From the IMG/VR virus record IMGVR_UViG_2671180673_000006: a DNA stretch of 48,006 nt; one strand, 5' to 3'. The position numbers and the translations under genes were made by a program. Numbering within the stretch: position 1 is the stretch's first letter; every line of letters begins with the position of its first letter. Of the stretch, positions 1-48,006 are shown piece after piece. The DNA comes from a virus (taxonomy: Duplodnaviria > Heunggongvirae > Uroviricota > Caudoviricetes). Under the pieces are notes generated by a model. It saw only the letters and a program-made list of their open reading frames with translations. It was not told the DNA's origin and searched no databases.

Positions 1-74
1 TCCGTAACGCCTCTGCCACGCGCGTAACGTGACAGGGATTAAGGGTAAACTAACTGATTTTGCAAGTTTTTATT

Positions 75-1361
75 TTACCCAACTTTCTTATGGGGCATAC
101 ATGGGACACTTTCAGATAGTCTTTTGTTAAGGAGTTCTATCTGTTCGTGATTGTTGTCTTTCATCCATGCTCCGTAAACATTGAATACCATTTGTGCGTT
201 TGTGTGGCCCATCTGGCTTGCGATAAAACTAGGATTAGCTCCTGCGGCAAGTGACCAGCATGCATAAGTATGCCTGGATTGGTACGATTTTCTGTGTCTC
301 AGACCTGCGCGTTTTAAGATACTTGTCCATGACTCCCTGATGGAGTCAACCTTGTAGTGAGGTCCGGACAACTGCTGCTGTTTTGTTACCTGAGGACTAA
401 AAACAAAAGTGCATTTATGCACAGCAGTTCTCCCATATTCCCTCTGCTTCACCTCTACAGAATGTTGCTTTCCAAGCATGGTCATTTCCGCCTGGCTTTT
501 AAGAGCATCAATAGCTGGTTGAACCAGATGAATTGTCCTTCCGGTGCCTGCATCGGTTTTTGGTGGAGTGAATTCGCCAAGTTTTGTATAATTTCTACGG
601 ATGGTTATAGTCCTTGCTTTAAGGTCTATATCTTCCCATGCCAGCGATACCAACTCCCCGTGACGAATACCCGTGTATACAGCGAGAATCCACAGGTTTT
701 TTGTTTGTTGATGACGGCAAGCCTCAATAAAACGAATAAATTCGTCACGGGTGAGAGGATCTGGTTTTACCTTGGACTTTTTTAAGGGAGCCAGACCGTT
801 AAATGGGTTTCCTGAGGTATAACCATTATCTGTTGCAAATTGAAACATTCCAGCTATGGTTGTCATATAGTAGTTTACCGTGACCACTGAGCGCCCTTTT
901 ATGGAAGAAGTCTTTCCATTAGAAAGCTTTTGGTAACCGGTCAACAAATCTCTCCTTACGAAAAGTAAATCCTCTTTTGTTATGGATGAAACCAGTTTTT
1001 TTTCACCTAACATTGGTAACATGTTTTTAATTACTGACTGGTAACGGTTAAGTGCATTCGCACAAATCTCAATTTTCTTAAGGTCCAACCATTTTTCCGA
1101 AAGTGCCTTAACGGTTATCTCTCTTTTTCCCAGACCAAAGTGTTTCAGGTTAGGGGAATTAGGGAACTGCGCGGCGTAGTCGAAACTCCCCATTCTGATT
1201 GCAAAACAAACGGAAGTGCGAAGTTCACCAGCGATCTTCCGGTTTTTGGCTGTGTCAGGAACACCGAGGTTTTCTCTGACACGTTTGCCATTATAGTGAA
1301 ACCATATACGGAGTGATCCTCCATGGTTTTCAACGCCTGTCGGGTATGATGCGTTACTCAT
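75..1361 (-). CDS. int: phage tyrosine integrase (site-specific recombinase)
   Basis: 428-aa ORF; ATG at 1361 preceded by GGAGG; C-terminal motifs TGIRHGEL, HxxRHTYA and VYGAW typical of tyrosine recombinases; sits at the prophage end next to an excisionase-like gene. Confidence 0.9.
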   Translation of the reverse strand: MSNASYPTGVENHGGSLRIWFHYNGKRVRENLGVPDTAKNRKIAGELRTSVCFAIRMGSFDYAAQFPNSPNLKHFGLGKREITVKALSEKWLDLKKIEICANALNRYQSVIKNMLPMLGEKKLVSSITKEDLLFVRRDLLTGYQKLSNGKTSSIKGRSVVTVNYYMTTIAGMFQFATDNGYTSGNPFNGLAPLKKSKVKPDPLTRDEFIRFIEACRHQQTKNLWILAVYTGIRHGELVSLAWEDIDLKARTITIRRNYTKLGEFTPPKTDAGTGRTIHLVQPAIDALKSQAEMTMLGKQHSVEVKQREYGRTAVHKCTFVFSPQVTKQQQLSGPHYKVDSIRESWTSILKRAGLRHRKSYQSRHTYACWSLAAGANPSFIASQMGHTNAQMVFNVYGAWMKDNNHEQIELLNKRLSESVPCMPHKKVG

Positions 1362-1394
1362 TAAACCTCCCAGACGTCCAGGAGCATTAACAGG

Positions 1395-1649
1395 TTAACC
1401 GGAACTTGCATTTTTGGCACCTGGTTGTTTCTGGTTTTCGATCCATCGCATAATTTCTTCGATGTTGTACAGGCATTCACTGTAGTGCCCCGGATCACCT
1501 TCTACAGCGTAATGGCGGTATTCTTTTCCCTGCATCCATGACTTTCTTCTTGCCCGCTCAATGGTGCCAGGCTTTAGCCCTGTTGATGCAATAAGGACTC
1601 TCTCCGTACACCATTTGCTGGGGGTTATCTGATAGATGATTGTCTGCAT
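1395..1649 (-). CDS. xis: excisionase-like protein
   Basis: 84-aa basic protein directly upstream of int on the same strand; ATG at 1649 with GAGG spacing; size and position fit a phage excisionase. Confidence 0.55.
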   Translation of the reverse strand: MQTIIYQITPSKWCTERVLIASTGLKPGTIERARRKSWMQGKEYRHYAVEGDPGHYSECLYNIEEIMRWIENQKQPGAKNASSG

Positions 1650-1667
1650 GCCAACCTCATAAAACTT

Positions 1668-1802
1668 TCATCCACGGCAGTGGCACCACACTTCAAACAT
1701 TCGCTTCACAACTTCACGACAGTAGAAACCGTCAACATCTCGCGTCAGATCATAGCGATTGCCGTAACGCTGGTGGACCCATCGTTCAAATGCTTTATTC
1801 AT
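1668..1802 (-). CDS. small hypothetical protein (44 aa, Cys/His-containing)
   Basis: Hand-translated ORF below the 60-aa track cutoff: MNKAFERWVHQRYGNRYDLTRDVDGFYCREVVKRMFEVWCHCRG; ATG at 1802 with AGGAAG 8 nt upstream; packed between flanking genes. Confidence 0.3.
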   Translation of the reverse strand: MNKAFERWVHQRYGNRYDLTRDVDGFYCREVVKRMFEVWCHCRG

Positions 1803-1805
1803 TGT

Positions 1806-2048
1806 TTACTTCCTTTTCATGGCTCGTAATTTTTTCAGGTGCTTTTCCTGCTCAGTGTCCGCGAGAATTTTGCGGTACTCCTGGTGGTCAATATGTTCGA
1901 ACAGGCAGTTTAACTCACCAATGCGTACCCGCCCGGATCGTCCGTCCATCCGTCGAAAGAACACTGAGTGCTCAGTGATGCGAGTAATCACCACGGGGTA
2001 TCCAGCTCTGTCCGTGTATATCTGACCGCGTTGAATCAAAGCGAACAT
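1806..2048 (-). CDS. hypothetical early protein (DUF4222-like by recollection)
   Basis: Track ORF 1806..2084 begins at a TTG; the in-frame ATG at 2048 gives an 80-aa product; family assignment is from memory only. Confidence 0.4.
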   Translation of the reverse strand: MFALIQRGQIYTDRAGYPVVITRITEHSVFFRRMDGRSGRVRIGELNCLFEHIDHQEYRKILADTEQEKHLKKLRAMKRK

Positions 2049-2132
2049 GTGGTTATCCCCATCGACAAATCGAGAACACAACAAACGCTGCTGCGAAGAC
2101 CACCCCCAGAGTTACGATTGCATCAGGCCAGC

Positions 2133-2894
2133 TCATTGATTCACCTCCTGCCTGTCGTCCGGCATTCGCTCACTACAGCTTATCCAACCATCCGGAGTTA
2201 CCGGAACTTGTGGAATGGCTGTCTGCTCTCGAACGTCATTAGGCGCTATAGGTTCTGCTGCCAACTGACTGGCATATTTGTTAATGGTAACGATAAGCTC
2301 TTGCTCAGCCTCATCCAGACAATCACCGATACCTCGCCTGTCACCGTCAAAATCATCGAAATCGGCACGAATCCTGGCAACCTTCAGGATTGCGGACAAC
2401 ACCTCACTAGGAATTGCCGGATAGTTGGTTGACGTTTCCGCGATTTCCCGAAAATTATTGGTTGACGAATTCTTGTTTTCCCGAAAGTTTCCGGACTGAA
2501 GCATGGCGGCGCGGCAGGCGTTCCATATTTCGGCAGCAATATCGCGCTCGCTATCGGTTAATTTGTACGTTGAAACATAGCCAGAGAGCATTTCTACGTT
2601 TTCCGGAGTTGCTTCTTCAGGCACTACCGGTGCTGGAGGGGCGGCGTAAATGCCCTCTATCACTAAATGTTTGCGCTCAAAATCATCTGGCTCTCGATGA
2701 TATACGTAACTCCAATCACCAAGGTTATCATTGCGCCTGCAACGGAAACCTATCGGCTCTGCTTCCAGCGATGCCAGAGCAATTCGTGCCAGTTCTTCCG
2801 CTTCTTCTGCTGGCAGTACAACGTTGCTACCAGGTCCGTATGTTTCGCGCCACTGCCTGATTGTCAGCAGTCGCTCTTTGGTAATAGTGGTCAT
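2133..2894 (-). CDS. hypothetical early-region protein (253 aa)
   Basis: ATG at 2894 preceded by AAGGA; acidic protein; contains a tandem 33-bp (11-codon) internal repeat at 2425-2490. Confidence 0.6.
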   Translation of the reverse strand: MTTITKERLLTIRQWRETYGPGSNVVLPAEEAEELARIALASLEAEPIGFRCRRNDNLGDWSYVYHREPDDFERKHLVIEGIYAAPPAPVVPEEATPENVEMLSGYVSTYKLTDSERDIAAEIWNACRAAMLQSGNFRENKNSSTNNFREIAETSTNYPAIPSEVLSAILKVARIRADFDDFDGDRRGIGDCLDEAEQELIVTINKYASQLAAEPIAPNDVREQTAIPQVPVTPDGWISCSERMPDDRQEVNQ

Positions 2895-2904
2895 GTGTTA
2901 GTCC

Positions 2905-3168
2905 TTATCCTGCTGTACTTTCAACTGATGAGGGGAATAAAATCTTTTCATCAAATCCGGCATTCATATCATGAACAGCAACACACCAATCCATTGACGA
3001 ACGATTATCAAGAGCCTCCATGATTTCATCCATGCGGCGCAGGTCATACAGGTAAATGCTTTTATCGCCAATGGTGTAAAAACCAATTTTTTTCGGTGAT
3101 GGGCAGCGATCAAGAACGTCCTGTAATTCGCTCAACCATGCTTGTTCTTTTTTTGTCAAAGTTGCCAT
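2905..3168 (-). CDS. hypothetical protein (87 aa)
   Basis: ATG at 3168 preceded by AAGGAGAG; tightly packed with neighbours. Confidence 0.55.
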   Translation of the reverse strand: MATLTKKEQAWLSELQDVLDRCPSPKKIGFYTIGDKSIYLYDLRRMDEIMEALDNRSSMDWCVAVHDMNAGFDEKILFPSSVESTAG

Positions 3169-3169
3169 A

Positions 3170-3706
3170 TCACTCTCCTTTGATGCGAATGTCAGCGACG
3201 CGTAATGCGTGTTCTAGGTCAATCAGGTAAAGCCAACTGCCATTTTCTTTAGGTATCATGACTTGTCGCTCATCTGCATTTATCGGGTGTCCATATCGAA
3301 GGTCGTAGCGAGTCGGTAATTGAACTTCCCGCGCTTCCAGTTCAGCAATACGCTTGCACCCATCAGAGATAACTCCCTCGTAATACTCGCGCTGCTCGTT
3401 GAGTTTTGATTTTGCTGCTTCAAGCTCAACGCGCAGCTTCCCAACCGTAAGCGCAATATCCTCGTTCTCCTGGTCGCGGCGTTTGATGTATTGCTGGTTT
3501 CTTTCCCGTTCATCCAGTAGTGCCAGCACGGTTTCTGGTCCGGTCAGAAATTTGAAGGCATTGAGCGCATCAATATCCACACCGTAATCTTTAAGTTCCT
3601 GTTCACTTAACAAATCATCATCAGCTGGCAACATTAACAGGCGTTCCATTGCTGGAATTGCACGTTCTGCCGCCTCACGCAGTACCTGATAGTTAATGTT
3701 GCTCAC
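3170..3706 (-). CDS. Ea22-like coiled-coil early protein
   Basis: 178 aa; GTG start at 3706 preceded by AAGGAGG; N-terminus MSNINYQVLREAAERA and coiled-coil centre resemble ead/Ea22-like proteins of lambdoid phages (recollection). Confidence 0.5.
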   Translation of the reverse strand: MSNINYQVLREAAERAIPAMERLLMLPADDDLLSEQELKDYGVDIDALNAFKFLTGPETVLALLDERERNQQYIKRRDQENEDIALTVGKLRVELEAAKSKLNEQREYYEGVISDGCKRIAELEAREVQLPTRYDLRYGHPINADERQVMIPKENGSWLYLIDLEHALRVADIRIKGE

Positions 3707-3942
3707 TGGTTGCCTCCTTTACGGATCTGCGCTGCGATGCACGAAAAAAAAGACTTTCGCGTATGACTGTTAAGAGCTGGCGCGAACGCCGCGTTAAGAA
3801 CGGCAGTATCACAGCCGTCATCGATATAGAGCGCAATTTTTTTCTCCAGGCGTGCTTTGGCTTCCTGCAACTGCATACCCCGGCACGCACGCGGGATATA
3901 CTCAGCAATTTGAGCGATAGATTTTTCGTTCTGTTTAAACAT
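3703..3942 (-). CDS. hypothetical protein (79 aa)
   Basis: ATG at 3942 preceded by GAGGTG; overlaps the downstream start by 4 nt (coupling). Confidence 0.45.
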   Translation of the reverse strand: MFKQNEKSIAQIAEYIPRACRGMQLQEAKARLEKKIALYIDDGCDTAVLNAAFAPALNSHTRKSFFSCIAAQIRKGGNQ

Positions 3943-4138
3943 GCTTCACCTCGATAGGCTTGATGGTATCGATCAGCAGTCGGCGGCGAGTATTTTCTGC
4001 AAAGTGGCGGCGTCCGGTTTCTTTGTGGTAAAACTCGTTTTTTCCGACGACCCACATCCGCTTTGTCTGGTGCAGTTTTTTTACCTGCGGACCGTCTCGG
4101 GTGATAACAATTCCTGTATGAGTTTTTATCACGCTCAT
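3935..4138 (-). CDS. hypothetical protein (67 aa)
   Basis: ATG at 4138; weak RBS; overlaps both neighbours in operon fashion. Confidence 0.4.
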   Translation of the reverse strand: MSVIKTHTGIVITRDGPQVKKLHQTKRMWVVGKNEFYHKETGRRHFAENTRRRLLIDTIKPIEVKHV

Positions 4139-4497
4139 TTTTTATTCTTCGGTGCTTTCGGCATTACTGCCCAGTGAGTGATATTGACGTTTTCAAGGTC
4201 CCCGACCTGAAATGTCCACAGCCATTCTCCGGTTTCTTTTTGTCCCCAGGTGTACCAGAGAGAACGCCAGCCAATTAGCCAGCCTTCTCCGTTAGCATCA
4301 AATAACAGAACACTTTCATTTGCTGGCGGCAGTTCAGCTGACACTGGTATTATTTTGTTTTCCAGTGCCGCACATTTAGCTTCAAGCGCATCGAATTTAC
4401 GTACCAGGTACTCAGCATTTGTTTCATTCACTTTCAGATCTCGTGGTACACATTTCCCGCGAAGAAACCCTTCCATTTCGAAAACATTCATGCGCAT
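4135..4497 (-). CDS. DUF551-type protein (YfdS-like)
   Basis: 120 aa; C-terminal ...NVNITHWAVMPKAPK resembles the DUF551 signature; length and neighbourhood match yfdS of the CPS-53 prophage (recollection). Confidence 0.5.
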   Translation of the reverse strand: MRMNVFEMEGFLRGKCVPRDLKVNETNAEYLVRKFDALEAKCAALENKIIPVSAELPPANESVLLFDANGEGWLIGWRSLWYTWGQKETGEWLWTFQVGDLENVNITHWAVMPKAPKNKK

Positions 4498-5024
4498 TTG
4501 CGTAACTCCGATAACTCGTTAAAACGTTCCATAAACATCCCGTAGGCATGGCTCGGAGCCAGTGGAATAACTTTGAACATTTCTGTTGCCGGGATACCTT
4601 CCAGTACTGGCCAGAAAGAGCCATCATCAAGCCCGAGATCGCGGCGTTCGGTTGCCAGCATGATGAGATCGGCATATTTCACAGGCGTGCTCATAACCGG
4701 GGGTAACCCGTATTTCTCACGGATTACGGCGTCTATTTTTTCTTCCATCCGTTTATAGTCAGGAAGAAGGCGTTTCAGTGGAGCGGGAATATCCTGGCAA
4801 TACGCTTCTGTTGCATCATGCATTAACGCTTCAAAAGCAAATTCCTGCGGCACCAGCTGGCTGCAAAGCACCGCATGCTGGGCGACACTGTAGAAGTGTG
4901 AAAGATGTCCTGCAAAGCGACAGATATTTGAAAGGGAAACCGCGATATCGTTAATCACGATGTCGTCTTTATTTATCTTGTCATAATAAAAATGCTTCCC
5001 GGAAAAAGTTTTAATAAATGACAT
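4488..5024 (-). CDS. HD-domain phosphohydrolase (YfdR-like 5'-deoxynucleotidase)
   Basis: ATG at 5024 preceded by GGAGAA gives 178 aa; His/Asp-rich motifs (...AQHAVL..., ...LMHDATEAY...) consistent with an HD domain; the track ORF extends 21 codons further upstream without an RBS. Confidence 0.6.
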   Translation of the reverse strand: MSFIKTFSGKHFYYDKINKDDIVINDIAVSLSNICRFAGHLSHFYSVAQHAVLCSQLVPQEFAFEALMHDATEAYCQDIPAPLKRLLPDYKRMEEKIDAVIREKYGLPPVMSTPVKYADLIMLATERRDLGLDDGSFWPVLEGIPATEMFKVIPLAPSHAYGMFMERFNELSELRKCA

Positions 5025-5152
5025 TTCGTTCTCCACTTTATATGCGCTGCACCGCGCTGAATTCGGGTAAAAGGAATCCCGCACCATCCGGCGATTATTG
5101 AGTTAATTACGTTTCCATAAATGCCCCCGCAGGGGCATTTGCAGTAATGAAA

Positions 5153-5977
5153 TCAGGCGGTGAAAGTACCAATAAAGGTTTCTACTTTGCTGTCTTTGAA
5201 TTTTTCAACAAGCAGATCACGAAATTCGTTAGCCATTTCTTCCTGCACTGCTTCCAGCTGAATAATGCGCAGAACCAGTACAGGGCGATCACCAGTGATA
5301 ATGCTGAGGCGTAATTTAAACGGACGTTCTTTCAGGCCTTCAAACGGAACGCATTTAAACTCAAATGCTACTGGCATAATGTCTTTGGTTTTCGCTTCGA
5401 CAGACTCCATCAAAGAGCGTTTGCCGCTGAAGTCATTATCTTCAAAATCAGCGGTCTGGTTTGCTTCAATCGTGATTTTACGGACTGCCGCAGCCGCTTT
5501 TGTTGCCTTAATAGCGTCACCATTAGCATCAAAGCCCACAAGATAGTCGGCCCAGTCTTCAATCCATTCTGCCAGTGACTTCTGGGAGTTACGCTCGCCA
5601 TTAACAGACAGCAGGGCAGAGAACGGTGCTGTCTTTTTCAGTTTGAGAGTGGCGGTGTTATCTGCGTGACCTGGTTCATCAATAGTACCCAGGTTAAGCA
5701 CACTGATGGCTCGCATATTATCGGCATCGATAAAGCAGCGGGTGCCTTCATCTGCAAGATCTTTAGAATAACGGGTAAAGTCATCGATGCTGGCAGTGGA
5801 AAGCGCACCACGGAAACGGAAGCGATTTAAATTAAATTTTTCCAGATCATGAATGCGGAAATTCTCAGGCAATGCCACAGCATCGGCACCAATCTTACTG
5901 ATAATTTCATTAACACCCTGAGCAGAAATAAGGGCATGGATTTGATTAATTGCGGTTGCGTCTAAGTTCTGAGACAT
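5153..5977 (-). CDS. DUF2303-type protein (YfdQ-like)
   Basis: 274 aa; ATG at 5977 preceded by GAGGA; size and position next to the YfdR/YfdS-like genes match the CPS-53 yfdQ neighbourhood (recollection). Confidence 0.5.
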
Positions 5978-6042
5978 AATAAGTCCTCACTATATTAAGA
6001 TATTCAGTGATGAGATAAATAATCAGTTAATTAAGAACGATA

Positions 6043-6405
6043 TTAATGACCTGCTGCGCGTAGTTTTCCGTCAGGTTCACCGGCAAGAGTCAGTAATTGT
6101 CCCTGGTCTTCCTGCAGAATAGTCAGGCGACCACCGCGATTGACATACATCGGTGTTTCGGTGGTGTCTTCTTCGGAAATTTTCCCGCGGTTAGTCGGGC
6201 GAACATATGAGAGTTTGTGTTTGATTTTCACACGGTTCTCATCAAACGGTTCGATGTCCAGATTGACCGAGACTTTACCTTTGTTTTTCGTGTTCATCAC
6301 ACCGGAAGCGACTTCACTGAGAACTGCGCCGAGTTTGGTTTCAAATACGCCGCCGTCCAGTTCTACGATAAATACCTGCACATCAGTACTGCGTACGCTA
6401 GCCAT
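6043..6405 (-). CDS. hypothetical protein (YfdP-like, 120 aa)
   Basis: Track ORF 6043..6591 has an implausible Cys/Arg-rich N-terminal extension; internal ATG at 6405 preceded by GAGGAG gives a 120-aa acidic protein. Confidence 0.5.
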   Translation of the reverse strand: MASVRSTDVQVFIVELDGGVFETKLGAVLSEVASGVMNTKNKGKVSVNLDIEPFDENRVKIKHKLSYVRPTNRGKISEEDTTETPMYVNRGGRLTILQEDQGQLLTLAGEPDGKLRAAGH

Positions 6406-6551
6406 TTTGCTGCTCCTCATCATACCGACCCTGCAAGGTCGGTTGGTTTCTCCACAAAACAGAGAAGAACACCTGCGGTGACAGCCGCCCGGATGGATTG
6501 GGTTATGAGCCCGTCGTCCGGTGATGCTCTTCTCTGTTTTGTAAAAAGAGC

Positions 6552-6590
6552 GGTACCAGCCGGAAGCAAGTGTACAAACTGGTACCGCCA
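6552..6590 (-). terminator. candidate intrinsic terminator in the leftward early leader
   Basis: Perfect 10-bp GC-rich inverted repeat GCGGTACCAG / CTGGTACCGC (6552-6561, 6581-6590) with a 19-nt loop; on the minus-strand transcript it is followed by UCUUUUUA. Confidence 0.4.
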
Positions 6591-7075
6591 AAGCAGTGGC
6601 TGTTGTGGTGCCGGTGCTGATCTCCGGCTTGCGGTTATTTCAGACTCTCACGGGCGTTTGATTGCCCCGCCGAACAGCTCTTTTCCGCAATAGCTGCAAT
6701 GTCTTTCGCGCATCAGCCTGCGCATTCACCACAACGCTGAGAGCATTGCCGGTGTCCGAATCGAACGGACCTTTTCCCTGCCCAACCCTCCCATCTGAAT
6801 GGGACTGTCTGGAATTGAACCAGCACTTATGCCTTGCTCGTCAATGCTCTCATCGTTGCGTCCTGGTCTCTTCCCAGGCGTCAAACCGAATCGCCACGCT
6901 GGTTAGGCGTCTTATCAGCATCATCATTGACTTGCACATTCCGGCTACCTGGTTTGTTTGCCCGAGCAAGGAGTGGATTGTCCCCTTTAACGTCCCCAGA
7001 CCGCTAACGACGCATGTGCCATACGCCGTGTTACAACCAAATTTTGTTTAATCTTGCCTGTGGCATGTTTCTTTT

Positions 7076-7092
7076 AGATACATTATGTATCT
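7076..7092. promoter_or_regulatory. 17-bp perfect palindrome, candidate left operator
   Basis: AGATACAT-T-ATGTATCT read directly from the sequence; lies between the cI 3' end and the leftward early region. Confidence 0.35.
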
Positions 7093-7113
7093 CAAGGGTA
7101 CATTGTCAAGTAT

Positions 7114-7135
7114 AAAAAAACCTGCCGAAGCAGGT
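7114..7135 (-). terminator. intrinsic terminator downstream of cI
   Basis: Minus strand reads ACCTGC-ttcg-GCAGGT followed by TTTTTTT, 13 nt after the cI stop codon. Confidence 0.5.
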
Positions 7136-7147
7136 TATAAATATTGA

Positions 7148-7822
7148 TTAGGCCTTTATTTTGTATCTTCTTGGTTTTCCTGAGAAAATTACTGTACCAA
7201 TTATAGAGCAATTACCGTTGATCTTAATGTAAGGTTCAGGCCAGTTTGGGTTTAATGCTTTGAGGTAACGCTGTGTTCCATCTTCTATCAACCGCTTAAA
7301 GGTGGTTTCGCCCGTATCGTGCATCAATGCAATAACGTCGTCACCGTGGCAGGCAGGGACTTCAGGATCTACAAAAATCATGTCTCCCGGGCGGTACTCA
7401 TCAATCATTGAATCACCAATCACCCGCAAGATATAAGTCATTTCGCCACAGGGTACAGGGCAGGGATAAGTTTCTGCTGTGCTCAAATCAACCTCAGAAT
7501 AGCCAACTTCTTTCCATGCTCCGGCCTGTACCCATGATATGACAGGGACTAACGTTATTTGTTTGTTAGTAATTGAAACATCAGGTTTTTTTGTGATGTT
7601 TGTTGTCTGGTGTTCTTGATCAAGCCATCCGACAGGCAGGTCGAAACATTTTTCGATGTGCCGTGCCATGCTGTCACCGATATTTTTAGTAGCACCATCT
7701 CCCATAAACCTGCTGGTCTGGGTTGGCTCGCGATCAATCATGGTGGCAAAGGAAGAATTCCCGCCAACACCATCTCTCAGTTTTCTGGCGTTAGACCGCC
7801 GGATGTCATGGACTGTTTTCAT
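7148..7822 (-). CDS. cI: CI-type prophage repressor (HTH N-terminus, LexA-like S24 peptidase C-terminus)
   Basis: 224 aa; C-terminal ...GDSMIDEYRPGDMIFVDP...DDVIALMHDTGETTFKRL... matches the S24 autocleavage domain of lambda CI/LexA; divergent to a Cro-like gene; no RBS before the ATG. Confidence 0.85.
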   Translation of the reverse strand: MKTVHDIRRSNARKLRDGVGGNSSFATMIDREPTQTSRFMGDGATKNIGDSMARHIEKCFDLPVGWLDQEHQTTNITKKPDVSITNKQITLVPVISWVQAGAWKEVGYSEVDLSTAETYPCPVPCGEMTYILRVIGDSMIDEYRPGDMIFVDPEVPACHGDDVIALMHDTGETTFKRLIEDGTQRYLKALNPNWPEPYIKINGNCSIIGTVIFSGKPRRYKIKA

Positions 7823-7838
7823 AACGAAATTAAAACCT

Positions 7839-7857
7839 TTGTACCGATAGGGTACAA
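7839..7857. promoter_or_regulatory. operator-like inverted repeat in the cI-cro intergenic region
   Basis: TTGTACC-GATAG-GGTACAA, perfect 7-bp arms; a second inverted repeat AATATGTA...TACATATT (7886-7910) brackets the cro RBS. Confidence 0.45.
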
Positions 7858-7912
7858 GTATCTTGAAGGTTCATCTCAATCATGTAATATGTATATCGGA
7901 GGTACATATTGT

Positions 7913-8113
7913 ATGAAAGCGTATTGGGACTCTTTAACCAAAGAACAGCAGGGCGAGTTGGCCGGAAAAGTTGGCTCAACACCAGGCTACTTACGGCTGG
8001 TTTTCAATGGTTATAAAAAAGCCAGTTTTGTGCTGGCTAAAAAACTTGAGCAATGCACGTCAGGTGCAATTACGAAATCTGACTTAAGACCGGATATCTA
8101 TCCGAAAGATTAA
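7913..8113 (+). CDS. cro: Cro-like HTH regulator
   Basis: 66 aa from ATG 7913 preceded by GGAGG; small basic protein divergent from cI; the track ORF 7610..8113 overlaps cI antisense and its upstream part is rejected. Confidence 0.6.
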   Translation: MKAYWDSLTKEQQGELAGKVGSTPGYLRLVFNGYKKASFVLAKKLEQCTSGAITKSDLRPDIYPKD

Positions 8114-8144
8114 CAGAACACCTTCAATTTTTAACCACAGAACG

Positions 8145-8714
8145 ATGAGGCTAACCGTGGGTAAGCATCACTGGAAAGTAGAAAAACAGCCTGAGTGGTA
8201 CGTGAAAGCTGTCAGAAAAACTATCGCGGCGTTGCCGGGGGGTTACGCTGAAGCTGCTGAGTGGCTGGATGTAACAGAGAACGCTTTATTCAACCGCCTT
8301 CGTGCAGATGGCGATCAGATTTTCCCGCTGGGATGGGCAATGATTTTACAGCGCGCGGCTGGCACTCACTACATTGCGGATGCTGTCGCACAGTCTGCTG
8401 GTGGGGTGTTTGTATCGCTTCCTGAAATTGAGGAAGTAGAGAATGCCGATATAAACCAGCGCCTGCTGGAAGTCATCGAACAGATCGGGAGTTACTCAAA
8501 GCAGATTCGTTCGGCAATCGAAGATGGGGTAGTGGAGCCACACGAGCAGACAGCAATTAATGATGAGTTGTATCTGTCAATTTCGAAGCTCCAGGAGCAT
8601 GCAGCACTGGTCTACAAAATCTTTTGCGCTCCAGAAAAGAGTGACGCCCGCGAGTGTGCAGCTCCGGGCGTCGTGGCGTCGATTGCTTCTGGTTGTGGAG
8701 AAACTAACGCATGA
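8145..8714 (+). CDS. CII-like regulatory protein (larger CP76-type by recollection)
   Basis: 189 aa, first gene after cro; ATG at 8145; stop overlaps the next start (ATGA); family assignment tentative. Confidence 0.4.
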   Translation: MRLTVGKHHWKVEKQPEWYVKAVRKTIAALPGGYAEAAEWLDVTENALFNRLRADGDQIFPLGWAMILQRAAGTHYIADAVAQSAGGVFVSLPEIEEVENADINQRLLEVIEQIGSYSKQIRSAIEDGVVEPHEQTAINDELYLSISKLQEHAALVYKIFCAPEKSDARECAAPGVVASIASGCGETNA

Positions 8715-9871
8715 ATAGTTTAACGGCAAATAACCGTTTGTCGCAACAGCTGGTGGTCAGCGTCGCTGAACACCTGTTGTTACGGCATGAATGCAGATTA
8801 CCAAATCACCTGGCTGTAAGTAACCACAGAGAACTTTACCTGACTGTGGGGGGCGAGTTGTGCAGGAACTTAACCGCTGGTTTCGTGACGGAAGAGGGCT
8901 TTATGTCCATGTTATTCGTTGGGAGCCAGAAACACAGCGCGTTATCTATCTTCGCAAAGACTACCCGCATGAGTGCTTTAGTCCTTTGTGGAAATTCAGG
9001 CGTGATTTTGTTGAGTGTGAAGGACCACCAGCATATTGATTCTGCAATTCCGGGACGTTACACTGCTCAGGCACCTTATAAAGCGGGTGCCGGGATTGGC
9101 GTCCTGAAATTGTCAACGGCGATGTATGACGCGCCAGCGTCTTTTTTATCGTCCGCATTTGCTCACATCCAGATTATGGTGGGCTGGGCGGGGGCACCGA
9201 AAGGTGCGCCGGTCTCCGTTGACGCCGGTTACGCCAACCCCGTCCAGTTCACCACCAGTGAAATTGGCGTTTCCGGTGGTGGAAGTTTTTCACTGTCAAC
9301 GGAGGCTGCCATCATGGCTACGATCCCAGCCCTCACTCAACCTGAAATCACCATTGACAACGGCCAGGCCGTTACCACTTCTTTGGCTGTTGCCAACTTC
9401 TTCTCCAAGCGTCACGACGATGTGCTGAAAAAGATCCGCACTCTGGATTGTTCCCCAGAGTTTTGTGCCCGCAATTTTGCGGAGACATCGATTTCGGTAA
9501 ATCAACCGAACGGTGGTACACGCAAGCTCCCTTGCTATCAAATCACACGAGACGGTTTTGCGTTTCTTGCTATGGGTTTCACGGGTAAACGTGCTGCCCG
9601 GTTCAAAGAGGCATACATAAATGCCTTTAACCAGATGGAAAAACTGCTTTCAAAGCCATCCACGCTGAGCGATGCCGCAGATAACGCCAGCGTGCTTTAC
9701 TCCCACCTGTCGGTAATCCACAAGGTCTGGCTGCAGCAGCTTTATCCCATGTTGGCAAAAGCCGAATCCCCGCTGGCTGTAAGTCTGTATGACCGCATCA
9801 ACGACGCGGCGCTACTGGCCAGTCTCATAAATTTGTCGCTGAACCCTTCAGAGGTAAGGGGGCGCAAATGA
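8711..9871 (+). CDS. Rha-family phage regulatory protein with a long N-terminal extension
   Basis: Residues about 215-305 (...SLAVANFFSKRHDDVLKKIRTLDC...YQITRDGFAFLAMGFTGKRAARFKEAYINAFNQME...) match the Rha domain; a separate in-frame ATG at 9314 with GGAGG 8 nt upstream could start a 185-aa Rha-only protein. Confidence 0.55.
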   Translation: MNSLTANNRLSQQLVVSVAEHLLLRHECRLPNHLAVSNHRELYLTVGGELCRNLTAGFVTEEGFMSMLFVGSQKHSALSIFAKTTRMSALVLCGNSGVILLSVKDHQHIDSAIPGRYTAQAPYKAGAGIGVLKLSTAMYDAPASFLSSAFAHIQIMVGWAGAPKGAPVSVDAGYANPVQFTTSEIGVSGGGSFSLSTEAAIMATIPALTQPEITIDNGQAVTTSLAVANFFSKRHDDVLKKIRTLDCSPEFCARNFAETSISVNQPNGGTRKLPCYQITRDGFAFLAMGFTGKRAARFKEAYINAFNQMEKLLSKPSTLSDAADNASVLYSHLSVIHKVWLQQLYPMLAKAESPLAVSLYDRINDAALLASLINLSLNPSEVRGRK

Positions 9872-10092
9872 TCCGGAATATTTTCAAACGGTTTACCAAT
9901 CATACTTTCCGTTGTCCTCGTCCGGGTCAGTGGTACACCACGCCTGCAGGGCATGTTCTACGTGTTAGCCTGGTTGACCGTGAATGTCAGAAGGTGGTTT
10001 GTGAACCGCTGGGCCGTAATTACCGCGTCAGTATGCCGCTTATAGCCTTTCGCTCCGGAAAAAACATGAAGCATCTCGGAGGTGCAGCATGA
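9868..10092 (+). CDS. hypothetical protein (74 aa)
   Basis: ATG at 9868 overlaps the preceding stop (ATGA); basic small protein. Confidence 0.4.
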   Translation: MIRNIFKRFTNHTFRCPRPGQWYTTPAGHVLRVSLVDRECQKVVCEPLGRNYRVSMPLIAFRSGKNMKHLGGAA

Positions 10093-10907
10093 GTATGGAG
10101 CTGATGGTTAAAGCGATGAAAATTCGAGTGGGTAATCCATTGCGAAAACTGGTTCTGATCAAGCTGGCTGATAATGCCAGCGATCAGGGTGAGTGCTGGC
10201 CCAGCTACCAGCATATTGCTGACCAGTGCGAGATTAGCAAACGTTCTGTGATGAATCATATTGCGGCCCTTTGTGAGTCCGGGCTGGTAAAAAAAGTCAC
10301 CCGGAAAGGTGAAAAAGGTAACTCAAGTAATATCTATCTCCTTCATCTGGATGGTGCAGGAGATTCACTAGGGGGTAGTGCAAATAATTCACTATCTGGT
10401 GCAGCAAATTCACCAGGTAGTGCAGGAGTTGCACCAGGGGGTAGTGCAGGAGATTCACCCAGAACCAGTCACTCTTTTGAACCAGTCAAAGAACCAGTCA
10501 ATGAACCAATAGCTGTTGGTGCATCAGTTGATGAGTCCGTGCGAGTTCGTTCAAACCGACCGGAATACTCTCCGGAGTTTGAGCAGGCATGGCTGGTATA
10601 TCCCAAACGTGCTGGTGGCAATTCAAAATCTGCAGCCTTCAAAGCCTGGAAAGCCCGTTTGAATGAGGGGGTAAACCCCGAAACCATGCTGGAAGGTGTG
10701 AAACGCTACGCGGGCTGGGTATCTGCGATGGGTAACAGCGGCACACAATTTGTGAAACAGGCTGTCACGTTCTTTGGTCCGGATCGTCATTTCGAAGAAT
10801 CCTGGGAAGTTCCTGCGGTATCTGCAGCCAGACGCGAGGACCCGTACTTCAAAGCCAGTTACGACAACGTGGACTACAGCCAGATCCCGGCAGGATTCAG
10901 GGGGTGA
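10089..10907 (+). CDS. replication initiation protein (O-like, N-terminal HTH) with embedded origin repeats
   Basis: 272 aa; ATG at 10089 preceded by GGAGG; N-terminal ...LRKLVLIKLADNASDQGECWPSYQHIADQCEISKRSVMNHIAAL... is the HTH typical of phage initiators; iteron-like repeats lie inside the gene as in lambda O. Confidence 0.6.
   Translation: MSMELMVKAMKIRVGNPLRKLVLIKLADNASDQGECWPSYQHIADQCEISKRSVMNHIAALCESGLVKKVTRKGEKGNSSNIYLLHLDGAGDSLGGSANNSLSGAANSPGSAGVAPGGSAGDSPRTSHSFEPVKEPVNEPIAVGASVDESVRVRSNRPEYSPEFEQAWLVYPKRAGGNSKSAAFKAWKARLNEGVNPETMLEGVKRYAGWVSAMGNSGTQFVKQAVTFFGPDRHFEESWEVPAVSAARREDPYFKASYDNVDYSQIPAGFRG
10353..10510. repeat. iteron-like direct repeats (candidate origin of replication)
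   Basis: About five imperfect copies of GGT(A)GTGCA(GG/AA)A(T/A)TTCAC(C) at 10353-10460, then three copies of GAACCAGTCA (10463-10500) and GAACCAAT; they encode a Gly/Ser/Ala-rich linker. Confidence 0.5.
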
Positions 10908-10909
10908 GC

Positions 10910-11398
10910 ATGAGTCTTTTGAATGACGTTCAGAAATTCATTGAAGCCCATCCGGGGTGTACTTCCGGAGACATTGCGGATGCTTTTGCTGGTTACTCAC
11001 GGCAGCGCGTTCTGCAGTCAGCAAGCAAGTTACGTCAGAGTGGGCGTGTGGCTCACCGTTGTGAAGGAGATACACGCAGACATTTCCCACGCCTGACTGA
11101 GAGAGCGCAGGATCCGGAACCACAACCAGTTCGTGAAACCAGACCTGTGCGCAATTTCTATGTCGGCACTAACGATCCCCGTGTGATTTTGTGCCTGACC
11201 CGCCAGGCTGAAGAACTGGAGTCCAGGGGCTTATACCGTCGTGCTGCAACGGTGTGGATGGCGGCATTCCGTGAAAGCCACTCCCAGCCAGAACGAAACA
11301 ATTTTCTGGCACGTCGTGAGCGGTGCTTACGGAAAAGCAGCAAGCGCGCTGCATCGGGTGAAGAGTGGTATCTGTCAGGGAATTTCGTGGGGGCTTAA
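10910..11398 (+). CDS. putative regulator with ANR/PerC-like motif
   Basis: 162 aa from ATG 10910 (an in-frame GTG at 10904 is also possible); motif ...AEELESRGLYRRAATVWMAAF... recalls the ANR/PerC signature; tentative; occupies the slot where lambda has P. Confidence 0.4.
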   Translation: MSLLNDVQKFIEAHPGCTSGDIADAFAGYSRQRVLQSASKLRQSGRVAHRCEGDTRRHFPRLTERAQDPEPQPVRETRPVRNFYVGTNDPRVILCLTRQAEELESRGLYRRAATVWMAAFRESHSQPERNNFLARRERCLRKSSKRAASGEEWYLSGNFVGA

Positions 11399-12051
11399 TG
11401 AGTAATAAATATTGCCAGGCGCTGGTGGAACTGCGGAACAAACCAGCCCATGAACTGAAGGAAGTGGGCGATCAGTGGCGCACGCCGGACAACATTTTCT
11501 GGGGAATTAACACCCTGTTTGGCCCGTTTGTTCTGGATCTGTTCACTGACGGTGATAACGCCAAATGTGCTGCGTATTACACGGCGGAAGACAACGCGCT
11601 GGCGCATGACTGGTCAGAACGTCTTGCGGAGCTTAAAGGGGCTGCCTTTGGTAATCCCCCATACAGCCGCGCCAGTCAGCATGAGGGGCAATACATCACC
11701 GGCATGCGTTACATCATGAAACATGCCAGTGCCATGCGTGATAAGGGGGGGCGCTATGTTTTCCTGATCAAAGCTGCCACCAGCGAAGTGTGGTGGCCGG
11801 AAGATGCGGACCATATTGCTTTTATTCGAGGGCGTATTGGTTTTGAACTGCCTGCCTGGTTTATCCCGAAAGACGAGAAGCAGGTACCGACAGGCGCTTT
11901 CTTCGCTGGTGCTATTGCTGTTTTCGACAAGACCTGGAAGGGACCGGCAATCAGCTACATCGGGCGCGATGAACTTGAGGCATGTGGTGAGGCCTTTCTG
12001 GCGCAGGTTCGCCAGCAGGCAGAAAAACTGGTCAGGGAGATGGCGGCATGA
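11398..12051 (+). CDS. phage DNA N6-adenine methyltransferase
   Basis: 217 aa from ATG 11398 (overlaps the preceding stop); contains the NPPY catalytic motif (...AAFGNPPYSRA...) of N6-adenine methyltransferases. Confidence 0.7.
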   Translation: MSNKYCQALVELRNKPAHELKEVGDQWRTPDNIFWGINTLFGPFVLDLFTDGDNAKCAAYYTAEDNALAHDWSERLAELKGAAFGNPPYSRASQHEGQYITGMRYIMKHASAMRDKGGRYVFLIKAATSEVWWPEDADHIAFIRGRIGFELPAWFIPKDEKQVPTGAFFAGAIAVFDKTWKGPAISYIGRDELEACGEAFLAQVRQQAEKLVREMAA

Positions 12052-12374
12052 CGACGTTAACTCAATGCCAGCAGCAGGTGCTGGATATGCTGATTTCTTA
12101 TCAGAAAGAACGTGGCTTCCCGCCAACCAATCAGGAGGTGGCAACCATGCTGGGATACCGTTCAGTGAATGCAGCGGTGGAGCATCTTCGCGCACTGGAG
12201 AAAAAAGGCGTCATCACGATAAAGCGTGGTGTGGCCCGGGGGATCACGCTTCATACCGCAGTGAAGGACGACGACAGCGAAGCGGTCGGGATTATCCGCT
12301 CACTGCTTGCCGGTGAGGAAAACGCAAGGCTGCGTGCAACTCACTGGTTACATGAGAGAGGCCTGAAAGTATGA
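12048..12374 (+). CDS. LexA-N-terminal-like winged-helix DNA-binding protein
   Basis: 108 aa; ...QVLDMLISYQKERGFPPTNQEVATMLGYRSVNAAVEHLRALEKKGVI... resembles the LexA DNA-binding domain; overlaps neighbours by 4 nt. Confidence 0.5.
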   Translation: MTTLTQCQQQVLDMLISYQKERGFPPTNQEVATMLGYRSVNAAVEHLRALEKKGVITIKRGVARGITLHTAVKDDDSEAVGIIRSLLAGEENARLRATHWLHERGLKV

Positions 12375-12760
12375 AGCTGATCCTGCCTTTCCCGCCCAGC
12401 GTGAACACGTACTGGCGACACCCCAACAAAGGGGCATTTGCTGGTAAGAGCCTGATAAGCGCGGCGGGGCGAAAATTTCAGAGCGCGGCGTGTGCAGCAA
12501 TAGTTGAGCAGTTACGTCGTCTGCCAAAACCAACGTCGGCACCTGCTTCAGTGGAGATCGTGTTGTTTCCTCCTGATAATAGGATCCGCGATCTGGACAA
12601 CTATAACAAGGCACTGTTTGACGCCCTGACACACGCGGGTGTGTGGGAAGACGACAGCCAGGTGAAAAGAATGCTGGTGGAGTGGGGACCGGTTATCCCG
12701 GAAGGGAAGGTCGAGATCACTATCAGTAAGTACGAGAAAACGGCGGGTGCAGCCGCCTGA
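12371..12760 (+). CDS. rusA: RusA-type Holliday junction resolvase
   Basis: 129 aa; N-terminal ...LPFPPSVNTYWRH... and ...DLDNYNKALFDALTHAGVWEDDSQV... match conserved RusA motifs. Confidence 0.8.
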   Translation: MKLILPFPPSVNTYWRHPNKGAFAGKSLISAAGRKFQSAACAAIVEQLRRLPKPTSAPASVEIVLFPPDNRIRDLDNYNKALFDALTHAGVWEDDSQVKRMLVEWGPVIPEGKVEITISKYEKTAGAAA

Positions 12761-12779
12761 TTAAGAGGAGAAACGAAGT

Positions 12780-13589
12780 ATGAATAATCTGATGGTCATT
12801 GATGGTATTGAAGTTCGTCGTGATGCTTATGGGCGTTACAGCCTGAACGATCTGCATCGCGCAGCAGTAGCATCTGGTGCAAATGCCAGAACCAAGGAGC
12901 CAGGAAAGTTTCTTTCCAGCCAACAAACTGTTGAGCTTGTTCATGAATTGACCAACACCCAGAATTTGGGTGTTGACCCGGTGAGTGTGATTCATGGGGG
13001 AAATGAACGGGGAACGTATGTCTGTAAGGAACTGGTGTATGCCTATGCAATGTGGATCAGCCCGTCATTCCATCTGAAGGTGATCCGTACTTTCGACATG
13101 GTAACCAGCGCACCGGAAAAATTATCCGGGCAGGCTGCTGACAAGATGCAGGCTGGTGTGATTCTGCTGGACTTTATGCGTCGGGAGTTAAACCTGTCTA
13201 ACTCATCTGTGCTTGGTGCCTGTCAGAAACTCCAGGAGGCTGTTGGCTTACCGAATCTGGCACCGCGCTATGCCATTGATGCTCCTGCTGACGCGCCTGA
13301 TGGCTCAAGTCGCCCCACGCTGTCGCTGAGTGCACTGCTGAAGCAATATGGTATCCGCCTGACGGCTAATCAGGCATATCACCAGATGGCGAAGCTGGGG
13401 ATCGTTGAACAACGCGAACGATACAGCCGTACCGCGATTAACAACATCAAAAAATTCTGGTCGCTGACGGCGAAAGGCTGCATGTTCGGCAAGAACATCA
13501 CCAGTCCTGCAAATCCGCGCGAGACGCAGCCGCATTTCTTCGAATCCCGATTCCCTGAGCTGTTAAAGCTGCTCGATACCGTTCACTGA
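12780..13589 (+). CDS. KilA-N domain protein (antirepressor-like)
   Basis: 269 aa; ATG at 12780 preceded by AAGAGGAGAAA; N-terminal ...IDGIEVRRDAYGRYSLNDLHRAA... fits the KilA-N fold signature. Confidence 0.6.
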   Translation: MNNLMVIDGIEVRRDAYGRYSLNDLHRAAVASGANARTKEPGKFLSSQQTVELVHELTNTQNLGVDPVSVIHGGNERGTYVCKELVYAYAMWISPSFHLKVIRTFDMVTSAPEKLSGQAADKMQAGVILLDFMRRELNLSNSSVLGACQKLQEAVGLPNLAPRYAIDAPADAPDGSSRPTLSLSALLKQYGIRLTANQAYHQMAKLGIVEQRERYSRTAINNIKKFWSLTAKGCMFGKNITSPANPRETQPHFFESRFPELLKLLDTVH

Positions 13590-13604
13590 TGGGAGGCGTG
13601 GAGC

Positions 13605-14120
13605 ATGAGAATTACACCACCCCATCTGCAGCCAGTTTTATCCAGGGTTAAACGTTTTGTTGAACGAATGCCGGAAGGCGCAACACTGACCCAGATATCA
13701 CAGAAAGTGCAGGCGTACAGTCTACTGAATAAAAGGGATAAGGAGATACTCATTGGCATTATCCGCGACAGTGGACTTCTGGTCGTTGCGAATGATGGAA
13801 GAACTACAACGTTACATCATCCTAAATTTGGACATCAGGCAGTAAATAGTGAAATACCAGTAAAAACAGAGGAACCCGTTGTGATTAAAAAGACCGTTAC
13901 TCCGGATGAATTACGCAGGCATGCTGAGGAGCTGATCAGGGCTGCGGAAGAAGCAGAGAAGAAATTTAATGATCGTGCGGAAATTAAAAAGCAACTGGAT
14001 CCTCTGAAACTGGAAATCCTCCAGGCGTATGGAATGGCAAGTCGTAAATTTGATGAGTTTGTTGATGCTATGGCGGATATGGGGAAAGCGGTACAGAAAC
14101 TGAAACAGATTGTGCTGTGA
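13605..14120 (+). CDS. hypothetical protein (171 aa)
   Basis: ATG at 13605 preceded by GGGAGG; helical, Lys/Glu-rich C-terminus. Confidence 0.5.
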   Translation: MRITPPHLQPVLSRVKRFVERMPEGATLTQISQKVQAYSLLNKRDKEILIGIIRDSGLLVVANDGRTTTLHHPKFGHQAVNSEIPVKTEEPVVIKKTVTPDELRRHAEELIRAAEEAEKKFNDRAEIKKQLDPLKLEILQAYGMASRKFDEFVDAMADMGKAVQKLKQIVL

Positions 14121-14129
14121 GGTTCTACG

Positions 14130-15119
14130 TTGAGAGCACTGCTGACCCCTGAAATAGCCCCGCGTATGGGGATCGTCTTGTTCAGACCCGGTTCAGAGCT
14201 GATGCCCCTGTTTATGCAGGGGCGTGTCCTGCTGGAGCCTGAGCCGGAACGTTATTCATCTTTTGCCAGTGGTGCCGTTCCGGCAGCATCACAACCGCTG
14301 GCGGATGATCCTGCCGTTCGGGCCGTGTTCCGCCATGAGGCGGTGATCCGTCGTGCTGGTGGCGTGGAATGCCTTGAGAGCTGGTTACTTCGTGAAAAGG
14401 GCTGTCAGTGGCCTCATTCCGACTGGCACAGCGAGAACATGACCACAATGCGGCACGCGCCAGGCGCAATCCGTCTGTGCTGGCACTGTGACAATCTTCT
14501 CCGTGACCAGTTCACGGAACGGCTGGAATCAATGGCAACGGATAACTGTGCCCGCTGGGTGTTATCTGTTGTGCGCCGTGATCTTGGTTTTGATGACAGT
14601 CACGTTGTGACAATGCCGGAACTGTGCTGGTGGCTGATTCGTAATGACCTGGCGGATGCCTTACCGGAAAGTGCAGCCCGTAAGGCACTGAGATTACCGA
14701 AGCCTGTTGTGCCGTCTGTCACCCGGGAAAGTGACCTTGTGCCTTCGGTTACTGCCACCAGCATCATCCAGGATAAGGCGAAAAAGGTGCTGGCGCTGAA
14801 AGTGGATCCGGAGTCGCCGGAGTCTTTTATGTTACGCCCAAAACGTCGTCGCTGGGTTAATGAAAAGTACACGCGCTGGGTTAAGACGCAGCCGTGTGCA
14901 TGTTGTGGTAAGCCAGCCGACGATCCTCATCACCTGATTGGTCATGGTCAGGGTGGAATGGGTACAAAAGCGCATGACCTTTTTGTGTTGCCTTTGTGCA
15001 GAAAACACCATGACGAACTGCATGCGGATACCGTGGCATTTGAAGAGAAGTATGGTTCCCAACTGGAGCTGATATTTCGTTTTATCGATCGCGCGCTGGC
15101 GATTGGTGTGCTGTCCTGA
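14130..15119 (+). CDS. DUF968-type protein (nin-region)
   Basis: 329 aa; TTG start at 14130 with GAGG upstream (first in-frame ATG is 14166); Cys/His-rich C-terminus ...CACCGKPADDPHHLIGHGQGGMGTKAHDLFVLPLCRKHHDELHAD... Confidence 0.55.
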   Translation: MRALLTPEIAPRMGIVLFRPGSELMPLFMQGRVLLEPEPERYSSFASGAVPAASQPLADDPAVRAVFRHEAVIRRAGGVECLESWLLREKGCQWPHSDWHSENMTTMRHAPGAIRLCWHCDNLLRDQFTERLESMATDNCARWVLSVVRRDLGFDDSHVVTMPELCWWLIRNDLADALPESAARKALRLPKPVVPSVTRESDLVPSVTATSIIQDKAKKVLALKVDPESPESFMLRPKRRRWVNEKYTRWVKTQPCACCGKPADDPHHLIGHGQGGMGTKAHDLFVLPLCRKHHDELHADTVAFEEKYGSQLELIFRFIDRALAIGVLS

Positions 15120-15136
15120 TTTTGTGGAGAAAGTTG

Positions 15137-15517
15137 ATGCGTGATATTCAGATGGTTCTTGAACGCTGGGGGGCATGGGCGGCAAGTGGTAACACCGGGG
15201 TGGACTATTCTCCGATCGCTGCCGGATTCAAAGGACTTTTACCATCTGCCACTAAACCACGTCCGGCCTGCTGCGATGATGACGGACTTATCATTGAAAA
15301 CTGTCTTGCTCGTCTGAAGCAGAAAAAACCTGAGGAGTATTCGCTTCTCATTGCTCATTATTTGTTGCGAATATCAAAAAGACAGATAGCCAGGACGAGA
15401 AAGAAAAGCGAAAAAGCAATACGAATTGAGATGCAGATAGCCGAAGGGTTTATTGACGGATGTTTGTCTGTGCTGGGGGTAAGACTGGAGATGGACGACT
15501 GGCTGCTAAAAAAGTAA
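15137..15517 (+). CDS. Q: late-gene antiterminator Q (short Q family)
   Basis: 126 aa from ATG 15137 preceded by GGAGAAAG; ...MRDIQMVLERWGAWAAS... matches the short antiterminator-Q signature; followed by a terminator and the late region. Confidence 0.6.
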   Translation: MRDIQMVLERWGAWAASGNTGVDYSPIAAGFKGLLPSATKPRPACCDDDGLIIENCLARLKQKKPEEYSLLIAHYLLRISKRQIARTRKKSEKAIRIEMQIAEGFIDGCLSVLGVRLEMDDWLLKK

Positions 15518-15585
15518 AAAATGATTAGTGCGGTCCGCAAAAAGTATGTCAGTATGTTAAGAGTGGTTACTTCGCCACACAGCTT
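15518..15585 (+). promoter_or_regulatory. candidate late promoter (pR'-like) and Q-utilisation region
   Basis: Positional inference only: intergenic segment between Q and the terminator at 15586-15610; no -35/-10 hexamers confidently assigned. Confidence 0.3.
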
Positions 15586-15610
15586 AAACCCGCCGCGAGC
15601 GGGTTTTTTT
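15586..15610 (+). terminator. intrinsic terminator (tR'-like)
   Basis: AAACCCGC-cgcga-GCGGGTT followed by TTTTTTT, 70 nt after Q. Confidence 0.6.
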
Positions 15611-15668
15611 ATGGCTGAACGTTAAATGCGCTGGTGGTTGTGAATGCCGACTGCGGCGGTATTTTGGC

Positions 15669-15947
15669 GTGACGGCGCAGGTGCCGTATACCGATGTCTG
15701 GACGCATAAACCGGTGCAGTTCTATCCCGGGAAACATCCGTGCGAAAAACCGGCAGAAATGCTGCAGCAGATAATCAGCGCTAGCAGTCGTCCGGGTGAC
15801 CTGATTGCAGATTTTTTCATGGGGTCGGGTTCGACAGTGAAAGCGGCACTGGCGCTCGGGCGTCGTGCAATTGGCGTTGAGCTGGAGACTGAACGTTTTG
15901 AGCAGACGGTTCGGGAAGTACAGGATTTAGTCAGCCAGAACGGATGA
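15669..15947 (+). pseudogene. C-terminal fragment of a beta-class N4/N6 DNA methyltransferase
   Basis: 92-aa ORF with GTG start; has the SAM-binding motif ...DLIADFFMGSGSTVKAA... but no catalytic (D/N)PPY segment, which normally lies N-terminal; upstream holds only a 4-codon ATG ORF. Confidence 0.5.
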
Positions 15948-15987
15948 TATTGAAGAATTAATTACGCGTCGTTATTATGCGGCTCCC

Positions 15988-16063
15988 GGCCCTTTAGATC
16001 AGTGGTGAGAGCGAGCGATTCATAATCGCTAGGTCGCTGGTTCAAATCCAGCAAGGGCCACCA
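15988..16063 (+). tRNA. ileZ: tRNA with CAU anticodon (Ile2/lysidine-type by resemblance to E. coli ileX; Met not excluded)
   Basis: 76-nt cloverleaf drawn by hand: acceptor GGCCCTT/AAGGGCC, anticodon loop TTCATAA (CAT at 16021-16023), T-arm GGTTCAAATCC, 3' CCA encoded; D-stem has an A11:G24 mismatch. Confidence 0.75.
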
Positions 16064-16070
16064 TCACATA

Positions 16071-16147
16071 CCGCCATTAGCTCATCAGGATAGAGCGCCA
16101 GCCTTCGAAGCTGGTTGCGCGGGGTTCGAGTCCTCGATGGCGGTCCA
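16071..16147 (+). tRNA. argN: tRNA-Arg (anticodon UCG)
   Basis: 77 nt: acceptor CCGCCAT/ATGGCGG, D-stem GCTC/GAGC, anticodon stem CCAGC/GCTGG with loop CTTCGAA (TCG at 16105-16107), T-loop TTCGAGT, CCA encoded; the C1:G72 start is unusual. Confidence 0.65.
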
Positions 16148-16160
16148 TTATCTGTACCCT

Positions 16161-16237
16161 GCGTTATTAGCTCAGCCGGACAGAGCAATTGCCTTCTAAG
16201 CAATCGGTCACTGGTTCGAATCCAGTACAACGCGCCA
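16161..16237 (+). tRNA. argO: tRNA-Arg (anticodon UCU)
   Basis: 77 nt: acceptor GCGTTAT/ACAACGC (one A:C mismatch), D-stem GCTC/GAGC, anticodon stem ATTGC/GCAAT with loop CTTCTAA (TCT at 16195-16197), T-loop TTCGAAT, CCA encoded. Confidence 0.75.
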
Positions 16238-16247
16238 GACTTATTTT

Positions 16248-16278
16248 TCCCGGCTCGCTTTTGCGGGCTTTTTTTTAA
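16248..16278 (+). terminator. candidate terminator after the tRNA cluster
   Basis: GCTCGC-tttt-GCGGGC (one G:U pair) followed by TTTTTTTT. Confidence 0.4.
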
Positions 16279-16729
16279 ATGTCTCACAATTCAGACGGTT
16301 GACAGTTGTCTGTTTTGCGGGGAGTTTGTTAAAAGAAACTGGCATGGTGAATCCCCCTGTGCGGAGGGGCAATCAGCAACTGGTGTTTTGTCACCGACCC
16401 TTATCCTTTCTGTGCGGGTTCAGGTGCTGATACTGAACTCACCGGGAGGCACCCGGCATCATGTGCATGATGATACAGATACGCGGCTTTAGCCCCTCTC
16501 CGGAGGGGCTTTCTTGTGGGCAAAAAAAAGCCCGAGTGGGTTCGGGCAACAGCATGAGATATACATTTTTATAATCGAATGGATTTTAACCAGAATTCAT
16601 AAGGCTGCGCAACTGCGCGGTCTTTTTCGAATTGCGGGCTGTCGTCTCTCTTCTGCCATTGTCCTGTAACTTCCGGACTTCAGCCCGCTCCTTATTTTAC
16701 TCACAATATTATCCCGGCCGGGAGGATTC

Positions 16730-24112: not shown

Positions 24113-26012
24113 TATGATGAGTGCTGTCACAACAGCATTACAGCCCCTGATAAGGGCATTGCCGGTGACGCCAGTTGAATGGGCTGATCAAAATTATTAT
24201 CTGCCTAAAGAATCTTCATATGGTGAGGGAGAATGGAAAACGCTGCCGTTCCAGATCGCCATCATGAACAGCATGGGGAATGATCAGATCCGGACTGTTA
24301 ATCTGATTAAATCTGCCCGTGTTGGCTATACAAAGATGTTGCTGGGGGTGGTCGGGTATTTTATTGAGCATAAATCCCGAAACAGTCTGCTTTTTCAGCC
24401 CACGGATTCTGCCGCTGAAGATTTTATGAAGTCTCACGTGGAGGCGACGATTCGGGATGTGCCATGTCTGAAAGACCTTTNTCCATGGCTGGGGCGTAAA
24501 CATCGTGACAATACNCTCACGCTGAAACGCTTTTCATCGGGTGTGGGNTTCTGGTGCCTGGGCGGCGCTGCCGCCAAAAACTACCGTGAAAAATCCGTGG
24601 ACGTGGTCTGCTATGACGAACTTTCCTCGTTCGAACCGGATGTCGAAAAAGAGGGTTCGCCAACCCTGCTTGGGGATAAACGTATTGAGGGCTCTGTATG
24701 GCCCAAATCCATTCGCGGCTCGACGCCTAAAATCAAAGGCACCTGCCAGATCGAAAAAGCGGCCAACGAGTCGGCGCATTTCATGCGTTTTTATGTGCCC
24801 TGCCCNCACTGTGGGGAGGNGCAGTATCTGAAATTTGGCGATGANTCCACGCCTTTTGGCCTTAAATGGGAGAAGGACAGCCCCGAAAGCGTTTTCTACC
24901 TCTGTGAACATCATGGCTGCGTGATCCATCAGTCTGAGCTTGACCAGAGCAACGGGCGGTGGATCTGTGAAAACACGGGGATGTGGACCCGNGACGGTCT
25001 GACGTTTTTCAGCGCCGCGGATAATGAAATTCCGCCGCCGCGCTCCATCACNTTCCATATCTGGACNGCGTACAGTCCGTTCACCACCTGGGTACAGATN
25101 GTCTATGACTGGCTGGATGCACTGAAAGATCCCAACGGCCTGAAAACCTTTGTGAACACCACGCTGGGCGAGACCTGGGAAGAGGCCGTGGGCGAAAAAC
25201 TCGATCACCAGGTGCTGATGGATAAGGTTGTGCGTTACACGGCNGCGGTGCCTNCCCGGGTGGTTTATCTGACGGCGGGCATTGACTCGCAGCGAAACCG
25301 TTTTGAGATGTATGTCTGGGGATGGGCNCCGGGAGAGGAAGCCTTTCTGGTGGATAAAATCATCATTATGGGGCGTCCCGATGAGGAAGAGACGCTGTTA
25401 CGTGTGGATGTGGCGATCAACAAAAAATACCGCCATGCAGACGGAACCGAAATGACCATTTCCCGTGTCTGCTGGGACACCGGGGGGATCGATGGCGAAA
25501 TTGTCTATCAGAGGTCAAAAAAACACGGTGTTTTCCGGGTGCTGCCGGTAAAAGGTGCATCTGTTTATGGCAAGCCGGTGATCACCATGCCAAAAACCCG
25601 CAATCAGCGGGGCGTGTATCTGTGCGAAGTGGGGACGGACACCGCAAAAGAAATTCTCTATGCCCGTATGAAAGCCGATCCCACGCCTGCGGATGAAGCC
25701 ACGTCGTATGCCATCCGTTTTCCTGATGATCCGGAGATTTTTTCGCAGACAGAGGCGCAGCAACTGGTNGCGGAAGAGCTTGTGGAGAAGTGGGAAAAAG
25801 GAAAGATGCGTCTGCTGTGGGATAACAAAAAGCGGCGTAACGAAGCGCTGGACTGCCTGGTGTATGCCTACGCGGCATTACGTGTGTCCGTGCAACGCTG
25901 GCAGCTTGATCTGGCTGTACTGGCAAAATCCCGGGAAGAAGAGACGACCCGGCCAACCCTTAAAGAACTGGCAGCGAAGCTGTCCGGAGGAGTGAATGGT
26001 TACAGTCGCTGA
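24084..26012 (+). CDS. A: terminase large subunit (lambda gpA-like)
   Basis: 642 aa from ATG 24084 (MNISEQQL...); ...VEWADQNYYLPKESSYGEGEWKTLPFQ... and ...WCLGGAAAKNYREKSVDVVCYDE... match gpA throughout; several n bases inside. Confidence 0.9.
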   Translation: MNISEQQLNNMMSAVTTALQPLIRALPVTPVEWADQNYYLPKESSYGEGEWKTLPFQIAIMNSMGNDQIRTVNLIKSARVGYTKMLLGVVGYFIEHKSRNSLLFQPTDSAAEDFMKSHVEATIRDVPCLKDLXPWLGRKHRDNXLTLKRFSSGVXFWCLGGAAAKNYREKSVDVVCYDELSSFEPDVEKEGSPTLLGDKRIEGSVWPKSIRGSTPKIKGTCQIEKAANESAHFMRFYVPCXHCGEXQYLKFGDXSTPFGLKWEKDSPESVFYLCEHHGCVIHQSELDQSNGRWICENTGMWTXDGLTFFSAADNEIPPPRSIXFHIWXAYSPFTTWVQXVYDWLDALKDPNGLKTFVNTTLGETWEEAVGEKLDHQVLMDKVVRYTXAVPXRVVYLTAGIDSQRNRFEMYVWGWXPGEEAFLVDKIIIMGRPDEEETLLRVDVAINKKYRHADGTEMTISRVCWDTGGIDGEIVYQRSKKHGVFRVLPVKGASVYGKPVITMPKTRNQRGVYLCEVGTDTAKEILYARMKADPTPADEATSYAIRFPDDPEIFSQTEAQQLXAEELVEKWEKGKMRLLWDNKKRRNEALDCLVYAYAALRVSVQRWQLDLAVLAKSREEETTRPTLKELAAKLSGGVNGYSR

Positions 26013-26202
26013 ACTGCAGGCGCTGCGTCAGGCGCGCCTTGATTTATTAACCGGTAAACGGGTGGTGTCTGTCCAGAAAGATGGTCGCAGAATTGAATAT
26101 ACGGCAGCTTCTCTGGATGAGCTTAACCGGGCGATCAATGATGCGGAGTCGGTACTGGGGACAACCCGCCGTCGCCGTCGTCCGCTGGGAGTGAGGTTAT
26201 GA
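25996..26202 (+). CDS. W: head-tail joining protein gpW
   Basis: 68 aa; ATG at 25996 preceded by GGAGGAGTG; ...LTGKRVVSVQKDGRRIEYTAASL... matches lambda W. Confidence 0.8.
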   Translation: MVTVAELQALRQARLDLLTGKRVVSVQKDGRRIEYTAASLDELNRAINDAESVLGTTRRRRRPLGVRL

Positions 26203-27791
26203 AACGAACGCCTGTCCTGATTGATGTGAACGGCGTTCCGCTTCGGGAGAGCCTCAGCTACAACGGTGGCGGTGCAGGATTTGGCGGGCAAATGGCAGAG
26301 TGGTTGCCACCCTCGCAGAGTGCCGATGCGGCCCTGCTGCCCGCGTTGCGTCTGGGGAATGCCCGTGCAGATGATCTGGTGCGCAATAACGGAATAGCGG
26401 CCAATGCGGTGGCCCTGCATAAGGATCACATTGTCGGGCATATGTTTCTGATCAGCTACCGTCCGAACTGGCGCTGGCTGGGGATGCGGGAGACCGCGGC
26501 AAAAAGTTTTGTCGATGAGGTGGAGGCGGCCTGGTCAGAATACGCAGAAGGGNTGTTTGGNGAGATCGACGTGGAAGGGAAACGCACGTTTACNGAATTT
26601 ATNCGTGAAGGTGTGGGNGTTCATGCGTTTAACGGCGAAATCTTTGTGCAGCCGGTCTGGGATNCGGAGAGCACGCAACTGTTTCGTACGCGTTTTAAAG
26701 CCGTGAGTCCGAAACGGGTGGACACGCCAGGACANGGTATCGGGAACCGTTTTCTGCGGGCCGGTGTGGAGGTTGATCGATATGGCCGTGCCGTTGCGTA
26801 CCATATCTGTGAGGATGATTTTCCTCGCTCCGGGAGTGGACGATGGGAACGGATCCCGCGTGAACTTCCCACCGGGCGTCCGGCCATGCTGCATATTTTC
26901 GAGCCGGTGGAGGACGGGCAGACCCGTGGAGCCAATCAGTTTTACAGCGTTATGGAACGGCTGAAGATGCTNGANTCCCTGCAGGCAACACAGCTTCAGT
27001 CGGCCATAGTGAAGGCGATGTATGCAGCGACGATTGAAAGTGACCTTGATACCGAAAAGGCCTTTGAATATATCGCCGGTGCGCCGCAGGGGCAGAAGGA
27101 TAATCCGCTTATTAATATTCTGGATAAGTTCTCCACCTGGTATGACACGAATAGCGTGACGCTGGGCGGTGTCAAAATTCCGCACCTTTTCCCCGGTGAT
27201 GATCTGAAACTTCAGACCGCGCAGGATTCAGACAATGGATTTTCGGCGCTTGAACAGGCGCTGCTGCGGTATATCGCCGCCGGTCTTGGCGTTTCCTACG
27301 AACAGTTGTCCCGTGATTACTCGAAGGTCAGTTATTCAAGTGCCCGCGCATCCGCCAATGAGTCGTGGCGCTATTTTATGGGGCGGCGAAAATTTATTGC
27401 GTCCCGGCTGGCCACGCAGATGTTTTCCTGCTGGCTGGAAGAGGCACTTCTTCGGGGGATTATTCGTCCGCCACGGGCACGTTTTGATTTTTATCAGGCG
27501 CGATCAGCCTGGTCACGGGCTGAGTGGATTGGAGCCGGAAGAATGGCCATTGACGGGCTCAAGGAGGTTCAGGAATCAGTGATGCGCATTGAGGCCGGAC
27601 TGAGCACGTATGAGAAAGAGCTGGCGCTGATGGGCGAGGATTATCAGGACATTTTCCGCCAGCAGGTCAGGGAATCTGCAGAGCGGGAAAAAGCCGGACT
27701 CTCACGTCCGGTGTGGATAGCGCAGGCGTATCAGCAGCAGATAGCGGAGAGTCGCAGGCCGGAAGAGGAGACAACACCACGTGAGACGTAA
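26199..27791 (+). CDS. B: portal protein (lambda gpB-like)
   Basis: 530 aa; ATG at 26199 preceded by GGGAGTGAGG; MKRTPVLIDVNGVPLRESLSYNGGG... colinear with lambda B; contains n bases. Confidence 0.9.
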   Translation: MKRTPVLIDVNGVPLRESLSYNGGGAGFGGQMAEWLPPSQSADAALLPALRLGNARADDLVRNNGIAANAVALHKDHIVGHMFLISYRPNWRWLGMRETAAKSFVDEVEAAWSEYAEGXFXEIDVEGKRTFXEFXREGVXVHAFNGEIFVQPVWDXESTQLFRTRFKAVSPKRVDTPGXGIGNRFLRAGVEVDRYGRAVAYHICEDDFPRSGSGRWERIPRELPTGRPAMLHIFEPVEDGQTRGANQFYSVMERLKMXXSLQATQLQSAIVKAMYAATIESDLDTEKAFEYIAGAPQGQKDNPLINILDKFSTWYDTNSVTLGGVKIPHLFPGDDLKLQTAQDSDNGFSALEQALLRYIAAGLGVSYEQLSRDYSKVSYSSARASANESWRYFMGRRKFIASRLATQMFSCWLEEALLRGIIRPPRARFDFYQARSAWSRAEWIGAGRMAIDGLKEVQESVMRIEAGLSTYEKELALMGEDYQDIFRQQVRESAEREKAGLSRPVWIAQAYQQQIAESRRPEEETTPRET

Positions 27792-29286
27792 TCTTTCACA
27801 CATTATTGCNGCAGCATTCAATGAACCGCTGCTTCTGGAGCCCGCCTATGCGCGGGTTTTCTTTTGCGCGCTCGGGCGCGAGATNGGGGCAGCAAGTCTT
27901 TCGGTACCACAACANCAGGTACAGCTTGATGCNCCCGGAATGCTGGCTGAAACGGACGAGTACATGGCCGGAGGTAAACGACCGGCCCGTGTTTACCGGG
28001 TGGTGAACGGTATTGCTGTACTGCCGGTGACNGGCACGCTGGTGCACCGGCTGGGNGGTATGCGGCCATTTTCCGGAATGACAGGCTATGACGGCATTGT
28101 CGCCTGTCTTCAGCAGGCAATGGCGGATAGCCAGGTGCGGGGNGTACTGCTGGACATTGACAGTCCGGGCGGGCAGGCCGCCGGNGCGTTTGACTGNGCT
28201 GACATGATTTACCGCCTCCGTCAGCAGAAGCCGGTCTGGGCACTGTGCAATGACACNGCCTGTTCTGCAGCCATGCTGCTGGCGTCGGCCTGCTCCCGAC
28301 GGCTGGTTACCCAGACATCCCGTATCGGCTCCATTGGCGTGATGATGAGCCATGTCAGCTATGCCGGTCATCTGGCGCAGGCCGGTGTGGATATCACGCT
28401 GATTTATGCCGGGGCGCACAAGGTGGATGGCAATCAGTTTGAAGCGTTGCCGGCAGAGGTTCGCCAGGATATGCAGCAGCGGATTGATGCGGCGCACCGG
28501 ATGTTTGCCGAAAAAGTGGCGATGTATACCGGGTTGTCTGTGGATGCGGTCACGGGAACAGAGGCCGCCGTTTTTGAAGGTCAGTCCGGCATTGAGGCCG
28601 GGCTGGCGGATGAATTAATCAATGCGTCGGATGCCATCAGTGTGATGGCCACGGCGCTGAACAGTAATGTCAGAGGAGGCACTATGCCGCAATTAACTGC
28701 AACGGAAGCCGCCGTGCAGGAGAACCAGCGAGTGATGGGGATCCTGACATGCCAGGAAGCGAAAGGACGTGAACAGCTTGCCACGATGCTGGCAGGGCAA
28801 CAGGGCATGAGCGTTGAACAGGCCCGGGCGATTCTGGCCGCGGCGGCACCGCAGCAGCCGGTGGCATCCGCGCAGAGTGAAGCCGATCGCATTATGGCGT
28901 GTGAAGAAGCGAACGGTCGTGAACAACTGGCGGCAACGCTGGCGGCGATGCCGGAGATGACGGTGGAAAAAGCCCGCCCGATCCTGGCGGCTGCACCACT
29001 GGCGGATGCCGGGCCCTCACTTCGTGATCAGATCATGGCCCTGGATGAGGCAAAAGGGGCAGAAGCGCAGGCTGAAAAACTGGCGGCCTGCCCGGGAATG
29101 ACCGTGGAGAACGCCCGGGCTGTGCTGGCTGCGGGATCAGGTAAGGCCGAACCGGTCTCTGCATCCACAACCGCCCTGTTTGAACATTTCATGGCGAATC
29201 ATTCACCGGCAGCGGTGCGGGGTGGCGTGTCACAGACGTCAGCAGACGGTGATGCGGACGTGAAAATGCTCATGGCCATGCCATGA
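27781..29286 (+). CDS. C: head protease / scaffold (lambda gpC with nested Nu3-like C-terminal region; S49/ClpP family)
   Basis: 501 aa, GTG start; ...AFNEPLLLEPAYARVFFCAL..., ...VLPVxGTLV..., ...LLDIDSPGG..., ...RLVTQTSRIGSIGVMMSHV... match gpC; C-terminal Ala-rich repeats; contains n bases. Confidence 0.85.
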   Translation: MRRNLSHIIXAAFNEPLLLEPAYARVFFCALGREXGAASLSVPQXQVQLDXPGMLAETDEYMAGGKRPARVYRVVNGIAVLPVXGTLVHRLXGMRPFSGMTGYDGIVACLQQAMADSQVRXVLLDIDSPGGQAAXAFDXADMIYRLRQQKPVWALCNDXACSAAMLLASACSRRLVTQTSRIGSIGVMMSHVSYAGHLAQAGVDITLIYAGAHKVDGNQFEALPAEVRQDMQQRIDAAHRMFAEKVAMYTGLSVDAVTGTEAAVFEGQSGIEAGLADELINASDAISVMATALNSNVRGGTMPQLTATEAAVQENQRVMGILTCQEAKGREQLATMLAGQQGMSVEQARAILAAAAPQQPVASAQSEADRIMACEEANGREQLAATLAAMPEMTVEKARPILAAAPLADAGPSLRDQIMALDEAKGAEAQAEKLAACPGMTVENARAVLAAGSGKAEPVSASTTALFEHFMANHSPAAVRGGVSQTSADGDADVKMLMAMP

Positions 29287-29322
29287 AGTCAGTGCTGACC
29301 ATCAATATGAGGTTTTAACAAA

Positions 29323-29670
29323 ATGGTGACGAAAACCATCACTGAACAGCGTGCGGAAGTACGTATTTTTGCCGGTAATGATCCGGCTCATACCGCCACA
29401 GGCAGCAGCGGGATTTCTTCTGCAACACCGGCTCTGACGCCCCTGATGCTGGATGAAGCCACCGGGAAACTGGTGGTCTGGGATGGACAGAAAGCCGGTA
29501 GTGCGGTTGGCATACTGGTACTGCCGCTTGAAGGCACAGAGACAGCGCTGACGTATTACAAGTCGGGAACCTTTGCGACGGAGGCAATCCACTGGCCTGA
29601 AAGTGTGGATGAACACAAAAAGGCAAATGCCTTTGCCGGCACAGCCCTGAGTCACGCGGCTCTGCCGTAA
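29323..29670 (+). CDS. D: head decoration protein gpD
   Basis: 115 aa; ...DPAHTAT...TPLMLD...WDG...VGIL...YKSGTF...FAGTA... colinear with lambda D. Confidence 0.85.
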   Translation: MVTKTITEQRAEVRIFAGNDPAHTATGSSGISSATPALTPLMLDEATGKLVVWDGQKAGSAVGILVLPLEGTETALTYYKSGTFATEAIHWPESVDEHKKANAFAGTALSHAALP

Positions 29671-29727
29671 CACGTTATCAGGCCACCATGGTGGCCTGAC
29701 TGATTTCTGAATGAAAGGAACTGATTT

Positions 29728-30756
29728 ATGGGATTGTTTACGACCCGCCAGTTACTCGGTTATACCGAACAAAAAGTTAAATTCCGTGCGCTATTTCTGG
29801 AGCTGTTTTTCCGCCGTACGGTGAATTTCCACACCGAAGAGGTGATGCTGGACAAAATTACCGGAAAAACGCCGGTGGCGGCCTATGTCTCCCCGATCGT
29901 TGAAGGAAAAGTGCTGCGCCATCGTGGTGGTGAAACCCGCGTGTTGCGTCCGGGCTACGTCAAGCCGAAACACGAATTTAATTACCAGCAGGCGGTTGAG
30001 CGCCTTCCTGGTGAAGATCCATCTCAACTGAATGATCCGGCTTACCGCCGTCTGCGTATCATTACCGATAACCTCAAACAGGAAGAGCACGCCATTGTCC
30101 AGGTGGAAGAAATGCAGGCGGTAAATGCTGTGTTGTATGGCAAATACACCATGGAAGGAGACCAGTTCGAGAAAATTGAGGTCGATTTTGGCAGGTCGAC
30201 GAAGAATAACATCATACAAGGTAGCGGTAAGGAGTGGTCAAAACAGGATCGTGACACGTTCGATCCTACACATGATATTGACCTCTACTGCGACCAGGCC
30301 AGCGGTCTTGTGAATATTGCCATTATGGACGGTACCGGCTGGCGTCTTCTGAATGGTTTTAAGCTGTTCCGCGAAAAACTGGATACCCGTCGCGGTTCAA
30401 ATTCTCAACTCGAAACGGCAGTGAAAGATCTGGGCGCAGTGGTGTCCTTCAAGGGGTATTACGGCGATCTGGCCATTGTGGTGGCGAAAACGTCTTATAT
30501 AGCAGAAGACGGTATCGAAAAACGTTATCTTCCAGATGGCATGCTGGTTCTGGGGAATACTGCTGCAGATGGGATCCGTTGTTACGGTGCCATTCAGGAT
30601 GCTCAGGCGTTGTCCGAAGGTGTGGTGGCCTCTTCCCGTTATCCGAAACACTGGCTGACGGTAGGGGATCCCGCCCGTGAATTTACCATGACGCAGTCCG
30701 CGCCGCTGATGGTGTTGCCGGACCCGGATGAGTTTGTGGTGGTACAGGTGAAATAA
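29728..30756 (+). CDS. E: major capsid protein gpE
   Basis: 342 aa; ATG at 29728 preceded by AAAGGAA; ...YVSPIVEGKVLRHRGGETRVLRPGYVKPKHE... and ...DTRRGSNSQLETAVKDLG... match lambda E. Confidence 0.9.
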   Translation: MGLFTTRQLLGYTEQKVKFRALFLELFFRRTVNFHTEEVMLDKITGKTPVAAYVSPIVEGKVLRHRGGETRVLRPGYVKPKHEFNYQQAVERLPGEDPSQLNDPAYRRLRIITDNLKQEEHAIVQVEEMQAVNAVLYGKYTMEGDQFEKIEVDFGRSTKNNIIQGSGKEWSKQDRDTFDPTHDIDLYCDQASGLVNIAIMDGTGWRLLNGFKLFREKLDTRRGSNSQLETAVKDLGAVVSFKGYYGDLAIVVAKTSYIAEDGIEKRYLPDGMLVLGNTAADGIRCYGAIQDAQALSEGVVASSRYPKHWLTVGDPAREFTMTQSAPLMVLPDPDEFVVVQVK

Positions 30757-30807
30757 TCCGTGAGCGGGGGCGAAATGCCCCCGTGTCTTTTTTCACAGAG
30801 GGCTGAT

Positions 30808-31182
30808 ATGGCAACGAAAGAGCAAAATCTGAAACGGCTTGATGAACTGGCCCTGATTCTGGGGCGTGAGCCGGATATATCCGGGAGTGCCGCAGAGATA
30901 GCGCAGCGGGTGGCAGAATGGGAAGAGGAAATGCAGTCATCCGGCGATGATGTACAGGTTATGAATATGGATATCCGGGAGCGGGAAACCGCGGCTCATG
31001 ATGTTCGTGAGGAAACATCCGGCGCGTTAACGCGCATCAGAGTTCTGACCTGCCTCCATCTCTGTGGCGTTGATGGTGAAACGGGGGAATCCGTTGAGCT
31101 TGCGGATGTTGGTCGGGTGATTCTGATTATGTCCTCAGATGCAAAAACACACGTTGATGGTGGAATGGCTGTTTATGCGTGA
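30808..31182 (+). CDS. FI: DNA-packaging protein FI-like
   Basis: 124 aa from ATG 30808; acidic; position between E and FII as in lambda. Confidence 0.65.
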   Translation: MATKEQNLKRLDELALILGREPDISGSAAEIAQRVAEWEEEMQSSGDDVQVMNMDIRERETAAHDVREETSGALTRIRVLTCLHLCGVDGETGESVELADVGRVILIMSSDAKTHVDGGMAVYA

Positions 31183-31528
31183 TTTTCAGAATGCCTTTGA
31201 TGCCGCCCTTGCCGGGGTGGACAGTACGATTGTTGAAGTGATGGGGATCCGTGCGCAGTTCACCTCCGGAGCACAACGTGGCGGCGAAGTTCAGGGGGTT
31301 TTTGACGATCCGGAGTCGCTGGGTTTTGCCGGTGGCGGGGTCCGTATTGAAGGAAGCAGCCCGTCATTATTTGTGCGGACGGATACGGTGCGTGCCGTGC
31401 GGCGTGGTGACACGCTGACCATTAACGGCGAGATGTTCTGGGTGGATCGTGTTTCTCCGGATGACGGGGGAAGCTGTTATCTCTGGCTCAACCGTGGGCA
31501 ACCACCCGCTGTTAACCGGCGACGATAA
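31175..31528 (+). CDS. FII: head-tail connector FII
   Basis: 117 aa from ATG 31175 overlapping the FI stop; ...GVRIEGSSPSLFVRTDTVRAVRRGDTLTINGEMFWVDRVSPDDGGSCYLWLNRGQPPAVNRRR matches lambda FII. Confidence 0.8.
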   Translation: MRDFQNAFDAALAGVDSTIVEVMGIRAQFTSGAQRGGEVQGVFDDPESLGFAGGGVRIEGSSPSLFVRTDTVRAVRRGDTLTINGEMFWVDRVSPDDGGSCYLWLNRGQPPAVNRRR

Positions 31529-31543
31529 ACGCAGGGNGAAATT

Positions 31544-32119
31544 ATGGCGATAAAAGGGCTTGATCAGGCGATTGATAATCTGAGCCGGGTTCGTAAAAAC
31601 GCCATTCCGGCGGCTTCAGCAATGACGATTAACCGCGTGGCCACAACGGCGATTAATCAGTCTTCATCACAGGTTGCCCGGGAGACAAAGGTACGCCGGA
31701 AACTGGTTAAGGAACGGTCCAGACTGAAACGGGCCACGGTCAGAAATCCGAATGCAAAAATTATCGTTAACCGCGGTGATCTCCCTGTGATTAAGCTGGG
31801 GATCAGAATGCTGGGGCGTCGTCCGGACAGCATACTCAAAGCCGGTCAGCATCGTTATCAGCGGGCATTTATCCAGCGATTAAATAATGGGCGCTGGCAT
31901 GTTATGCAACGTCTTCCCCAGGCCAGATATGAGGAGGGCAATGACGACAAGGGAAGGAAAAAGCGTAATCGCCTTCCCATTCAGGTGGTGAAAATCCCGA
32001 TGGCGGCCCCACTGAAACAGGCATTTGATGAGAATGTTGACCGTATCCGGCGTGAACGCCTGCCTAAAGAACTGGCATACGCGCTGAAACAACAACTGAG
32101 GATTGCGATAAAACGATGA
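31544..32119 (+). CDS. Z: tail completion protein gpZ
   Basis: 191 aa; MAIKGLDQAIDNLSRV... and C-terminal ...RIRRERLPKELAYALKQQLRIAIKR match lambda Z. Confidence 0.8.
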   Translation: MAIKGLDQAIDNLSRVRKNAIPAASAMTINRVATTAINQSSSQVARETKVRRKLVKERSRLKRATVRNPNAKIIVNRGDLPVIKLGIRMLGRRPDSILKAGQHRYQRAFIQRLNNGRWHVMQRLPQARYEEGNDDKGRKKRNRLPIQVVKIPMAAPLKQAFDENVDRIRRERLPKELAYALKQQLRIAIKR

Positions 32120-32511
32120 AACACACTGACATTCGTGCCGCAGTGCTGGATGCACTCGAGCAGCATGAACACGGGGCGACGCTGTTTGATGGTCGCCCCG
32201 TTGTTTTTGACGAAGAGGATTTTCCTGCGATCGCGGTTTATCTGACGGATGCAGAGTATACCGGTGAAGAGCTGGATGCAGATACCTGGCGGGCCACNCT
32301 GCATATTGAGGTGTTTTTACCGGCACAGGTACCGGATTCAGAGCTTGATCAGTGGATGGAAAGCCGGATTTANCCGGCGATGACTGCGATCCCGGCACTG
32401 GCNGGACTGATTACCACGATGGTTACGCAGGGCTATGAGTATCGTCGTGATGACGATATGGCGTTATGGAGCTCTGCGGATCTGACTTATTCCATTACAT
32501 ACGAGATGTGA
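32116..32511 (+). CDS. U: tail terminator gpU
   Basis: 131 aa; overlaps Z by 4 nt; synteny and size as lambda U; contains n bases. Confidence 0.8.
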   Translation: MKHTDIRAAVLDALEQHEHGATLFDGRPVVFDEEDFPAIAVYLTDAEYTGEELDADTWRAXLHIEVFLPAQVPDSELDQWMESRIXPAMTAIPALXGLITTMVTQGYEYRRDDDMALWSSADLTYSITYEM

Positions 32512-32518
32512 GGACGAT

Positions 32519-33265
32519 ATGGCAACACCAAATCCCCTGGAGCCGGTAAAAGGTGCCGGTACCACTCTGTGGGTTTACAACGGCAAGGNTGATGCTTATG
32601 CAAACCCGTTGTCAGACGNTGACTGGCAGCGACTGGCTAAGGTGAAGGATCTGACGCCGGGCGAGATGACGGCNGAATCCTACGATGATAACTACCTGGA
32701 TGATGAAGACGCNGACTGGANCGCGACCGGGCAGGGGCAGAAATCTGCAGGTGATACCAGTTTTACGCTGGCCTGGAAACCGGGAGAGGAAGGTCAGAAA
32801 GGGCTTATAGGCTGGTTTGAAAGCGGCGATGTCCGGGCCTATAAAATCCGTTTTCCGAATGGCACGGTGGATGTGTTTCGTGGCTGGGTCAGCAGTATCG
32901 GTAAGGCCGTGACGGCGAAAGAAGTGATCACCCGCACGGTGAAAGTCACTAACGTGGGTAAACCTTCTGTAGCGGAAGAACGCAGCAAAATTACGCCGGT
33001 CACTGCGATTAAGGTAACGCCGACAGGTACGGTTGAAAAAGGGAAAACAACCACCCTGACCGTTACTGTGGAACCGGAAAATGCAACGGATAAGACATTC
33101 AGGGCGATTTCCGCCGATCCATCAAAAGCCACCATTAGCGTGAAAGATATGACGATTACTGTGACGGGGGTTAAGGATGGAAAAGTCAGCATCCCTGTGA
33201 TTTCCGGTAATGGTCAGTTTGCTGCGGTGGCTGAAATTACCGTTAATAATGTGCCGGGTGGCTAA
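32519..33265 (+). CDS. V: major tail protein gpV (with C-terminal Ig-like domain)
   Basis: 248 aa; ...[12 protein letters not shown]... and ...[40 protein letters not shown]... match lambda V. Confidence 0.9.
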
Positions 33266-33283
33266 AGAGCTGAGAGATAAGCG

Positions 33284-33715
33284 ATGTTCCTGAAAACAGA
33301 ACAATTTGAATATAACGGTGTATCCGTCACGCTTTCTGAGCTGTCTGCGCTGCAGCGTATTGAGCATCTTGCCCTCCTGAAACGGCGGGCAGAAGAGGCT
33401 GAAGCCAGCGGCAACCTGCAGGTGAGTGTGGAAGATCTTGTCAGAACCGGCGCGTTTCTGGTGGCGATGTCCCTGTGGCATAACCATCCACAGAAAACGC
33501 AGTCACCGTCAATGAATGAGGCCGTGATGAAGATAGAGCAGGAAGTGCTCACCACCTGGCCTGCNGATGCCATTGCCCGGGCGGAAGACGTGGTGTTGNG
33601 NCTGTCCGGGATGATCGAAGCTGTTCGTCCGGATACTGATATTACTGAAGTGGCGAAAAATAACACGCTGACTGATGATGATTTTTCTGCGGGAAAGTCT
33701 TCGACGGNGAGCTGA
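33284..33715 (+). CDS. G: tail assembly chaperone gpG
   Basis: 143 aa; ends just after the slippery heptamer GGGAAAG; position and size as lambda G. Confidence 0.8.
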   Translation: MFLKTEQFEYNGVSVTLSELSALQRIEHLALLKRRAEEAEASGNLQVSVEDLVRTGAFLVAMSLWHNHPQKTQSPSMNEAVMKIEQEVLTTWPXDAIARAEDVVLXLSGMIEAVRPDTDITEVAKNNTLTDDDFSAGKSSTXS

Positions 33716-34155
33716 ACTTTGCCCTCAGACTGGCGCGTGAGATGGGGAGACCCGACTGGCGCGCCATGCTTGCCGGGATGACATCCACCGAATATGCCGA
33801 CTGGCACCGTTTTTACCGCACGCATTATTTTCAGGATACCCAGCTGGATATGCATTTTTCCGGGCTGACGTACGCTGTACTCAGCCTGTTTTTTTGCGAT
33901 CCGGATATGCATCCCTCTGATTTCAGTCTGCTTGTCCCCCGGCATGAGGAAGAGCAGGTGGAGAGGCCGGATGAGGACAAAATGCTGATGCAGAAAGCGG
34001 CAGGACTTGCCGGAGGCGTCCGGTTCGGTGGGGACGGAGGGNGCGATATTTTATCGTCTGCGGATGTGGCGGATGTCATGGTGGATGATGCCGCATTAAT
34101 GATGGCTTCAGCGGGGATTCCGGGAGGTGTGAGATATGTCCCAGCCGGTTGGTGA
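33284..34155 (+). CDS. T: tail assembly chaperone G-T fusion made by programmed -1 frameshift
   Basis: The -1 frame ORF 33742..34155 (frame 1) is continuous upstream to the slip site at 33691-33697 in the G frame (frame 2); same arrangement as lambda G/GT. Confidence 0.7.
33691..33697 (+). promoter_or_regulatory. -1 ribosomal frameshift slippery heptamer G_GGA_AAG
   Basis: Heptamer GGGAAAG with zero-frame codons GGA AAG (...SAGKSS...) near the 3' end of G. Confidence 0.7.
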
Positions 34156-36697
34156 TCTTGTTATTGACCTTAGTCTGGATGCTGTCCGTTTCGATGAGCA
34201 GATGAGCCGGGTAAGGCATCATTTTTCAGGTCTGGATACCGACGCCAGAAAAACCGCCAGTGCTGTTGAACAGGGCCTGAGCCGCCAGGCGCTGGCTGCA
34301 CAAAAAGCAGGGATTTCCGTCGGGCAGTATAAAGCGGCCATGCGAACCCTGCCCGCACAGTTTACGGATATCGCCACGCAGCTTGCCGGTGGTCAGAATC
34401 CCTGGCTGATCCTGCTGCAACAGGGCGGTCAGGTGAAGGACTCCTTCGGCGGGATGATCCCCATGTTCAGGGGGCTTGCCGGTGCGATCACCCTGCCGAT
34501 GGTCGGGGTCACCTCGCTGGCGGTGGCGACAGGTGCGCTGGTGTACGCCTGGTACCAGGGAGATTCCACGCTTTCAGCGTTTAATAAAACCCTGGTTCTT
34601 TCCGGTAATCAGTCCGGACTGACTGCCGATCGCATGCTGACGCTCTCCAGAGCCGGACAGGCCGCAGGGCTGACGTTTAACCAGGCGAGTGAGTCACTGG
34701 CAGCCATGGTGAATGCCGGTGTGCGTGGTGGTGAACAGTTTGATGCCATCAACCAGAGTGTCGCGCGTTTTGCTTCTGCATCCGGTGTGGAGGTGGACAA
34801 GGTTGCAGAGGCTTTCGGAAAACTGACCACTGACCCGACGTCGGGGCTGATTGCGATGGCGAAGCAGTTCCATAACGTGACGGCGGAGCAGATTGCGTAT
34901 GTTGCTCAGTTGCAGCGTTCCGGCGATGAAACCGGGGCATTGCAGGCGGCGAACGAGGCCGCAACGAAAGGGTTTGATGACCAGACCCGCCGCCTGAAAG
35001 AGAACATGGGCACGCTGGAGACCTGGGCAGACAGGACAGCGCGGGCATTCAAATCCATGTGGGATGCGGTGCTGGATATTGGTCGTCCTGATACCGCGCA
35101 GGAGATGCTGATTAAGGCAGAGGCTGCGTTTAAGAAAGCAGACGACATCTGGAATCTGCGCAAGGATGATTATTTTGTTAACGATGAAGCGCGGGCGCGT
35201 TACTGGGATGATCGTGAAAAGGCCCGTCTTGCGCTTGAAGCCGCCCGAAAGAAGGCTGAGCAGCAGACTCAACAGGACAAAAATGCGCAGCAGCAGAGCG
35301 ATACCGAAGCGTCACGGCTGAAATATACCGAAGAGGCGCAGAAGGCTTACGAACGGCTGCAGACGCCGCTGGAGAAATATACCGCCCGTCAGGAAGAACT
35401 GAACAAGGCACTGAAAGACGGGAAAATCCTGCAGGCGGATTACAACACGCTGATGGCGGCGGCGAAAAAGGATTATGAAGCGACGCTGAAAAAGCCGAAA
35501 CAGTCCGGCGTGAAGGTGTCTGCGGGCGATCGTCAGGAAGACAGTGCTCATGCTGCCCTGCTGACGCTTCAGGCAGAACTCCGGACGCTGGAGAAGCATG
35601 CCGGAGCGAATGAGAAAATCAGCCAGCAGCGCCGGGATTTGTGGAAGGCAGAAAGTCAGTTCGCGGTACTGGAGGAGGCGGCACAACGTCGCCAGCTGTC
35701 CGCACAGGAGAAATCCCTGCTGGCGCATAAAGATGAGACGCGGGAGTACAAACGCCAGCTGGCTGCACTTGGCGATAAGGTCACGTATCAGGAGCGCCTG
35801 AACGCGCTGGCGCAGCAAGCGGATAAATTCGCACAGCAGCAACGGGCAAAACGGGCCGCTATTGATGCGAAAAGCCGGGGGCTGACTGACCGGCAGGCAG
35901 AACGGGAAGCCACGGAACAGCGCCTGAAGGAACAGTATGGCGATAATCCTCTGGCGCTGAATAACGTCATGTCAGAGCAGAAAAAGACCTGGGCGGCTGA
36001 AGACCTGCTTCGCGGGAGCTGGATGGCAGGCCTCAGGTCCGGCTGGAGCGAGTGGAAAGAGAGTGCCACGGACAGTATGTTGCAGGTTAAAAGTGCAGCC
36101 ACGCAGACCTTTGATGGTATTGCGCAGAATATGGCGGTGATGCTGACCGGCAGTGAGCAGAACTGGCGCAGCTTCACCCGTTCCGTGCTGTCCATGATGA
36201 CAGAAATTCTGCTTAAGCAGGCAATGGTGGGGATTGTCGGGAGTATCGGCAGCGCCATTGGCGGTGCTGTTGGTGGCGGCGAATCCGCGTCAGGCGGTAC
36301 AGCCATTCAGGCAGCTGCGGCGAAATTCCATTTTGCGACCGGAGGATTTACGGGAACCGGCGGCAAATATGAGCCAGCGGGGATTGTTCATCGTGGTGAA
36401 TTTGTCTTCACGAAGGAGGCTACCAGCCGGATTGGTGTCGGCAACCTGTACCGCCTGATGCGGGGCTATGCGGAAGGTGGTTATGTGGGCGGTGCCGGAA
36501 GTCCGGCGCAGATGCGGCGGGCTGAAGGCATTAATTTTAATCAGAACAATCACGTGGTGATTCAGAACGACGGTACGAATGGTCTGCCAGGTCCACAGAT
36601 GATGAAGGCAGTGTATGACATGGCCCGCAAGGGTGCCCGTGATGAAATTCAGACACAGATGCGTGATGGTGGCCTGTTCTCCGGAGGTGGACGATGA
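34136..36697 (+). CDS. H: tail tape-measure protein gpH
   Basis: 853 aa (same length as lambda H); ATG at 34136 preceded by GGGAGGTG; coiled-coil centre and Gly-rich C-terminus. Confidence 0.9.
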   Translation: MSQPVGDLVIDLSLDAVRFDEQMSRVRHHFSGLDTDARKTASAVEQGLSRQALAAQKAGISVGQYKAAMRTLPAQFTDIATQLAGGQNPWLILLQQGGQVKDSFGGMIPMFRGLAGAITLPMVGVTSLAVATGALVYAWYQGDSTLSAFNKTLVLSGNQSGLTADRMLTLSRAGQAAGLTFNQASESLAAMVNAGVRGGEQFDAINQSVARFASASGVEVDKVAEAFGKLTTDPTSGLIAMAKQFHNVTAEQIAYVAQLQRSGDETGALQAANEAATKGFDDQTRRLKENMGTLETWADRTARAFKSMWDAVLDIGRPDTAQEMLIKAEAAFKKADDIWNLRKDDYFVNDEARARYWDDREKARLALEAARKKAEQQTQQDKNAQQQSDTEASRLKYTEEAQKAYERLQTPLEKYTARQEELNKALKDGKILQADYNTLMAAAKKDYEATLKKPKQSGVKVSAGDRQEDSAHAALLTLQAELRTLEKHAGANEKISQQRRDLWKAESQFAVLEEAAQRRQLSAQEKSLLAHKDETREYKRQLAALGDKVTYQERLNALAQQADKFAQQQRAKRAAIDAKSRGLTDRQAEREATEQRLKEQYGDNPLALNNVMSEQKKTWAAEDLLRGSWMAGLRSGWSEWKESATDSMLQVKSAATQTFDGIAQNMAVMLTGSEQNWRSFTRSVLSMMTEILLKQAMVGIVGSIGSAIGGAVGGGESASGGTAIQAAAAKFHFATGGFTGTGGKYEPAGIVHRGEFVFTKEATSRIGVGNLYRLMRGYAEGGYVGGAGSPAQMRRAEGINFNQNNHVVIQNDGTNGLPGPQMMKAVYDMARKGARDEIQTQMRDGGLFSGGGR

Positions 36698-37023
36698 AAA
36701 CCTTCCGCTGGAAAGTGAAACCCGGTATGGATGTGGCTTCGGCCCCTTCTGTAAGAAAGGTGCGCTTTGGTGATGGCTATTCCCAGCGAGCGCCTGCCGA
36801 GCTGAATGCCAACCTGAAAACGTACAGCGTGACGCTTTCTGTCCCCCGTGAGGAGGCCACGGTACTGGAGTCGTTTCTGGAAGAGCACGGGGGCTGGAAA
36901 GCCTTTCTGTGGACGCCGCCTTATGAGTGGCGGCAGATAAAGGTGACCTGCGCAAAATGGTCGTCGCGGGTCAGTATGCTGCGTGTTGAGTTCAGCGCAG
37001 AGTTTGAACAGGTGGTGAACTGA
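36694..37023 (+). CDS. M: minor tail protein gpM
   Basis: 109 aa; overlaps H stop; synteny and size as lambda M. Confidence 0.85.
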   Translation: MKTFRWKVKPGMDVASAPSVRKVRFGDGYSQRAPAELNANLKTYSVTLSVPREEATVLESFLEEHGGWKAFLWTPPYEWRQIKVTCAKWSSRVSMLRVEFSAEFEQVVN

Positions 37024-37721
37024 TGCAGGATATCCGGCAGGAAACACTGAATGAATGCACCCGTGCGGAGCAGTCGGCCAGCGTGGTGCTCTGGGAAATC
37101 GACCTGACAGAGGTCGGTGGAGAACGTTATTTTTTCTGTAATGAGCAGAACGAAAAAGGTGAGCCGGTCACCTGGCAGGGGCGACAGTATCAGCCGTATC
37201 CCATTCAGGGGAGTGGTTTTGAACTGAATGGCAAAGGCACCAGTACGCGCCCCACGCTGACGGTTTCTAACCTGTACGGTATGGTCACCGGTATGGTGGA
37301 AGATCTGCAGAGTCTGGTCGGCGGAACGGTGGTCCGGCGTAAGGTTTACGCCCGTTTTCTGGATGCGGTGAACTTCGTCAACGGAAACAGTGACGCCGAT
37401 CCGGAGCAGGAGGTGATCAGCCGCTGGCGCATCGAGCAGTGCAGCGAACTGAGCGCGGTGAGTGCCTCCTTTGTACTGTCCACGCCGACGGAAACGGATG
37501 GCGCTGTTTTTCCGGGGCGTATCATGCTGGCCAACACCTGCACCTGGACCTATCGCGGCGATGAGTGCGGTTATCACGGTCCGGCAGTCGCTGATGAATA
37601 TGACCAGCCGACGTCCGATATCACGAAGGATAAATGCAGCAAATGCCTGAGCGGCTGTAAGTTTCGCAATAATGTCGGCAACTTTGGCAGCTTCCTTTCC
37701 ATTAACAAACTTTCGCAGTAA
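37023..37721 (+). CDS. L: minor tail protein gpL
   Basis: 232 aa; conserved Cys cluster near the C-terminus (...CTWTYRGDECGY...DKCSKCLSGCKFRNN...) as in lambda L. Confidence 0.85.
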   Translation: MQDIRQETLNECTRAEQSASVVLWEIDLTEVGGERYFFCNEQNEKGEPVTWQGRQYQPYPIQGSGFELNGKGTSTRPTLTVSNLYGMVTGMVEDLQSLVGGTVVRRKVYARFLDAVNFVNGNSDADPEQEVISRWRIEQCSELSAVSASFVLSTPTETDGAVFPGRIMLANTCTWTYRGDECGYHGPAVADEYDQPTSDITKDKCSKCLSGCKFRNNVGNFGSFLSINKLSQ

Positions 37722-37726
37722 ATACC

Positions 37727-38470
37727 ATGACAGAGACAGAATCAGCGATTCTGGCGCACGCCCGGCGATGTGCGCCAGCGGAGTCGTGCGGCTTCGTGGT
37801 GAGAGCGCCGGAGGGGGAAAGATATTTTCCCTGCGTGAATATTTCCGGTGAGCCGGAGGAGTATTTCCGGATGTCGCCGGAGGACTGGCTGAGTGCAGAA
37901 ATGCAGGGTGAGATTGTGGCGCTGGTCCACAGCCACCCCGGTGGTCTGCCCTGGCTGAGTGAGGCTGACCGGCGGCTGCAGGTGCAGAGTGATTTGCCGT
38001 GGTGGCTGGTCTGCCGGGGGACGATTCATAAATTCCGCTGTGTGCCGCATCTCACCGGGCGGCGCTTTGAGCACGGGGTGACGGACTGTTACACGCTGTT
38101 CCGGGATGCTTATCATCTGGCGGGGATTGAGATGCCGGATTTTCATCGCGAGGATGACTGGTGGCGTCACGGTCAGAATCTCTATCTGGATAATCTGGAG
38201 GCCACAGGGCTGTATCAGGTGCCGTTGTCATCAGCACAACCGGGCGATGTGCTGCTGTGCTGTTTTGGTTCATCGGTGCCGAATCATGCCGCCATTTACT
38301 GTGGTGATGGCGAGCTGTTGCACCATATTCCTGAACAACTGAGCAAACGAGAGAGGTATACCGACAAATGGCAGCGACGCACACACTCCCTCTGGCGTCA
38401 CCAGGCATGGCACGCATCTGCCTTTACGGGGATTTACAACGATTTGTCCGCCGCATCGATCTGCGTGTGA
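37727..38470 (+). CDS. K: tail assembly protein gpK (MPN/JAB plus NlpC/P60-like)
   Basis: 247 aa; His/Cys-containing motifs (...HSHPGG..., ...GVTDCYTLF...) consistent with gpK. Confidence 0.85.
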   Translation: MTETESAILAHARRCAPAESCGFVVRAPEGERYFPCVNISGEPEEYFRMSPEDWLSAEMQGEIVALVHSHPGGLPWLSEADRRLQVQSDLPWWLVCRGTIHKFRCVPHLTGRRFEHGVTDCYTLFRDAYHLAGIEMPDFHREDDWWRHGQNLYLDNLEATGLYQVPLSSAQPGDVLLCCFGSSVPNHAAIYCGDGELLHHIPEQLSKRERYTDKWQRRTHSLWRHQAWHASAFTGIYNDLSAASICV

Positions 38471-39009
38471 AAACGGGGGCCGAAGCCATCCGGGCGCTGG
38501 CCATGCAGATCCCGGCGTTTCGTCAGAAGCTGAGCGACGGCTGGTATCAGGTACGCATTGCCGGGCGTGATACAGGTGAAACGGAATTATCAGCCCGTCT
38601 GAATGAACCGCTGGCAAATGGTGCTGTGATCCATATCGTGCCGCGTCTGGCAGGAGCCAAAAGTGGCGGTGTGTTTCAGGCTGTGCTGGGGGCGGCTGTT
38701 ATGGCGGTTGCTATATGGATGCCGGGGGTAGGAATTATGGCGAGTAATCTGCTGTTTTCTCTCGGTGCCAGTATGACGCTTGGCGGTGTTGCACAGATGC
38801 TGGCCCCTAAACCCAAAACCCCCCGCACACAGACAACGGATAACGGCAAACAGAACACCTATTTTTCTTCACTGGATAATATGGTTGCCCAGGGCAATGT
38901 TCTGCCCGTTCTGTACGGTGAAATGCGCGTGGGATCACGTGTGGTATCTCAGGAGATCAGCACAGCAGATGAAGGTGATGGTGGTCAGGTTGTGGTGATT
39001 GGTCGCTGA
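38368..39009 (+). CDS. I: tail assembly protein gpI
   Basis: 213 aa; ATG at 38368 overlaps the 3' end of K by about 100 nt (a later start at 38407 is possible); C-terminal ...NGKQNTYFSSLDNMVAQGNVLPVLYGEMRVGSRVVSQEI... Confidence 0.75.
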   Translation: MAATHTLPLASPGMARICLYGDLQRFVRRIDLRVKTGAEAIRALAMQIPAFRQKLSDGWYQVRIAGRDTGETELSARLNEPLANGAVIHIVPRLAGAKSGGVFQAVLGAAVMAVAIWMPGVGIMASNLLFSLGASMTLGGVAQMLAPKPKTPRTQTTDNGKQNTYFSSLDNMVAQGNVLPVLYGEMRVGSRVVSQEISTADEGDGGQVVVIGR

Positions 39010-39069
39010 TGAAAAACGTTTTATGTGAAACCGCCTCCGGGCGGTTTTATCGTTTATGGAGCATGACGA

Positions 39070-42000
39070 ATGGGTAAAGGCAGCAGTAAGGGGCATACCC
39101 CGCGCGAAGCGAAGGACAACCTGAAATCCACGCAGCTGCTGAGTGTGATTGATGCCATCAGCGAAGGGCCGATTGAAGGTCCGGTGGATGGATTAAAAAG
39201 CGTGCTGCTGAACAGTACGCCGGTGCTGGACAGTGAGGGGAATACCAATATATCCGGCGTCACGGTGGTGTTCCGGGCAGGTGAGCAGGAGCAGTCACCG
39301 CCGGAGGGATTTGAATCCTCCGGCTCCGAGACGGTGCTGGGTACGGAAGTGAAATATGACACGCCGATCACCCGCACCATTACGTCGGCAAACATCGACC
39401 GTCTGCGCTTTACCTTCGGTGTACAGGCACTGGTGGAAACCACCTCAAAGGGTGACAGGAATCCGTCGGAAGTCCGTCTGCTGGTTCAGATACAGCGTAA
39501 TGGTGGCTGGGTGACGGAAAAAGACATCACCATTAAGGGCAAAACCACCTCGCAGTATCTGGCCTCGGTGGTGGTGGGTAACCTGCCGCCGCGCCCGTTC
39601 AATATACGGATGCGCAGGATGACGCCGGACAGCACCACAGACCAGCTGCAGAACAAAACGCTCTGGTCGTCATACACCGAAATCATCGATGTGAAACAGT
39701 GCTACCCGAACACGGCACTGGTCGGCGTGCAGGTGGATTCGGAGCAGTTCGGCAGCCAGCAGGTGAGCCGTAATTATCATCTGCGCGGGCGCATTCTGCA
39801 GGTGCCGTCGAACTATAACCCGCAGACGCGGCAATACAGCGGTATCTGGGACGGAACGTTTAAGCCAGCATACAGCAACAACATGGCCTGGTGTCTGTGG
39901 GATATGCTGACCCATCCGCGCTACGGCATGGGGAAACGTCTTGGTGCGGCGGATGTGGATAAATGGGCGCTGTATGTCATCGGCCAGTACTGCGACCAGT
40001 CAGTGCCGGACGGCTTTGGCGGCACGGAGCCGCGCATCACCTGTAATGCGTACCTGACCACACAGCGCAAGGCGTGGGATGTGCTCAGTGATTTCTGCTC
40101 GGCGATGCGCTGTATGCCGGTATGGAACGGGCAGACGCTGACGTTCGTGCAGGACCGGCCATCAGATAAGGTGTGGACCTATAACCGCAGTAATGTGGTG
40201 ATGCCGGATGATGGNGCGCCGTTCCGCTACAGCTTCAGCGCCCTGAAGGACCGCCATAATGCCGTTGAGGTGAACTGGATTGACCCGAANAACGGCTGGG
40301 AGACGGCGACAGAGCTTGTGGAGGACACGCAGGCCATTGCCCGTTACGGTCGTAACGTCACGAAGATGGATGCTTTTGGCTGTACCAGCCGGGGGCAGGC
40401 ACACCGCGCCGGGCTGTGGCTGATTAAAACAGAACTGCTGGAAACGCAGACCGTGGACTTCAGCGTGGGTGCCGAAGGGCTTCGCCATGTACCGGGCGAT
40501 GTCATTGAAATCTGCGATGATGACTATGCCGGTATCNGCACCGGCGGGCGCGTGCTGGCGGTAAACAGCCAGACCCGGACGCTGACGCTCGACCGTGAAA
40601 TCACGCTGCCATCTTCCGGCACCACGCTGATAAGCCTGGTTGACGGGCAGGGGAGTCCGGTCAGCGTGGAGGTTCAGTCCGTCACCGACGGCGTGAAGGT
40701 NAAAGTGAGCCGTGTTCCTGACGGTGTTGCTGAATACAGCGTATGGGGGCTGAAGCTGCCGACGNTGCGCCAGCGNCTGTTCCGCTGCGTGAGTATCCGT
40801 GAGAACGACGACGGCACGTATGCCATCACCGCCGTGCAGCATGTNCCGGAAAAAGAGGCCATCGTGGATAACGGGGCGCACTTTGACGGCGANCAGAGCG
40901 GCACGGTAAATGGTGTCACGCCGCCAGCGGTGCAGCACCTGACCGCAGAAGTCACCGCAGACAGCGGGGAATACCAGGTGCTGGCGCGCTGGGACACGCC
41001 GAAGGTGGTGAAGGGCGTGAGCTTCCTGCTTCGCCTGACCGTGGCAGCGGATGACGGCCGTGAGCGGCTGGTCAGCACGGCCCGGACGACGGAAACCACT
41101 TACCGCTTCACACAACTGGCTCTGGGGAACTACAGGCTGACAGTCCGGGCAGTAAATGCGTGGGGGCAGCAGGGCGATCCGGCGTCGGTATCGTTCCGGA
41201 TTGCCGCACCGGCAGCGCCGTCGCGGATTGAGCTGACGCCGGGCTATTTTCAGATAACCGCCACGCCGCATCTTGCGGTTTATGACCCGACGGTACAGTT
41301 TGAGTTCTGGTTCTCGGAAAAACGGATTGCGGATATCAGGCAGGTTGAAACCAGCGCGCGTTATCTTGGTACGGCACTGTACTGGATAGCCGCCAGTATC
41401 AATATCAAACCGGGCCATGATTATTATTTTTACGTTCGCAGTGTGAACACCGTTGGCAAATCGGCATTCGTGGAGGCTGTCGGTCAGCCGAGTGATGATG
41501 CATCAGGCTATCTGGATTTTTTCAAAGGCGAGATAGGGAAAACCCATCTGGCTCAGGAGCTGTGGACGCAGATTGATAACGGTCAGCTTGCGCCTGACCT
41601 GACTGAAATCAGGACGTCCATAACGGATGTCAGCAATGAAATAACACAGACCGTCAATAAGAAACTGGAAGACCAGAGTGCAGCGATCCAGCAGATACAG
41701 AAGGTTCAGGTTGATACAAATAATAACCTGAACAGCATGTGGGCAGTGAAGCTGCAGCAGATGCAGGACGGACGCCTTTATATTGCGGGTATCGGTGCCG
41801 GTATTGAGAACACCCCTGACGGCATGCAGAGTCAGGTGCTGCTGGCAGCAGACAGGATTGCGATGATTAATCCTGCGAATGGCAACACAAAGCCGATGTT
41901 TGTTGGTCAGGGCGATCAGATATTCATGAATGAAGTGTTCCTGAAACGCCTGACGGCCCCCACCATTACCAGCGGCGGTAATCCTCCGGCATTTTCCCTG

Positions 42001-42567
42001 ACATCAGACGGGAGACTGACGGCGAAAAATGCGGATATCAGTGGCAGTGTGAATGCGAACTCAGGAACGCTCAACAATGTCACGATTAACCAGAACTGTA
42101 CGATTAAGGGCATGCTGGAGGCGACCCAGGTCAGAGGAGATTTCGTTAAAGCTGTATCAAAAGCCTTCCCGAAAAAAGTCGGTACGTGGGGTAACACGGA
42201 AACACCAAACGGTACGGTTACAGTCACCATCAGCGATGATCATAACTTTGACCGCCAGATTATTATTCCGCCCATTATTTTTAACGGTATAGCGTATGAC
42301 GATCCGGGGAGCGGAAATAACCCAGGAGGCACGCGATACACGGGTTATGGTTTTGAAGTTCGCAAAAACGGCGTATTAATCGCATCCAGAGAAACTAAAG
42401 GGGCCATTCCCGGTAGTTACAGTGCAGTTATTGATATGCCGAGTGGCAGGGGAAGCGTCACTCTGGAGTTTAAGATTTTCCAGAAAGGCAATCAGGGGGC
42501 AGGCAATATCACCGACTGTACGGTGATTGTGACCAAAAAAGCCGCTTCCGGCATCAGTATTCGTTGA
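39070..42567 (+). CDS. J: tail tip / host-specificity protein gpJ
   Basis: 1165 aa; collinear with lambda J in size and position; contains n bases around 40.2-40.9 kb. Confidence 0.9.
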
Positions 42568-42589
42568 AATATTTATAACCCCAATAAAG

Positions 42590-42613
42590 GGCGTCAGGAA
42601 TGACGCCTTTTTT
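42590..42613 (+). terminator. intrinsic terminator after J
   Basis: GGCGTCA-ggaa-TGACGCC followed by TTTTTT. Confidence 0.5.
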
Positions 42614-42637
42614 ATTGCAGAAAAGCGAGAGGTAATT

Positions 42638-43237
42638 ATGCGTAAAGTTTGTGCAGCAATTTTGTCCGCAGCCATTTGTCTGGCCGTATCCGGTGCGCCT
42701 GCATGGGCGTCTGAACATCAGTCCACGCTGAGCGCGGGGTATCTTCATGCCTCGACGAACGTCCCCGGCAGTGATGATCTGAACGGGATTAACGTGAAAT
42801 ACCGTTATGAGTTTACGGACACACTGGGGCTGGTGACGTCATTCAGCTATGCAGGAGACAAGAATCGCCAGCTGACCCGTTACAGCGATACCCGCTGGCA
42901 TGAAGATTCCGTTCGTAACCGCTGGTTCAGCGTAATGGCGGGGCCGTCTGTGCGCGTGAATGAATGGTTCAGCGCGTATGCGATGGCGGGTGTGGCTTAC
43001 AGCCGTGTGTCGACTTTCTCCGGGGATTATCTCCGCGTAACTGACAACAAGGGGAAAAAGCACGATGTGCTGACCGGAAGTGATGACGGTCGCCACAGCA
43101 ACACGTCTCTGGCGTGGGGGGCTGGCGTGCAGTTTAACCCGACCGAATCCGTGGCCATTGATATTGCTTATGAAGGCTCCGGCAGTGGTGACTGGCGCAC
43201 TGACGGTTTCATCGTGGGTGTCGGTTATAAATTCTGA
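42638..43237 (+). CDS. lom: Lom/Ail-family outer-membrane protein
   Basis: 199 aa; ATG at 42638 preceded by GAGAGG; signal peptide, beta-barrel pattern and C-terminal ...GVGYKF; position after J as lambda lom. Confidence 0.8.
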   Translation: MRKVCAAILSAAICLAVSGAPAWASEHQSTLSAGYLHASTNVPGSDDLNGINVKYRYEFTDTLGLVTSFSYAGDKNRQLTRYSDTRWHEDSVRNRWFSVMAGPSVRVNEWFSAYAMAGVAYSRVSTFSGDYLRVTDNKGKKHDVLTGSDDGRHSNTSLAWGAGVQFNPTESVAIDIAYEGSGSGDWRTDGFIVGVGYKF

Positions 43238-43263
43238 TTAGCCAGGTAACACAGTGTTATGAC

Positions 43264-43290
43264 AGCCCGCCGGTTCAGGCGGGCTTTTTT
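43264..43290 (+). terminator. intrinsic terminator after lom
   Basis: AGCCCGCC-ggttca-GGCGGGCT followed by TTTTTT. Confidence 0.5.
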
Positions 43291-43301
43291 GTGGGGTGAA
43301 T

Positions 43302-46300
43302 ATGGCAGTAAAGATTTCAGGTGTACTGAAAGACGGCACAGGAAAACCGGTACAGAACTGCACAATCCAGCTGAAAGCAAAACGTAACAGCACCACGGTG
43401 GTGGTGAACACGCTGGCCTCAGAAAATCCGGATGAAGCCGGGCGTTACAGCATGGACGTTGAGTACGGGCAGTACAGCGTTATTCTGTTGGTGGAGGGAT
43501 TCCCGCCGTCACATGCCGGGACCATCACCGTGTATGAAGATTCCCGACCCGGTACGCTGAATGATTTTCTCGGTGCCATGACGGAGGATGATGCCCGTCC
43601 TGAGGCACTGCGCCGTTTTGAACTGATGGTGGAAGAGGTGGCGCGTAACGCGTCCGCGGTGGCACAGAACACGGCAGCCGCGAAGAAGTCAGCCAGCGAT
43701 GCCAGCACATCAGCCCGTGAGGCGGCAACCCATGCGACTGATGCTGCAGGCTCAGCACGCGCAGCCAGCACGTCAGCCGGACAGGCCGCGTCGTCGGCTC
43801 AGTCAGCATCTTCCAGCGCAGGAACGGCATCAACAAAGGCCAGTGAAGCATCGAAAAGTGCTGCTGCTGCAGAGTCCTCAAAAAGCGCGGCAGCTACCAG
43901 TGCCGCTGCGGCGAAAACGTCAGAAACGAATGCGGCAGCGTCACAACAATCAGCAGCCACTTCTGCATCCGCCGCGACCACGAAGGCGTCAGAAGCTGCC
44001 ACCTCAGCCCGGGATGCGGCGGCCTCAAAAGAGGCAGCGAAATCATCAGAAACGAACGCATCCTCGAGCGCCAGTAGCGCAGCTTCCTCGGCAACAGCGG
44101 CAGGAAATTCCGCGAAGGCGGCAAAAACGTCAGAGACGAACGCCAGGTCTTCTGAAACGGCAGCGGGACAGAGCGCCTCAGCTGCGGCAGACTCTGAGAC
44201 AACAGCTGCATCATCGGCCCGTGAGGCGTCCATTAAGGCAGAGGAGGCAGCAGTCAGTGCCACCGCCGCCGGAAAATCGGCAGAAAGCGCCGCATCATCC
44301 GCTTCAACAGCCACAACGAAGGCTGGCGAAGCCACTGAACAGGCCAGCGCAGCAGCGAGGTCTGCTTCCGCAGCGAAGACATCCGAAACGAACGCGAAAG
44401 CGTCGGAAACCAGCGCAGAATCCTCAAAAACGGCTGCCGCATCGTCCGCCAGTTCGGCGGCGTCATCGGCATCATCGGCGTCTGCTTCAAAAGATGAGGC
44501 GACCAGACAGGCGTCAGCAGCGAGGGGCAGCGCCACGACGGCATCCACGAAGGCGACAGAGGCTGCTGGCAGTGCGGCAGCGGCAGCACAGAGCAAAAGT
44601 ACGGCAGAATCCGCAGCAACGCGCGCCGAGACAGCAGCAAAACGGGCAGAGGATATTGCATCCGCCGTGGCGCTTGAGGATGCGAGCACGACGAAAAAGG
44701 GGATAGTACAGCTCAGTAGTGCGACTAACAGCACTTCCGAGTCACTGGCGGCAACACCAAAAGCCGTTAAGGCCGCGTATGACCTGGCTAACGGGAAATA
44801 CACCGCACAGGATGCAACGACAGCACAGAAAGGGATAATCCAGCTAAGCAGCGCGACCAACAGCACGTCTGAAACGCTTGCCGCGACACCAAAGGCAGTA
44901 AAAGCAGCCAATGACAATGCTGAGAAACGTCTGCAGAAAGATCAGAACGGTGCGGATATCCCTGGCAAAGATACCTTTACGAAAAATATTGGTGCCTGCC
45001 GTGCCTTCGGTGGGTCAGTAAGCACAACAACAGGAAACTGGACGACTGCACAGTTTATCGAGTGGCTGGATTCTCAGGGAGCATTTAACCATCCATACTG
45101 GATGTGCAAGGGTTCCTGGTCTTATGGCAATAATAAAATCATTACTGATACTGACTGCGGTAATATTCATCTCGCCGGAGCTGTCATTGAAGTAATGGGG
45201 ATAAAGTCAGCGATGACGATCCGCATTACCACACCGACCACCTCCACTGGTGGTGGAACAACTAACGCCCAGTTTACCTATATTAATCACGGAACAGATT
45301 ATTCACCTGGCTGGCGAAGGGACTATAACTCCAGAAATAAGCCAACGGCATCAGAGATCGGGGCGTTACCGTCAGGTGGAACAGCAGTATCATCAGTTAA
45401 TCTGGCTTCAAAAGGTCGGGTAACCGCGCTGACAGACAATACGCAGGGGGCAGCAGGTCTTGAGTTATACGAGGTGTATAACAACGGATATCCAACAGCG
45501 TATGGAAATATCATTCACCTGAAAGGGATGACAGCCGTTGGCGAAGGTGAGTTACTCATCGGCTGGAGTGGTACAAGCGGTGCTCATGCTCCGGCATTTA
45601 TTCGTTCACGACGGGATACGACCGACGCAAACTGGTCGCCGTGGGCGCAGCTTTACACCTCGGCTCATCCTCCTGCAGAGTTTTATCCAGTCGGTGCACC
45701 AATCCCGTGGCCATCAGATACCGTTCCGTCTGGTTATGCCCTGATGCAGGGGCAGACTTTTGACAAATCTGCATACCCGAAACTTGCAGTTGCTTATCCG
45801 TCAGGCGTGATCCCTGATATGCGTGGCTGGACGATTAAGGGCAAGCCCGCCAGTGGTCGGGCCGTATTATCTCAGGAACAGGACGGCATTAAATCGCACA
45901 CCCACAGCGCCAGCGCATCCAGTACGGATTTGGGGACGAAAACCACATCGTCGTTTGATTACGGAACCAAATCCACGAATAACACCGGGGCGCATACCCA
46001 TAGTATTAGCGGGACCGCAAATAGTGCCGGTGCGCACCAACACAAGAGTTCCGGTGCATTTGGTGGCACGAACACGAGCATTTTCCCTAATGGTTATACC
46101 GCGATTTCAAATCTAAGCGCGGGGATTATGAGCACAACAAGCGGTAGTGGCCAGACTCGTAATGCAGGGAAGACATCATCAGATGGTGCTCATACCCACT
46201 CGCTGTCCGGCACTGCTGCAAGCGCAGGCGCACATGCACATACTGTCGGTATTGGTGCTCATACGCACTCCGTTGCGATTGGTTCACATGGACACACCAT

Positions 46301-48006: not shown

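What the first reader, a model, noticed from the sequence alone, without database searches (positions are those of the whole stretch)
6406..7147. ORF-free structured leader where lambda-type phages encode antiterminator N
The roughly 740 bp between cI and the first leftward early gene contain no minus-strand ORF of 60 codons or more; the best hand-translated candidate is a 25-codon Arg-rich peptide (6852..6929). The region instead holds a 17-bp perfect palindrome (7076-7092), a GC-rich 10-bp hairpin (6552-6590) followed on the minus-strand transcript by UCUUUUUA (terminator-like, with a boxA-like CGCUCUUUUUAC), and a 13-bp perfect inverted repeat (6458-6470 / 6530-6542) enclosing 59 nt. With no N-like gene, early-left expression may rely on an RNA-based antitermination element (put-like), a small regulatory RNA, or a host factor. 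All functional readings are inference.
Basis: partly seen in the sequence, partly recalled or inferred. Interest (0 to 1): 0.6.

Follow-up and report, generated by a model that had tools for sequence, protein, structure and literature searches.

The report
Structured RNA modules in PL leader
The gene-free stretch after this prophage's early-left promoter is a chain of conserved, folded RNA modules ending in a terminator; one module belongs to a large unannotated family of phage RNAs that resembles the prophage sRNAs STnc100/PasD, and nothing here is a put-type antiterminator or a hidden N gene.

Summary
After cI come its terminator, a strong PL-like promoter whose -10 lies in the 17-bp palindrome (an operator), then about 530 nt of non-coding, strongly folding RNA before an intrinsic terminator (6589-6543), then the 5' UTR of the first gene.

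The leader is a mosaic of portable RNA modules:
- M4 (7048-6859)
- Domain I (6858-6732), a long helix
- Domain II (6737-6600)
- a second Domain-I-type hairpin (6542-6454)

Domain II is a P1/P2/variable/P4 junction with complementary P2 and P4 loops and compensatory changes in the stems. Its invariant cores each occur in more than 120 IMG/VR contigs. The 5' core is in 642 of 5,426 complete E. coli genomes, never annotated. It also occurs in phage P1 and in Klebsiella, Erwinia and Edwardsiella phages. No Rfam model matches it.

It shares its architecture (UGGUG-AAU-hairpin ... CACCA, then a terminator) with STnc100 and PasD. In N-encoding lambdoid phages it sits between nutL and N.

A put covariance model finds nothing, no N homologue exists, and the "boxA" is the terminator's 3' arm.

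Best reading: a repressor-controlled leader that makes terminated sRNA-like transcripts, with downstream genes expressed by read-through. The function is inferred.

The parts
7119..7136 (-). Intrinsic terminator of the cI transcript (AACCUGCUUCGGCAGGUU followed by UUUUUAUA)
   Evidence: cI at 7148-7822 matches PHROG transcriptional repressor / CI-like families.
7082..7109 (-). PL-like promoter: -35 TTGACA (7109-7104), 16-nt spacer, -10 CATAAT (7087-7082). Start inferred at about 7075.
   Evidence: 11 of 12 matches. The start position is an inference from the spacing.
7076..7092 (.). Operator (OL-type) palindrome AGATACATTATGTATCT, overlapping the -10 hexamer and the inferred start
   Evidence: A related site, GGTACATATTGTATG, lies at 7901-7915 next to cro. 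That search is not above chance on its own (5 matches against 3.7 expected), so the operator reading rests on position. Homology with phages of other immunity stops at about 7048-7052.
6859..7048 (-). Module M4: a conserved structured RNA with blocks CCAGGUAGCCGGAAUGUGCAAG and GGCGAUUCGGUUUGAC and a hairpin CCUGG-GAAGAGA-CCAGG
   Evidence: Homologues lie in the P1 trnI-ban spacer and in Uetakeviruses, at 78-88% identity. Seven pairs show compensatory change. The 22-mer is in more than 120 IMG/VR contigs, and 64 of 79 distinct contexts are followed directly by a Domain I helix.
6732..6858 (-). Domain I: long helix (6858-6842 with 6748-6732, CAACGAUGAGAGCAUUG / CAAUGCUCUCAGCGUUG) closing a variable apex. 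In this window the apex carries two T-arm-like hairpins.
   Evidence: repeat I2; -55.3 kcal/mol, z = -4.5. 47 of 96 Domain II contexts have this helix immediately upstream. 62 distinct versions show G-C to A-U exchanges at two positions.
6600..6737 (-). Domain II. P1: 6735-6728 with 6609-6602. J: (G)AAU. P2: 6723-6719 with 6712-6708, loop GGCUGA. Variable domain: 6707-6631. P4: 6628-6624 with 6614-6610, loop AGAUCAGCA. The P2 loop GCUGA (6717-6713) is complementary to the P4 loop UCAGC (6620-6616).
   Evidence: Model R2 scores 81.9 bits, E = 2e-19. Family and covariation. The single-sequence fold reproduces P1, P2 and P4. This window's copy lacks one C of the consensus P1 3' strand.
6543..6589 (-). 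Intrinsic terminator: 13-bp stem (6589-6577 with 6561-6549) followed by CUUUUU
   Evidence: The same GGCGGU...ACCGCC-UUUUU element follows Domain II in 47 of 153 distinct contexts. Any terminator-like signal follows within 170 nt in 59%, against about 20% in control windows.
6454..6542 (-). Second Domain-I-type hairpin (ACAAAACAGAGAAGAGCAUCACCGG ... CCGCAGGUGUUCUUCUCUGUUUUGU) in the 5' UTR of the first gene
   Evidence: repeat I1; z = -6.0. Its stem sequence was picked up as a Domain-I-type helix.
6403..6443 (-). Small hairpin (6443-6424), Shine-Dalgarno GAGGAG (6418-6413) and the ATG (6405-6403) of the first leftward gene
   Evidence: Read directly from the sequence; fold.
6043..6405 (-). First early-left gene (120 aa; SfV orf32 homologue, phrog_204, function unknown; not N-like)

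Best explanation
Shown by the analysis. The 740 bp consist of the cI terminator, an operator-controlled PL-type promoter, and then a non-coding leader built from portable, independently conserved structured-RNA modules. The order is M4, Domain I, Domain II, an intrinsic terminator 533 nt from the inferred start, and then a second Domain-I-type hairpin and the ribosome-binding site of the first gene. Domain II is a member of a large, previously unannotated family of Enterobacterales-phage RNAs. Its fold is a closing helix P1, the junction AAU, a 5-bp hairpin P2, a variable domain of about 35-170 nt, and a 5-bp hairpin P4 that runs straight into the 3' strand of P1. The P2 and P4 loops are complementary.

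Inferred. When the repressor is lifted, PL first makes a terminated non-coding transcript of about 0.5 kb. The 17-23-bp perfect helices of the Domain I type are likely RNase III sites. Cutting there would release a species of about 195 nt (Domain II plus terminator) with the same layout as the Hfq-bound prophage sRNAs STnc100 and PasD. That species would probably act in trans. The early-left genes would be expressed only by polymerases that read through the leader terminator. No N/nut or put system is involved.
For: Anatomy.

Mosaic borders at about 6600, 6746, 6843 and 7050 coincide with module borders.

Domain II family:
- The exact 24-mer and the exact 22-mer cores each occur in more than 120 IMG/VR contigs with unrelated flanks.
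- 85 of 96 distinct contexts carry both halves.
- 93.5% of cells are paired and 8 pairs show double changes; 0 of 500 shuffles reach this.
- P2 shows compensatory variants, and P1 is fully compensated in L014.
- The 5' core is in 642 of 5,426 complete E. coli genomes and is unannotated.

Terminators are enriched threefold directly after Domain II.

In L054 and L062 a cI-like gene, its terminator, operators and TTGACA-17-TACATT are followed 13 nt later by Domain II, and then by the same terminator and first gene as in this window.

Same architecture as STnc100 (Rfam alignment) and PasD1. Model R2 hits both at exactly the P1 borders, though weakly: 13.8 and 14.8 bits.

STnc100 and PasD are expressed prophage sRNAs; PasD's stability was shown to depend on Hfq (PMC8550237; bioRxiv 10.64898/2026.05.13.724894).

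No N homologue is present.
Against: - No expression data exist for this locus or for any Domain II member, so the processing, the sRNA product and any trans action are inference.
- Similarity to STnc100 and PasD is architectural. The Rfam STnc100 model does not hit the leader even at E <= 10, and the R2 hits on STnc100 and PasD are not significant at genome scale.
- The U-tract has only five U, shorter than in typical Hfq-dependent sRNAs (own knowledge). The single-stranded stretch between P1 and the terminator is only about 13 nt, against about 45 nt in PasD.
- Domain II also occurs where no terminator follows. 27 of 153 contexts run straight into a gene start, including N genes. It also occurs inside tRNA arrays. 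This argues for a function that lies in the fold itself rather than in a base-pairing seed.
- The covariation sample was collected by exact match to one half of the RNA, and the loop-loop pairing is supported by conservation only, with no double changes.
Confidence: 0.5

Rival explanations
1. A cis-acting processing and translation-control scaffold. The long helices and Domain II would work like the RNase III-processed N-leader of lambda. They would set the stability, 5' end and translation of the downstream message, with no trans-acting product.
For: - In N-encoding lambdoid contigs Domain II lies exactly between nutL (boxA plus boxB) and the N start codon. It sits inside the flanks (CUUUGGGGUGUG ... 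CACACCACCAAAGCUAACUGACAGGAG-AUG) that in lambda enclose the N-leader stem.
- The RNase III role of that stem in lambda is established knowledge (Kameyama 1991; Wilson 1997), cited from memory.
- Domain-I-type helices of 17-23 bp are RNase III-sized.
- One such hairpin lies directly before the ribosome-binding site of the first gene.
Against: - In this window Domain II is separated from the first gene by a terminator.
- Many family members are followed by terminators or tRNAs rather than genes.
- A pure spacer or processing role does not explain an invariant 25-nt core and invariant loops across more than 100 contexts.
Confidence: 0.2
2. A large modular 'ornate' phage RNA whose function lies in its three-dimensional fold or in self-assembly, comparable to GOLLD and ROOL. 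It might relate to tRNA arrays, translation or counter-defence. The PL leader would be just one of several places where it is expressed.
For: - The modules recur together (M4 then Domain I in 64 of 79 contexts; Domain I then Domain II in 47 of 96) but also separately.
- They lie on the tRNA strand, beside or inside tRNA arrays, in temperate and virulent phages including P1, IME207, K751 and phiEt88.
- Complementary loops could form intra- or intermolecular kissing contacts.
- GOLLD and ROOL are phage and prophage RNAs of unknown function, often near tRNA islands (PMC12286853).
Against: - No Rfam GOLLD or ROOL match.
- The modules are much smaller and are separable.
- Only about 13% of sampled loci have tRNAs nearby.
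- There is no evidence of oligomerisation.
Confidence: 0.13
3. An RNA-based processive antiterminator. It would be a functional analogue of HK022 put, unrelated in sequence. Domain II, or the whole array, would bind the transcribing polymerase and carry it through the leader terminator and later ones, replacing N.
For: - No N is present.
- A strong terminator stands between PL and the first gene.
- In L054 and L062 Domain II begins about 6 nt after the inferred start. putL likewise lies at the start of the PL transcript (PMC9378689).
- Other copies lie at the heads of long operons: upstream of P1 tciA...ban, and between Q and the lysis genes.
Against: - The put model finds nothing, and the sequence matches are at chance level.
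- There is no second Domain II (or put-like) copy in the right operon.
- The same RNA occurs in phages that already have N, Q or put (phiEt88).
- It also occurs in tRNA arrays of virulent phages.
- Terminators placed immediately after the element suggest that the transcript normally ends there.
Confidence: 0.09
4. Non-functional mosaic joints or decayed genes. The sequence would be conserved only because it was recently exchanged among phages.
For: - Identity among E. coli prophages is very high, at 96-100%.
- Several phage records annotate short hypothetical ORFs here on either strand, and these match PHROGs of unknown function.
Against: - Compensatory changes occur in P1, P2, P4, the Domain I helix and M4.
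- An invariant core sits in more than 100 unrelated flank contexts and in phages of several families and hosts.
- The annotated ORFs differ in strand and frame between records.
Confidence: 0.05
5. A hidden small N-like protein is encoded in the leader.
For: Short minus-strand ORFs exist with Arg-rich stretches, for example 6640-6732 (MVNAQADARKTLQLLRKRAVRRGNQTPVRV) and 6852-6929.
Against: - No PHROG hit to any antiterminator. Pfam was not run on these leader ORFs: the one attempt failed on a coordinate error, and one search scanned only the proteins downstream of Domain II in other contigs.
- Both ORFs overlap RNA elements whose variation is compensatory or by insertion and deletion rather than codon-like.
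- Real N genes in related contigs are 89-120 aa and lie downstream of Domain II, not inside it.
Confidence: 0.03

Closest known systems
STnc100 (Rfam RF02076) and PasD1/PasD2, Hfq-associated sRNAs of lambdoid prophages
   Same: - Same order of elements: P1 with the 5' strand ..UGGUG, a junction AAU(C), a 5-bp GC-rich hairpin with a short (4-6 nt) loop, a variable middle, the P1 3' strand CACCA.., and then an intrinsic terminator. STnc100, like Domain II, also has a 5-bp hairpin running straight into the P1 3' strand; PasD1 shows no clear one.
- All are phage-borne.
- About 20 Domain II copies lie between Q and the lysis genes, as STnc100 and PasD do.
- This window carries a genuine STnc100 at 16313-16521.
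   Different: - Sequence differs. The Rfam model does not detect Domain II.
- Domain II has a 9-nt P4 loop complementary to the P2 loop.
- Its core is nearly invariant.
- Its host and phage range is far wider: P1, and Klebsiella, Erwinia and Edwardsiella phages, including virulent ones.
- It also sits in PL leaders, N leaders and tRNA arrays.
- It has little single-stranded 'seed' before the terminator.
- Hfq binding is untested.
The lambda N-leader (RNase III-processed stem between nutL and N)
   Same: - Same genomic slot. In N-encoding relatives Domain II is flanked by the very sequences that flank the lambda N-leader stem, and its P1 continues that stem.
- Both are long structured untranslated RNAs directly after PL.
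   Different: - Lambda's insert has a different sequence and is not hit by model R2 (locus L229 gave no hit).
- This window has neither nutL nor N, and a terminator follows the RNA.
HK022 put (putL/putR) antiterminator RNAs
   Same: - A non-coding structured RNA right after PL in an N-less lambdoid phage.
- In some relatives Domain II starts within about 6 nt of the transcript start.
   Different: - No sequence or model similarity.
- A different fold: a junction with a variable domain, against two stem-loops of about 70 nt.
- A single copy per operon set.
- It co-occurs with put, N and Q in other phages.
GOLLD and ROOL large phage RNAs
   Same: - Phage or prophage non-coding RNAs of unknown function.
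- Conserved parts combined with variable parts.
- Frequent neighbourhood of tRNA genes (PMC12286853).
   Different: - No model match.
- Different hosts (Enterobacterales).
- Smaller, separable modules.
- No evidence of assembly.
Lambda N / nut (boxA-boxB) antitermination
   Same: The position downstream of PL, and an apparent CGCUCUUU string.
   Different: - No N gene.
- No boxB.
- The boxA-like string is part of the terminator and is not conserved in relatives.
- An rrn-like 'UGCUCUUU' seen upstream of Domain II in other phages is the 3' strand of the Domain I helix.

Membership tests
HK022 put RNA | Conserved two-stem RNA of about 70 nt, detectable by sequence or by a covariance model | tested here: not met
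   Model R1 (six putL sequences plus putR) gives no hit in the leader; the best hit in the window is E = 1.6, elsewhere. BLAST finds only chance 9-12-mers.
HK022 put RNA | Paired sites: one just after PL and one in the PR operon | tested here: not met
   Domain II occurs once in the window, and no put-like hit lies in the PR operon.
HK022 put RNA | Binds the beta' zinc-binding domain and suppresses termination without protein factors | not testable with these tools
   Needs in vitro transcription and rpoC mutants (PMC9378689 describes the assay).
Lambda N / nut system | An N protein gene downstream of PL | tested here: not met
   No ORF of 60 codons or more lies wholly in the leader. Neither the early-left genes nor the leader ORFs match any antiterminator family. 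True N genes were recognised in related contigs by the same kind of search.
Lambda N / nut system | A boxA plus boxB nut site in the leader RNA | tested here: not met
   TGCTCTTTA-type matches are at chance level, with none in the leader. CGCUCUUU at about 6552-6545 is the terminator's 3' arm plus U-tract and is not conserved in relatives.
STnc100 (RF02076) / PasD | Reaches the Rfam gathering score | tested here: not met
   No hit in 6300-7250 even at E <= 10, and none on other family members.
STnc100 (RF02076) / PasD | Architecture: P1 (..UGGUG / CACCA..), AAU, a 5-bp hairpin, a variable middle (plus, in STnc100, a hairpin abutting the P1 3' strand), then a terminator | tested here: met
   Rfam alignment of the window's own STnc100; PasD1 sequence; Domain II structure. 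Reciprocal weak R2 hits fall at the P1 borders.
STnc100 (RF02076) / PasD | A stable Hfq-bound sRNA with trans targets | not testable with these tools
   Shown for PasD by Northern blot and RIL-seq (PMC8550237). There are no data for Domain II.
Lambda-type N-leader structure | Lies between nutL and the N start codon | tested here: not met
   Met for family members in L038, L025, L121, L074, L061 and L116. Not met for this window's copy, which has no nutL or N.
tRNA / tRNA-like gene | A cloverleaf detectable by ARAGORN; an encoded or positioned CCA end | tested here: not met
   No tRNA in 6300-7250 even with relaxed thresholds. No conserved CCA follows P1. T-arm-like hairpins in the Domain I apex are seen by eye only.
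GOLLD / ROOL | A match to the Rfam models | tested here: not met

The most novel reading that the evidence does not exclude
M4, Domain I and Domain II are parts of a previously unrecognised class of modular, fold-driven RNAs of Enterobacterales phages, of which STnc100 and PasD would be reduced relatives. Their function would lie in the conserved junction and its loop-loop contact rather than in base-pairing to mRNAs. Candidate functions are binding the transcription or translation machinery, acting as a protein-free antiterminator or processing device at the head of long phage operons and tRNA arrays, or assembling as GOLLD and ROOL do.
Probability: 0.22. Interest if true: 0.85.

Novelty: new variant of a known kind. 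Interest (0 to 1): 0.62.

Why it matters
A structured RNA with an invariant core is present in about one in eight complete E. coli genomes. It also occurs in phage P1 and in hundreds of viral contigs. It has no Rfam model and no annotation, and I found no paper describing it. In several records it has been overwritten by spurious 'hypothetical protein' calls.

It links the poorly understood prophage sRNAs STnc100 and PasD to a much larger family. It also shows that the slot between PL and the first early gene is a hot spot for exchangeable RNA modules. In lambda that slot holds nutL, the RNase III site and N.

For N-less lambdoid phages of the SfV, cdtI, mEp460 and Stx-phage type, it poses a directly testable question: how do polymerases pass a good terminator placed before the first early-left gene?

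Tried and rejected
1. boxA/boxB (nut) reading of the invariant 40-mer AGUGCUCUUUCCGUU-GUGGUGAAUGCGCAGGCUGAUGCGC. This was attractive. I dropped it when the 'boxA' proved to be the 3' strand of the Domain I helix and the hairpin proved to be P2 of a larger fold with a conserved 3' partner.

2. Decayed HNH endonuclease gene, suggested by the peptide MRRLMRERHCSYCGKEL at 6648-6725. A stop codon lies directly upstream, the downstream sequence differs completely between family members, and there is no family hit.

3. tRNA pseudogenes or an attachment-site remnant. ARAGORN finds nothing.

4. Rfam at gathering and at permissive thresholds, on the window and on 17 related loci. Nothing matched on the leader modules.

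5. put. See the membership test.

6. Full-text search for the core sequence returned no paper. The SfV genome paper and the King 2011 put paper are not held.

7. A generic structural descriptor without the AAU constraint is not specific: 23 hits against 1-13 in shuffles. It did not show that M4 shares the Domain II plan.

8. A CCA tail or minihelix mimicry. No CCA is conserved.

9. Plus-strand ORFs of 129 and 158 aa, annotated in mEp460 and Ayreon. They match only unknown-function PHROGs and run antisense through covarying RNA helices, so I treat them as spurious.
Full report
**Setting**

The window is a lambdoid prophage.
- cI lies at 7148-7822 (minus strand) and matches PHROG transcriptional repressor / CI-like families.
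- cro lies at 7913-8113. A CII-like gene lies at 8145-8714. A Q-like gene lies at 15122-15517.
- Downstream of cI on the minus strand come a terminator (7136-7119 plus a U-run) and an 11/12 sigma-70 match: TTGACA 7109-7104, 16 nt, CATAAT 7087-7082.
A close copy of its core lies beside cro at 7901-7915. It is an OL-type operator, not part of the leader RNA.
- Phages with other immunity regions (mEp460, 1720a-02, Stx2a_1447) share the leader at about 98% identity only up to about 7048. This fits that border.

**Observation check**

Details are in the observation check. The leader RNA from 7075 to 6400 folds far better than shuffles, z = -4.3. So do its parts:
- Domain I, z = -4.5
- the 6400-6545 region (5' UTR with the Domain-I-type hairpin), z = -6.0
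- the terminator hairpin, z = -3.1

No minus-strand ORF longer than 52 codons lies wholly inside the region.

**The leader is a mosaic of portable modules**

BLAST against phage genomes breaks the leader at about 6600, 6746, 6843 and 7050. Each piece turns up alone, in unannotated intergenic DNA of unrelated phages:
- 6865-7042 in P1, between trnI and ban (79% identity), and in Uetakeviruses
- 6601-6748 in IME207, next to tRNA genes (96%)
- 6708-6861 in an Edwardsiella phage, in the gap between rdgC and the repressor
- a stretch of about 40 nt in Klebsiella, Erwinia and jumbo Ackermannviridae phages at 90-100% identity

**Domain II (6737-6600, minus strand)**

Distribution:
These give 100 distinct flank contexts.
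- In 85 of 96 contexts a second conserved block, GCCGGAGAUCAGCACCGGCCACCAC, follows after 35-170 unrelated nucleotides.
- A scan with that 3' block recovered 126 instances. 83 carry the exact 5' block. The rest show compensatory variants of hairpin P2, such as GCGUA/UACGU, GCGAA/UUCGC, GCACA/UGUGC and GCGGA/UCCGC.

The fold, in order:
- closing helix P1 (UGUGGUG / CACCACA, with outer pairs that covary)
- junction AAU
- P2: GCGCA, loop GGCUGA, UGCGC
- the variable domain, then A(A/U)
- P4: GCCGG, loop AGAUCAGCA, CCGGC, running without a spacer into the P1 3' strand
- P2-loop GCUGA is complementary to P4-loop UCAGC

Support for the fold:
- I aligned 80 distinct sequences with the variable domain cut out (A1). 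93.5% of cells pair and 8 pairs show double changes. 0 of 500 column shuffles reach any of the five measures, and slid registers fall to 26-51% paired.
- One copy in L014 has a fully compensated P1, UUGGAUG / CAUCCAA.
- The single-sequence fold of this window's copy reproduces P1, P2 and P4.
- A covariance model built from 42 full-length members (R2) scores the window copy at 81.9 bits, E = 2e-19.
- R2 also finds two copies in P1 upstream of tciA and a diverged one in SfV.

Caveats:
- The sequences were gathered by exact match to one half of the RNA, so variation is under-sampled.
- The loop-loop helix is supported by conservation alone.
- The model E-values are rough.

Spread in E. coli: the 31-nt core is in 642 of 5,426 complete genomes, and window-type DNA (6590-6860) is in 848. 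None of the listed matches has an annotated feature under it.

**The other modules**

- Domain I (6858-6732) is a 17-bp helix closing a variable apex. The sequence I first read as an rrn-type boxA upstream of Domain II (AGUGCUCUUUCCGUU) is the 3' strand of this helix. Its partner, AACAGGUAAGAGCAUUG, was found in 47 of 96 contexts. Across 62 distinct versions there are G-C to A-U exchanges at two positions.
It is a second Domain-I-type hairpin in the 5' UTR of the first gene.
- M4 (7048-6859) has conserved blocks and a covarying hairpin, with 7 compensated pairs among 5 sequences. Its 22-mer is in more than 120 viral contigs, and 64 of 79 distinct contexts run directly into a Domain I helix.
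- Ayreon, a close relative, keeps M4, Domain I and the terminator. It replaces Domain II with another RNA that keeps P1 (GUUGUGGU / ACCACAAC), AAU and a 5-bp hairpin.

**Where Domain II lives**

- Of 126 loci, 43 have a cI-type repressor gene about 1.1 kb upstream on the same strand, so the RNA is in the PL leader.
- About 20 lie between a Q-like gene and the holin and endolysin genes.
- About 13% lie beside or inside tRNA arrays on the tRNA strand. In L018 the RNA sits in a tRNA array and ends about 3 nt before the tRNA-Ser gene.
- In L054 and L062 the order is repressor, terminator, operators, TTGACA-17-TACATT, then Domain II 13 nt after the -10, then the same terminator, hairpin and first gene as in this window.
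- In 27 of 153 distinct downstream contexts a ribosome-binding site and ATG follow within 70 nt. Among 20 such loci extracted earlier are Arg-rich proteins that Pfam identifies as N antiterminators (N36, N_peptide). There the order is PL, boxA, boxB, Domain II, N. The flanks are the ones that in lambda enclose its own N-leader stem.
- A terminator-like hairpin plus U-run follows Domain II within 170 nt in 59% of contexts, against about 20% in control windows. 47 contexts share this window's GGCGGU...ACCGCC-UUUUU terminator.

**Relation to known RNAs**

- Rfam 15 has no match to any leader module, at gathering or at permissive thresholds.
- The window's own STnc100 (16313-16521, in the late region after three tRNAs) has the same plan as Domain II in its Rfam alignment: GCAUGGUG, AAUC, CCCCU[GUGCGG]AGGGG, a variable part, CCGGG[AGGCA]CCCGG, CACCAUGC, then a terminator.
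- PasD1 of EPEC reads CGCAUGGUG-AAU-CCUCC..GGAGG ... CGCCAUGCG, then a single-stranded seed and a terminator.
- R2 hits both at exactly these borders, but weakly.
- STnc100 and PasD are expressed prophage sRNAs of unknown function, and a 2026 preprint proposes that they share an ancestor; Hfq-dependent stability was shown for the Pas sRNAs (PMC8550237; bioRxiv 10.64898/2026.05.13.724894; PMC12370729).
- I therefore file Domain II as a new, much larger branch with the same architecture. Membership in RF02076 itself fails.

- N: absent.
- nut: absent. The boxA-like string is the terminator arm.
- put: a model built from HK022, phiEt88, UPF_BP1, CobraSix, S9-5 and HK639 putL plus HK022 putR finds nothing. 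phiEt88 has both putL and a Domain II RNA, in different operons.
- Small peptides: not conserved.

**Mechanism**

Shown: promoter, operator, three RNA modules, terminator, hairpin, ribosome-binding site and gene, in that order.

Inferred, at about 0.5 confidence:
- De-repressed PL makes a terminated non-coding RNA of 533 nt.
- RNase III cuts in the long helices would free a Domain II plus terminator species of about 195 nt, built like STnc100 and PasD.
- The early-left genes depend on read-through of the leader terminator.

Rivals, with evidence and refuting results listed separately:
- a purely cis-acting processing or translation scaffold, as in the lambda N leader (0.2)
- a fold-driven 'ornate' RNA comparable to GOLLD and ROOL (0.13)
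- a put-like but unrelated antiterminator (0.09)
- non-functional mosaic DNA (0.05)
- a hidden small protein (0.03)

What is missing is any expression or binding data. The experiments that would decide are listed under next steps.

Noticed in passing
window 9071-9259 (+): isrK (RF01394, 62 bits) and C4 antisense RNA (RF01695, 81 bits) lie back to back inside the first third of the long mechanical ORF 8711-9871. The real antirepressor (Rha/Ant-type) gene probably starts after them. This would be a P1 immI-like c4/ant module in the right operon, and a second long non-coding stretch in this prophage.
   Followed up: no
window 15988-16577 and 16730-18691: The late leader after the Q-like gene carries tRNA-Met, tRNA-Arg(tcg), tRNA-Arg(tct), STnc100 and AsxR (minus strand). 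A 653-aa protein that reads by eye like a NanS-p-type esterase follows (not checked with any tool). No stx-sized ORFs follow the tRNAs.
   Followed up: partly
window 16896-16949 (+): The Domain II model gives its second-best window hit here (16.9 bits, E about 0.01). It is a miniature GUGGUGAA...CACCAC helix enclosing 30 nt, inside the 5' part of the esterase-like ORF. It may be chance.
   Followed up: no
L004 (phage P1 NC_005856) 2492-2619 and 2775-2880, minus strand of the locus: Two Domain II RNAs lie upstream of tciA in the sense of the tciABC-trnI-ban operon. They overlap the annotated genes upl and plp on the opposite strand. Those two P1 ORFs of unknown function may be mis-annotations, or the RNAs may be antisense to them.
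   Followed up: partly
L013 / L230 (Erwinia phage phiEt88): The same phage carries a putL 94% identical to that of HK022 (33570-33640) and a Domain II RNA between a Q-like gene and tRNA-Phe.
   Followed up: yes
L179 49-162 and 240-360; L018 3462-3600: Tandem Domain II copies are followed by tRNA-Ser, tRNA-Arg and tRNA-Met on the same strand. In L018 a Domain II copy lies between tRNA genes and ends about 3 nt before the tRNA-Ser gene, so RNase P processing of the tRNA could define the 3' end of the RNA.
   Followed up: partly
L121 1795-1969: The variable domain of this Domain II copy contains D-arm-like and T-arm-like sequences (AGCUCAAUCGGUAGAGCU ... CUGGUUCGAUUCCAG), but ARAGORN calls no tRNA. 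The apex of this window's Domain I likewise has two T-arm-like hairpins (about 6822-6808 and 6770-6754).
   Followed up: partly
window 46719-46917 (+) and about 25100: A full-length IS009 RNA match (225 bits). There is also a single N in the sequence near 25100.
   Followed up: no
L001 (Ayreon), L003 (mEp460), L002 (SfV) leader regions: Public records annotate different short 'hypothetical protein' ORFs on both strands across these RNA modules. SfV has an extra 297-nt orf33 inserted between PL and a diverged Domain II.
   Followed up: partly
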